From Ruditapes philippinarum (Eukaryota): 64,000 nt of DNA. Each line of letters opens with the position of its first letter. The stretch's first letter is position 1. A program made the position numbers and the translations under genes. Under the pieces are notes generated by a model that did no database searches, was not told where the DNA came from, and was given only the letters and a program-made list of their open reading frames with translations. The stretch lies in the NCBI RefSeq assembly GCF_026571515.1, contig NW_026860591.1, positions 1 to 64,000 of the forward strand. The letters run 5' to 3'. Below, one piece after another: positions 1 to 64,000 of this stretch.

Positions 1-1680
1 TAGTAAAGAGGAGGTGCATGGCTTTACTAGCCTGTTGGGCTACATGCTTTCTGGCTTTTAAAAAAGGTCCATTGCTAATTTCCATGTATTACAATAATCA
101 TGAAAGTAATTTAGATTCCTTTGAAAATCAACTTGGTTATTTGAGACGATGACAGTATATCGTCTGCATATAGCAAAAGCAAGCAAACGTTTAAGCCAGG
201 TTTCATCAGTAATAGGATCATTAAGCAATACTGCGGTGGCACCATTTGTTTCGAGGTATGTCTGTAAATCATTAAGGTAAAGTGAAAAAAGAACAGGGCT
301 TAAATTTTCCCGTTGACGAACCCCAACCTCAGATAAAAAGAACGGAGACTGTTCTCCATTATGCAAAACACACGACTTAATATTTTGGTACATATTGAAA
401 ATCACTTGGAAACATTTACCATTTACAGAGGTTTGAAGTAATTTGTGCCATAAACCATGTCTCCAAATTTTGTCAAAACACTGTGAAAAATCTATAAAAC
501 CACAAAAAAGTTTTTGTTTACGTTTTTTAAGAATCTCAATAAGTGCATGTAAAGTGAAAATATGATCAGAGCCAGAATAACCGCTTCGAATAATTGATAT
601 TTGGTTTCTTCAATCTCAAACATTCATCATCTTACCATGCAGCTTCATTAGAACTAAATTTGAATTTCATTCTCATACTGTACATTCGCCCGCTTCATAA
701 TATATCTGAGTCGATAATTGTATAAACTTATTAATGATGTTATTAAGCATTTGTGCTAAAATCCCATTTTCTCTTGAAAAAAGTTCGTAAAACTATTCAA
801 GAAACTTCATTGTCAGTAGTTATTTTTTCCGGCGAATAATTATCGTATTAGTACAGGTGTTTGTTTAATAAAACATATCTTTATATGTGTTCTTATCCTA
901 ATATCTAATTTACAGCAAAAAAAGAAAATGATCTGAATCATCTTTATCTTAGACTTTAAATATTTAACATACTGAAAAACATTTGTTGAAACAAACATAT
1001 AATCTACAACACTAACTCATATGTATATTCCCTTTAATATCAACATGGCACCTGCCATTTAATAAGTGAACATCAGATATGTAACAAAAGTTAACTAATT
1101 CTTTACAAAAAATATTCCCTCTAATACCATCTTTATTTTGACGTGGAATTTCAAAGTTACTACCTTCTATTATCAACATGGCCGAAAATATAATGAAAAT
1201 CATCGTAAAAATGAAATCTTTAAAATCTCGAGTCCTTTTGTTGAAATCACCGCACAAAAATTAAGTCAACTTCCGGATAATCAAGCTGAATTTTCTTCAT
1301 ACATTCGTAAAACACTATTTTTATCAATTATTATGTCTATAAAACACTTACTTCTCAGGTGGTATGTATGTAAAATATATAATGATATCGTTACAATGGT
1401 AAAATGTTAAAAAAAATCAACAGTACAATACAATTCTCATATTCTGAATAAATAAGATGAAATATGCCCTGTTGAAAATTATATTACTCATAAAACACTT
1501 ACGGCATGTGGTAACATTTCTGACATGATCAAAATGAGTATGTGAGCTTAAAAATATCGTATTAACCCTTACATTTACTCATAATTCCACATACTAGTAA
1601 GCAACTGAATCAATTTTGTCATAGTGTTTATTTAATCTGCCGATATTCAACGATAGTATTTTGATATTTACAGTTCCAGG
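1..1680 (-). mobile_element. Decayed LINE (CR1/L2-group) ORF2 remnant: APE endonuclease plus reverse transcriptase
   Basis: Minus-strand fragments: NIKILSLNI (~1670, APE start), CGDFNKRT (1012-1257), SDHIFTL..FIDFSQCFDKIW (~460-570), GVRQRENLSPVLFSLYLNDL (58-405). Many stops and frameshifts. Confidence 0.85.
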
Positions 1681-1774
1681 TGAGTGATAATTTGGTTTGC
1701 ATAGGCCACCCTGTTATTCTATTGTCGAATCAAAAAGAAACTCAGCCTCCGGCGTTTCTCTAGTAGAGGTTATA

Positions 1775-2200
1775 ATATGGGGCAAGTGTGCATTTAGTCC
1801 ATATTGGCACACTTGGTGACTTATTTGCCCGAGGGCTTTAGCCCCATGTAATGACCTGTTTATTGCATATGCTCCGCAGCAATTTTTCAGACTGGAATAA
1901 AATCAAGCAATAACTCAATTGTCCGTGTTCGATTATATTATCTAAATCCATCAAGCGATTCGCTTAAGATTTCAACGTCCTTTCGACGGCCATTTGTTTG
2001 CGCTGGGTTGTCAATAACGTAACTTGTATACGCGCGGACGTTCTGCCGTTACCGTACAACAGGGGCGTGATAAACGGAAATAACCTCAATATGGGATTTT
2101 GGCACACTTGGCAAGTGCGTCACTATGGCATATTGGCACACTTGCTCAAATTCGGGATTTTCGCATGTCATATTCAGAAAAAAGAAACGCATTTTTATTA
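1775..2200. mobile_element. Non-autonomous repeat with internal hairpin (GCCCGAGGGCTTTAGCCC core), possibly Crypton-derived
   Basis: Internal inverted/direct copies of CATATTGGCACACTTG and a central stem-loop motif resembling other hairpin elements in the window. Class is inferred. Confidence 0.35.
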
Positions 2201-2299
2201 CTAATTATAGTAACATATGCAGTAAGTTGATGTAATTTGCGTCTCAGGTCAGCTGAAACGTCACGTAGTTGTATTTCACTTCTCTCGGCTTGATTTGTT

Positions 2300-3100
2300 A
2301 CCATAGGGCTTGCGTTCCCTGTGATTTCTTGTTCATATTGTAATTGAGCACATATGATAGTTTGGCACGGATGGGACAGAATTATCACATAATCGGTGAT
2401 TAATGGGCGAACAATTGACGGAAATGAAAACAGAACAATTACGGATAAAATTATATTTTATGCAGAATTTTATATGTAAACATTTCAACTTGGACATAAT
2501 TTTCAACTTGGACATTTTCACTCTGGGCGTAATTTTTTGCTTAAACATTTTCCGTGCATAGAATTTTACATATAAGGCACCCAAGGCATAAATAGTTTCT
2601 TAATTTGCACTTACAGACATTGAAATCTTTAAGATTTTAAACCTACTGTACTTCTTACAGACCTATTTGTGCTAAAAAATGATATTTGACCAAGAAATAA
2701 AGTTGATTTTTAGAATTTACAGGTGTATTTTCTTTATGAATTTAGGCCTGTATCTTATGACAAATGCCATACGGATAGAAAAAACTACTTGAGCAGATCT
2801 GAAAAAGTCTTAGTCTAAAACTACAAATGTAGTAATTTAATGTGTAAAATATAAAATCATTCAGGTCCAAAATGCTTTAGTTATGTAGTTATTTTTCATA
2901 CAGTTTATTAAACTGTAATTATGTAGGATTTTAGGACAGTATAATAACTGAAATGATTATGTTTCTTGCTAACATTTCATAAATAGCATGTTAGTAGATC
3001 TTTTTTTTATTTCTTGCAAATTAAAATAATGTGAAACAAATTTGAAAAGGTCACAACTCATAGAACAATCTGTCGTTTTCTACTAGTTTTCAAATAATTG
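2300..3100. repeat. Dispersed repeat; second copy at ~25340-25870 continuing at ~32455-32590
   Basis: Shared blocks such as ACATTTCA.CTTGGA.A.AATTTTCAACTT, CCCAAGGCATAA, GATATTTGACCAAGAAATA and AAATGATTA.GTTTCTTGCT. Confidence 0.7.
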
Positions 3101-3399
3101 TAAAAAGCAAAGTGATTAATTCAAAGAAAACCGGTACCTACAAAAACATGCTGCTAGAAATAGAACTGTGTTATAGTAATGTAGAATGTTCTATTCTGTG
3201 TTTAGAGTAAATGTTATGTTTCAAATTTTGTGATATTTGTGAAAATATAATGACTTTTTTATGCGATACATTATGTTTTTGTCGAGAAATATGTGAATAT
3301 CATGGTTAACCCGTTAAAATTCCTCTCTAAAAATTCTGCCCTCGATTCAGCTTAAGAATTCCATCCGGACTTTGTTTCCATCCATTTTTAATTGTTGTA

Positions 3400-4826
3400 A
3401 TATATGGGGGAAAGAGAACAAAAAATATATAAATGCCAAATATACAAAATACAAACACGAATTTGCAAAATTATTCTAGACCCTCCAATGAGAACACGAT
3501 CAGAAAATTTATACAAAAGATTAAAAATATTGCCTTTCAAGAAAAGATATATTTTTCACACCGGTGTCCAAGTATATAAAGCACTGAATAATATGTCCCC
3601 TCAATATATCCGAGACTTACTTACCATATCAAATAATCAAAAGTATAATCTAAGATCGATATCTCACGGAAATTTAATTTCGTCTTACAAACCACGTACT
3701 AATTATTTTTATGACGCATTCCAATTTAATGCCATGGTTATTTGGAATTCCATACCACTGACTATAAGAAGAAAAACAAAACTGTCAATATTTAAGAATA
3801 GTTTCAAGAAATACTTATTTAATCAACTTTAGCACGGTCCATGTGTATTATATATACAAGATACGCTCTTTATATTCATACATGTGTTTTTTTATTATTA
3901 TGTTTTCTAATAATGGGTGCCTTAGCCAAAGCTTAGTTTCAAGTTTTTTTGACTGTGTTAATTTTGTTAATTTGGTAAGTTAATTTTACTTTTTAAATTG
4001 CAGATTAAAATGATGCACTGATGAAAGTTTTATGTTTAATGATAAATAAAATGAATTGTATGAATGTTCAGTATATGTGTTAAGATATATGTTAAAATTG
4101 TGATAACCATTTAATCATTTCTTTTACATGATATATTTTCTTTGATTGATATCTGTTCCTTTGGGTGTTTGTTTTTATTTTTATTTTTTATTTTAGAAGG
4201 CTGCATTGTAAATCATCGTCGGATACCCACGATTGATAAACATGTCACATAACATGCAATCAGCCGTGGGTAAAATGAATCGATTTGCGTCGATATACAG
4301 CAACAGGTGCGTAAAATATCTACCAATGACATCGCGTTTAACAAATCTATATTCTTCAACAGCGGAGGTAAAAAACATAAGAAACAAAATGGCAGCGCCC
4401 ACGGTTAAAAACTGTTGTACGTGTCTTGCTAAAATCAATGGCAAAAACTATCGCCAAATCAGTTCTTCTGCAAGCAGATATCAATCAGAAAGGAAAACAT
4501 CACGCTGTAAAAGTAAATAATCTATACTTTCTACTGGAAATCGTTTAATTTTTCGATGTTGAACCTTTCACGTCGTCTATGGTTGTCGCAATATTGTCTG
4601 TAATACCGAACGTCGTACAGAACGAGCGTTTTGATTGGTTTTAATCGCCTCATGAAATCGTGAGGCAGCCAATGAAATAGCTGCCTTTGACACACCTCTA
4701 ATCGACTGAATATCGGCAAAAAATTCCCACGGCTATCCGACGATGTTGTTAATAAGATGTTGCAATCTGTATATGTCTTAATGTGTTACCTTCGGTAAAT
4801 AAAGTAATTATTATTATTATTATTAT
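3400..4826 (+). mobile_element. 5'-truncated LINE (L2/CR1-group): ORF2 C-terminus, 3' UTR and (TTA)n tail
   Basis: ORF 3404-3832 (VYKALNNMSPQYI..YNLRS..PRTNY..IWNSIP..IR..FKNSFKKYL) is typical of the ORF2 C-terminus. Ends in AATAAAG plus (TTA)n at ~4798-4826. Confidence 0.8.
4214..4745. mobile_element. Non-autonomous TIR element (hAT- or P-type) inserted in the LINE 3' end
   Basis: TIRs CATCGTCGGATACCC / GGCTATCCGACGATG; 8-bp TSD TTGTAAAT (4206-4213) / TTGTTAAT (4746-4753); internal MAAPTVKNCCTC..KNYR remnant. Confidence 0.8.
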
Positions 4827-5900
4827 CATAATAAGGATTCCGATCCAAAATTTCAAACTCATTTGCATGTTTCGTCCCAATTCCGCCCTTTTTCCACCTG
4901 GATTCCACCCAGATTCCGTGCTAAAAGTAAATGTTTTATCACTTGTATAGTTGGAAAGGAATTTAAATTTCTAGGCAGAATTTGATCATTCCACTCCATT
5001 TTCGAACAGGCGTGTTTGTATACCTCGCTGTCTGTTGCCAACAAAAACAATACATATGTTATGATTTATCCTTAATCTATATATATATATATATAAAAGG
5101 AGTCATTATCATATAGTTTGTCGTATCGAAGTACGCGCATATTGGCCTTTTTGCATCAATAATTTGTCTGTGACATTTAATTCTGTCACTTTAATATAGT
5201 ACTGATTGATCACGTGTACTTTTATACACACTATTGACTCTGTAAATAATTGTGTGTGTATATATACATCCTTAAGTGTACAAATGTATCATTTCATTTT
5301 CATTGCGAGTCACAATTATAGCATAATTTGCTTATTTTGAGTCAAGTTATGGTCTTAATCTTTCTATTGCATTCATATTAGGTTTCATTATTGTAATTCG
5401 TTGTTATGTTCTATTCTAATCACTGTTTTTCCCAATGTGGTTAGTGATCCACTGTGTCACTTTTCTGGCAGATTAAGCTGATATTTTGTCTGACAAGCGC
5501 GATTTTATAAATACTTTGGACGGACAGAAATCAATTATATTCCAATTTTGACGTGCATATTAAGAACCCATTTAAAGACAAGTAAAACTGAAAAGAATCT
5601 GACAGCTGTGATTCAACAATCAAACTTGGCAGGATGTAAGAATGAAAACAAACCACAAAAAGTGCGCAAATTATATGAAAAATATTTTCGAAAGGTTTAA
5701 ATGATATGAAGTTGACAGCTTTCATTTTGTCAGTATCCTCCTTAAAATAGAGTACAATAACTGCCAGTTTACGCTTTGAAAAGGATAGATTTGTGCATAA
5801 GAGTAATATGATTTTTCTGAAACAAATTGATGAATACATATTTAGTATAATAATTCTTCAAAATATTAAATATATGGTCTGTTGAAGACCTATATGTCAT

Positions 5901-6691
5901 TTATTTATCTTCAAACATATGAATGAAACGCTCGGTCGTATACTTTTTCATGACATAGAAAATATGCTCGTTTTCAGAATGATGAGCATATATTTCTTCT
6001 TCTGCTATCCGTGATCCATACATATGCAGAATACCTCCACCAGTAGGCACATTTCGATTGCCCTCATTAGGCACAATACCACTTGAAGAGGCCTGTAGTT
6101 TTGGGTAATGAGCAAGTGCTCTACGTTCTGCCGTTTCCTCAAGTTTGCTATCAGGAGCTCCACGTTCTCTATCCTTATATGGAACCATTTCATTGGAAGA
6201 TATGTGTTGTTCTGAGTCATGATATGCTCTTTTCTTTACCCCGGTTTTGCCCCTTACCCGGCCATGAGAAGCAACACGTCCATCACCCTTATGTGAAACT
6301 AATGTACTAGAAGATGCACATGGTCTTGAGTCATTCAGTTCCGTCTTTTGTGCCCTAACTCTGCCACCAACTTCACCATAAGGAGCAACGCGTACTTCAG
6401 TTACAGTCGGAAGGATATCACTGGATGGTCTCTGCTGTACCACAACCCTGTTACCAATTTCGCCATGGGAAGGATCATGTCTACCATCTTTACACGAAAC
6501 CATGCCGTCTGAAAATTTGTTTTGTTGTGAATAATGAATATCTGATCTCGCTGTAACCTTTGCTTTTGCTACGGCACCAACTTTGTTTGACCGATAACGA
6601 TTGTAGGTCAGTCGGTGAAGTTTATTGGTCAGACGTTTACCACCATCCATCCCAGATGCACGTGCGGGAGGGACGACATGTGTTACATGAT
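5901..6691 (-). CDS. Claudin/PMP22-like tetraspan gene, coding exon 4 (long cytoplasmic tail with degenerate repeats)
   Basis: Acceptor TTTTTTCAG|AT at 6692. Phase 1 matches exon 3. Open to TAA at 5901. Confidence 0.7.
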
Positions 6692-7802
6692 CTGAAAAAA
6701 TAGCTTCAATAAAAGAATCTGCGAATTTATTTGTAGTTAAAAAGCTGTACATTTGACAGTTGGTTGTTGAGGGTTTTATGAATCAAAGGCGCAAAAACTT
6801 TCAGGAATTGTGTAACATATTTTTGCAGAATGTACATTGTACTTCGGTAATTATCTTTATTTGCAGTATTTCTTAATTCAAAAAGACACTTGTATTGGAA
6901 TACATTTAAAACAACTAGATTTTGATAGATTCAGTCTATTAATAAGGCAATACAATTAATTGATTGCGTGTATATGGGCTTTATTTCAAAATAAATTAAG
7001 ACATTTTTCAGAAATATATGGAAATTTGGAGTTTTTTTTATCAGTGTAACGGAACTTATTTATTCACATCAAATTTAATCAATAAATGTATAAAATCATA
7101 AATCGGCTACCTATTTGTTACACATATTAGGTGTCTGTGCCAGGGGGTATGGACCCTACCTTACAATTTCAATCAAACCAAATCCCTCAACATTTTGAAT
7201 TTTGTCGTGTTGGGCTTTCTGAGATTTTGTTTTTTCTTTTCATGATCCATATATTTTGAAAAATCAACCAACACTTTACGCGGAATGAATTTGATCAGCA
7301 TTAAAACTAAACAGCACAAACTGTTGTGTGACTAATTAGTTAAAATGGTTTCATTTAAGCTTACATTTATAACGTGGCATAATTATTTCTAATATAATAC
7401 ACGCATATATTTTGTGTTCATTTTGTGCCTAACTCGTTATGTAACCAGTTTATTATTGTAATAACATAACTATTCCTTAAATTTATATGGTTAACGCGAA
7501 AAGCTACATGTTGTTAATTGCTTACTTTCTTACTACATACTATTTGATAGTTGTCTATGGACAAACGTCATTACGGAAACAAAGATGTTGAAAAATAATC
7601 AAGCATTATAATTTACACGGCGTTATCGTCATATGTGTCGTGATATAATACATTCATTTTAATGTATATCCTTTTTTGACTATATAAGTAAAAAATAACG
7701 AAAAAGTTGATTTTGTCAAAAAAATACATGTTAACAAACAATATTTAAACCGGCACATTACATTACATTGTGTACACATGACACATTTATTCTAACACCT
7801 AC

Positions 7803-7970
7803 CTTCTTGACATTTCTTGACAGCCTTCTTTACAGAATAACATATAGTCGCAGTCGATATGACAAACAAGAACAGGCAGACGGGAGTGAGGCAGAGAATT
7901 AGAGACCAGCCAAGCTCAGATGTGGAATAATTTTCGGCAATGAGCAAACATCCGATGAAACTGAACAAAC
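7803..7970 (-). CDS. Claudin/PMP22-like gene, coding exon 3 (end of TM3, ECL2, TM4: GLFSFIGCLLIAENYSTSELGWSLILCLTPVCLFLFVISTATICYSVKKAVKKCQE)
   Basis: AG/GT flanks, 168 nt, phase 1-1; LGWS.IL motif typical of TM4; conserved in the duplicate at ~36740-36910. Confidence 0.8.
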
Positions 7971-8378
7971 CTTAAATGTATTTTAGAAAGTATATAGAAA
8001 ATAAATGGACATGAATAAAATAATCATCTGAAAGAAACGCACGGCGGATAAACGATATCACTTTCTTGCAAGCCTAAAAGATGAAAGTGACATTACGTTC
8101 ATTGTTTCATTGTCATAAGAGGCTGAATCGGTTCTATATTTCTGTAGATTTACTGTTATAACAGTTGATATTAAAAATTATACATTAAATGTAAATCTGA
8201 GTAAATATAAGAAAGTCTCTTTTTTTAGCGTTACAGGTTAATTCCGATGGATATTTACATTAATTTCATTGAGACACGTGAAAAATTATATTGTTCATGC
8301 GAAGTATATCATAAACTTGACAGGAATTATGGCAATATGTTGGCTATTTTATGAAAATAAGTCAACACTTTTGATTAC

Positions 8379-8540
8379 CTGCCACAGGGAACATAATCAA
8401 GCAGCACCACCCAATATAACCACAACACCCCATATCGTCATATCCTTTTTTAGAAAACGTGTTAACGCAAGTTCCAAATACAGCCAAGAACATCATAACA
8501 AAGGAGAATACTTCAAGTCCGAGCGCTCGTGCATCTAATT
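8379..8540 (-). CDS. Claudin/PMP22-like gene, coding exon 2 (TM2-TM3: ELDARALGLEVFSFVMMFLAVFGTC..GYIGWCCLIMFPVA)
   Basis: TTTTCAG acceptor, GTAATC donor, 162 nt, phase 1-1, two hydrophobic segments. Confidence 0.8.
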
Positions 8541-8840
8541 CTGAAAAGATTTAATGAAACAGGCATCATCATTATGTCCTCTTGTTAGTCTGTGTTTCGC
8601 TAGATAAAGTCATTTTAAAATATAAACCTTTAGGTTGTTTTTTCTCTATCAAAGATAGCGTATAATTGCTGGATTTTTGTTCGGTAAGGGGACAAATCGC
8701 CTGCTTATGTCGACATTTGTTCTTGCATGGGGAACAAGTAATACTAGTCAAAACTCATGCGCACAAAAATATAGTTAAGAGCCATTTCATTATTCAAAAA
8801 ATTGCAAAACAAAAAAAAAAAAAATGTTGGAAGCAAATCT

Positions 8841-9248
8841 TTATAACATATTTTTATGTCCTTACATAAAAAATTACGCTACATCAATTATATCTTATTA
8901 TCACACACCCGTGCCGATTTTGCGACTCCGTAAATATGGTATTGCACGGCCGTGCATATATTTTGACGTGACGTCATTAGCGTTATACAAACATAGTGTA
9001 AAGACGCGTTAAATGTTAACGTTATACTATAGGCGCGTCAATGAAAAATGACTTTTATTTCACTTTAACGGTCTTTATTTTGGGTATGTGATAAATAGAA
9101 TATTAAATTCGTGTAAGTTCATTACTGAATTTATTGCACTCGTTGAATAAAATAATATTATGCTCGCCAGAGGCTCGCATAATATAACATTATTCAACTC
9201 ATGCAATAAATTCAGTATTAAACTTACACTCATTCAATATCCTCTATT
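8841..9248. mobile_element. Non-autonomous element with ~150-bp subterminal hairpin (Crypton-like by inference)
   Basis: Inverted repeat ~9095-9248 centred on ATGCTCGCCAGAGGCTCGCAT; absent from the paralogous intron near 37950. Confidence 0.6.
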
Positions 9249-9485
9249 TCTAGGACGTTTGAATCATATGTCTATTGCTTAACTAATAAGTATTGCTACT
9301 GATATGCATAGTAGAGATGCGTGACATGTAGAATAGAAACACACTGTAATATCATAGACCTATATTCGCCCCCTCCGGAGTTTAAATTACGACAACGTCA
9401 AAGTTACATTCATTGCATTTAACTTTTAATGAATTTTCAGATTGAGAAAAGATGAACATAAAATAGATTCTTTGTTTATGCGTAG

Positions 9486-10153
9486 TGTTACGAGCCAGGC
9501 GTAACTAGAAAGAAAAGCCAGCAACAAACTTGTAACAATAACAAATTTATTACAGAAAAATTATTAAAGAAAAATAAAATAACAAATTATGTTAACAAAT
9601 ACCTGAAGTCCAAATGAAAATGAAAAATTACAAATGTCTAGTCTGATCCTGGAATGATCCTTTTTAATAGCACAGTTAAATCCAAGTTAAATCCAAGAAC
9701 ACTTTAGAATAAATTCCCACAATAAAATCCACAAGAATAATTTATTTTAAAATCCAAGCTCCAATAATTCACTTAATATCCAAGTTGAATAATACTCCAA
9801 ATATATTGATTTCTTAAAAGGTAACTGATGACTTAATAGATCACTGATGACTTAAAAGGTAACTGATGACTTAAAGAGGTAAAGGTAATGAAAAATGTCA
9901 ATCTATATATATTAACTAAGAAGTTTCTAGAATAGTCTTCCATTTACTACAGTAATCATAATCTAGCAACTTCACCAATAAAGATCATTCCAGAAGTTTC
10001 TATCTAAATATAATGCATGAGTTTTCTACAATAGTTAAGAACCTTCTAGTACATACATGTAGTTTATGTTCTAAAAATAGAACAATGATAATATTGGAAA
10101 AACCAACTGGTCAGATACAAACTATATACATGTAATATGTTGCATACATAACA
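9486..10153 (-). mobile_element. Solo LTR (Ty3/Gypsy-like)
   Basis: TGTTA...TAACA termini; 4-bp TSD GTAG (9482-9485 and 10154-10157); TATA-like ~9905 and AATAAA ~9550 on the minus strand; empty site visible in the paralog at ~38200-38240. Confidence 0.85.
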
Positions 10154-11354
10154 GTAGAAAGCACCATTTTCCGAAACAATCGCACATGGCGCTAATGAAA
10201 AACTGGCCGCATCTCGTTCAGCAATTCATTCTTCTTAATCAATTCTAAATATTTTAGCTGAAAAAAACATCATTTTGTAGAGCTCAAAGTGACAAACTTA
10301 TTGATATGTTTGACTTGCTGATTCACGATGTGACTGTAAGAATTTGGAGGGTTATTACATCTCGTTAAACTCTTGCGCTTGCCACTAGTAAAAAACCTGT
10401 CCATCGGTAGCATGTGCGCTTGCCGATGCAGCGATTTTTTTCATTTTATATATCAACATCTCAAGTTTCGTTATAGGTACATGTAATATATATTCAGGTG
10501 AGTGATGTTGTTGGTAAGCCGGAGTATTGGCTTAAAGGCTATATAAGTAATTATTGTTTAACGAAACAAATGCGGCCAGGATTATAGGTGTACGTCGCTG
10601 CAGTCATTTGTTCTTTTTGAATATAAAATCACTCATGTAAAAGATACCATTTGCCCGAGCCCATTGTGACCTACCCATCCGTCGGACTTTATTACGAATT
10701 GGATGTTGCAATAGTTTTGGTCTGATTTACGTAATGGCTATCCGCAATATACATGCATGATATACAGTGCTTCACTAGTGTATGAATACTAGGTAATTTT
10801 ATAATTTAACTTCTCAAATCTATGTTGAGCTATCCGTTTTTAAGTTTTGATGCAGATTAGCTAGTTCAGTAGCTTTGTCAATTCTGTTAACGATAAAAGT
10901 ATGTTTGTATAAGCACCTGGTGCTTACATAAAACGGGATAACTGGATGAAATTAGCTTCAGACGTTGTGGCGCTTATTTTTTCTGTATATAAATTGAAAT
11001 AGCACAATTCCTTGCATCGGTTTTTTCTTTCATTAATCAGATTCGATAGCTTGGATAATCTTCTTTATATTAATATCGCGCTAGCCCGAGAACCCTGGCT
11101 CTCACGATTTACCAACATAGCATACTTATTTGTTTTATCACCAGGAGTCCACTACGATGCGGAACCTCAAATAGTAGAACAGAACAGAACAGAATTTTAT
11201 TTACAGACTTATACATAGGTACATCGTCTTGTTTAACAAAAGATTTGATTAAACATAGTCACATGGCATACGAAAACATACAAATTATAAACATTCTTAA
11301 ATAAATAAACAATGATTAAAGAGGACAAACTTTATGCAAGATGATAATTACAAA

Positions 11355-14300
11355 TCAGTTTTGTTGAGAGTTAATGATTGCGTTTCTCAACGATAAAGAT
11401 TCATGGATATATTTAGATAACTTAATTAAAATACTTTTATTTTGCGTTGAAAGTAGATCTATAAATTTAAACACAGATGGTCTAACATAATAACATTTTT
11501 TAAGATACTGCATTCGAAAACTATTAAAACAAGGGCATACACATATAAAATGGTATTCATCTTCTATGTCAAATGTATTACAACATAAACAATATCGTTG
11601 ATCACGAGGTGTATTATTCCTATTGTATCTCCCAGTCTGTATTCTTAAAGGATGTACAGATAATCTTAATCTACAAAAATAATATCTATATTTACGAGGC
11701 AGAATATCAAGATAACTTTCATAACTAAAATTAAGCTTAAAATTCTTGTAATTAAACAAAACTGGGCTACGTTCTAACGTAGCTGTCCATTCTTGAATAA
11801 AAGTGTCTATAACTCTGCGTTTAAAAATGATAGGGAACACTTTTGCATCAACGCAATTTTCATTAAAAATTTCAGCAAAACCATAATTACAGAGTAGTTT
11901 TTTAACATTTGAAACCCAATTGCGGTGTCCTTTATTACAATCCAATAAACCATCTTCATACATAGTTTTTAAAACAATATTATCAGTGTTTTTCAACTTA
12001 CACCAAAACTTGACAATTCTAACGTAACGAGTCACATACAGCGGATAACGCCCCAACTCACCATAAACTGCAGCAGAACAAGTATTTGCTCTAACATTAA
12101 GCAAACGTTTACAAAATTTTAAGTGGATTCTTTCCAATTCTTTAGATTTCGTGTATCCCCAAATTTCAGACCCGTATCCTAAAATAGACCCAATGAAAGC
12201 ATCAAATAATTGACATAATATTTTAGGTTTGAGATCAAACTTTTTACAATTATAAAACAAAACATTAAGAGCTTTTAAAGCTTTCCCTACCAAGTGTTCT
12301 TGGTTAAGCGAAAAATTACCTGTATAATTAAAAACAGTACCTAAATAATTAAAATCATTCACAACTTCTAAAATTTGGCCATCATAGGTCCAGTTCTCAT
12401 TTTGTAATAACCCCCCTCGTTTTCGAAAAACCATTACTTTTGTTTTGCTTGTATTTACTTTTAATCCCCATGTAGAGCAATATGAATGTAAAAAGATCCA
12501 AATGGTTTTGCAGTTCCAATGGTGACTTGCCTAAGATGGCCATATCGTCAGCAAATAACAATAAAATCAAAATAACATCATCAAATGACAGTCCTGATTC
12601 TTGACCAGTTTGCAAATATAGCTCTAAATCCTCTACAAAGAGAGAGAATAAAATTGGTGAAATTACCTCCCCTTGACGTAATCCAATAGCATAATAAAAA
12701 TAATCAGAATAATTCGAACAAGATTTGACACAAGATTTAACTTTTTGATACATGTCTCTTATAATTCGCAGCAATTTACCTTTTATTCCTAATTTATACA
12801 TTTTCAGCCATAATGCATTTCTATATATACTGTCAAAACATTTCATCATATCGACAAAAAACAACATATAAACGTTTATTTTCATTAACAAATTTTTGAA
12901 TTAATGACATAAGAACAAAAATTGCATCGGTAGTAGAACGCCCTTTACGGAAACCAAATTGTGCATCTGATATGATATTGTTACTTTCACAAAAGGATTC
13001 TATTCTAACATTAAGTACAGTGGTAAATAATTTTGACAAACAACTAACTAATGTTATGCCTCTATAGTTATTGACGTCATCAGTACGCCCCTTCTTATGA
13101 AGAGGGATAATAATTCCCTCTGTCCATTGTTCTGGATAAAAACCAGAGTTTAACACAACATTAAATATATCACATATATGGGCACCTAAAATATCGATGC
13201 TTTCTATGAAGTATTCATTCATTAAACAATCGCTACCTAATGATTTTCCACGTTTTAACATTTTTACGGCATTTTGAACTTCATTTAAAGTAATTGGTTT
13301 ATCTAACTCATCATACTCAGTATTTATCTCATTAAAAGAATAATCTTCACAAAAATTTTCAGCCTCAATATTGTTACAATTTGATATATCATTACTTAAC
13401 TTAGCAAAATATTCTTTAAATATATCTATTGGAATATTGCTATTGTCTGCAGACGACTTATTTTTAAAATATTTCCAAAACTGCTTCGGTTTACTTTTTT
13501 TTAAATTCTCTATATCGGACATCTTTTTACAATAATATATTCTTTTCTTTTTACGAATAATACTTTTATATTCCGTTTTATATTTACACAGATTTATTCT
13601 ATTGATATCATTATTATTTCTATTAAAAACCCTTAAAGCATCTAAATACAAAGTTCTAGCATTGATACATTCTCTATCAAACCAGTCAGAGTTATCTATA
13701 CACGAGCTATCACTAAAATAGACGTCATTGTTAAAAGTACGACATTTACTAAATAATGGATCTGCTACATTGCGTAACACAGATGTAAAACTATTTAAAA
13801 CACTATTTACACAGTCACGGTTGGACAAATCAATATTATCAATAATTCTGTTAAACTCAGGCAATTTTGCAATAAGACCACTGCGAAATTCATTTCTACG
13901 GTCACTATTCCATTTAAACATAATTTCTTGACTTTTTTCGCACTTTTTTGAATACTTTTTACAAGATATTGAAAAAACATAAAGGTGTATGGTCACTCCA
14001 TTCATTTGTAGACTGAATGGTAAAATTTTGTATGGATGAAAAGTTACGCTCACTGGTTAATAAATAATCAATCACCGATGCGCCTCTGGGTGAGACGTAC
14101 GTATATTTACATGTCTCGCCAATTCTACCGTTAACTATTCGTAGACATGAAGATTTGCATAGATCAAGGAGTTTCATACCTTGACTGTTACTAATTTTGT
14201 CTACAGAGGCCCGGAAAAGGTGTTCATCAGGAATATAGTCATAATCGTCTGTATATGAATTTAAACAATCGTGTGTAATAAAATCATGCTTATTACCAAC

Positions 14301-14786
14301 TCTGCTATTATAATCGCCTACAATATATATCGAACCTTGCTGACTGAAGACGGAAATATCATTTTCTAAAAGTTCAAATAAATCAGTATTAAAAACATTA
14401 TATGCAGGTGAATCCTCACACCATATATATACACCGCAAATATATATATCATTATCAATGTGGAAAAAATTATGATCTAGCTTTAACCATATAATAGTAT
14501 CAAAATGATTTTTTACAATTTCAATGCCATCATTTAAACAGGTTCTATAGTATAAAACAATACCACCACTGTTACGTTTTGCACTACGGTGCCTAAATTT
14601 TCTATAAAAATTATGAGAAGTGTAACCATTAAGCAGAACATTACTAGAAGAACATGTCCAGGATTTATATAAAAAACATATATCATTATTCGAGAGAATA
14701 TTTAAAAAGTTAAAACTGTCTATTTTGTCACTTGTTAGGCCATTAACATTCCATGACAGAATTTTCAGTCCATCCTCTGCGTAATC
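11355..14786 (-). pseudogene. LINE ORF2 (APE endonuclease plus reverse transcriptase) with three frameshifts
   Basis: SWNVNG, GDYNSR, VIDY, SDH, NYRGITL, QFGFR, GLRQG, LLFADD, C-terminal CxxC..EDEYH..CP. Frameshifts near 13975, 12855 and 12490. Confidence 0.92.
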
Positions 14787-15758
14787 CTATCCTTTAACTG
14801 GCTTCCCGTTCACGTAAAGAGTGTCATATGCTATCCAGGCTGTATCCCCTTTTTGTCGGTGTTCTTTCAATTTTGGAACAAGTTGTCTGCGTTTTTCTAT
14901 GATTTCTTTCGGAAATTGTTCAAACATACGAAATTTGCTTCCCTCTAACTGTTTCCATTGTTTACGTACAAATTCTCTGTCTTTAAATAATACAAACTTT
15001 GCTACAATGTTCCTCGGATGATCACGTCTTCTCTCCCCAATCCTATGCACACGTTCGAACCTCATATTTAATACAATATCACTGGCAATTTTAAGTTTGT
15101 TCTCCAGGTGACTTCTCAATATATCTTCAGTGCTCTTGGAATCTTCCTGTGAAATTTCATCGACATTTGTAAAAATGAGATTATTCCTCATAGATTGTGA
15201 AGTGAGGTAAACGACGTCATCTTTCAAAGAATCTCTCTCCTTTTCATACTGTATAACTTTACTAGAAAGCTCCGCTACATTAAAGTCAACACATTCAATT
15301 TTCTCTTCAACACCCGTAACTCTAATATCTAATGATTTATTTCTCTCCTCCATCGCTACCCATATTTTCTTCAACTCCATATCGAACCTATCGACTTTCT
15401 TCTCCAACCCGTCTACTTTCTTTTCAAGTACAGTTAAAGAATCCAGACGTTTTTCAACATTGCCTATTCTTCCATTGATCTTTTCTAAATAAGCCAATAT
15501 GTCGGCGTTAGTCGGGTCTCTCTTTTCTCTACCCTCAGACATATTGTTATTTTCTTCGTTACCAGATTTATAAAAAACAATATCTATGTCAGATTGATCA
15601 CCTTTTCCGTATAATACATTGTTAGTTTCGTTTAAAATGTCACTTACTACTAATGATTCTGACTCCTCTGACGGGCCTCTTGGCTTAAATAGTTTATTTC
15701 CATTATCTTGATCACCACTTTTATCACTACTTTGCCTACTTTTCCGTTTATTTCCCAT
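14787..15758 (-). CDS. LINE ORF1 (coiled coil plus L1-ORF1/RRM-like domain), 323 aa, intact
   Basis: Heptad coiled coil followed by SMRNNLIF..FERVHRIG..PRNIVAKF..EQFPKEI..RR.L..AYDTLYVNG. Confidence 0.92.
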   Translation of the reverse strand: MGNKRKSRQSSDKSGDQDNGNKLFKPRGPSEESESLVVSDILNETNNVLYGKGDQSDIDIVFYKSGNEENNNMSEGREKRDPTNADILAYLEKINGRIGNVEKRLDSLTVLEKKVDGLEKKVDRFDMELKKIWVAMEERNKSLDIRVTGVEEKIECVDFNVAELSSKVIQYEKERDSLKDDVVYLTSQSMRNNLIFTNVDEISQEDSKSTEDILRSHLENKLKIASDIVLNMRFERVHRIGERRRDHPRNIVAKFVLFKDREFVRKQWKQLEGSKFRMFEQFPKEIIEKRRQLVPKLKEHRQKGDTAWIAYDTLYVNGKPVKG

Positions 15759-15879
15759 AAGTTATATATAAAAAACACTATATTCCATCATTTAATTCCA
15801 AAGTACTAATTTTATATTCACAAATAAATGTGTAATCCTTGTTTTTCTATAATTTTAAAGACCGCTCAAAAAAACACAA

Positions 15880-15900
15880 CCGCCATTATACCACGTGACT
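15880..15900 (-). promoter_or_regulatory. Putative internal LINE promoter (E-box CACGTG plus YY1-like ATGGCG)
   Basis: AGTCACGTGGTATAATGGCGG lies 8-28 nt inside the 5' end defined by the TSD. Confidence 0.4.
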
Positions 15901-17777
15901 ATAACATTCAAATAGTACACCTGGAACTGCCTTTCTTCTATCTAAAGACTTAGCAAATTGTTATCTTTAGCCCTCAATAGCGGCATTTAGCGGTTACTTG
16001 GACTTCTGAATAATAATAAACCATTGATAACAGTCACACCTTGAAAGAGTCAGTTGGTAGAATCGCTGCACCTCGAGATAGACATAGCTACCGCTATTAT
16101 TTTTGAAGATATAACAAAATGTCCATAGTGACCGAGAGAATAATGAGAGACAGACGGTTAATGACTCAGTTATTGTCTCGTCATCTCAGTTGTGTATTAT
16201 GATAATCGACCCATTTCAATATGCTATGTTTAGAATTATAAATATGTATTTATGTAATATTTTTTATTTATTTATCGCGTTTGGTCTAATACATTTTTCC
16301 TCTCGTGAAATTACAAACTACTGCTGCCAGATATAAGGTTATTAACGTTTTGTCATGCATATAACCAAAACGAATAAAAAATTATTTCTAATAGGTGTCT
16401 GCACATTGCAGCAAACTTTATAGAGTTATTATTTATTTGTAAAATAAAGAAAACAAATGAGCTAAAGATGAATTCAGCACTTGAATTTTGTCTGATACCG
16501 TATAAGCAAAATTTAAAGTATTTATTGAATTAATATTTTTATATAATACAACTCTCTTAGTTTGAATGTACATATAGTATATTTATTATGTTTAATCATT
16601 CAGTCTGTTGAATGTATTCAATACTTTTAGTTTTAAAATTTTATTGATTAATCTCCATAATGTAATTTTGAAACAAATGCTTGGTATGCGGGAATTCATA
16701 ATTTTTTTCATATAATTATTTACCTTTGTTGTAAATTTGTCAAATATTCATGTACATTTTTGTATCTGTCAAATAGCCCGATGTTCAAAATTTTGAAAGG
16801 GCATTTCGCGCATTTGTTTCAACATATTACACATTATATTATTATGGTTGAAAGTAGCGGTCTTAAGACGACAACAGCAGAACCGTTCGATCAAGAGGCA
16901 TACGTTTCTGTCTTTAATATTACCAATAATAGTATGTGTTTCTTTTTTATAATGTACTGATTCAATCACGCACTACTTAGTCCGAAAGTGGCGAAACGAA
17001 TAGAAATGTATCTGTACAGTATTTCTATGTGGCAGTGACTGTTCACTTTAAAAGGCAAAAACACTACAAAACAGTCGCATGCACTACAACCGAGCACTAT
17101 ATAGTATGTTAGATTAAAAATATAGTATGCTAGATAAAAACGATTTTACAACATTTATTTCCCTTCTTTTTGCTTATGATAAAATTCACCTAAATGGTAC
17201 TGTACCTTTAGTAGTTAACTGGGTCGACAATCGCATTACCTTTGTCCTTTAACATTGTAGTATAATTGACTTCATGCGCTTTTAGAAAGGTTATTCAAGA
17301 CTGGTCTTTGAATAAAAAAAATCTCGCGTCACAGGTTTTATATAGCCTTGGACCGTGACGCATTGGATATTTTTTTTATTAAAGTCAAACCGGATAACGA
17401 ATGACGTCAAACTCCCATTTTGAATTTGAAAGTTAAGCACTAAAATTGAACCTGTTTGCATTTCTTATTGAACGACACCATTTGATTTTGGATAAGCGTC
17501 GCACGCAAATTAAGGCCTTTATTTGATATTTTGCATTTGGTATGGAACATGAACATAGAATGCCTTTAATGATGACCCAGTGAACTTTGTTAAGATAAAG
17601 TTAATGGGACTGGGTGGAGAGCTTTGCACTTTTAAGTTGTGTCATAATTCCAGAATGTGCATATAATGTGAAAGAAACAAATGAATAAAGAACCTTATAA
17701 CTGCTTTACCAATGTAGCGGGTAAAGATGCACATACAAGTTTAAGGGATAGGATATCAAGTCAGAAATCATATTTAC

Positions 17778-17961
17778 CGTCAACGCCCTTTGTGTTTTTG
17801 CACGTGTCATTGTTGTCCCCAGAACAGCAACTATATAGCAGACCTATGCTTCTGCAGTCTGAGGTTAAGATCCAGTATGGTGAGAACAGACCAATAGTCT
17901 GCAAGATAAATGGCGGGAAAAGGAAACACACCAAGAAGATCATTTCGCCGGTGGAACTCAT
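17778..17961 (-). CDS. Claudin/PMP22-like gene, coding exon 1 (TM1 plus Cys-containing ECL1)
   Basis: MSSTGEMIFLVCFLFPPFILQTIGLFSPYW..C..IGLLYSCC..TC..VD|G; GTAAAT donor, phase 1, joins exon 2 in frame. Confidence 0.8.
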
Positions 17962-18224
17962 TTCTTGTCACCAAGGCAGCAAGTCTAAAGAGCATAATAT
18001 ACCATAAAAGGAATTCAAAATTTAGACTATAAAATGCTTGCAATACTTAATGTGTCAAACCCTAACTTAGATAGATGTCAAGTTTTAATCATTTCCTAGA
18101 AATAATATATCATTAGAAAACTTTTCAGTATGATTTCCTCTGTGAAAAAAGGCGTAATATGTAATTTTATGTTGTATATATTAGTGTCAACGTATAAAAT
18201 TCACTAAATTATATCAAGCCAATT

Positions 18225-18485
18225 TGTTTTTATATACAGCTACTGTGTCTAAATAAAGACTCAACGTGTTTTAATATAGATACAATTTGTCTTTATATAC
18301 GGCAAATATGTCTTAATATAGAGAGAATGTGTCTTTATATAGGGCAAATATATCTTGATATAGAGCTATATTTCTTTTTATAGGGCAAATATCTCTGTTG
18401 TCCTCATATTGAGTGAACGTGTTTTTATATAGTCAGACTATATTTGCATAGTTGTCTTGTGTTTTTCTAAAGAGTCAATGTGTCA
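18225..18485. repeat. Degenerate short tandem repeat (TGTCTTTATATAGGGCAAATA-like)
   Basis: Recurrent ~16/32-bp motif, diverged. Confidence 0.55.
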
Positions 18486-18489
18486 ATAT

Positions 18490-18897
18490 TCTTTATTCTA
18501 ACACGACCCACACTTTTTCCTATTGAACATAGAAGAACCGAACCTGTGTGTTATTATGCATCAAAGTCACTGTTGACGTTCTACATTTAGACATATGACG
18601 TAATCAATATAAATGTGACTTAACCACAAAAAAAATGCGACGCGCTGAAATTAAGTACGGTAACAAATCAGGAACAATTTAGCATAATATCAGTTACGGC
18701 AGCATTTATTTGTTGATGTCGTGTTAGAATCGAATAATGTATTCAAATCTGTGATTTTATCGCTTGATAACATCACTGATTGTCGTCCGGTGCGCATCAT
18801 TATATCACTCGGGCTACGCCCTCGTGATATAACTCCTCGCATCCAAATTCCAAACAGTGATGTTATTGAGCATGTTTAGGATATATTATTTCTTAAA
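18490..18897. mobile_element. Hairpin-bearing non-autonomous element (Crypton-like by inference)
   Basis: Inverted repeat around ATATCACTCGGGCTACGCCCTCGTGATAT; same centre motif as at ~55075. Confidence 0.5.
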
Positions 18898-19155
18898 TAT
18901 AGTGTTAACTTATCTTAATATAGAGGCAACGTTTTCGTTTCTCAAACGTGCTGACACGACTTAATCTTTATACATATTGAAAATATTGTTCATGAGCATT
19001 TTGCGATATACAAAGAGTACATTTTACACAGCAGTAATTTTTTTATAATTTATAAAGTCCAGCAAAAATGTATACCCTTATTTAAGATACTAGGAATCAA
19101 TATAATTCGATACACACTGCTTTAAATATAGATACAAATATATAGGAGTGACAAA

Positions 19156-19225
19156 AATGAATGAATGAATGAATAAATGAATGAATGAATGAATGAATGA
19201 ATGAATGAATGAATGAATAAATAAA
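19156..19225. repeat. (GAAT)n microsatellite
   Basis: Directly visible. Confidence 0.95.
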
Positions 19226-20419
19226 TTGAATTGGTTCAGTAAATAATTCATTCATTCATTATTCGTTAATTAAATTAAAAAAATGAAAGAATAGTAGATT
19301 AATGAAAAGTAAATATAAATTGAAATAAAATAATGCATTTAATGTTTTTAAGACATACCTATTCGGAATCCAAAAATTGTAACGCTATATTTTACATTGA
19401 GTAAAAGAAAAAGTTATTCAAAGTCTTTGATCCTCGAAGTAATCTGATCTATTTCATTCAATCAATATTAAAGCAGAGATATGTATTATATTTCTATAAC
19501 CTTTATTTCCTTACAATGAAATTTGCTGACGATATATTTTACTTGATACAGTTTGCTCCACCTACTATCGCTACCACTGTTTGGTATTTTGACATGACAG
19601 GACAGTTAAGTAAAGGAATAGTGGTGTTGGACATTACTGAAATCAATGAAAAAGAGGTTATTACGTTCAGATAAACCCGCTACCGCTTGCTGTGCCTCAA
19701 ATTAATTAAGCTTTTACTTAATATGTTATGTTGAAAAAATCATAAATTTGCTTATCTGAAGGATATTGAAATCCAATTTGTGGAGTACTTCAAAGAAACG
19801 GTAGGAGAGATGCGTAGATGCGTGATACACTTTCGTTATTGTTAAAAGATAGTTAAATGATAGTTAGTCTATTCCTTAGCAAAAATATTATATGATATGA
19901 CGGCTACTAAATTACTTCCAATATAATGTAGTACTTAATAAATTATGTCAATGAATGAGTAGTATTCATCGAAACTACAATAAAGAGGATTTCAAGTTTT
20001 TTTATAGATACTGAATTTATTTTCATCGAGTGGTATGTAAATAAATATTTCATAAGTTGCGGTGACAACAGGTGAAATATGATAATTTTCATTCCACATT
20101 TATTCCACAAAAAGAAAATAATTAAAAAACTTACTTTTTCTGTTTATGTTATGCTTTTCATTATTTTACCTTACAATTTGAAATACTTCCCCTTGGATTT
20201 TGTGTATTTATTGGAAAGTACGGAAAATTTCACAGCAGTAACAAATAAATTATTACTGTGAAAATAAAGAAAAAATGCAAATACGTATTTTATTTCATTA
20301 AAATTTCTCAACATTTAAACTAAAAGTACAAATATTAAATAAACAGTGTGATTCTTTATCTCACTATTGCTGATTAAAACATAAATTTGAAATTACAGAT
20401 AAATTACGAAAGACCAGTG

Positions 20420-20755
20420 GGGACATTTCAACTCCATGGATTTCTGAATTAACTATTTTATGTTCCTGAATTCACGTTTTCAACATACGGAATTAACGAA
20501 TTTACATTTTCAACTTCATGAATTTCAACTTAAGTTTATGATTTCACAATTTCGACTTCATAAATTAAACGTTGCGAATTCAAGTTTTGAACTTCACGAT
20601 TTGATCTTTAATAATTTTAAACGATTTGATTGCTTATAATTACTCTTTCAACTTCTTGATTCAATGTGAATTTTTGAAGTTGAAATCGTTGAAATCGTGA
20701 ATTATGAAGTTGTAATTTTAAGTTCATCATGTTTGAATCGTGAATTTATGATATT
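20420..20755. repeat. Short-period TTCAACTTCA.GAATT repeats in both orientations (MITE-like interior)
   Basis: Direct copies 20425-20660 and inverted GAAGTTGAAA copies 20675-20745. Confidence 0.5.
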
Positions 20756-21659
20756 TATCGTACGCTATCCGGTCGTTTACCTTAAGAATATCGAACGGGT
20801 CAAGGAAGAAGTAGAAAACTGATGTCAAAGGTTTTCGCACCAGGTGACCGGGCGAGTACCCTACGGGTCTCATCTGAATACCTGCTGGACCACAGAGGGT
20901 GAATAACCACCCCATTCTTCCTTGACATGATTGAAAAGTTTCTCTCCGATCTCAAATTATCAATGGTATTCCAATGATCCCTCTATCCCGAACGACCCGC
21001 ACTTGTAAAGTGACGTATGCTTAAGGGTGTTGTTGCTAGCAAAGCCAAACGCCGTTCAAGCCGTTGTTTTCTTTCGTAAGACAAGCTCACGTACCCCAGT
21101 ACCGTTTTCGTCGTGTCTGGCTACTTTGTAGGACCACTCACCTCAGATTCAGTAAAGTCATCGGCGGCCGGTCCACAGGACTATGTATGTTCAAGGTAAC
21201 AAAAATGTCGATCATTTTGAAGTAAGATCTTTAGAGTTGAATATGTTTTGTCCTTAGCGTGAGTCCATGAGAATTCAGGATTGAAAATAAAACCCATATA
21301 CTTGTTAAAAGATGTTATATGTAAGATTTTGCCTCGAAAGTATCATTCCTCATAATTCATAATAAGTTTATGTCATACACTAGTTTATTGTAATAATCAT
21401 AGTATCCAATAGAAGGAATGCTATTACATATCATATTATTAAATGGATTGTTTCCAAAAAGTAGTGGCATCGAGGTTGTTAACTAAGTTATATCTACTTT
21501 TACGTTGATATTCGAATCTCTTTTTATCATAGCATATTTAAAATTTATAACAACTAATTTTATATAATCTTAAATCATTTTGCGTATTTGTGTTACGAAA
21601 ATGACGAAACAATTGATACTATTGTTTATCCAATTTATCCATCATCCAACCATGGAGGT

Positions 21660-22160
21660 TAATTAGAACTGAATTTGAACTTCATTCTCATACATTCGCC
21701 AGTTTCATAATCAATCTGAGTCAATAATGTATGTACTTATCAGTAGCCTCATTTAGCATTTGTGTTACAATACTAATTTCCCTTGTAAAGGTTGGTAAAT
21801 TATTCGCTAAAACTTCATTGTCAGAAGTAATTTTCCAGCGAAAGGCTATCGTATTTGCACATGTGTTTGTTTGATACTTAAAAGGTGTTCTTATCCTAAA
21901 ATCTAATTCACAGCATAAAAGAAAATGATTTGAAGCCTTTAAAATAATTAGCATACTGAAAAACATTTTTGAAGCAAATATGTCATCTACAACACTACAA
22001 CATTCCCCCTTTTTATCACCATGGCACCTGCCATTAAATAACTGAACATCAAATATGCTACAAAATTAACACATTCTTTATCAAAATACTATCTTCATTT
22101 GACATGGAATTTCAAAATTACTTTCTACATAATCAATATAACCAAAAATATCGTAAGCGA
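21660..22160 (-). mobile_element. Decayed LINE fragment, same family as ~648-1210
   Basis: Colinear similarity, e.g. TTAGAACT.AATTTGAA.TTCATTCTCATAC and CATGGCACCTGCCATT. Confidence 0.75.
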
Positions 22161-22437
22161 GGTTTTTTAGCACGCGTAAAATGGCTGCGAACATTTCATT
22201 TCTTCGCACTAGCAGTATTCGTTTTATACTTTGACATGACGGGTACGATTTAGTCAATGTCGTATTGTACCAGGAATCTGACACCGTGGATCTTATGTAT
22301 AAATAGACAGAGCTGACACGCTGGTAATGGTTTATCCTAATGCCATGGATATTGATTAATTTTATCTCAATTAAACGATAATAAGCTTTGATAAGCAAAT
22401 GACCAACAATAAAAAATCAAACAGGAGTATAAACATA

Positions 22438-23721
22438 CGAGGGTGCATCAATATATTCGTAAACTAATTCAATAGCGGGGAAATGATTTAATTCAGATAC
22501 CTAAAATGATTACTCTTCAAAGTAACGTCCCATGCACGATTTGCACTTGTCCCATCTCTCGACCCATGACTGGAACACGTGCTGTAGCCCGTCACGTGAC
22601 ATCTCTCACAGCTTTCTGTCCACGGCACGCCACAGTCCCTCCTTTGACTCAAATTTCGTACCACAAAGACTGTTTGGAAGTTGGAAACAGCCATAAGTCA
22701 TGAATTGCTAGGTCCGGGCTGTAGGTTAGGTGCAGTAACAGTTCGACGTCGAATTTTTCTAGTGCATCCATGACAACGTGGCTTGAATGGCTCGGCGCGG
22801 TGGCGTGATGAAATATGATTCCGGACCTAAGTAGATGTTGGCTCTGTCTCCTTATTTCCGCCATGCGTTCTGTTCTAAGTAATGTTGCATAACAGTTCCA
22901 AGTGACTGTCGTTTTCGGATGAACAAAGTGTTTTAGCATTACACCGTATGTATCACAGAATATAATGGCCATAACCTTCAGGCTGACTTGGATATTTTCG
23001 CTCTTGTAGGGGAAGGCGAGGAAGGATGCTTCCAGACATAATTCTGACGGTTGCTTTCCGGTTCCAAAAAGTGAATGCACGTTTCATAACAAGTTACCAC
23101 TCGCCTTCTTCACGATACCTCCTTTCGTATCGCTAACACATTTTCATCCTTGTCCCCATCTGCTCCGATGTAAACAAACGAGGCATCTATCTTGCTGAAA
23201 CGAGGCGCATTCCTAATTTATAAGTCATAATGTCTTGAGAGCTGTACCATATGAAATAGCTAACTTTTCTGCTACATGTTTCACACTTACTCGTCTAACT
23301 TGGAGTATGTACTCCTGAATGGCACTCACTGTTTCTTCAATTGCTACAGACACTGGTCTACCTGCACAAATGTCGTCTTCGGTTGCCTCTCTATCATCCT
23401 TAAACCGCTTCATTCACTTTGCACCTTTTGACAGAGCGGTATCTCCGTAACTTTTTTGCAAATCTTGACGAATATCGAAAAAAAGACGTTTCGAGTTTTG
23501 TGTGAAACTTTATAACGAGCTTGTAACGTATTTTCGAACGGACGCCCGTAACATGACGTCATTTACGGTTTATGACGTCATAAGTAATGACGTCAAAGCT
23601 GTGTACATAGTACGATTCAATATGAAATAATCTGTTTTCACAGCATTTCAAGTTTCATTTTAAACGGACCAGTAGTTTTGACGCTATTGAATTAGTTTAA
23701 GAATTTTTTGTTGCACCCTCG
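22438..23721 (-). mobile_element. Full-length (1284 bp) inactivated mariner transposon
   Basis: TA TSD; TIRs CGAGGGTGCA.CAA.A.ATTC..AAACTAATTCAATAGCG; transposase remnants EDD...GRP, IIFHHATAPSH, YSPDLA, WVERWDKC...GRYFE with stops and frameshifts. Confidence 0.93.
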
Positions 23722-23944
23722 TATCAAGACCAATAACAACTTCTAACAAAATCAAAGCACAGAAGGCGCTGAATTTGTTTGGGTCTCAGAATGTAAGAAA
23801 GGTACAGGTTGTGAGATTATATGTATAGTGCCACCAATGCTTTCCAGCGTTTTAACTGTAGTAAATTGGCTATAAGACTAATTGCAACACTGATATTCAA
23901 TCCAATGTTTATTTGACTTAAACAATTTGAAAAAAAAATGAGTT

Positions 23945-24014
23945 GCCTTTACTGGGATTTGAACTCCAGACCTCTCGCTTCCTAAGCGAGCGCGAAAACC
24001 CTTCAGCCACGGTG
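23945..24014 (-). pseudogene. tRNA-derived sequence (tRNA-Pro-like; SINE head or pseudo-tRNA)
   Basis: A box TGGCTGAAGGG, anticodon stem CTCGC-TTAGGAA-GCGAG, B box GAGTTCAAATCC; poor acceptor stem. Confidence 0.6.
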
Positions 24015-24414
24015 AATTTATATGTGAACGGCCTGAAGAAAACCATATTATTCTAAATTAGGGCTTGTAACGACTTTAACTGTTGTTTAACACAGATGTA
24101 AATAATCCTGGAGCTTACTATAAGCATGTATATTTATAAAGAATCAAAGGGCTGCAAGTTCTGTGGAATTTTCTGATCTTTGCAATCTAAATCGTACTGT
24201 ATATCTGTATGTATTTTCCTGTATAAGTTTATTTTTATGTATTATAATTCATTTTGCAAGGCACCAGAGTTTGATACATACGGAATTCTGCATAACTAGA
24301 GTTGCATCAAAAAATCATTTATGTTCATTTTTTACGACAGCCACACTTTATCCTTGCATATCATGGCTACTTCCTTAACAAAGACACTTAAAAAAGAATT
24401 AAAAAAAAAAAGTT

Positions 24415-24483
24415 TCCTCGATTGGGATTTGAACTCCAGACCTCTCACTCAATGAGCGAGCGCGTTACCCCTGTACCACGGAG
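24415..24483 (-). pseudogene. Second, diverged tRNA-derived copy
   Basis: Shares GAGAGGTCTGGAGTTCAAATCCCA and flanking sequence with the copy ~470 bp upstream. Confidence 0.6.
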
Positions 24484-26088
24484 AAGTTATACAAACACTG
24501 CCTGTATAACATCAAGTCATTCTAAATTTAGAACTTCCATTGCATTTCGGGTTTGTAATCCTTATTAATTTCGAGGTATTTTGTTCAGGATAAACCTGTT
24601 GTATAAAACTGAAGTAAATAATTTAGCGAAAATCTTTTCGCCCAAACAGTGCGACATGTAGAATCTATATATTCCACTACTCGGTTTGTGTAGTATTCGG
24701 TAAACGACATCGCTAAAAATAGTATTTTCATTGATAAAATCATATTCATCCGCGTAATTTGTAATTGTGCATTTATTGACAATTCTATAAGCCAACGCTA
24801 TTTTTAAACTTTGAATGCGTTGTAATTTGTTGGATACTTGTAACAAAATAAAAATATTTCTTTCCTTTAAATCGCTAGTTTTAAGCTGTTTTAAGAACTA
24901 CTTGTTGTTAGGTTTGTCGTAAACTTCTATGTCAGAGATTGAATGTCCGCTTTGTATTTACTTATTTTCGATCAGAAAATACAATAAAACAATATTAGAA
25001 ATCTTCGACCATTCGTGAATTATTTTGCTTGAAAATTAATGCGCCTGTCTTTGACCATCATTACACAGTGATCTCCCCTGAATTTTTCGGCGTTAGTGTA
25101 CATATAAAGGGAAGTAACCGCTTCAAAAAAGTGGACTACTTTCGGCATTTGCAATTAGCAGCATTAGACTCTGAAATTTCGCTACCATTATTTGTTTGGT
25201 CTGACGACCCAAACAAATAAAAATAACAAAAACAAAAACACATGTGACCTTGTTTTACTATATAAAAGGCGGCTATTAAAGTTTTTGAAGGAGCAAATTC
25301 CGTGTTACTCTGTCTCACATGGATTTTTTGTTGACTTTCTGGGAAGAAAACAAGAACAATTCCGTCTGGAATTTTAGTTCGTGCATAATTTAATGATTTT
25401 AAACATTTCACCTTGGATAGAATTTTCAACTTAGAAATTTTTTTGAGCGGAATGGCCTTAACTGTCAGCGGAATTCTGTACTTAACATTTTTTCGTGCAC
25501 AGAATTCCACATACAAGGCAGCACCCAAGGCATAATTTAATTCTTGATTTTATTTAAATATTTTATCTGTTTTTGAAATATTTAAGTTTTATATAAGCCT
25601 ACTTCTTACAGACCTAATTTTGCCGAAATATGATATTTGACCAAGAAATACAGATGATTTTAATTATTTACAAGATAGAAAATACTAATTGAGCAGATCT
25701 TTTTTTATTGAAAAAAAAGTCTAAGTTCAAAGCTAAAAGTGTAATAATTTAATGTGTAAAATATCAAAATATTCCGGTCTAAAACACGTTTTAGTTACAT
25801 GTATGTATCAATTTTCATATAGTTTGTATAAGCTATAATTCCAATATGATTTTAGGACATTATAATATTTCAAAGCAAAATTGAAATAAGAATGCTGTTT
25901 AAAATTTAATCAGAGATTTGATAAATCTCACCGTATTTCCCACTATCTACGCTTGTAACTATGCTGGAATAATTTACTCATTAATCAATTCTACAGATCA
26001 GACTGCTCCGTGTGATAGAGAGATGGAGAGAGATGCCATTATAAATATCAGTTGCGGAGTTTGTCTTTTTTTCAAACATATGTAATGA

Positions 26089-27233
26089 TTTTCTGTGCCC
26101 CCACTTTAAGGAGTGGAATTTGGATTTACCCTTATCCGTCCGTCCGGTCATTCGTCCTTCCGTCCGTCCGTTCTCATTTTGTGTCGCACGTAACTCAAAA
26201 AGAATTTGGCTTAGAGTCATGAAACTTCACAGGAATGTTGATCAGCATGTGTAGTTGTGCATCGGTTGTTTTGCTTATGATTTTGTTTGTTTGTCAGAAT
26301 TATTGTCCTTCACTTAGTAAATATTTACAATTATCAACTTATGTCGCACATAGCTAAAAAATTATCTTACCTAGTGTAATGAAACTTTACAGGAATGTTG
26401 CATAACATGTGTAGTTGTGCACCTAGGTACCTTCGTATGGATTTATGTAGTATTTGTAGAGTTATTGCCCTTCACGTATTGAATATTTACAGTTTTCAAC
26501 TTGTGTCGCACGTAACTCAAAAAGTATTTGACCTAGACATGAAACTTCAAAGGAATGTTGCTCAGCATGTGCTAATGAATGTGCGTCTGAGGTTTTGCTT
26601 GTGGATTTATTGCCCTCGACTTAGTAACGATTTGCAATTTTCAACTTGTGTCGCACGCAGCTCAAAATCTATTTTACCAAGGGTCATGAAACTTTACAGG
26701 AATGTTGATCAACATGTCAAGTTGTGCACCTGGGGTTCCTCTTGTGGATGTATCCAGTATTACTAGAGTTATTGCCCTTCACTTAGTAAAATCCTTTCCA
26801 TTATGCTGTATTATTTGTAAATTGTGTGCTTGAGATATCAGCCAACACTACAAGAAATATGCTCAACACCACTGTGAAACTATGTGCCTGTGGTTTTGCA
26901 TATAGATTTTTTAAAATTTTGTTAGAGTTACTCTTATTACCATTGACTTAGTATAAATTTGCAATATTCAACTTGTTCATGTATAGCTCAAAAAGTATTT
27001 GACCTGTAGGCCTGAAAAATTACAAGAATGTTATTCAGCATATCAACCTATTTACCTGTGGGTTTGCTTGTATATTTATTCATTAAGTGTAAAGTTCTTG
27101 CCCTTCACTCAGTAAAAGATGTTTAGTTTTCAACTTGTGGCACATGTTGCAAAACAAAATTGACCAAGAGTCATCAGATTGACGAAACAGTGGAATGTGT
27201 GGGCACCCGTGTCCTATGGACACATTTCTAGTT
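26089..27233 (-). mobile_element. Helentron-like non-autonomous (HINE-type) element with ~155-bp tandem core
   Basis: Head AACTAGAAATGTGTCCATAGGACAC; about 6 core repeats; (GGAC)n microsatellite; terminal palindrome. Confidence 0.75.
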
Positions 27234-27261
27234 AAAATCTAAATAAGTGTGACAAAAATTA

Positions 27262-30200
27262 GGGTGCCGTTTTATCAACAAAGACGGTCGTAACTGCGAT
27301 CTTATCTTACGACCGATACTTACGACCGAGCTTACGATTTCCCCATGACCGTTTTATAGACACGGTCGTACGCCCTCAGTCGCAGCTAAGACCATTTTCG
27401 GTCGTACGACCGTATAAACAGTAACCATACAGTCGAAAGTACGTTTCCGGGTCACGTGATTTCCCGGGCACCTGTCAATGTAAACACGACTGCATAAAGA
27501 TGATAAACCACATGACCCCGAAATTCTATCTAAAACATAGAAATAACGATTTAAAAAAAATCCCATATATATACTCTATAAAAAACCTATGCATAAACTG
27601 AATACCGTGTATGCCTCGTCGAAGTTGCTTTAATAACGGCAAAGCATGGGGGAGGATCAAAATGGACATTTAAATACGTTTAAGGGCGTGAGGGATGTTG
27701 CACACACAGGCACGAGTATCGGACCTGGGAAGAAAAAATATGACCAGATTGATAAAAAAAAACTGTGTTCATCTTAAAAGTGTCAAAAAAAAATGTAAAT
27801 AATGACCCACTTTGAAAATATACTATAAGTTAACGTCTTAACTTATAGTATATTTTCAAAGGGGGTCATTATTTACATTTTTTTTGGACACTTTTAAGAT
27901 GAACACAGTTTTTTTTTTATCAATCTGGTCATATTTTTTCTTCCCAGGTCCGATACTCGTGCCTTTGGTTGCACGTATTCATTATCCCTCATGTACAGAC
28001 TCAATCAAACCGAGTCTGCAATTTTTATGTAATTTTGTTGTGATTAATGCTTCCGAGGGGTTACTTTGTTTTCCAAATTAACTAAATAAAGTACAAAAAA
28101 ACGATAAGTCTTTTTGTGTTAGAATGCGATTTCTTTTCTTGTAGAAGATTGTAAAAAATACATGGGAAAAACAGTATATTGATATTTATTAAATAAAAAA
28201 AACAGTAAATCATTCACGGATTTATATTAATCCGTGAGACAAATAGATACTTATTTGCGGATCAAAATATAGAGATGCATCAAAAGTAGGACATAAATCC
28301 GTCTACAAAACATGTTATAGACGATGTCAAATTTTTTTAAATCCCTTCTGCATGTTAGGCACATTATTTCTAATAGAAGCGGTAGCGTCATTCTGGTCAT
28401 CCAGTGATACTATTAAATATCACCAATGACTATGTAAGTATATCCCTTACATCCCTGTATCTATAAGAATATTCTGAATAAAAGTCAAAGAACTGATAGT
28501 ATACATCATTATGATCTGTCAACTGTAAAGTATCTTGTCCTAACTGTGTGAGTAAAGCAAAAGGCTTCCAAAGCATAGCTAGTGTTTTAAGATTTTTTTA
28601 CTTTGAACAAAGCGTTGTTGATGACACCCATCAAGGTTCAACCTGTATGTGCGTTCATGACATTGAATAAGTTACAGGTAGCACAGCTTGAATACAAAAT
28701 ATATTTACAGGGCTCTGAGGTAAAATGCTAAACAACATCTGCAAACATTAGAAGAGTCTTTCTTAGCAGTTTCAGCTAAGATTAAGGAAAAGTTGAAAAC
28801 AATATGGCTGGCTTATTTGTAAAAGTATTTACAGAACAGTAAGTGTTAGAATGTTACAAAGTCTTTTAGTATTATTCCAGTATGACAATGAATACATATT
28901 GCAAAGAAAATTATGACATTAAAATGACATGTTGCAATGTTTCTAATTCATATTAATTTTTAATAATACCTATTTAGAATTGATGTACATATCTGCTAGA
29001 AAACAATCTTGAAACTAGATAACAATATAAAAACAATATGTTTTAACAGACACAGGGTACTATTCAGACAAGAGCAGTTAAGACAAATAATAAATTTAGC
29101 ACATTAAATATAAAATGTCACTTCCAGGGAATTCTGTAGAAAGTTTCACAGCTTTACATTAAGATTGTTTATTTTCATTATTGTCCCTTTTGTGTTATTT
29201 TCTTTGTGTTTTTAATATTCATCCCAACAATTTTTAATGCATTCAAGTAACAATAAATCAATAAATATCAATATAAACACATATGTTACATTGATTTATC
29301 TCATGTCATTTTACTTTCAGATGAATTGTAACACATAAATCTTTGTTTTTGTAAAGTCACTTTAATCAAATTGAATACAGAGAAGAACATCATTTTGCTG
29401 TGTATTCCTTTCAAGTTTTGAACATGAATCAAACATTTCATAATGTTATTCAAGAGAATGATTCAGTAAAGTTATCACTTCAAGAAATATAAATATTTGA
29501 TTTTGACATACATTAATAGCTATAGTTTTGACACTTAAGACAAGTGAATATACAGTCAGTACAAACATGTACCATCCAAGGTATACACTCAGAAACAACT
29601 TAAAGACCTTAACCTATGTATATGTTTTCATTAATCATTAATAAAAAAGCATTCACATAAAGCTTCTTACATGCATTCAGGGTAATAATTGTAGATCACT
29701 GACTATCCCTTTGTGACCATACTCAAGTGTTATTTTTATTCATGTGCATGTAGAAACAAAGTTATTATGGAATGTATTAAATTATACATAATGTACTTTA
29801 TTCAATATAAATTGATGAAATGTTTAATAGTCTATATAACTTTCTTCATAACTATCTTTAGGACTTTTTATGTCCTTTGTTGGCCATATAACAAGGTCAC
29901 AACACTTGGCCCCCTTAAGGGAGAGCTGTCCCTGGATATTGATTCCAACCATAGGATTGTTTAGCTGTAAACCTTCCATAATTCAGCAGTAGTCTGAAAC
30001 ATTACAGAGAATAATCTGACTTAAAATCAAATAATAAACATTGTAATTTGATACAATAATTTTTTTACAAACTATCTCATATGAAATGTCAAGAACAGAT
30101 AAATATGAAAATGTATAATTCAAATGAAATCCTTATAACTAAATGTTAATAGTTTTTATTCAATAATTCTGTATGTCTTTGTAATAATATTTGTCAGTCA

Positions 30201-32253
30201 CAGCCATTGAGCTTTTAAATAGGTTCTTACTGTTGAATTTTTTTGATATTCCTCTATAACTGTCAGTTTTCTGACAGTGTAAGGTAATTTTACTTTTATA
30301 ATACTGTTTCTAAAATAAGTTTGTCACTACTGACCCTGGTGATATACAGCCTCATCATTGTTAATGTCCTCTTTTACAAACACATTGATCAGCAGATGCA
30401 CCAAGTACTAACTATTCATGCTGCCTTATATCTGTAAGGAAAATCAGATAAAAATTCAGCTACAATTTCATAGACTCTATATAGCATGTGCATGTATAAA
30501 AGAAAATCAAGTGATACCTGAAAAGAAGCCTACTAGGATAATATCTACATAAACTTTAACAAACCTATGAGTAAATATGATAATGATTTCCACAAATCTA
30601 ACATTACTACAATATATTACAATAGTATTTGTTTAAATGTGGAAACAAGACACTTAACATCTGAAGACACTTCACATCCCAAAATCATTAAGACACTTCA
30701 CCCATCATCCCTGATTATTTCTAGAATAAATATTTCATCAACAAATAAACCTTTTGTTTGTTAATTTTCTTTTTTTAGTATTTTTTTATAAAATGTTTAA
30801 CTCAAGGCAATTTTCAATATTTTTAACACTGACAAGTTAACTTGCAACATGGAACTTTGATATATTACATCATTTTCTGAAACATTACATGAAAGACAAT
30901 TTTTAAGTATCAATGTGACATAAAAATAAAGAAAAATCTGCTATATAATTGTTGATAAAAAATATTATGTGTGATTTTCAACATAACTATCAATGTACTG
31001 TCAAACTGGGACATACATGTATTTCCCAGTATCAATGTTAGAACAAATGAGGGGTGAAAGAGATATCTCATACATGTATCTAAGATAGTAGGTCACCCAC
31101 TTTAAATGACTAATACAAAATAAGTTATTTTAAATAGTCAAACTTATTTTGAAGTTTTAATGTGATAATTATATTTTAGAAAAAAATATAAAGTACTTAA
31201 CTGATTATCATTAATACCATATAAATATATTAGGGGAAAAGTAATATCTCTACAATATTTTGATTTGGTCCATACTTATTATATAACAAGAAATGTGTTA
31301 AAATATTGAATATTTTAATCACCATAATTGATTGCATTTCACATGTTCCACCTTAATTTGTGTAAAGCACATAACAACACATAACCAAAAAGGGAGGTGT
31401 AGTGCTTTAATCAGATTTCATAGAAAGGGGGGTGAAGTGAACTCTAAAACTGTCTATTTCAAACTCACCTGTCTGCACAAGTTACTTGTCCTTTGTTGAC
31501 AATCCTCTTTTCATGTGATACACCAAATTGGATCTAAAGATGCTCAATTCGCATTCATGTACATGCTTTACCAAACAAAAGTGCTCCAGTTTCATTTGCA
31601 TTCCCATTACAGCACTGTACTGTAGGAACCTTAACAAAATGTTGCCATGTTGATTTCACATTATTAGCACATGTCTTTCACCTAGATACTGTAGCAACTT
31701 CATTGTAAGGTCTACAAAAGAACATACTTAACTAATTATAACAATCAAATTGGTTTAATAGCTTGAAAATTAACACAATTGTTATTGACAATTGTTAGAT
31801 CTATGTTCTGTCCGAAATCTGCACTGTCCGAAATTTCTGTACTGAAATATTTCGAAAAGAAAAGTAGGAAACGGTAAAGATAATTGTAAGAATCATTTGC
31901 TTATCTGGCTACAGATGTGACAGGAGTTATATTAAACACACATATATACATTGGTTGTACTAAAATGAAAGTAATATAACTAACCATAGCTATCCGTGGT
32001 TAGTTGAAAACTTCAATTGTTCAAATATTTGTGTTTGAAAGTTCCTAGTGGGAATTATGCAAAAATGGCCGCCATTTTTAAGATCTTAAGCCTACTTACG
32101 ACTGGTCTGAAGCAGCCTTAAAGTTACGACGTAAATCTACGACGTCTTAGCTACGACCATGTTGATAAAACGCGACGTAGCCGTAAGATCGGTCGTACGA
32201 CCAAATTTTAGCTACGACCGGGCGTGTACACGACCGTTGATAAAACGACACCC
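27262..32253 (-). mobile_element. ~5-kb PIF/Harbinger-like TIR element, degenerate
   Basis: TIRs GGGTGYCGTTTTATCAAC; subterminal TACGACC repeats at both ends; possible 3-bp TSD (TAG/CAG); nuclease-like remnant ATVSR..HFVKVPT..CT*MRI at ~31470-31710. Confidence 0.75.
27705..27967. mobile_element. Foldback MITE (hAT-type), near-perfect 263-bp palindrome
   Basis: CAMAGGCACGAG termini, ~130-bp arms, 4-nt loop CGTC, 8-bp TSD GTTGCACA/GTTGCACG. Confidence 0.88.
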
Positions 32254-32604
32254 AGAATCGTAAGGGACAAGAATATGTACATCAGAATCAGGTCAATAAC
32301 TACTAGTGATATTTATGCAGAAACAGGTTAGATATCAAATAATCAAAATATATTTCAGATGGTAGCAAACTAAAATGTTTAACAAGAGATCAAGGTAGTT
32401 TTTATATTTTAAACTTCATACAATTGGTAAGATCAAAAAAAATAAATGATTCCATAAAATGATTAGGTTTCTTGCTTATATTACACAATAGCATGAAGGT
32501 AGAATATATTTATTTCCTGCAAATTAAAAAAACGTGAAATAAATTTGAAGAGATCACCTCGTAGAACATGTGCATTCAGTTGTTTTGTACAGCTGAGAAT
32601 GACA

Positions 32605-32710
32605 GTTGATAAAACGACACCCAGAATCGTAAGGGACAAGAATATGTACATCAGAATCAGGTCAATAACTACTAGTGATATTTATGCAGAAACAGGTTAG
32701 ATATCAAATA
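32605..32710 (+). repeat. Exact 106-bp copy of 32236-32341
   Basis: Identical sequence, including the Harbinger-like right TIR. Confidence 0.95.
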
Positions 32711-34261
32711 GACAGTTAGATAGTTAAAGTCAAAGTACATTTAATCGTTCTATTAATTCTACAAGCAAACCACTTTGGAGTATCCTTGTTTGATTTATGT
32801 CTAGCTGTTTCGGTCGAAACACAAGCCTAAATATCAAAATGGCTGCAAAATTCAAAATGGCCACCAAGCTGGCCGCCGAAATCCGGTAATTTGAGATGGA
32901 TTTAGCTCAATACAGGATTGGAGCAGTACCTCTAGACGCTTGCAGAAATCATGATCACAAAATAGACAAATATCGTTTTTTTCGCCGATTTTTACATTTT
33001 TCCTTGATTATCGTACTTGATTCGGTGTGAAAAGATGAATTAGACCTGTTAAAGTTCATTCCGTTGGGTAAAAAGACAAGATTTTATCATTTTATCATTC
33101 AAGCGCCTTGTCCGGTATATACCGGAATACGGTATTTAGTGTGGTGCTCCAATTCTTTTTTTAGTCACAGCCATTTGAGATACCCTTCCGACAATTTACA
33201 ATAAAAATTTGCAAAATTATGCATAATATTTGGCATAATATATCGTGGTTAATATGGCCGCCAGTATAGGATTTTTATGGTTTTGCATTAATTTTAATGA
33301 CTCATACTTCACGCTTTTTCAGATATTTCGGACTTCACCTTATAACTCTAAATAAAATCAAGTTTAAACATTTAATTTTAATAACTTATTATCAATATAA
33401 TAGCAATATTTTATACGGTGACCACTGAAAACTTATTTAAAATGTGATAATCTAATGATATATTTCTACTTTAAACGCAAATTTAATGACAATTTTCTAC
33501 TGTTAACGCCAGGTTCTCAGTTTAAAAGGTATATTTAACAGAATACAATGTAACATTTAATGGTCACTGGGTAGTATTTTACACAATGAAATTTTGAAGC
33601 TTGTAACGACAGCCGTTTGATTTGCATAACGCTGTGCATGGAAGATCAGCTTTAGCACATTTACTTCCTCCGTAGCCATTTTCCTAATTACAGATATATT
33701 TTAGCAGTTTCCTACATGATTTTTCTGCTAGCAACAAATTTGTCCACAGAAGCTGTCACAGAAATATTGGCTTTTTTGTTTTGACCAAGATTTGTAACCA
33801 GTTTATGTAGGCTGGTATCGAAATCAAAGGGTTCTGTGGTGCCAAATTCAACGACTGATCAAATTCACAGGGTTTCAAAAATTAAAAGAAATTCAAGTTG
33901 ATTGCCTCCAGATAAGCTTAAATATTTTTCAAGAAATCAACTTCAAAAAAAGTATTTTAACGATTTAAGAAAGGTTAAACTATTCACAATTTCAGCAATA
34001 AATTAAATGTTTTATGCAATTAATACATGATTTTACAGTATTTTTCAACGTATTTGTAAGTGCTATATTTGCATATTTTAACATACTTAATAATTTTTAA
34101 GTATTGTTGAAGTATACTTTTCTTTCTTTGTACACTTGACAACATTTTACTTTTTAATACATTTTTAACATTTTCCTGAAAATTAGCATGAATTTGGAGG
34201 CATGCAGCTTATAAGCTGACTTAAGTGTAAAGCTGGATAATGACACTTTATTAATTAATGA

Positions 34262-35950
34262 TGGTGTTTTGGGTTTAATTTCACATTAACACACAACTGG
34301 CCATACCGTGCCGAATACTACATGAAAAGTAATCTATTTGTTCATATAAGATTATTAAATCTGAAAAAGGGTAATAAGGGAGTTAATAACTTTAATAATA
34401 CAGGTTTATATCCCTTAAGTAGTCGATCAATGTTAAGGAAGGAAATGGGTCAAAAAGTTGTGAGAGTGAATTTAATCGGTAATATCTATGGTGAACCTGT
34501 GCAAGATAATAGCATTCAGCATAATGGCCTGATAAAAGATGAGAATGTGTAACTCTATTGTGTCATGTTGAACATCTCAGAAGATTAAGCTCCCATTCAA
34601 AGATGATATAAGTGTATTTATTGAAGGTTAAAAATCACAATTTTAGTAACAGTAAAATTTGAGTTTTTAAGGTTTCTTTAGACAAAACTTTTCATTTCTT
34701 TGTACTCCTTCGTGGCCTGGAATCCAATTATAATTTTACTGCCTTGGTTTTAAATATATCATGAAATCACAATAAAAGCTTCTTTATCATAGTTTTATCA
34801 AATTTTCTATTTTTGATTGAAATTAAAAAGCACGGAGTGTGAATCTGAAAAGTTACAAATTATTATGCTGTAAAATGTTTAACAAGGCTTAATCAAAAGC
34901 TTTTGTTTCAGCAGTTAATATAGATACATTATCAGATAGTCTCATTCACGATGTAAAATGATTTTTAAAGACTGCACCTTCTTTGTAACAATATTTGGAA
35001 TCGTCTCTGTCAATATAAATATAATCTAGATGTTCTTTGAAGTTTGAATAACATCAGGAGAAATAGATGACTTTTTTAAGTTTGATAGACTAATTTGAAC
35101 TTCTGGGGAATTTAAGTCCACAGAGAAACATCTACAACATTTTGAAGAATATACTTTGGGTCTACTTTAAGTTTTTCTAAACTATCTTAAAAACGAAGAG
35201 GCTAGCTTTCTTTTGTTTGTTTGAAATATTGTTGCTGTAATCTGGTTTAAGTATAACTTTCCAGCAGGACTTTTACTAGTTGATGTTACCCTAGCTGCAT
35301 ATTGCAAAGAAAGCTTTTCATCAAAAGCTGAACCAATCTTATTTTAAAGTTTCTATCGACAAGAAAGGTAGAAATAAAGATTGGAATTCTACTAATAAAT
35401 ACTGCATCCTTTATATCTTAAAGACTATCATGTTTCCATACTGTACCATAAGGTTTTACAATATCAAATTAAATTGAAGCCGAGTGCTGTTTATTTATTA
35501 AAGATATTATTATAAAAAATCGGGATAAACATGATGATTGTTTGTACTTTGCTGTTCATTACAAAATAGTTCTTTAACTTCTAAATGCCATACCAGGGGA
35601 TTATTTACCATTCTTTCAAATGTTTTGCATAAGTGAAGTTGGACGGTAATTTGCAGGGTCAGTGCTATCCCTTTCAGGTTAAGGAATTGGGATAATCACA
35701 GCTTCTTTCGAACTTTTAGGAAACTCACCAGATAACGATATATCGTTAAATATGTCAAGAAGCATGTAGGGCACAAATGGTAGTAATTCAAGAGATTGAT
35801 GTGGAAGGAGTTTAAGAAATCATAAGAAATGTCAACTGGACCTGCTGCTGTATCTTTTGCTCTCTTGATCGATTCAACTACATCTTTTATAGAAAAGAGA
35901 GTATTGTGAATTTTGTCATTTGCTGAAGTAAAATGAAATTAACTTTTAAT
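34262..35950 (-). mobile_element. Decayed LINE, I/Nimb-clade-like
   Basis: KRAKDTAAGP.DISYDFLK, SGEFPKS.KEAVIIPIP, STDPANYRP, C-terminal THSHLL; 3' end TGGCC..GTGAAATTAAACCCAAAAC. Confidence 0.7.
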
Positions 35951-36104
35951 TAATTTCACTGTTTAAGCAACTATGTTATAAAAGATCATCAATAAAACGC
36001 CTTTAATTACAGGGACAGCATAACTACCACTTAAATGTACAGATAGTGAGCACTAAGATAGAAAAGCAAAAATTTATAATGGTACAGGTTGTAAAATATG
36101 TAAT

Positions 36105-39095
36105 GTGTCTGTGCTAGGGGCATGGACGGTAGCTTGCAAATGCAATCAAACAGAGCCTGCAACATTTTGAAGTTTGTCATATTAGGGTTTCTGATTCAGC
36201 TTTCGCTAGTTAACATGATCAATATATTTTGGAAAATCAACCAAACCTTCACGAGAAATACATTTAAGTCTCAACAGCACAAACTATGGTGTACTCATTC
36301 TTTAAATGGTTTCATTTCAGTTTTCATTTATAACGTTGGCATAATTATTTCTGCCACCATTTGCGCTTTATTTTTGTGTTAATTATTTGCTTAACTCGTT
36401 ATGTAACTAGTTTACTTTAATTATATGGATAACGGGCTAAGTTACATGGCAATAACTCCCTACTTTCTTAACTAACTTTTTGATATTTGTCTATGAATAA
36501 TCTTCCTTACTATTTTGGGGAAAAAAGCTGTTGAAAGCAAATCTAACGTTACAACTAACGCCAAGTTATCGTCATTTGTGCAATGAATGAATAAAATTTG
36601 ATGTATATCTCTTTCTGAGTATTTAATTGAAATAAGCGATATTGTTTTGTCGGTTTTATCAAATTATGACAATATTCGAACTGGTTCATTATAGGACACC
36701 ATGTTTATATGACAAATTTATTCGTTATGTGACATACATGCCTTTTTGACATTTCTTGACTATCATGTCTACACAATAACAGAGACCAGCGGGTACAACG
36801 ATAAACACAATAAGGCAGTCGGGGATGAGGCAGAGTATAAAAGACCAAACAAGCTCAGATTTGGAAGAATTTTCAGCAATGAGCATAAATCCGTAAAAAC
36901 TGAATAAACCTAGAACGTATACCAAAATAAATATAGTATAAAATCATTTTGCCTTTGGAAAACAAAAACACAGCGGATAAACTAGAACACTTTGGCATGT
37001 TTTGCAAGCCTTTTCGATTTAAGTGGCATTATGCTCATAGTTGCATTGTCATAAGGAGTAAAATTGATGAAGATTGGCTATTATAATGGTGAAAATGGTG
37101 ATTGACCATCAATTGGTATTAGAAATTGTTAAAGAGAAAATGGGAATCAAGACTGCCGATGTCTTTTAATAAATTGAGCATTACATGTTAATTCCGATGG
37201 ATACTTGCAACAATTCTATTTCAATTTAAAACGCGTTATTTATCGTTCATGCGAACTAAATCATAAAATTGAAAGGCATGAAAGAAATGTAAACTTATTT
37301 TGACTTCACCTGTTTTCTCACTATAAACCATTGGGTGGGCATATCATAACTTTAATTGTAAATCATGTTTTACGCTGACTTAAACACTGTATTTTCCGTT
37401 GGGCCTATATATTTTATTTTGCATATTCGTGAAAAAGTAGGAAGTAAATAATTTTATAAACTGCCAATATGAAAATCTTATGTTCGAGGGCAACGCTCAT
37501 TTTTAAGCTGTACTTTTAATGAAAATAAGTAAACATTGCCACGGGAAACATAATCACACAGCACCAGCCAATATAACCACAACACCCCATATCGTCATAT
37601 CCTTTTTTAGAAAACGTGTTAACGCAAGTTCCAAATACGGCCAAGAACATTACAACAAAGATAGTTACTTCATCTAATTCTGAAAAGATTTAATGAAACA
37701 GGCATCATCTTAATGTCCTCTTGTTAGTCTGTGTTTCGCTAGATATAGTAATTTTAAAATATGTACCTTCATGTTGTTTTTTCTCTATCAAAGATAGCGT
37801 ATAATTGCTATGTGGATTTTTGTTCGGTAAGGGGACAAATCGCCTACTTATGTCGCGTTTGTCAAAATTCATATAAGCAAAAATACAGTTCCGAGCCATT
37901 TAATTAATAATTCAAAACAAAATATAACAAAAGCAATGAAATGTCGGAAGTTAATCTTAAGGTACTGCCGCATCCGTAATATTTGATTCTAGCAAGGTTG
38001 AATCATGCGTCTCTAGCTTGGACACTTAATATTTCTCTACTGATGAGATGCGTGACGTGTATACTATAAAAGCAATGAGTACTCGCGGACCTGTCACCCC
38101 ACTCCCCTCGGAATTTAATAATGACAATGTCAAAATTACATTGCATTAGTTACATTTGACTTTAATCAATATTTAGAATGAGAAGACATGTACATGTGAA
38201 AATAGATTCTTTGTTCATTGGTAAAAAGCACCATTTTTCGGAACCCATTGTAACCAACTAAATAGTCCGATTGCGTTGCATTGCTCCCAATTAAGGCAAA
38301 AGGGCACACGGAAATAGGAAAAAATAGAGAAAAATAAGAATCCCTAAAGCCCATCACAATAAAATTGAAAATGTTGCAGGCTCGGCTTGATTCAGCCTGT
38401 TCATGGACATCACTGCCAAGTCAAGTGCAAACTACCGTCCATGCCCTTGCACTGGCTTAAGCAGAATTCAACATTTAACATGAATTGATACATTTTTGAA
38501 TTTTGAAACATCCTCAGATCTGTTCATACAAAAACTGGCAGCATGCCTTCTATTCCAATTCTAAATATTGTCGTGGAAAAAAAACCATCATTTTGTGGAG
38601 CTTAAAGTGCTGATTTACCAGTTCATTAATTTTGAAGGTTTTTTAATCACGTTTCACTCTTGCTTTTGCCACAAGTTGAAAAACCTGTCCAGTGGTATGT
38701 GCGTTAGCCGATGTTGCGATGATTTGTTCACTCTGTATTCTGTATATTTCCTCCTCAAGTTTTGTTATACGTTATACATTCAATATGGTAAACAAGATCA
38801 ACAAGGAAAGGTGGTGTTCAATGAGCGAAACCCCCAAACGACCCAGCAACAAGAACCAGTGCCAGGTATGGTATTAGTATGCCAGCGTTATGGCTTACAG
38901 ACTCCCAATATAGGGCAATATAAGACACAATTCGATGCAATTGTTTGGTCACCTTTACTTCATGGCGCTACCGACACGACATACAGACGTTTCAATGGTG
39001 TATGAATGCTAGATAATTTCATTTATTTTAACTTCACTTCAAACGTCTATGTTGAGCTATCCGTTAGTAAGTTTTGTTGTTGATTAGCTAGTTTC
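36105..39095 (-). pseudogene. Partial duplicate of the claudin-like gene (exons 2-3 and flanking introns; paralog of ~7130-10870)
   Basis: The exon 3 copy (~36740-36910) is open. The exon 2 copy (~37540-37680) has an ~18-nt deletion and no GT donor. No copies of exons 1 or 4 were seen. Confidence 0.8.
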
Positions 39096-39377
39096 CTCCT
39101 TAAGGTAGAACACCCCTAATAGGGACTATAAGACATTGTAGAATTGACAACATAGGACAGTTAAATGCCTTAAATGTCACCTGTATGCAAAACCTAAACA
39201 AAATTTACCGTGTGGTTTATGAGTTATGGACATTTTTCTGAACTAAAACTTTTCCATAAGAAGGGCTTTTTTTCAGAAATGAGGAAACTCTTAATAATCT
39301 ATAATATCATCACTATGAAAAATGTTTTCCTATTGCTCATTGTTAAGAAACAAAAATGACATTTAGGTAACAAATTA

Positions 39378-41545
39378 AACAAGAGCCATGTCAACATGGC
39401 CATCCCCACCGAATGTGTTTGCTCATTGGAAGAATGTATATGTAGTAGAGCAGATAATTCAATTTTAAGAGGCCTCTTTTGGTAATGAAAACTGATGGCT
39501 GAAATGAGTACAGATTTGAAACCTATATGAATACTGATGGCTGAAAATAACAAAGGGCAATAACTGAAATAATAATGCAGGGTAGGTTATCATTCTTGTG
39601 TGCTGCATCCCTTCTTAGTAAAAACTATCCACCTATGAAGTTTCAAGTTGATACCTCAAATATTTTTTGAGATAAGCTCCGGACAATATAGTATGAAAAA
39701 GAACAAATGACAATAACTCAAATATTTTATAGGGAATAGTTATCATTTTTGTGCACAGCATTCCTCCTCAATAAGATCTATCCACGTATGACATTTCATG
39801 TTGACATCGCAAACACTTTTGAATTATGCTCCACTCAGGTGAAAAATAAAGTATGAAAAATAACAAAGGGCAATAACTAAAAAATTATGAAAGGTAGAGT
39901 TATCATTCTTGTGCATTGCACACCTCCTGAGTGAGATCTATGCACCTATGAAGTTTTATGTTGATATCTCAAAGGCTTTTTGAGTAATGCTCTGGACAAA
40001 AATAAATTTTGAAAAATAACAAAGGGCAATAACTAAAAAAATATGCAGGGTAGAGTTATTATTCTTGTGCACTGAACTCCTCCTCAATGAGATCCATCCA
40101 CCTATGAAGTTTCAAGTTGATACCTCAAATACTTTTTGAGATAACCTCCGGACAAAATAGTATGAAAAAGAACAAAGGGCAATAACTCAAAAATTATATA
40201 GCAAAGATTTACTATTCTTGCGCACAGCATTCCTCTTCAATAAGATCTATCCGCCTATGACATTTCATGCTAACATTTCAAACACTTTTTGAGTTATGCT
40301 CCACTCAGGTGAAAAAATAAAGTATAAAAAATAACAAAGGGCAATAACTCAAAAAATATGAAAGGTAGAGTTATCATTCTTGTGCACTGCCCACCTCCTG
40401 AATGAGATCTATGCACCTATGAAGTTTCATGTTGATATCTCAAAGGCTTTTCAGTAATGCTCTGGACAACTAGAAATGTGTCCATAGGACACGGATGCCC
40501 CCACACGCCACTGTTCTGTCAATCTTATGACTCTAGGTCAAATATCTTTTGGACTACATGTGCCACAAGTTGAAAACTAAAAATCAACAAAGGGCCATAA
40601 TTCTCTTAAATTTGGTCGCAGCAAAAATTCCTTCCTTTACTACCATCTACACATTAAGGTTGTTAATCCCTGGAAGTTTAAGCAAAATCTGCCATCCGGT
40701 TTAAGAGGAGTTGCATTCACAACATTTCTACATAGTATATAATGAAAAAATCAAAAAAGGGCCATAATTCTGTTAAATTTGGTTGCAGCAAAAATTCCTT
40801 CCTTTACTACCATCTACACATTAAGGTTGTTCATCCCTGGAAGTTTAAGCAAAATCTGCCATCCGGTTTAAGAGGAGTTGCATTCACAAAATTTCTACAT
40901 AGTATATAGTGAAAAAATCAACAAAGGGCCATAATTCTGTAAAATTTGGTCGCAGCAAAAAATTCCTTCCTTTACTACCATCTACACCTTAAGGTTGTTC
41001 ATCCCTGTAAGTTTAAGCAAAATCTGCCATCCGGTTTAAGAGGAGTTGCGTTCACAAAATTTCTACATAGTATCTAGTGAAAAAATCAACAAAGGGCCAT
41101 AATTCTGTTAAATTTGGTCGCAGCGAAAATTCCTTCCTTTACTACCATCTACACATGAAGGTTGTTCATCCCTAGAAGTTTAAGCAAAATCTGCCATCTG
41201 GTTTAAGAGGAGTTGCGTTCACAAGATTTCGGGACGTACGGACTGACGGACGGACTGACGGACGGACGGACGGACAAGTGCAACGCTATATGCTCCCACA
41301 TTGTGGGGGCATAAAAATTAATTTTGAAAAATTACAAAGGGCAATTACTCAAAAATTATGCAGGGTAGAGTTATCATTCTTGTGCACTGCACTCCTCCTC
41401 AATGAGGTCTATCCACCTATGAAGTTTCAAGTTGATACCTCGAATTATTTTTGAGATATGCTCCGGACAAAAATGTCGGACGGAAGGACAGACGGACGGA
41501 GACTATTTCTATATACCCCGCCGCCTTTCGGCGGGGGGTAACAAG
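39378..41545 (+). mobile_element. HINE-type element with ~155-bp tandem core (AAGGGCAATAACT...), interrupted by a nested element
   Basis: Head AACAAGAGCCATGTCAACATGGC; core repeats; GGAC microsatellite; 3' hairpin CCCCGCCGCCTTTCGGCGGGG. Confidence 0.8.
40468..41315 (+). mobile_element. Nested young HINE-type element with four ~167-bp near-identical repeats
   Basis: Head AACTAGAAATGTGTCCATAGGACACGG; AAGGGCCATAATTCT at ~40590, 40758, 40925 and 41092; (GGAC)n; hairpin CCCACATTGTGGG. Confidence 0.85.
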
Positions 41546-42662
41546 CAAAATGATTGTTTTTAAACAAAATGTTTTTAATATGTATCAAAATTTAACCCTA
41601 CCTCACCCACTTTGACCACTTATTTGACCATTTCCTTATGTAAAAAGCCTTATTTAAAATATCCCTAAAATTATTCACAATGATGGGCTGTTTTCAAAGT
41701 TTGCCTAATTTTCTAAAATGTATATTGGTTTGTCTTGCAAAATATATAATACTTGAACCGTGTAGTTTTGATTTTATTAAACTTTGAAAATATCTGGTAT
41801 CATATTTGCTATTAAATTTGGCATTATTTAGTAAATAAATACCTACAATAATTATATAATTAAAATGAAACACTTTCTTCTTCCATTAGGGGTCTGAGGG
41901 ATAACCGGCTGTTTGCCTAGCGGTTTGGGTTATATTTACAAGCAGCCGTTTATATAGGGCCATATAACCTGCCAACAATCGTTATAACTAATAATATACA
42001 CGACTGCTGTCAATTTATGAAGAAATCTTACTGTTTTCTCCACAAAATGATTCTTGCTGTATTATAAATTCGTTATTAACATTGTTGACCTAGCGACTCG
42101 GACAGCCGTTTATAGAGGACAATATAACCTGTCAACAATCTTTATAACTAAAAATATATGTAAATGTTTACTTTTGGAGAATGAATGCATTTCATGCCAT
42201 TTGTTAAACAACAGATATATTCAATATAGAATAGTACGCCAGGAAAAAATTATATTCAATATTTTATATAAAGAGTTTAGATGTGAGTAACCTCATGTAA
42301 CATTATAAAGACGATAACTTCAACAGCCAAAAAAAACGTCGAGGCTCAAAACAAGTAGATAAATGGACTTTGATAGTTTTCTAATTTAAATGGTAAAAGG
42401 AAACATTGATAAGAAGTAGGGTTGTTGGTATCAGATATTCCCATCTTATTTCAGTTTCGAAAATAATAGTAAATGCAGTTGGTATAACGATACACAGATA
42501 ATTTGAATAAAAATTCATGAGTGATAGAGTTGTGTTGTCTAAGAAAACAAATTGAGAAGTTCACAGAATTTCACTTTCCTTCTCTTCCCGATTTTTGGCT
42601 ATACTTAAAGTTCAGACATTAGATTCAATGATTCTTGTGTCAAGTCACAAAAAGGGGGATAC

Positions 42663-42715
42663 ACAACAACAACAACAACAACAACCACAGCAACAACAAA
42701 ATAACAACAAACAAA
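42663..42715. repeat. (CAA)n microsatellite
   Basis: Directly visible, imperfect. Confidence 0.85.
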
Positions 42716-43367
42716 TGAACAAAAAACATGGCAAGACCATAGAGCCAGGCTATATAATTATCACCTTTGTATAAAGGTTTGTTCCGGTTGGAATAAAAGC
42801 AATGTACTTATGCGCAATATAAATGATAAATAATGAAGAAACAAAAGAAATTAGCAAACATTTTTTAATTACAGCAGGTGTTCTTTACCCTAGCTAGCTA
42901 TACGTCAAGTTTGTTTTTTTTATCTCACCCCTACCTTAAAGAACTTTTCTGTTTTGTAATAATGACCTTCACCTCGATCCTATAGGGCTCAAAAGTAATT
43001 TCAATTTTCATAAAGGCATGCAATTAAAGCATTGACCGGAAACCATTAATAATTACAGAAATAGTGAATTTTCTTTGAGCCTACAGCAATCCCAAGGGAG
43101 TTCTTCATGTAAGCTTGATACACACAAAGTGTCATTGAAATATCTCATATCTATTTACCCAAACCCGTTTTTTAATATTTAATCAACAATGACACTGGCC
43201 TTGACCCGGTTGGTGGAGTGGGGCAAAATCTATCACATGCGAGGCATTTACATTGGCTTGCTATATACTAAGATATACTTAAACTTTTTTCGAACTTTAG
43301 TTATTGATCGGAAACCGATTTTCTACTTTTTGGATATCAACTTGTTTGTTCATCAATTTAAAGAATG

Positions 43368-45420
43368 AACAAGAATTTTTAACAGAGTTACCAAAAACGT
43401 ACCCCGCCTCGGGGAAGTTTTATATAAAGCATAAAATTGTGCTATTTCAAAAGATTGAGGTATGGATCTAAAGACTTTCAGTCAAAAATTATGATCCATG
43501 ATAGATCTGCAAATGCAACAATAAATTTATTATAAAATGAATGTTAAGCTTTGACCTCTTAGTGTGACCTTGACCTTGGAGGTGGGGTCCAGGTGTTGTG
43601 CATGACATATCGTCTTATTATTGTAACTATTTGTACTAAGTTTTTTCAAAATTCCTTGAACTGTGAAGAAGTTATAGATGGGACACACAATATATCCTCT
43701 AACAGACTATATTAATCTTTGACCTCTTAGTGTGACCTTTGAGGTAGGGACCCATGTTTTAAACCTGACATATCGTCTTATTGTTGTGATTATTTGTGCA
43801 AAGTATTTTTAAAATCCCTTGATCTATGACAAAATTATGGACTGGACACAAAATATACCCTATAAAAGACTATGTAAATCTTTTACCTCTAAATGTGACC
43901 GTGATCTTGGAGGTAGGGACACTGGTGTTACACATGACATATCATCTTATTATTATTCATTTTCAAAATCCCTTGATCTATGAAGAAGTAATGGACGGGA
44001 CACAAAGTATACCATATATCAGACTGTGTTAACTTTTGACCTCTAAGTGTGAGCTTGACCTTGGAGGTAAGGGTGCAGGTGTTGCGCATAACACATCTTC
44101 TTATTATTGTGACTATTTGTGCCAAGTTATTTCAAAATCCCTTGAACTATGAAAAAGTTATGGACCGAACACAAAATATACCCTATAACAGACTATATTT
44201 ATCTTATTGCGCATGACACATCCTCTCATTAGTGTGAACAATTGTGGCAAGTATTTACAAAATCCCTTCAAAGACAGTTATAGACTGGACATGACATATA
44301 CCCTCAAATAGACAATGTTGACCTTGAATGAGCAAGTGCAACCTTGACCTTGGAGGTAGGTGGCCGATTGTTGTGCATGACACATCTTCTCATTATTGTG
44401 AGCAATTGTGGCAAGTATTTACAAAATCCCTTAAAAGATAAGAAAGTTATGGACCGGACACGACATATACCCTCAAATAGACAATGTTAACCTTGAATGA
44501 GAAAGTGCGACCTTGACCTTGGAGGTAAGGGTCTGATTGTTGCGCATGACACATCGTCTTATTATAACAAACATTTGTGCCAAAATATTTTAAATTCCTT
44601 TATTAAAAGACAAAGTTATGGACCGGACACAAAATATACCCTGTAACAGAATATGTTTATCTTTGACCTCCAAGTGTGACCTTGACCTTGGAGGTAGGTG
44701 ACCGGTCTTGCGCACGACACATCTTCTCAATATTGTGAGCAATTGTGGCAAGTATTTACAAAATCCCTTAAAAGATAAGAAAGTTATGGACCGGACACGA
44801 CATATACCCTCAAATAGACAATGTTGACCTTGAATGAGAAAGTGCGACCTTGACCTTGGAGGTAAGGGTCTGATTGTTGCGCATGACACATCGTCTTATT
44901 ATAACAAACATTTGTGCCAAGTTATTTTATATTCCTTTATTAAATGACAAAGTTATGGACCTGACACAAAATATACCCTGTAACAGAATATGTTAATCTT
45001 TGACCTCCAAGTGTGACCTTGGCCTTGGAGGTAATTGACCGGTCGTTGCGCATGACACATCCTCTTAATATTGTGAGCAATTTTGGCAAGTATTTACAAA
45101 GTCCCTTAAAAGATAAGAAAGTTATGAACCGGACACGACATATACCCTCAAATAGACAATGTTGACCTTGAATGAGAAAGTACGGACGGACGGATGTTGC
45201 AACATATTGGGTTTAGGGGGTATTTTCTTTGTTATTTTCTTTGTTTTCTTAAGGGCTACTAGCCCATAAATCCTTTTATCACTGAATGAACCTATTGTTC
45301 TCTTTTGTTCTCTTTACTGTTATATAGCCCCTAAACCCAAAATGTTTGCTCGGACGGACAGACGGACGGAGCTTTTTTCTATATCCCTCTTTTTTCTTCG
45401 GAAAGGCGGGGGACAATAAT
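43368..45420 (+). mobile_element. HINE-type element with ~169-bp tandem core (TGACCTTGACCTTGGAGGTA...)
   Basis: AACAAGA head, about 10 core units, (GGAC)n, terminal GC hairpin. Confidence 0.8.
45199..45349. mobile_element. ~150-bp inverted-repeat insertion in the GGAC microsatellite
   Basis: AACATATTGGGTTTAGGGG / CCCCTAAACCCAAAATGTT. Confidence 0.6.
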
Positions 45421-48155
45421 TGATTCTTTAACACAAAATTATATTGGCGAAATTCAATATTCAACCCGATATAACACCTATATTTTTTTAAAATCCTTGT
45501 TAAATCCAGAAAAATATTCAACTGTGTTTGAAATGTGAAGAAATAATTATCCAGATTTAAACGTTCTAGTCACAAATTAAAAATAGAAACATTTGGTTAC
45601 CAAGACATTAACAAAATTGCCAATACCCTTTGAAAATTGATACCAATGTTTTTATTGAAGATGAATTTCATATAGTTTTCTTTCTAACATATTTCAAAAC
45701 AAAAAGCAAGGTAATATATCCCCATGGTACAGTCATAATTCTTAATTTCATAGACATATTTTTTACAACTGGATTAAAACTCAAAATGTAGAAAAACTAA
45801 AGAAAATTGCTTTCGTCTTTAATGATTTAAAAACTAATACAAAAGGTAAAAGGAAAGGCATGTTATACATTACAATGTGTATTGCACACACAGCTAAAAT
45901 ATATGCACAACTGCTTTGATTATAATCTGTATTTCTTTTATGCCTTTATACAAAAAATAAAAATGATGTGGTTGTTTGTTGAATCTGAATGTAATTATAA
46001 TTTGTCAAGATGTGTCATTGATTTACTTGAAATAAACATCTCTTGCAATAAAACTTCATGTTACAAAGGAAGATACTGAATCAAACTTTGATATGTTATA
46101 TGCATGCCATTCGAAAATGTCCTCGTAATCATATATAAATATTTCTGTTATCTCAAATAGCCTCGATCGCGATAAGGATACATTAAATAACATATCTAAC
46201 TTAATGTCAAATACCTTCGTTTATTCCAGTGTTATACATATTCATTGTACATTGTATCTATAAAGGTTTCTTTTAATAACACTACTAATATAGTAATTTT
46301 ATCTACCACTTTTAATTTATACATGAAATTTTCTAAACTAAAGTTTTGATATATGACCATTAACTAATACATAAAACATTGATAGCTATGAATGCAACTT
46401 TAAACAGCTTGCACATAAACATAGATTAACAATTGTTTCATTAGTTGATTAGAATTGAATAATATATGTACGAAAATTACATAGGGCAATAACTCAAAAT
46501 TTATGCCAAAGAGCTTTACTGTTATTGGGTTCTGCATTTTCTTTAATGAGACCTGTCTACATATTAAGTTTCAGTGTCAGAACTCTAATACTTCTTGACT
46601 TATGCCCAAGGTACAAAATTAACAAAAGACAATTTACTGAAAATTGATATTAATCACTGCACTTCTCCTCAGTGTACTTTGGAAATGACCGTTAATTGTA
46701 ATTCTGTCCTTGGGTAAACACATTTGCATTCGACCAGTCATTACCTGTGTACATTCTTACAACTTGAATTGTACTTTAAGAATTCAATTAAATGTGTCAG
46801 TCATCCTGTTTTAAGACATGTATACACTTAAAGAATTACATAGTTATTGCATTCGTTATCAGCTCTATATCTGTAACTTTTCGAATGTATTGATCATATG
46901 TTGATGTGATCAATTATGTCATACTTTTCTCATGCACGTTAATCTTTATAATTTTACACTATAACAACGTATTGGTGATAAACATGTGTGTATGTTTGTG
47001 CAAAAAAACAAAAACAATGCTGCTCTTCTTCTTTCGGATATTGACGAGTGTGTACAAGTATTTGCAGAGGAATTTAAAAAATAGCATGTAAAAAATAGCG
47101 ATTTGACAGAATAAACATGAATCTATTGGATCCATTTCGCAAATAGTAGCGTAAATAAAAATTTTGTAAAGAATACTAATCTACAGTAATGTTTTAACAT
47201 TTCGAACATATTTACAAAACATTTTTTTTAACAAAATACATATAATTATTAAAATTTTGCATTCATCACAAAAATATATAATATGCATGTGTGAAATTTG
47301 ATACTCGTATATTCAAAGCCAAAAGTATTTAAGAACAGTGAATGTTTGTTTTTGACTCAGTTTAATATACATGTATTTCGAAAAATCTTTTTTGGACTTT
47401 CTATATTTGAATTTATATATTGGCATAAATAACAGAAGATAAAAAGCCATTAAATCATATTTTTGTTGAAAAAAAACAAACTTTCTTGTTAGAATAATAG
47501 ATTTATTGATGTAACATAGAACATTCGTAAAGGGTTTAAAAGTTGTTTGTTTTTTAAATGTATGTTTTCTTTTTTTCCAAACAGCATTTAGTATTAATGG
47601 GAATGGCAATGTTAGAATAAAACCTTGATATCAGAAAAAGAATACTATAAATAGTTAATCTGCAAATTATCTGCCTTCAAATAATAATATTAAACGAACG
47701 ATAACAAAATTAAAATCGCTAAATCACAGAAATAGCATTTGAAATAATTCGCATGTTGATTTTCTTGTAAGAGTTAATATCTTAATATTCAATTGATTAA
47801 AGCCATCGATACCAAACAAATACTAAACAACATTGGTACTTATTTAGCAACTATAGCCAAATAACTGAGGAAAATTATTTCTAGAGACTGTTCGTCATCA
47901 GACATCAGAATTCTATATTGTAATGATATCAGTTTAACCTGATAAATTTACCTTAATAATTATGTTAGTACACTTTTATTCCATCAATGCCTGAATCGGC
48001 AGCTTATATATAAGGCAGGCAATTCCCGCCATTTACCAGTTCTTAGACTAAAGTAGATTGATTCACATCTGTGTTCTTCTTATTAATTAACTTCAGACGT
48101 TCGTATAATATCAAAGTTTTTCTTTATCAGTTGGAGCTGAAAATAATGCGACTTT

Positions 48156-49506
48156 TTAGCAGTCGAATTCAATTACAAATAGAGTGTTTGTGTCGTCACA
48201 TGTAACAATTAACCTATTTCTTTTCCCATCAAAGCACATATTGACTAGTTTTTTCAAGCCAAAATCTTTCCCAATTAGTTCTCTGAGGCAATGGCCATCC
48301 CTGTTGAACATAACGATGTTGTTAGATTGATATCCACAAAGGAATACCGTTCCATCATCAGCTATACATGCACCTCGAGTATCCTTCAATCTACTGTCTC
48401 TCAGCTCTCTAATGACCGTACCATCCTTGTTAAGACAAACAGCTCCATCAGATCTATCTGTCACGACCACTATGTCAGAAGTGGCAGCCATATGCTGAAC
48501 ATTGGATTTAAATATAGACTTCCCGTTTTGATCTTTGTCGATAGATTTAACAAGTTTAGATGAAGTACTGTACACGTTAACACCATTTAAGACTGATGAC
48601 CATAGATCACCACAACACATTGTTAATCCAAACTGTCCACCGTTTATTATATCTATAGTTTTTCCTTTGGACAGAGGTGAGCCAATGGAAAAAAATTGTA
48701 TTTTCATGTTGTTTAATTTCACAGCCACTTCGCTGTTACTAACACAACATATACTTGTAGGCCTAGCATCAAAATAGACGTTTTCTACACTATTATTAGT
48801 GTTGAGTCTTTTCACTTTGGTATTGAAACAATCAGTCAGAAGGATCGTACCATCAGGAAGTATGCATATATCAGATATGTAACAATTCAAATTGTCATTA
48901 CTCAGCTTCACATTGATCTTTTTCGTTGACTTTATTTTGTACTGCCTCTGTTTTACAATCTGCTCATCCACAATTCCGGTTGTCACGTCACCTATAGAAT
49001 TTACTTGTGTGATGTCTGCCAGCTCTTTATTTACAGTAAAATCAATAAATTTTGTACCTTCTGCCGTGACCTCTGTTATAAAAGTATTTGCATCTTTGAC
49101 AGTCTTCTTCATCAACTTCATTCTCACAAATTGCTGCTCTAAGTTCAGACTATCAATCATATGCAGTTGTTCCGTAGTTTGCTTCAAGTCTTCAGCTGTT
49201 CGACCTGACACACTAATAGAAGACACGAGGTCCTCCTTCAGTGTAGAATATTTATTATTTAAACATTTTGCTGTCTCTCTTTTCAATTTTCTAATATGTT
49301 CTACAAGTTTTGTCTCTGTATCATCTAGTTTCTCTTCACAAGCTTCATTCTGTTTGTCTATTGCAGTTAAATTCTGTTTCTGTTTTACTGTCAGGGACTT
49401 CACAGTGTCATGTGCATTCTTTGTCTCATCTAATAGGGCTTGAATCTCCGTTTGGGTTACGCATTGTTTGGACAAATCTTCAATCTTGTTTACTCCATTA
49501 CAAGAC
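48156..49506 (-). CDS. TRIM-like gene A, coding exon 2 (end of B-box 2, coiled coil, NHL-like beta-propeller)
   Basis: Acceptor GAAG|G, phase 2; coiled coil followed by ISDICILPDGTILLTD, RGACIADDGTVFLCGYQSNNI. Total ~559 aa. Confidence 0.9.
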
Positions 49507-49766
49507 CTTCAATATATAATGATGTCGAGGGTTATTTCTGATTAGAAAATAAAATTTAAATATCATCAAATATATATATTAGCTGGATGCTAAACTCGAT
49601 ATATTTTACTACAGAAATTGAAAGTAATCAGTTAAAACTTCAGACTACATTTGATCCGATTCACAGGTTTAAAATTGAAGGCTAAATTTCATGATATTCA
49701 TAAGCCAAAAAGTAAACCCTGTATTACAAATAAGACTGATTAAAATATGTTTAGTTCAACTATTAC

Positions 49767-50095
49767 CTATGTTCTGTTGCAATGCACATTGTACAATAAA
49801 CCATATCATGTGTTTTGCAGTACATTTCAATATCTCGGTCAGTATGGTACTGGCATTTAGTCCCAGCAATATGTAAGCCTCGATTGGCATCATTTTTATC
49901 CAACAGTTTATGTTGTTGTGTAGCATTAAGTCGACCATGGTATCTTGTACATGTCTTACACAAATATTCGTGACACTCAGGACAATACTTGTCGGCCTCT
50001 TCTCTAATATTGTCTTTGCTGCAAGGTGTACACGTGAATTCATAATCTGCATCAGAACCGTCTTTTAACGATTGAAAATTGCTCCCTTCTGCCAT
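49767..50095 (-). CDS. TRIM-like gene A, coding exon 1 (two B-box zinc fingers, no RING)
   Basis: CTPC..YCPECHEYLCKTC..H..H and CQYH..YCKTHDMVYCTMC..EHR|SC; donor AG|GTAA. Confidence 0.92.
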
Positions 50096-50860
50096 TCTGG
50101 AATAAATTATCTTTTTATCTAAATAAATCTATTCACTGAAAGCATCAGATGAATTATACAATATTTAGTTCTTTATCGAATGAAATAAAAAACCGAAAAC
50201 CTTAACAATATATCAACTGTATCCTCATAAAAAGATATATGAACAATGCGCCCATATCCGTGTTTGAGAGATGTTTAAGTTTTTCTAAATCAGACATGTA
50301 ATTTACTATAAATGAGATTCTCTCCCATCCTGTTTGTAAACAATACCTACGATCCTTCTTGGGGCCCACAGATTTTGAAAGAAAATATTTTCACAAATAC
50401 ATATAGATAGAATCATACACTTGATAAGTACTTTACTGGTACATAAGATTTATTGTCAAGTACACTCGATAATTCCCTGTACGGGTATTTTATGAACTTT
50501 TGGTATGTAAACATATATCATAAACAACTTTGTTTTATCTCATGTTATATTTTAGTAGTGATTTTCTTGAGACTAATCTTATCACAGATAATTTCAATAC
50601 ATTTGACCATTTTGTACAGTAATTTTATGTAAATGATATCGAATAATAATGTATTTATAAATAAGAAGACTAAATTTGCCTTCTTTCGTTTAGTAATATA
50701 ATACATCCTTATTTATGTTATCTCAAATCACCTGATCGTGATACGGTTCTCTATTTCAAGATAAATACTTTAAGTTATTTTTAACGTAAATAACGTTAAA
50801 AATCAAATCTACATGAACGAAAATTTGATATATCACACTCCGTTATTTGTATGCAAAATT

Positions 50861-51335
50861 ATATAGAGGATATTTGTTAAGTTCAGTGTAAGATCGGAAT
50901 ATATTTCACCGAGCACGGATTTATATTACAGTAATATAAATCCGTGCACCGAGTGAGCACCAAAAAGTATTTTCACGAGTGGCGCAGCCACTCGTGAAAT
51001 GTGAACTTTTGGTGTTCACTAGGTGAAATTTATTTCGATCTTACACTAAACTAAACAAATTTTCTTTTTATTATATGCAAACAAACTTTAAAAAAGACAT
51101 TTTTACCTAATACTTAATGAATAGCGCGCTAAATAATTATACAACGTGACGTCATTTACAACGTCACGTTTTTAAGTTGGTTTCCAGTTCTGTGTACGCT
51201 GTTATTTCACTGAAACAACGTAAGGGGCTTAAATTCAATTATCAATTTGATAATTTCACTGTTTCAAACAGTGAAATTATAATTTTAATTCACTGACATA
51301 TTTCTATAAACCATCGAAAAGCATGTTATAAATAA
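50861..51335. mobile_element. Hairpin-bearing non-autonomous element (Crypton-like by inference)
   Basis: ATAGAGGATATT terminus (reverse of 9237-9248); ~200-bp hairpin centred on TTTCACGAGTGGCGCAGCCACTCGTGAAA. Confidence 0.6.
50914..50946. other. 33-bp perfect palindrome flanked by a 7-bp direct repeat; probable transposon excision footprint
   Basis: CACCGAG|CACGGATTTATATTAC-A-GTAATATAAATCCGTG|CACCGAG. Confidence 0.75.
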
Positions 51336-51424
51336 AGTTTATTACTTACTGTAGTACACTTGAAATAAATTTCTCAGTTAATGTGTACATTCCTATGGTG
51401 GCATATTTCTTCCACCAGATAACC

Positions 51425-51746
51425 ATATGACTAACTAGTTAATTAAGATGTTAACTAGTTATGTAACTAGGTTAACTTGTTACGTAACTAGTTAACATGT
51501 TAATTAACTAGTTAGTTATGTGGTTAACTAGTTACGTAAGTAGTTAATTTTTTCAATAAATAAAAGATCATAATGGGAAATAAATGCATGTTAGTGCCTA
51601 CAACTGTCATTCTTTTATTATTATACCAGCTTAATGTTAAGTGGTTAACTAGTTACGTAACTAGTTAATCACATAATTAACTAGTTAATTAAGAGGTTAA
51701 CTAGTTACGTAACGTAACTAGTTACGTAGCGTAACTAGTTAATCAC
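51425..51746. repeat. Self-complementary (TAACTAGTTA/CG) repeat blocks
   Basis: Two blocks (~51430-51550 and ~51640-51746) of palindromic TAACTAGTTA units, mutually inverted. Confidence 0.85.
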
Positions 51747-52052
51747 TAAAGCAATACATTTCTTGGTCAGTTGGTACACTTGCATTAACAGTAAGAATAA
51801 CTCCCAGAGGCCTACGGGAAATTAACATCTAGGGGTAATAATGAAAGAATGTCAAGTTCCTGTGGTAAAATCATAGTAATTGACCTACTGTAGAGGCTAG
51901 AGTGTATAGAACAAATAAACCACGGTTTATGAAATAAACAGATCAGAATGTGTCTATATATTTACAATATTACACTGAAGTACCGTCTGCTTTGCTATGT
52001 GTATAAGATATAAAACATCAAACAAATCTACAAAAATAAATACATACCTTCT

Positions 52053-52064
52053 AGTTTCGATTTC
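52053..52064 (-). promoter_or_regulatory. ISRE/IRF-like motif GAAATCGAAACT next to the putative 5'-UTR exon donor of gene A
   Basis: GTGAAATCGAAACTAGAAG|GTATGT. Confidence 0.5.
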
Positions 52065-53039
52065 ACTAAAATTCGTGAAACGCCCTCAAGTGTTAGAAAA
52101 GTCAAACACAACTAAATTGTTTCCTTCCTTATTTTTATGTAAAACCGACTTTAAATCCGACTTTGATAAATGATGGGCAATGGAGATTCATTTTAGGAAA
52201 TAAAATATCCTACAATATTAACTAGATTTCTAACCACATGTATGATAAGGTAAATTTGAAATGTTTATATATAATTAAACGACAAGTCGGCACGCGCAGC
52301 AGGGACTCAGACCAAAATTGCATTTTTTACAATTAAAAAAACCCTCAAAATATGGAAACAATAAAGAATTTTGCTTTCCTTGTTCATGACATTATTATTA
52401 AAAACTAATATAAAAAGAGAAAATAAATAGCATGTCATAGATAACAATGCTTATTGTAGACAGAGCTAAAATATATACATAACTGCTTTGATTATAATGT
52501 GTAATTTGGGGCGGAGGCCTTTATTCAAAACAATAAAATGCTGTTGTTTTTTTTGTGTGAATCTGAAAGAACATGTGTGTATATCAAATTTAATGAAAGT
52601 TATTACTTCACTACGCCCTCAGCTCAATGTCGCTCACAATAAATTCCATAAAATTTGATATATGATACATAAAACATATCTAAGCCATTATAAATGTAAC
52701 TTCTTACAGTTTGCACATCAACATTCAATGCTTCATTATAAGATTATAATTGAAAAAAATAAAACACATGAACATTACAAAGGGCAATAACTCGAAAATT
52801 CTGTCAAAGAGCGTTATGGCTTTTGGTTACGGCGTTCTCTGAAATGAAACCTGTCTATATATTAAATTTCAAGGTTAGATTTCAAATACATTTTGATTTG
52901 TGTCCCAGACAAAAAATAAGTACGAAAACAAACAATAGACCATTTTTTCTAAAACTTGATATTAAACACTGCACTTCTCACCAATGTGCCTACATGTATG
53001 AAATGGCCACTAAATAGTGAGAATCTCCAATGAAGCAGT

Positions 53040-53270
53040 CACTAGTTCGATCGTCGAAAGGAGAAAGATTTCTCCGTGACAACTGATCTCTGACGTTACG
53101 TCTAATGGTCACTCACCGCTGATTCAGAAATCATGTTGGTGTTGCAAAGAAATTCGAAATTACTGTACTGGTAAGTTATCCTGGAAATCCGGTTAGATGA
53201 ACCGACCGCCGATAGTTGACCAAAAAAAGTGTTACATTTGGCGTACAAGCCAGACAAACAAATTAAACCA
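53040..53270 (+). mobile_element. Diverged tRNA-derived SINE (mollusc Meta/MESC-like)
   Basis: B-box-like GTTCGATC, central CCGCTGATTCA, 3' CCGCCG..TGTT..GGCGT..CAAACAAA tail. Confidence 0.5.
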
Positions 53271-53323
53271 CCAATACATTTTGCGTAATGAACACAGGGT
53301 TTATTTCATGAAAAATAAATAAA

Positions 53324-55533
53324 ATGGTTTATTTTATTGCAACAAAAGTGTTGTTAGTTTTCACTATAGTTCAACCATTGTCGGTATATCAAAACTGATG
53401 AATTTCAAAAAGGACCATGCGTTAAATGATTAGCTATGTCCATTTGCTAGTATGGAATTTGGACTTTCGAAGAAATTAACAATGTGTGCCGCCAAATGTA
53501 GTGCTACAGAAAATTGCACGAGCTTCTTTTATAACAAGCAGACGACAACATGCAAAGGTGCACCGGGAATGATCACCTCAGCCGTTGGATGTGAAGATGT
53601 CATAAAAACAGTGTACTACAAAAACGAAGGTAGATCTTTCATTCCTTCCGGATACTACTTCAGATAATTATTGTCCTGAAAGGCGGTACAACAAAGCGTG
53701 TTCGTAAAAAACGTGTTTTTTTTTATCCTGATCTCATATGAAAGTTTTGGAAACGCCATGTTTCTATGATTATAGAACAAAAATCAATTCATTGAACAAA
53801 AAGCTGTTGTTATTCTAAGAATGTATTACATATGTTAAATTATCTGTTGTAAATTATTATTAAATTATATTTTTCAGTACTCATAACCTGAGACTCGTTA
53901 ATTTTCGGAGGTCTTCGTTACCGTAAAATATTATGATTTAACATAGATCAATTTATTGTTGGTGCCGCCGACTTCGTTTTCGAGTAACTTGCCTTTGAAC
54001 TCGATTGTTGTTGCTATTTCAAGGGCAGATAACTTATACATTTTTCTGGCATATCTTATATTTACACATTTTTGTAGAAAAATGCATGGTCCGAGTTAAA
54101 ATACACAGGGATATAATCACGAAGTCCAACGGAGACGCAAACGCGGCAAGGGATCTTATATGTTACCTTTAGCATACGCCTACATAGCCGATTGCACCCT
54201 ATATTTTTTCTCTTTACACAGATTATGGAAGTTATGGTTCAAATTGCGACGTTTCTGAATGTATGATGACAAACAGCATGTGTCTGGAAGGCGTGTGTTC
54301 TTACCAGCCAGGCTATAAGTATAATCGGACATCAGGTTTCTGTGTGACAAGTAATGTAATTTATATTGTTGCAACGTTTTTCTATTATTTTAAAGTATCG
54401 TCTCAAACAATCAATGAGCTCAGTCCTATAACTTAAATCAGAGAGCGTATACGGTAGTTATGATGTAATATTAAGATTGTTTTGAAGATGTCCATGTTTA
54501 TTTACATATCATTTATTTATTATAATTATATATAACTGTATCCATAGATCTACAAGACTGAAAAATTGTGAAAATAAGGGAAGGAATGTTTTTTTGTATT
54601 TGAGGCTGAGTGTACGAGTATTAAATAGAATGATTATAGGTTAAGTTTAGATAAAATTTGAATCTCTCATTAGAATATATATGAAAACAACGGTGTATTT
54701 CTGGTCAAGTGCATATTCATTTACGCTGAAAGGTGAAATAATAATTATTGTATCATAGTTTGGAGACCTTTCTGTTGAAAATGTGTCAGAGTTAAATCGT
54801 ATACATATACATGCACAGTGCGTTAACTGGATTGCAGGTATTAGTTACCCGCACTGCAGTACGTGCCCATTGATTTGCTCTTTTTGGCTGGGGTTTACAT
54901 ATTGTGACGACAGAGAAAGGGAAAGCGACAGAAATATCATATTCAGATGATCGATCATTGGTTCCTTTTTGCCGGGGTTTCATATTGTGACAACAGGGAA
55001 CGTGTTTTTATGTTTGACTACGATACAAAAGAGAAAGAACATCAAAACACTAGGCAATCTGATTAATACTCGGGCGCTACGCCCCCTCGTACAAAACAGA
55101 TAGCCTAGTGTTTCGATGCGATGCTCTTTCCATTACTTAACTTATATTTATACCTGCATAGTTGACATAGAGGAATTGTATTTTATATAGATTATGAACA
55201 ATCTTAAATTACATTGATTAAAATTACAAAGTAGTTGCAGTGACTGAACATTAGTTTACTGTCATAGTTGTTTCTTTTTCAGACTGTACACTCTATGGCG
55301 TCACTTATATTGAATATCGTGATAGGATATTTAATGAAGCCTTAATAGCCACTTATTCCGGTCTTTCTCTAGAAATGTGCAAAGCAAACTGTTCAGAAAC
55401 AAGTGCATGTAGAAGCATTGGCCATGGGCCGGTGACAGGATTGTGTAAACTAAGACCAAGCACACCTTTAGAATATCCTGCAGCGTTCAAAACTTACCAA
55501 GGAGCAAACTATTACACCCGAAACTGTGGGTAG
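53324..55533 (+). pseudogene. Secreted PAN/Apple - EB/EGF-like - PAN/Apple protein gene; exons 53324-53629, 54222-54350, 55283-55533
   Basis: Signal-like MVYFIATKVLLVFTIV; CAAKCSATENCTSFFYN..C; NC..EC..SMC..GVCSYQPGY..C; MCKANCSETSACRSI..C..NYYTRNC*. Phase-1 introns; AATAAA at ~55569. Frameshift near 53370 and in-frame TAG at 53431. Confidence 0.8.
55040..55120. repeat. Hairpin of a Crypton-like non-autonomous element in intron 2
   Basis: CATCAAAACACTAGGC...CGGGCGCTACGCCC...GCCTAGTGTTTCGATG. Confidence 0.55.
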
Positions 55534-58500
55534 AAGGAAACGGAGTAAAATCTTTCTTTTCAGAAGAAAATAAAGACATATAACATAAAGTGTGTAACAT
55601 GCATTTGAATATCGCAATAAATCGACGAGTCGGCGACTGATGCTTACTTATGTTTCATTTGACTTTAAAAAACAAGTTCAAATTCCAGACAAACAAAGAA
55701 TTTAACAACCTTGGTGTCAAATTTATGGCTTATATTTTGAAAAGAGAAAAGTACATTTAAAGACACTTGAATTCAATCTTTGTTGTGAAATTTACATGTT
55801 GTTTGTTATAAAAGTGTAAATAAAAGTAAATGATTTTTATCATCAACGCTGCAAATTTCTGTATACAGAGATAATAGTATATGTGATAGACAAACACGTG
55901 TTTATATCTCCCTGTGGAAACATTCTTTCTAGTGTACGGCACCACACTAGACTATACATGAATTGCTACCATGTTTTTGATGAAATTCTAAAATTACTTA
56001 AACAACTTATATAGATGTATTTTGAATATGATGTTTTAAATTACTCATTGTATATTGGAACAGAGTCTCCTTCTGTTGGAAATTCCGTAAGATCGATAAA
56101 TAATTCACACGAATAATGTATAGTCCCTGGTGGTTACCAAGCCACGGAGGCGACAGGAAATTGCTTCAAGGTTGTCCACCTTAGGCACATGGACAAAAGA
56201 AGTTGCTCGTGTTAATCATCTTACCCTGTTATTTAATTTTCACTTATCTTGGTTTAGTTTAAACATAATTTATTAGCTCGATTGTGTAGTAAGCTATAAG
56301 CTTACAGCCGAACTCTAAAATCTATTTCTGTAACAAACCATTGTAAAGGTTTCTGCTCAAGTAAACAAATTGGATTGAAACCCATACGGTCAGCAATCTT
56401 TAGAATATTAGTTCACCACTCGCCCATGTCATGCTGTCACATTTAATATATCTGGAAATATTCTTTCTTGGCACCGTCTCATTCTATCAAAACCCGATTT
56501 GCGAGGTTTAGCCAGTGTCTAAAATTCAGACTGTATACGTAAGATTCCATCGGTTTATTTAAAGAATGTTTACAGAGTGAATTTTTCAGTCCCATTTTTT
56601 CATTTTGTCTATTCATTGAAATTTTACAAAGGCATAAAAGCGACAAAGGAAATCTTTTGCAAGCGAAAGCTTAAATATCTAAGCTATTTATTCATACCGA
56701 TATTTAAGCTGCTTTACGTCCCCGCAAATCGTCCCGACGGACAACGTAATCACAAAACATTAAGCATGACATTTAGTAAATAAATATCAAAAACAAAAAG
56801 TTATAACATAAATGTTTAATATATTGTAAGCAATATGGAAATAAGTGACCATACAAGCGAAGTAATCAACAAAATACACAAACCACCATATGTCATATAA
56901 AATACATAACTTTATTACATTTAATTATCCTTTAAACTGCAATGTACATACACAACACTTATGATAAGGAAATAAGGAACACATACATCTTAAACATGAT
57001 TCCCCCAAAGAAACTTAATCTTTTTGATTTTGATCAATTCATTTTTTTTCTTCTCACATGTTTACTGTCGGTTGTCCAAATGCTGGATGAATTTAGGATG
57101 CTATGAAAAAAATCACGTGTTGAATAAGGCGCGAAAAGCGCTTCTGTATGTTTGGAAAGGAACAATAACAATACGATGGGGGAAAAATTTGTTTCTAATG
57201 CACTTCGTTAAAACCAAGAAAAATTCATTAACATGATGTAGTGAACTGTGAAAACAGTATTTTACAGAAATTCCCGCACAAAGAAAAAGTCATGTTTTAT
57301 TGTACAAACAACTCTCTGAAAACAAAGGATATTTATTTTGTAAGTATAAAACGGATGTACAATATCTTATGTTGGAGTACAATCATCTTTAAAATGTTAT
57401 ATTCATATACATGTAAAACATCGCTGTTCACCATACATGCACTAAGATTTTGTAAGTGTATTTCGATGCACAGTCGCAGATAAAGGCAGTAAGAGCTGAA
57501 GTATAATAACATTCAACACCAGTGAACTTGACCTCTATGACCTTTACTCCACTAAAGTTCAAGGACATCACAAGGTATCTGACTACCTAATATGAAAGAC
57601 ACCATTCAATAAATAAAGGCTGCATTTTTAAAGCTTTTTTATCAGTCTTGCAACCCTGACCTTGTCCTTGACTTGAATGACAATTTCCTTATCCCAAAAT
57701 GTTAAAACCACCCAAGATATTAACGTATCAAATAGGAAAGACATCATTCAAAAATGCAATTAGCAAAAGATATAGTTTTAACAGTGGTGATCTAAGTATC
57801 CTCTTACTCTGTGAAAGATATCACTCAATAAACAAAAGATGTATGAGCAAAAGTACAAAAAAGTCTGTTTTAAGCACCAGTGACCTCGACTTAAATGCCT
57901 CCGTACTATTACCCTACGAAAATGTGATGTTTACAAGTATGAACATTATTTGAGAAACTTAAATTTTTCAAAAATCTCTAAGATATTTTTTTCACATAAA
58001 TATTTGCATTTAAAAAAATATTTGTCAGTCTTGTGATCAGCAGTAAATTTCAATGGAAAGGTGGCCAATAAAATCATCTTTGGGGACATTTTGCGAAACA
58101 TTTGGGCCGTCAACCCTATAAAATAAATTCATTTTAATGTGTGAAGCATGACTTTCTTCTAGAAAAATTACATCTTTAGCATGACTTTCAAGATTGAGGG
58201 GCAATTTCTTAAAATGTAAGTTTATGGGAAAATTAATACAATAGTCTGACCTAAAGGGAGATAATAAAAATAAACAATGTATACATTGCGTTTCCTCTCA
58301 CAAGTGTTTGTCAAACTGTCAAGTTTAACATTTTTAGAAAAATAATTAAATTTGACAAGGTAAAATTATGTTTGTAAATACTGCACTTCCTCTCGCTGGT
58401 TTCTATCATTTTGGAATGACAATGAAATTCCTTGTATACGTTTCAAGTCATTCTCTGTTGAGTGTTACGGACAAACAGACGGACAACGCGCGGCGCGGCG

Positions 58501-58855
58501 AGTATACGTTCTACCTTCCAGAAGCATAATTAAAACCATTCCCTTTGAAATAATAGAATAACCTTAAACACAATTTAATGGGAGAAAACGTCAGGTGAAC
58601 GAAAAACAGGCTACGTTCAGTTCAACGAATCTAAAGATAAGCTACATTTTACATTTCACAAAATCTAAAAAAACACTATGTCACAAAAGATAATATTTGT
58701 ATTGTTTCTCCTGTTTACATCAGACTAACATATGTATACGAGTCAGTTAAGTGCTGTTAAAGGTGACATTCTAAATTATTTCTATTTCTGAATGCTTCCT
58801 ACGAAAATACATGCACAATAAAACTTCTTATAATTTGTATCGTGCTGATAACCAT

Positions 58856-60207
58856 TTAAACACCGAGTTCAATTAAAGTAATTGCATTTGACCTGTTACA
58901 TGTCACAAGTAGATTATTTCTATTTTTATCAAAGCACAAACTGATTGGATTTTTCAGTCCGCATTCTGCAACAACCAACTCTCCAAAACATGTTCCATCA
59001 ATACTAAACATAATGATGTTATTGGAGCTATATCCGCAGAGAAAAACGGTACCGTTACATGTGACGCACACACCATCTGTGTTTTTCAGACGTTCATCTC
59101 TTAGTTCTGCCAACACTTTGCCATCTTTACAAAGACAAACAGCACCATCAGAGAAATCAGTCACAATTACTTTTTCAGCAGCGACAGCCATGTGCTGAAT
59201 CGTACTTGTTTTGAATATAGCCATGTGATTCAAATCTTTTTCAATTGTATTGATAAGAGTTCCGTCTCTAGAGTGTACGTTGATACCTTTGCTTGTAGAC
59301 AACCATAAATTACCATCACAATACACCATGCCATAATAATCTCCACTCTTAATTGAAACGTTTTTGGTTTTTGTTAAACATGAACCGACAGATATGAATT
59401 GAATACTTTTGTTGTTTAACTTTACCGCTACTTCATTCTTTCCAGTACAACATATGCCAGTTGGTACCGCACCTACCCCGCAGGAATCGTTTACGTTATA
59501 GTTCATATCAAGCATTTTGACATTGTTATTCCGATCATAAATAAAAAAACCTTTGGGGAAAAAAAAAATATCTGAATTGTCCTCGCTTTGTCACTTTTAA
59601 ATTTTTGTATCTATTTTTTACTTTCGATTCCAGTCTATAACGCTTCGGATTGGATGCTTGTCTGCTATTTTCCACAGTGATTATCTCGCCGAAAGAAAAA
59701 GGTGCCGACGGTAAGTTTACAGTATCGCCGCTACTAGATAACATGATTGACTTTGGCCCGCTAAATGTACTTCTTGCATGTAACGTGTAAGCATCTTTAA
59801 TACAGTTCTTCATAATCTTTATCTCAATGAATTTTTGTTGTGGGTCCAAGTTGGTGACGGAGTTAAGCTTTTCCTCTATATCCTTTAATGCTCCTATTGT
59901 GTTTAAGGAAGAGCTCATATCGTTTTCAATGTTTCCTTTTAACTGAGAGTACTTTTCATCAAGAGTCTTAGCCTTCTCCTGTTTTAGGTTAGCTATGTGT
60001 TTAATCATTTCACTTTCTGATTTGTTCAGTTTGTCTTGTATTTCTCGTTTCTGCTCCTTCAAAGTGGTAATATTATTTTGTTGTTCAAGTATATCAGCCT
60101 TCAAACATTCTGATGCACTTTTGGATTCGTCAATGAGATAGTCTATGTCTGATTGTGGTAGCTCTACATTTGTCAGGATACCTATTGCATTTACATCAGC
60201 ACACGAT
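58856..60207 (-). CDS. TRIM-like gene B, coding exon 2 (coiled coil plus NHL-like propeller); frameshifted at ~59535-59620
   Basis: Acceptor TTTGTAG|A, RSCADV; strong paralogy to gene A (NEVAVKLNN..IQF.S.GS, ELRD.RLK.T.G.C, GTVFLCGY.SNNI.MF). Confidence 0.8.
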
Positions 60208-60548
60208 CTACAAATATAGTAAATTATAAATCGATCTGTATACACATTATTCTTTAATCTGCATTGGGTTCAAAAATAAAAAAAACGATGTTTTTGTCTA
60301 TCATTCAATATAAAGAAAAGGTTATTAACACAATCGGAATTATATATTCGATAAGATGACATTCGAAGAACGTGAGCGAAGAATAAAACATTACGACAAA
60401 TTTTCACATAATTAAAAGGATATCATTAATATTGTGCTTAAGATATACATGTGTTTATATTAGATTGTGTACAGCATATTCATAGTTAAATAGAAACAGT
60501 AAATAATTAGTAATTTTTAAAAAACTGCACAGAGAAAAAAATGATTAC

Positions 60549-60874
60549 CTATGTTCTTGAGCAATGCACATGACACAATACACCATATCATGCGTGCTGC
60601 AGTACATCTCAATATCACGGTCCGGGTGGTCACGGCATTTAGTCCTGGAAGTCAATGTCTTCCTGTCTGTGGAGACTTTAGCAGTTTGTAGTTCATGATC
60701 ACTCGTAGCTTTTCGTCGACTATGTTGTCTTCCACAGCGTGTACATAGGTATTCTTGGCACTCAGAACAATAATAAAACGCCTCAATTCTCATATTTTCA
60801 TCTCTGCAAGGTGTACATGTAGGATCCAAGTCCTGACCTTTCTGAATTATTTGAAGTTCCCCTCTTTCAGCCAT
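60549..60874 (-). CDS. TRIM-like gene B, coding exon 1 (two B-boxes)
   Basis: MAERG..CTPC..YCSECQEYLCTRC..H..H..CRDHPDRDIEMYCSTHDMVYCVMCIAQEHR|; same phase-2 intron as gene A. Confidence 0.9.
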
Positions 60875-62956
60875 TCTGCGTAACAAAACAAACAGCTATA
60901 GGAATTTAATTCTACTTAATCTACTTTTGGCATGTTTGTTATTGCTGTTAAATATTATTATTCACACTTTATATTTTCTATATTTGCAAAAATTAGCTAC
61001 ATTTGTATATTACAGGAGATAGTTTAAACTTAAATATGTAAAAACATCAGACATTGGTCAATATCAACTGACAACATACACCAAATTTAAGTTGACGGCT
61101 TAATATCTAAAAAAAATGCGATTACTGTTTAACATGTCAAAAGTTTATCTGTTTTAACACTTAATGACCGAAAATGATTTTATTGTAATAAAAATGTCAA
61201 AGACTTGCAGACTGACTTGACTGTTAAATAAACATACATGTATTTGAATAGCTAATATGTTATTCGTATTAAATTGTTACCATATTTAAAAACTCATTTA
61301 TCTTTATATAATCAGAGTAAGATTTTCTCCTTGCCCCAGTTGGTTTAATTCATATTGAATACATAAAAAGATATAAAGATTAAAGTTTAAATTGTATAAC
61401 AAGATATGAAGATTAATGTATAATTTGTATATTATACAGTTATTATAAGATACTTGCGATGCTCTACATTCCGATATATTCTTATAGCGCTAAATTACAA
61501 ATATTATTATATACAAAGATCACCGAGTATGTGTTACTGTTTGCTTAAATATCAGCAATGCACAGCATTATTCACAACCGGAAAACTTGTAAGTTATCTT
61601 GATTATAAATGAGTGCAAGAGTGAAGTGGTTTAGTAAAGTTGCAATACAATGAACACATTTATTTTTACAATTTGCTACAAACATTGTATAATGTTTCAT
61701 GCAATTAAAATTGAAAATTGGAATTGAAGTTAATGCATTTAATTCCTTAATTGCTCCGCAGTAGGGGATGAATGACTTTAAATTTCAGTTATACACCGTT
61801 GCATAAAATAAATCACGCTACCAAGCCATACAAAACAAAAATTCATTGCTTAATATTTGTAATTTTTGCCATTTTACATCACTATTTTAAATTCTTGAAA
61901 TACCTTGTTTTTCAATACGTGTAATAATATAACATTCTTTGATAAAGACAAACAAGAGATAACGCTCGAACTTTCGTGATTCCCTCATGACAATCCCTAT
62001 ATCAACGGTAGTATACAACAGTCAGCGGCGGCTGAAGGTGGCTACCAGTCGCTTAAAGCACTTCTATGGAGCTATTTGGTTTTAACAGATTTTGGAGCAT
62101 ATGATATCATAATTATTATAATAATGAAATTATACGAAGCGTAAATAATGAAAATCAATTGTAAATAAATGTGAAAAAAAAGTTTCATTTTCGAGCAAGG
62201 CATTCGGAGAAAGTCTTTTAAAATTAGATCTACTGGTAGATCTACTGATATTTAAAATGTTCATTATCATCAAGCTTCAGCGAAGTAATTTGATCACGTA
62301 AAGTAAACATGTTTATCGAAGTTGATATATCTAACCGCTGATAAATATTTCATTTACAAAACGAATCAATATCAAATAACTCTGACGAAACTGAATAACT
62401 ACAGAAAGATCCTTTTAGTACAAAGTATGAAAAAAAGTTAAAGTTTTAAACATGTTGTAAAACTATGTACAATGTAGCTAGCTAGCATGTATACACAGCA
62501 AAACCTACCATGATGCTTGCCTATATATTTTCTATTATTAGACTTCTGTCTTTAGAAGAAAAAAAAACAACAACAACTCGTGAACTACTTGCAGTTTAGA
62601 CAATAACTAGTTAAATGTCCTTACTATCGTCGTTTTATTTAATCCTCCAAGTTTTCATTAAAACTACAGTGTAACTTTAAACATAACTCCAACACGTGTT
62701 TACATCACGTAGACATAAACGTCACGGCAACTCTTTTATACATTAAAAAACTGACCTGATTTTCTATTTTCAGGAAACCCCGCACATCTCTGCATATTTG
62801 GCGCCTAAACGGATGTGGAAAAACAAATAATCATTCAATAGTGAGATAACAGCAGATCTGATAATCATAATGCTTTAACATGAAACACACACTGTACATG
62901 TAAATAACTTTTTAATCCACTACAAATCTCAATTAACCTACCTTCTTAATCTTTCT

Positions 62957-62968
62957 TGTTTCGGTTTC
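62957..62968 (-). promoter_or_regulatory. ISRE/IRF-like motif GAAACCGAAACA next to the putative 5'-UTR exon donor of gene B
   Basis: TTGAAACCGAAACAAGAAAGATTAAGAAG|GTAGGT. Confidence 0.55.
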
Positions 62969-64000
62969 AACAAAGTTGATTATCTCCCATTATTTGGGGT
63001 ATAACGGGACTATGTGATTAATAAACAACGTAACTAAATTGTCCCCTTTCTTTATTTGGTGCCGTTTTCTGCCTTGCTATTCGGCTAGAGCCAAACAAAC
63101 AAACAAACGTTAATTTGAAAGTGCAACTGATATTCAAATATCAGGGAAGTTTTCTGCTAGTTTCGCTTGAACCAGGGTCTTTCTATTTGAAAGACCCCGC
63201 TTAAACCTATTTCTTTAAATATTAACGAATTTTATATTTCTCTTAACTAGCCTTTTAAAATAATTGCATGAAATATACCGGAATAAATATAATGATATCT
63301 TAAACACTTTGGGGAGGGCTGTTGCTACTGTTGTTAAAACTTGTAGCCCGAGCTATTTGCACTATATCATTGAAAAAAAAAACACAAAACATTTTACACC
63401 TTTATGTCCCAAAAGAGGCCCCTTACAAATAAAAGGGGAAATAGCTCATGTGTCTACCCGTCCCGACTGGCAGCTTAACAGCTGGCGGCACGCGTCCCGT
63501 GCGCCTCTATCTCTTGACGGAAATCCTGGATCCTCGGAACATTGCACCGATTACCAGTAATCATCTACGAAACAATACAGATTGACCTTTTATGTCAACA
63601 GTAAATGCATGGGGTGTAATTTTAGAAATAGGTAATTATAGTGTATTTACTGGACATTTATTAAGTATTCATAGTAAATAGGCCTACAGTGTAAACATCA
63701 TTTTTTGCTATAAAGATGAAATAACATCGGTAATGCTATAGAGATAAAATAACATCAAGGAATAAATGTATCATGCAAAATATAAAGCCATCGGAACTTT
63801 TGAGTAAAAATATGTGCAACAAAATATTCCGAATGCATAAAATGCTCCAGAAAATTTAAAGAAACTAACGTTACCGCTGTTGGAAAAGATATCTCATATT
63901 TTATGCGACATTTTCCGTCTGACCTGGGGAGAATTTCAACTGCTTTGCTAATATTGCAATGATTTTTATGTATCATTTTTGTTATGTAATAGTTAAAGTA

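Follow-up and report, generated by a model that had tools for sequence, protein, structure and literature searches.

The window, a 64,000-nucleotide stretch of Ruditapes philippinarum contig NW_026860591.1, carries on its minus strand a full-length LINE with the following parts, all on that strand:

15908..15917, minus: 5' target-site duplication TACTATTTGA, 10 bp
11177..15907, minus: full-length LINE, 4731 bp, likely RTE-X, with identical 10-bp target-site duplications at both ends
15759..15907, minus: 5' UTR of ~150 nt, from the duplication to the ORF1 ATG
14790..15758, minus: ORF1, 323 aa, of L1 ORF1p type (long coiled coil, RRM and CTD), from the ORF and a structure match
14787..14789, minus: TAG stop of ORF1, with ORF2 in the same frame; candidate readthrough codon in the context UAG-GAU
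14754..14786, minus: 11-codon linker DYAEDGLKILS from the stop to the first endonuclease Trp, without ATG
14770..14777, minus: conserved motif GAGGATGG, pattern GRGGNUGR, +13 to +20 counted from the T of the stop
14765..14773, minus: out-of-frame mini-ORF ATG-GAC-TGA, not conserved (ATG in 9/29 families)
13959..14786, minus: ORF2 piece 1, APE endonuclease, first ATG at 14177
12833..14056, minus: ORF2 piece 2, tower/linker region and start of the reverse transcriptase (RT), past the frameshift near 13972
12397..12900, minus: ORF2 piece 3, RT core with FADD, past the frameshift near 12856
11355..12530, minus: ORF2 piece 4, RT end and C-terminal Cys/His knuckle, ending in TGA, past the frameshift near 12490
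11177..11354, minus: 3' UTR with AATAAA and (TTCTG)n tail
11167..11176, minus: 3' target-site duplication TACTATTTGA, 10 bp

The element has the hallmarks of a LINE, namely a 10-bp target duplication, a (TTCTG)n simple-repeat 3' tail and no LTRs, self-blast having revealed no internal repeats in it. Within ORF2 the APE endonuclease precedes the RT (RVT_1 and endonuclease matches), which is the domain order of an APE-type LINE. With reads mapped over the window, depth is about zero past 15963 and climbs toward the 3' end of the element, in keeping with an excess of 5'-truncated copies. The ORF1 product was modelled with a pLDDT of 94, and its 11 best structure matches are L1 ORF1p structures, the best being the human L1 ORF1p trimer (2yko, E 2.9e-9); having a coiled coil, one RRM and a CTD, it is a type II (L1-like) ORF1.

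From its likeness to labelled consensus entries, read by eye, the element likely belongs to the RTE-X group. The comparison covered the first 400 nt of 13 of the 84 supplement entries of Martelossi et al. 2023 (PMC10294476), whose bivalve RTE-X/RTEX LINEs are of similar length (~4.9 kb). Among these 13, S.grandis_64 and S.grandis_39 encode the QSMRNNL ORF1 motif, while S.grandis_37 and S.grandis_24 have TAG followed by 11 codons and TGG, and in one of these two ORF1 can be seen to be in frame. ORF1 motifs and, in two entries, the junction thus agree with those of the window element; other RTE-X entries differ in their 5' region, which contains a 2A-like motif. The passages of that paper at hand contain no occurrence of 'ORF2' and no discussion of its expression.

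The ORF1-ORF2 junction in the window copy

The first-pass annotation had reported that ORF1 ends in ...PVKG-TAG, that ORF2 continues in the same frame, and that no ATG, GTG or TTG precedes 14177. These observations hold: the TAG lies at 14789-14787 of the minus strand, the frame after it is open for 275 codons, to 13962, and its first ATG is codon 204, at 14177, with the first in-frame GTG (14075) and TTG (13964) both later. In-frame CTG occurs at codons 7, 10 and 51. The ATG-GAC-TGA mini-ORF had been described as overlapping the junction; it does not reach the stop but starts at 14773, 13 nt past it, and overlaps the CTG. By itself the Met-free run is unremarkable, with a chance of ~7% at 1.3% Met, the content of five complete ORF2s. 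That the junction is conserved in 29 families, by contrast, goes beyond chance.

Further downstream, a point that the first-pass annotation had not raised, the ORF2 of the window copy is broken by three 1-nt frameshifts, near 13972, 12856 and 12490. Most reads and the X7 contigs lack the first two; in run X3, the one near 12856 is absent from only 95.6 of 228.7 depth. The third is absent from all X3 contigs, yet from only a minority of reads. In X3 and X7, the contigs that span the junction retain the TAG itself. In runs X23 and X24, 72-73% of reads continue into unrelated sequence, mostly at GATC; they behave like proximity-ligation DNA, and both runs, labelled 'RNA', were rejected as evidence of expression.

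Conservation of the junction among related families

Five metagenome assemblies plus the window provided 80 related loci and the window copy, from which 42 intact junctions were retained, representing 29 families with a median identity of 55% in nucleotides and 45% in amino acids. ORF2 is in frame with ORF1 in all 29, a count that is partly circular because the 42 junctions were picked for being intact and in frame; damaged copies have out-of-frame linkers (L036, L037) or a second stop (L054). Likewise, the linkers contain no in-frame stop in 290 codons, whereas the other frames have 22 and 20; the way the set was assembled guarantees this, and we do not count it as evidence. The Trp lies 12 codons after the stop in 24 families, 11 in two, 15 in two and 16 in one, and this distance is unchanged where the ORF1 tail is longer by tens of residues (L008, L015, L026, L029, L035). 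An in-frame ATG ahead of the Trp was found in 2/29 families, both times at codon 10, within the first strand; codons 1-9 are free of ATG in 29/29, so stop-start coupling of the SART1 type does not occur among them. The expectation of the first-pass annotation, that a family consensus would keep the TAG and lack an ATG, is borne out in that neither a consensus ATG nor a consensus sense codon was seen in the 29 families.

In five complete elements the frame that follows the TAG stays open for 1139-1158 codons, with the first Met at 102-310, and the TAG is their sole interruption; L019 is one frame of 1490 codons with a single TAG. No intact natural ORF1-ORF2 fusion was found among the related loci: the three copies that have a sense codon at the stop position are all decayed. 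Gln occupies this position in six database proteins (P0007, P0062, P0084, P0102, P0172, P0202), which were rejected as natural fusions; they are likely gene calls made under a TAG=Gln code, because the DNA of the L001 family, which P0202 matches, has TAG. Reassignment of the stop codon in the host was also rejected, the ORF2 of L014 and L024 itself terminating in TAG. Relatives of the element were not found in viral contigs, the prokaryote genomes searched gave no locus, and a bacterial promoter scan, irrelevant to the question, was empty.

It had also been suggested that ORF2 starts at the near-cognate CTG of codon 7, or by reinitiation relayed through the mini-ORF, and the window copy does have CTG at codons 7 and 10 as well as the mini-ORF. 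Neither feature is kept, however: codon 7 is CTG in 4/29 families and a non-initiating codon (CTC, TTA, CTA, CTT, GTT, GTA, CCG, CCA) in 20/29, the ATG of the mini-ORF is present in only 9/29, and in 6/29 there is no near-cognate start ahead of the Trp. A fixed distance from the stop would, moreover, be unnecessary for such a start, and we consider this route very improbable.

Stop context and the downstream motif

The stop is TAG in 25/29 families, versus 2/6 at the ends of ORF2 (Fisher p 0.016), and TAG:TAA is 25:3, while G takes 53% of the synonymous K/E/Q positions in ORF1 (p 5e-5), both p values being optimistic because the families are related to each other. TAA or TGA is found in four families, two of which are credible (the L044 family and L059). 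Position +4 is G in 21/29 families, and GGN, GAN and CGN predominate as the next codon. The type III readthrough hexamers are UAGGGV, UAGGUA and UAGGAU, in contexts that generally need a downstream structure or a long-range partner (PMC13517186). A listed hexamer is present in 11/25 TAG families, the window (UAGGAU) among them, and absent in 14/25.

Other processes could also favour this stop. The splice acceptor consensus is YAG-G, and if TAG-G were a 3' splice site, with spliced RNA linking an upstream AUG exon to ORF2, both the TAG and the +4 G would be accounted for. The pyrimidine tract is nevertheless absent (from -20 to -3 the median share of pyrimidines is 0.33), the TAA and TGA families lack AG at the stop, and none of the 15 joints listed, from reads that are not true RNA, falls at the junction; splicing seems to us scarcely credible. 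UAG is also a triplet favoured by ADAR, which would account for the TAG bias, and at the hepatitis delta amber/W site A-to-I editing converts UAG to a Trp codon. Editing of part of the transcripts would again yield the fusion, yet a conserved duplex around the stop was not found and TAA families would require two edits, so that we hold editing to be highly unlikely.

Downstream of the stop, GRGGNUGR with at most one mismatch lies exactly at +13 in 23/29 families, versus 0.6% of flanking positions. Its third positions are G in 22/24 and T in 20/24, both at the simulation floor and equalled by 1/172 control columns, and this conservation at synonymous sites is conservation at the nucleotide level. 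Where the linker is longer (L003, L013) the motif tracks the stop, and in L035 it is 1 nt out of frame. As a splice donor it was rejected, the fifth base being G in only 6/24.

Folding of the 3' context, which had been proposed as a check, returned no conserved structure: the consensus fold was empty for four spans, local stability gave no signal in 16 windows (mean z from -0.33 to +0.43), and the search for a long-range pairing partner found no shared position in 22 families, with energies no better than those of shuffled queries. Since no downstream structure or long-range pairing emerged from these analyses of consensus folds, stability and distal partners, we do not file the junction as a type III readthrough site.

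Proposed translation of ORF2

Taking into account that ORF2 has no start codon and lies in frame after one conserved stop followed by a conserved motif, we propose that it is probably reached by programmed readthrough, which would give an ORF1-ORF2 fusion of ~1,490 residues carrying the endonuclease-reverse transcriptase. The in-frame stop, the TAG bias, the fixed spacing, the lack of ATG and the stop-anchored motif all favour this reading, which the first-pass annotation had also advanced as one of its options, while the readthrough step itself is deduced from comparison of the families. Most ribosomes would end at the UAG and release ORF1p, and a few would place an amino acid there and go on into ORF2. 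While the stop occupies the A site, the motif would lie at the mRNA entry channel of the ribosome and could act as a stimulator of readthrough, proposed to be single-stranded because no conserved structure was found. Through its coiled coil the fusion would be built into ORF1p trimers on the RNA that encodes it, and, as with Gag-Pol, this co-assembly would keep the ORF2:ORF1 ratio low. The fusion would remain uncut, since a search of the element turned up no protease domain. In a structure model of the fusion both domains are predicted to be folded, with the stop position inside an 8-residue loop, which speaks for compatibility only. More tentatively, and at slightly below even chances, the whole of this old LINE lineage may make its RT only as a Gag-Pol-like fusion, with GRGGNUGR as an unstructured readthrough signal at the entry channel.

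Alternatively, ribosomes could terminate and then reinitiate without an AUG at or just past the next codon, producing a separate ORF2p, with the +13 motif holding or positioning the post-termination ribosome. L1 ORF2 initiation has been described as AUG-independent (PMC5009743) and SART1 coupling relies on a downstream element (PMC5972666); an immediate restart would likewise preserve the frame, and it accommodates the TAA and TGA families and the absence of a pseudoknot. However, it leaves the TAG bias and the type III-like context unexplained, the codon past the stop, mostly GGN, GAN or CGN, is not start-like, and known coupled elements retain an AUG. We regard such a restart as the main rival, though rather less likely than readthrough.

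As in the type III UAG readthrough of gammaretroviral Gag-Pol (MoMLV), the junction has an in-frame UAG between RNA-packaging and polymerase genes, a +4 G, a purine-rich spacer and a conserved element from +12/+13; it differs in that the LINE is a non-LTR element without protease, no pseudoknot or other structure was found, and readthrough is proposed from sequence. Mammalian L1 has the same coiled coil-RRM-CTD fold of ORF1p, a bicistronic RNA and an ORF2 initiation said to be AUG-independent, but its ORFs are set apart by a 63-nt spacer, its ORF2 has an AUG and its ORF2p is a separate protein, whereas this LINE has neither spacer nor AUG. SART1 (UAAUG stop-start) also ties ORF2 to the ORF1 stop and a downstream element, but there the AUG is overlapping and out of frame, and the downstream element is structured. 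In 2A/StopGo APE LINEs, molluscs included, recoding takes place just 5' of the endonuclease domain as well, but by peptide-driven skipping and mostly in single-ORF elements (Odon et al. 2013, PMC3708506); the 2A motif D(V/I)ExNPGP/DxExNPGP is absent from our linker translations upstream of the endonuclease.

In the experimentally studied LINEs, L1 and SART1, ORF2 is expressed via reinitiation, apparently AUG-independent in L1 (reviews; PMC5009743, PMC5972666), and reviews treat LINE ORF2 translation as an open question (PMC3894237, PMC3708506). A literature search found no description of readthrough in LINEs. Both worked cases concern reinitiation at an AUG-bearing ORF2; here is a mollusc-type lineage without AUG or spacer and with a compact conserved signal, in which a 40-nt cassette is enough to put the question to the test. 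If readthrough is true, LINEs arrived independently at the retroviral Gag-Pol solution, and an RT fused to ORF1 is able to retrotranspose; if the fusion extends to the whole lineage, it would represent a mode of expression new to LINEs, and its readthrough signal would be of a new class. Reinitiation would instead provide a natural start-codon-free restart with a defined cis-element. Under either reading, gene finders routinely call the ORF2 of such elements too short.

Organization of the element and of its junction

ORF1 and ORF2 lie within a LINE whose 3' end consists of AATAAA and a (TTCTG)n tail:

11177-15907, minus strand: LINE insertion, flanked by identical 10-bp duplications
15758-14790, minus strand: ORF1, 323 aa, terminating in TAG

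The predicted structure of ORF1 (pLDDT 94) comprises a 107-residue helix, an RRM and a CTD, and all 11 of its top structural matches are human L1 ORF1p; APE and RT domains are present in ORF2. ORF1 relatives with a named source are from Ruditapes, Mercenaria, Dreissena and Mya, and the remaining genes in the window have an animal character, which makes a bivalve the likely host. For 13 of the 84 RTE-X entries in supplement file 32 of PMC10294476, the first 400 nt were compared by eye with the element; among these 13, two encode the window's ORF1 motif and two show a TAG, 11 codons and TGG without ATG, with ORF1 in frame in one. On this basis the element is likely an RTE-X, as judged by eye from its likeness to that labelled subset. 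As a LINE the element is unremarkable; what is unusual is the manner of its ORF2 expression. A 2A-like GDVExNPGP was also seen by eye near the 5' end of RTE-X entries S.grandis_54 and S.grandis_13 of the supplement, and the accessible portion of PMC3708506 does not list RTE-X with the clades that carry 2A. As such entries exist beside those with a TAG junction, two different recoding strategies may occur within RTE-X.

The first-pass annotation described ORF1 as followed, after a single TAG, by the same open frame, with no ATG, GTG or TTG before 14177. Both observations hold: the TAG occupies 14789-14787 (minus strand), the frame stays open for 275 further codons, and the earliest in-frame ATG is codon 204 (14177), with GTG and TTG farther down. 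In-frame CTG is found at ORF2 codons 7, 10 and 51 of the window copy. The out-of-frame ATG-GAC-TGA, said to overlap the junction, starts 13 nt past the stop and so lies clear of it. Given how much Met related ORF2s contain, a Met-free run of 203 codons has a chance of about 7%, so a single copy is little proof.

The junction in related elements

An ORF1-only profile retrieved 80 metagenome loci, giving 81 sequences with the window; 15 without an ORF1 end and six without a comparable junction were left out. The in-frame junction is intact in 42 of the 60 usable sequences. Twelve of the other 18 still show a stop in that position (10 TAG, 1 TAA, 1 TGA) and are cut short or damaged close by, with an out-of-frame linker in two and a second stop in one; one has lost a single base of the stop, three carry a sense codon instead (TAT, AAG, TAC), the frame being broken again within about 70 codons, and in two the stop was removed by deletions spanning it.

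The intact junctions, from five assemblies and the window, were grouped at 80% identity into 29 families with a median between-family identity of 55% (nt) and 45% (aa). The comparison across families bore out both the stop and the missing start: the stop is TAG in 25/29 families, TAA in three and TGA in one, and an in-frame ATG precedes the first endonuclease Trp in only two, each at codon 10. This Trp lies 12 codons from the stop in 24/29 families (11 in two, 15 in two, 16 in one), a distance that holds even with a much longer ORF1 tail. In five complete elements the frame from the TAG is open for 1139-1158 codons, with the first Met at 102-310, and locus L019 is a 1490-codon frame whose sole interruption is one TAG. 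Of 127 database ORF1 proteins, 55 terminate at the position where the window's ORF1 does, and most others end at most four residues away.

Some families have a long RG-rich ORF1 tail directly before the conserved stop (L035:1043-1480; protein P0172). Host gene models P0001, P0167 and P0005 (Mercenaria, Ruditapes, Mytilus) splice ORF1 to other exons or ORF2, and are likely annotation artefacts stepping around the stop. In L042, whose ORF1 is more distantly related, the stop is TGA, and a frame resembling an endonuclease lies 758 nt farther downstream, in a different reading frame; it is possibly an outgroup with the usual arrangement, or else an unrelated neighbour.

An RT tree of 51 sequences was rooted at its midpoint. 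In one group, which has support 0.997 and contains 6 loci and 29 proteins, 26/29 gene calls start at or within the first strand of the endonuclease, while in the sister group (support 0.976; 16 proteins) at least 14/16 start upstream of it. Because these starts come from protein gene calls alone, in which callers may put Met for other starts, AUG loss as the mark of a clade is only suggested.

Indications of selection at the stop, and readthrough as the proposed mechanism

TAG ends only 2/6 ORF2s versus 25/29 junction stops (Fisher p = 0.016), and TAG:TAA is 25:3 at the junction versus 53% G at synonymous ORF1 K/E/Q positions (p = 5e-5). The +4 base is G in 21/29 families. A type III hexamer, as listed in PMC13517186, occurs in 11/25 TAG families, including the window (UAGGAU), and is absent from 14. 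At +13, GRGGNUGR matches with at most one mismatch in 23/29 families versus 0.6% of flanking positions, the pattern having been derived from the sequences on which it was scored; it is weak in L023, L024, L040 and L059. At its third codon positions G is found in 22/24 and T in 20/24, values at the floor of the simulation in both cases; of 172 control columns, 1 got as low (p below 0.001 in three). All these p values are optimistic, because the families are related. Since codons inserted behind the motif in L003 and L013 leave its distance to the stop unchanged, and in L035 it stands 1 nt out of frame, GRGGNUGR is, on comparative grounds, a signal at the nucleotide level, anchored to the stop. 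The junction feature is real, lineage-wide and subject to nucleotide-level selection.

Any model has to cover the frame, the absent start codon, the TAG bias and the stop-anchored motif. Readthrough to an ORF1-ORF2 fusion, one of the two routes first proposed, would explain all four together. Against it stand credible TAA stops in the L044 family and L059, and the lack of structure: neither a conserved local fold nor a distal partner was found at the junction in related sequences. According to PMC13517186, a UAA stop in MoMLV retains 35-40% activity, the ribosome entry channel covers about 11-12 nt past the A-site codon and the MoMLV stimulator begins at +12. The motif start, at +13, agrees with both positions; unlike in MoMLV, no structure was found here. 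In a predicted fusion structure both domains fold and the stop position falls within an 8-residue loop; this speaks for the feasibility of a fusion and no more. Such a fusion would join ORF1p trimers, as judged from the ORF1 fold.

A precedent against readthrough is that L1 and SART1 ORF2 are made by reinitiation (PMC5009743, PMC5972666), described for L1 as AUG-independent (PMC5009743). An in-frame restart after termination without any start codon, which this precedent favours, appears to us improbable, though a serious competitor. Initiation at CTG, which the first-pass annotation placed at codon 7, or a relay through the ATG-GAC-TGA mini-ORF agrees poorly with the family comparison, and splicing or editing of the stop likewise fits poorly. 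In the literature searched, outside subscription journals and Repbase Reports, we found no report of stop-codon readthrough between LINE ORF1 and ORF2 and no paper treating RTE-X together with readthrough; a curator's remark on this junction may exist, for example in Repbase Reports. The word 'retrotransposon' is absent from the accessible part of the 2026 readthrough review PMC13517186.

The window copy and its surroundings

Three 1-nt frameshifts, all in T runs, interrupt the window's ORF2. A base present in the window is missing near 13972 in 7/11 and 10/13 reads and in the entire contig depth of sequencing runs X7 and X3, near 12856 in 8/13 and 5/11 reads (depth 73/82 in X7, 96/229 in X3), and near 12490 in 5/55 and 11/53 reads (depth 111/274 in X7, all in X3). 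At 14666 the window has Lys versus the Glu of the FLYE motif in relatives. These frameshifts and the Lys are assembly errors or changes private to the window copy. The junction is spanned by contigs from X3 (record 8, three differences) and X7 (record 14, two differences); because the differences listed fall only at 14666, 14672 and 14794, these low-depth contigs indicate, weakly, that the TAG is retained and no ATG gained. Runs X23 and X24, labelled RNA-Seq, resemble DNA libraries made by proximity ligation, with more than 70% of the reads chimeric and GATC at their loose ends. Substitutions private to the window are mostly G-to-A on the element's sense strand (11726, 13423, 13750, 14666, 14794, 15545, 15765), an excess due to either directional mutation or sequencing error.

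The window further contains:

58-609, minus strand: another LINE RT fragment (RVT_1), diverged but broadly of the main element's type, to which it is 41% identical
5901-6782, minus strand: 293-codon open frame, no match in Pfam
48156-49508 and 58856-60269, minus strand: coiled-coil and beta-propeller ORFs, matching only SGL and, weakly, SdiA-regulated in Pfam
26179-26730, 39544-41230 and 43571-45181: tandem arrays, units of 154-169 bp (multiples 315-337 bp)

The coiled-coil ORFs presumably resemble the expanded TRIM/NHL-like genes of bivalves. One of the tandem arrays adjoins (GGAC)n, and we take the arrays to resemble bivalve satellite or Helentron-type repeats.
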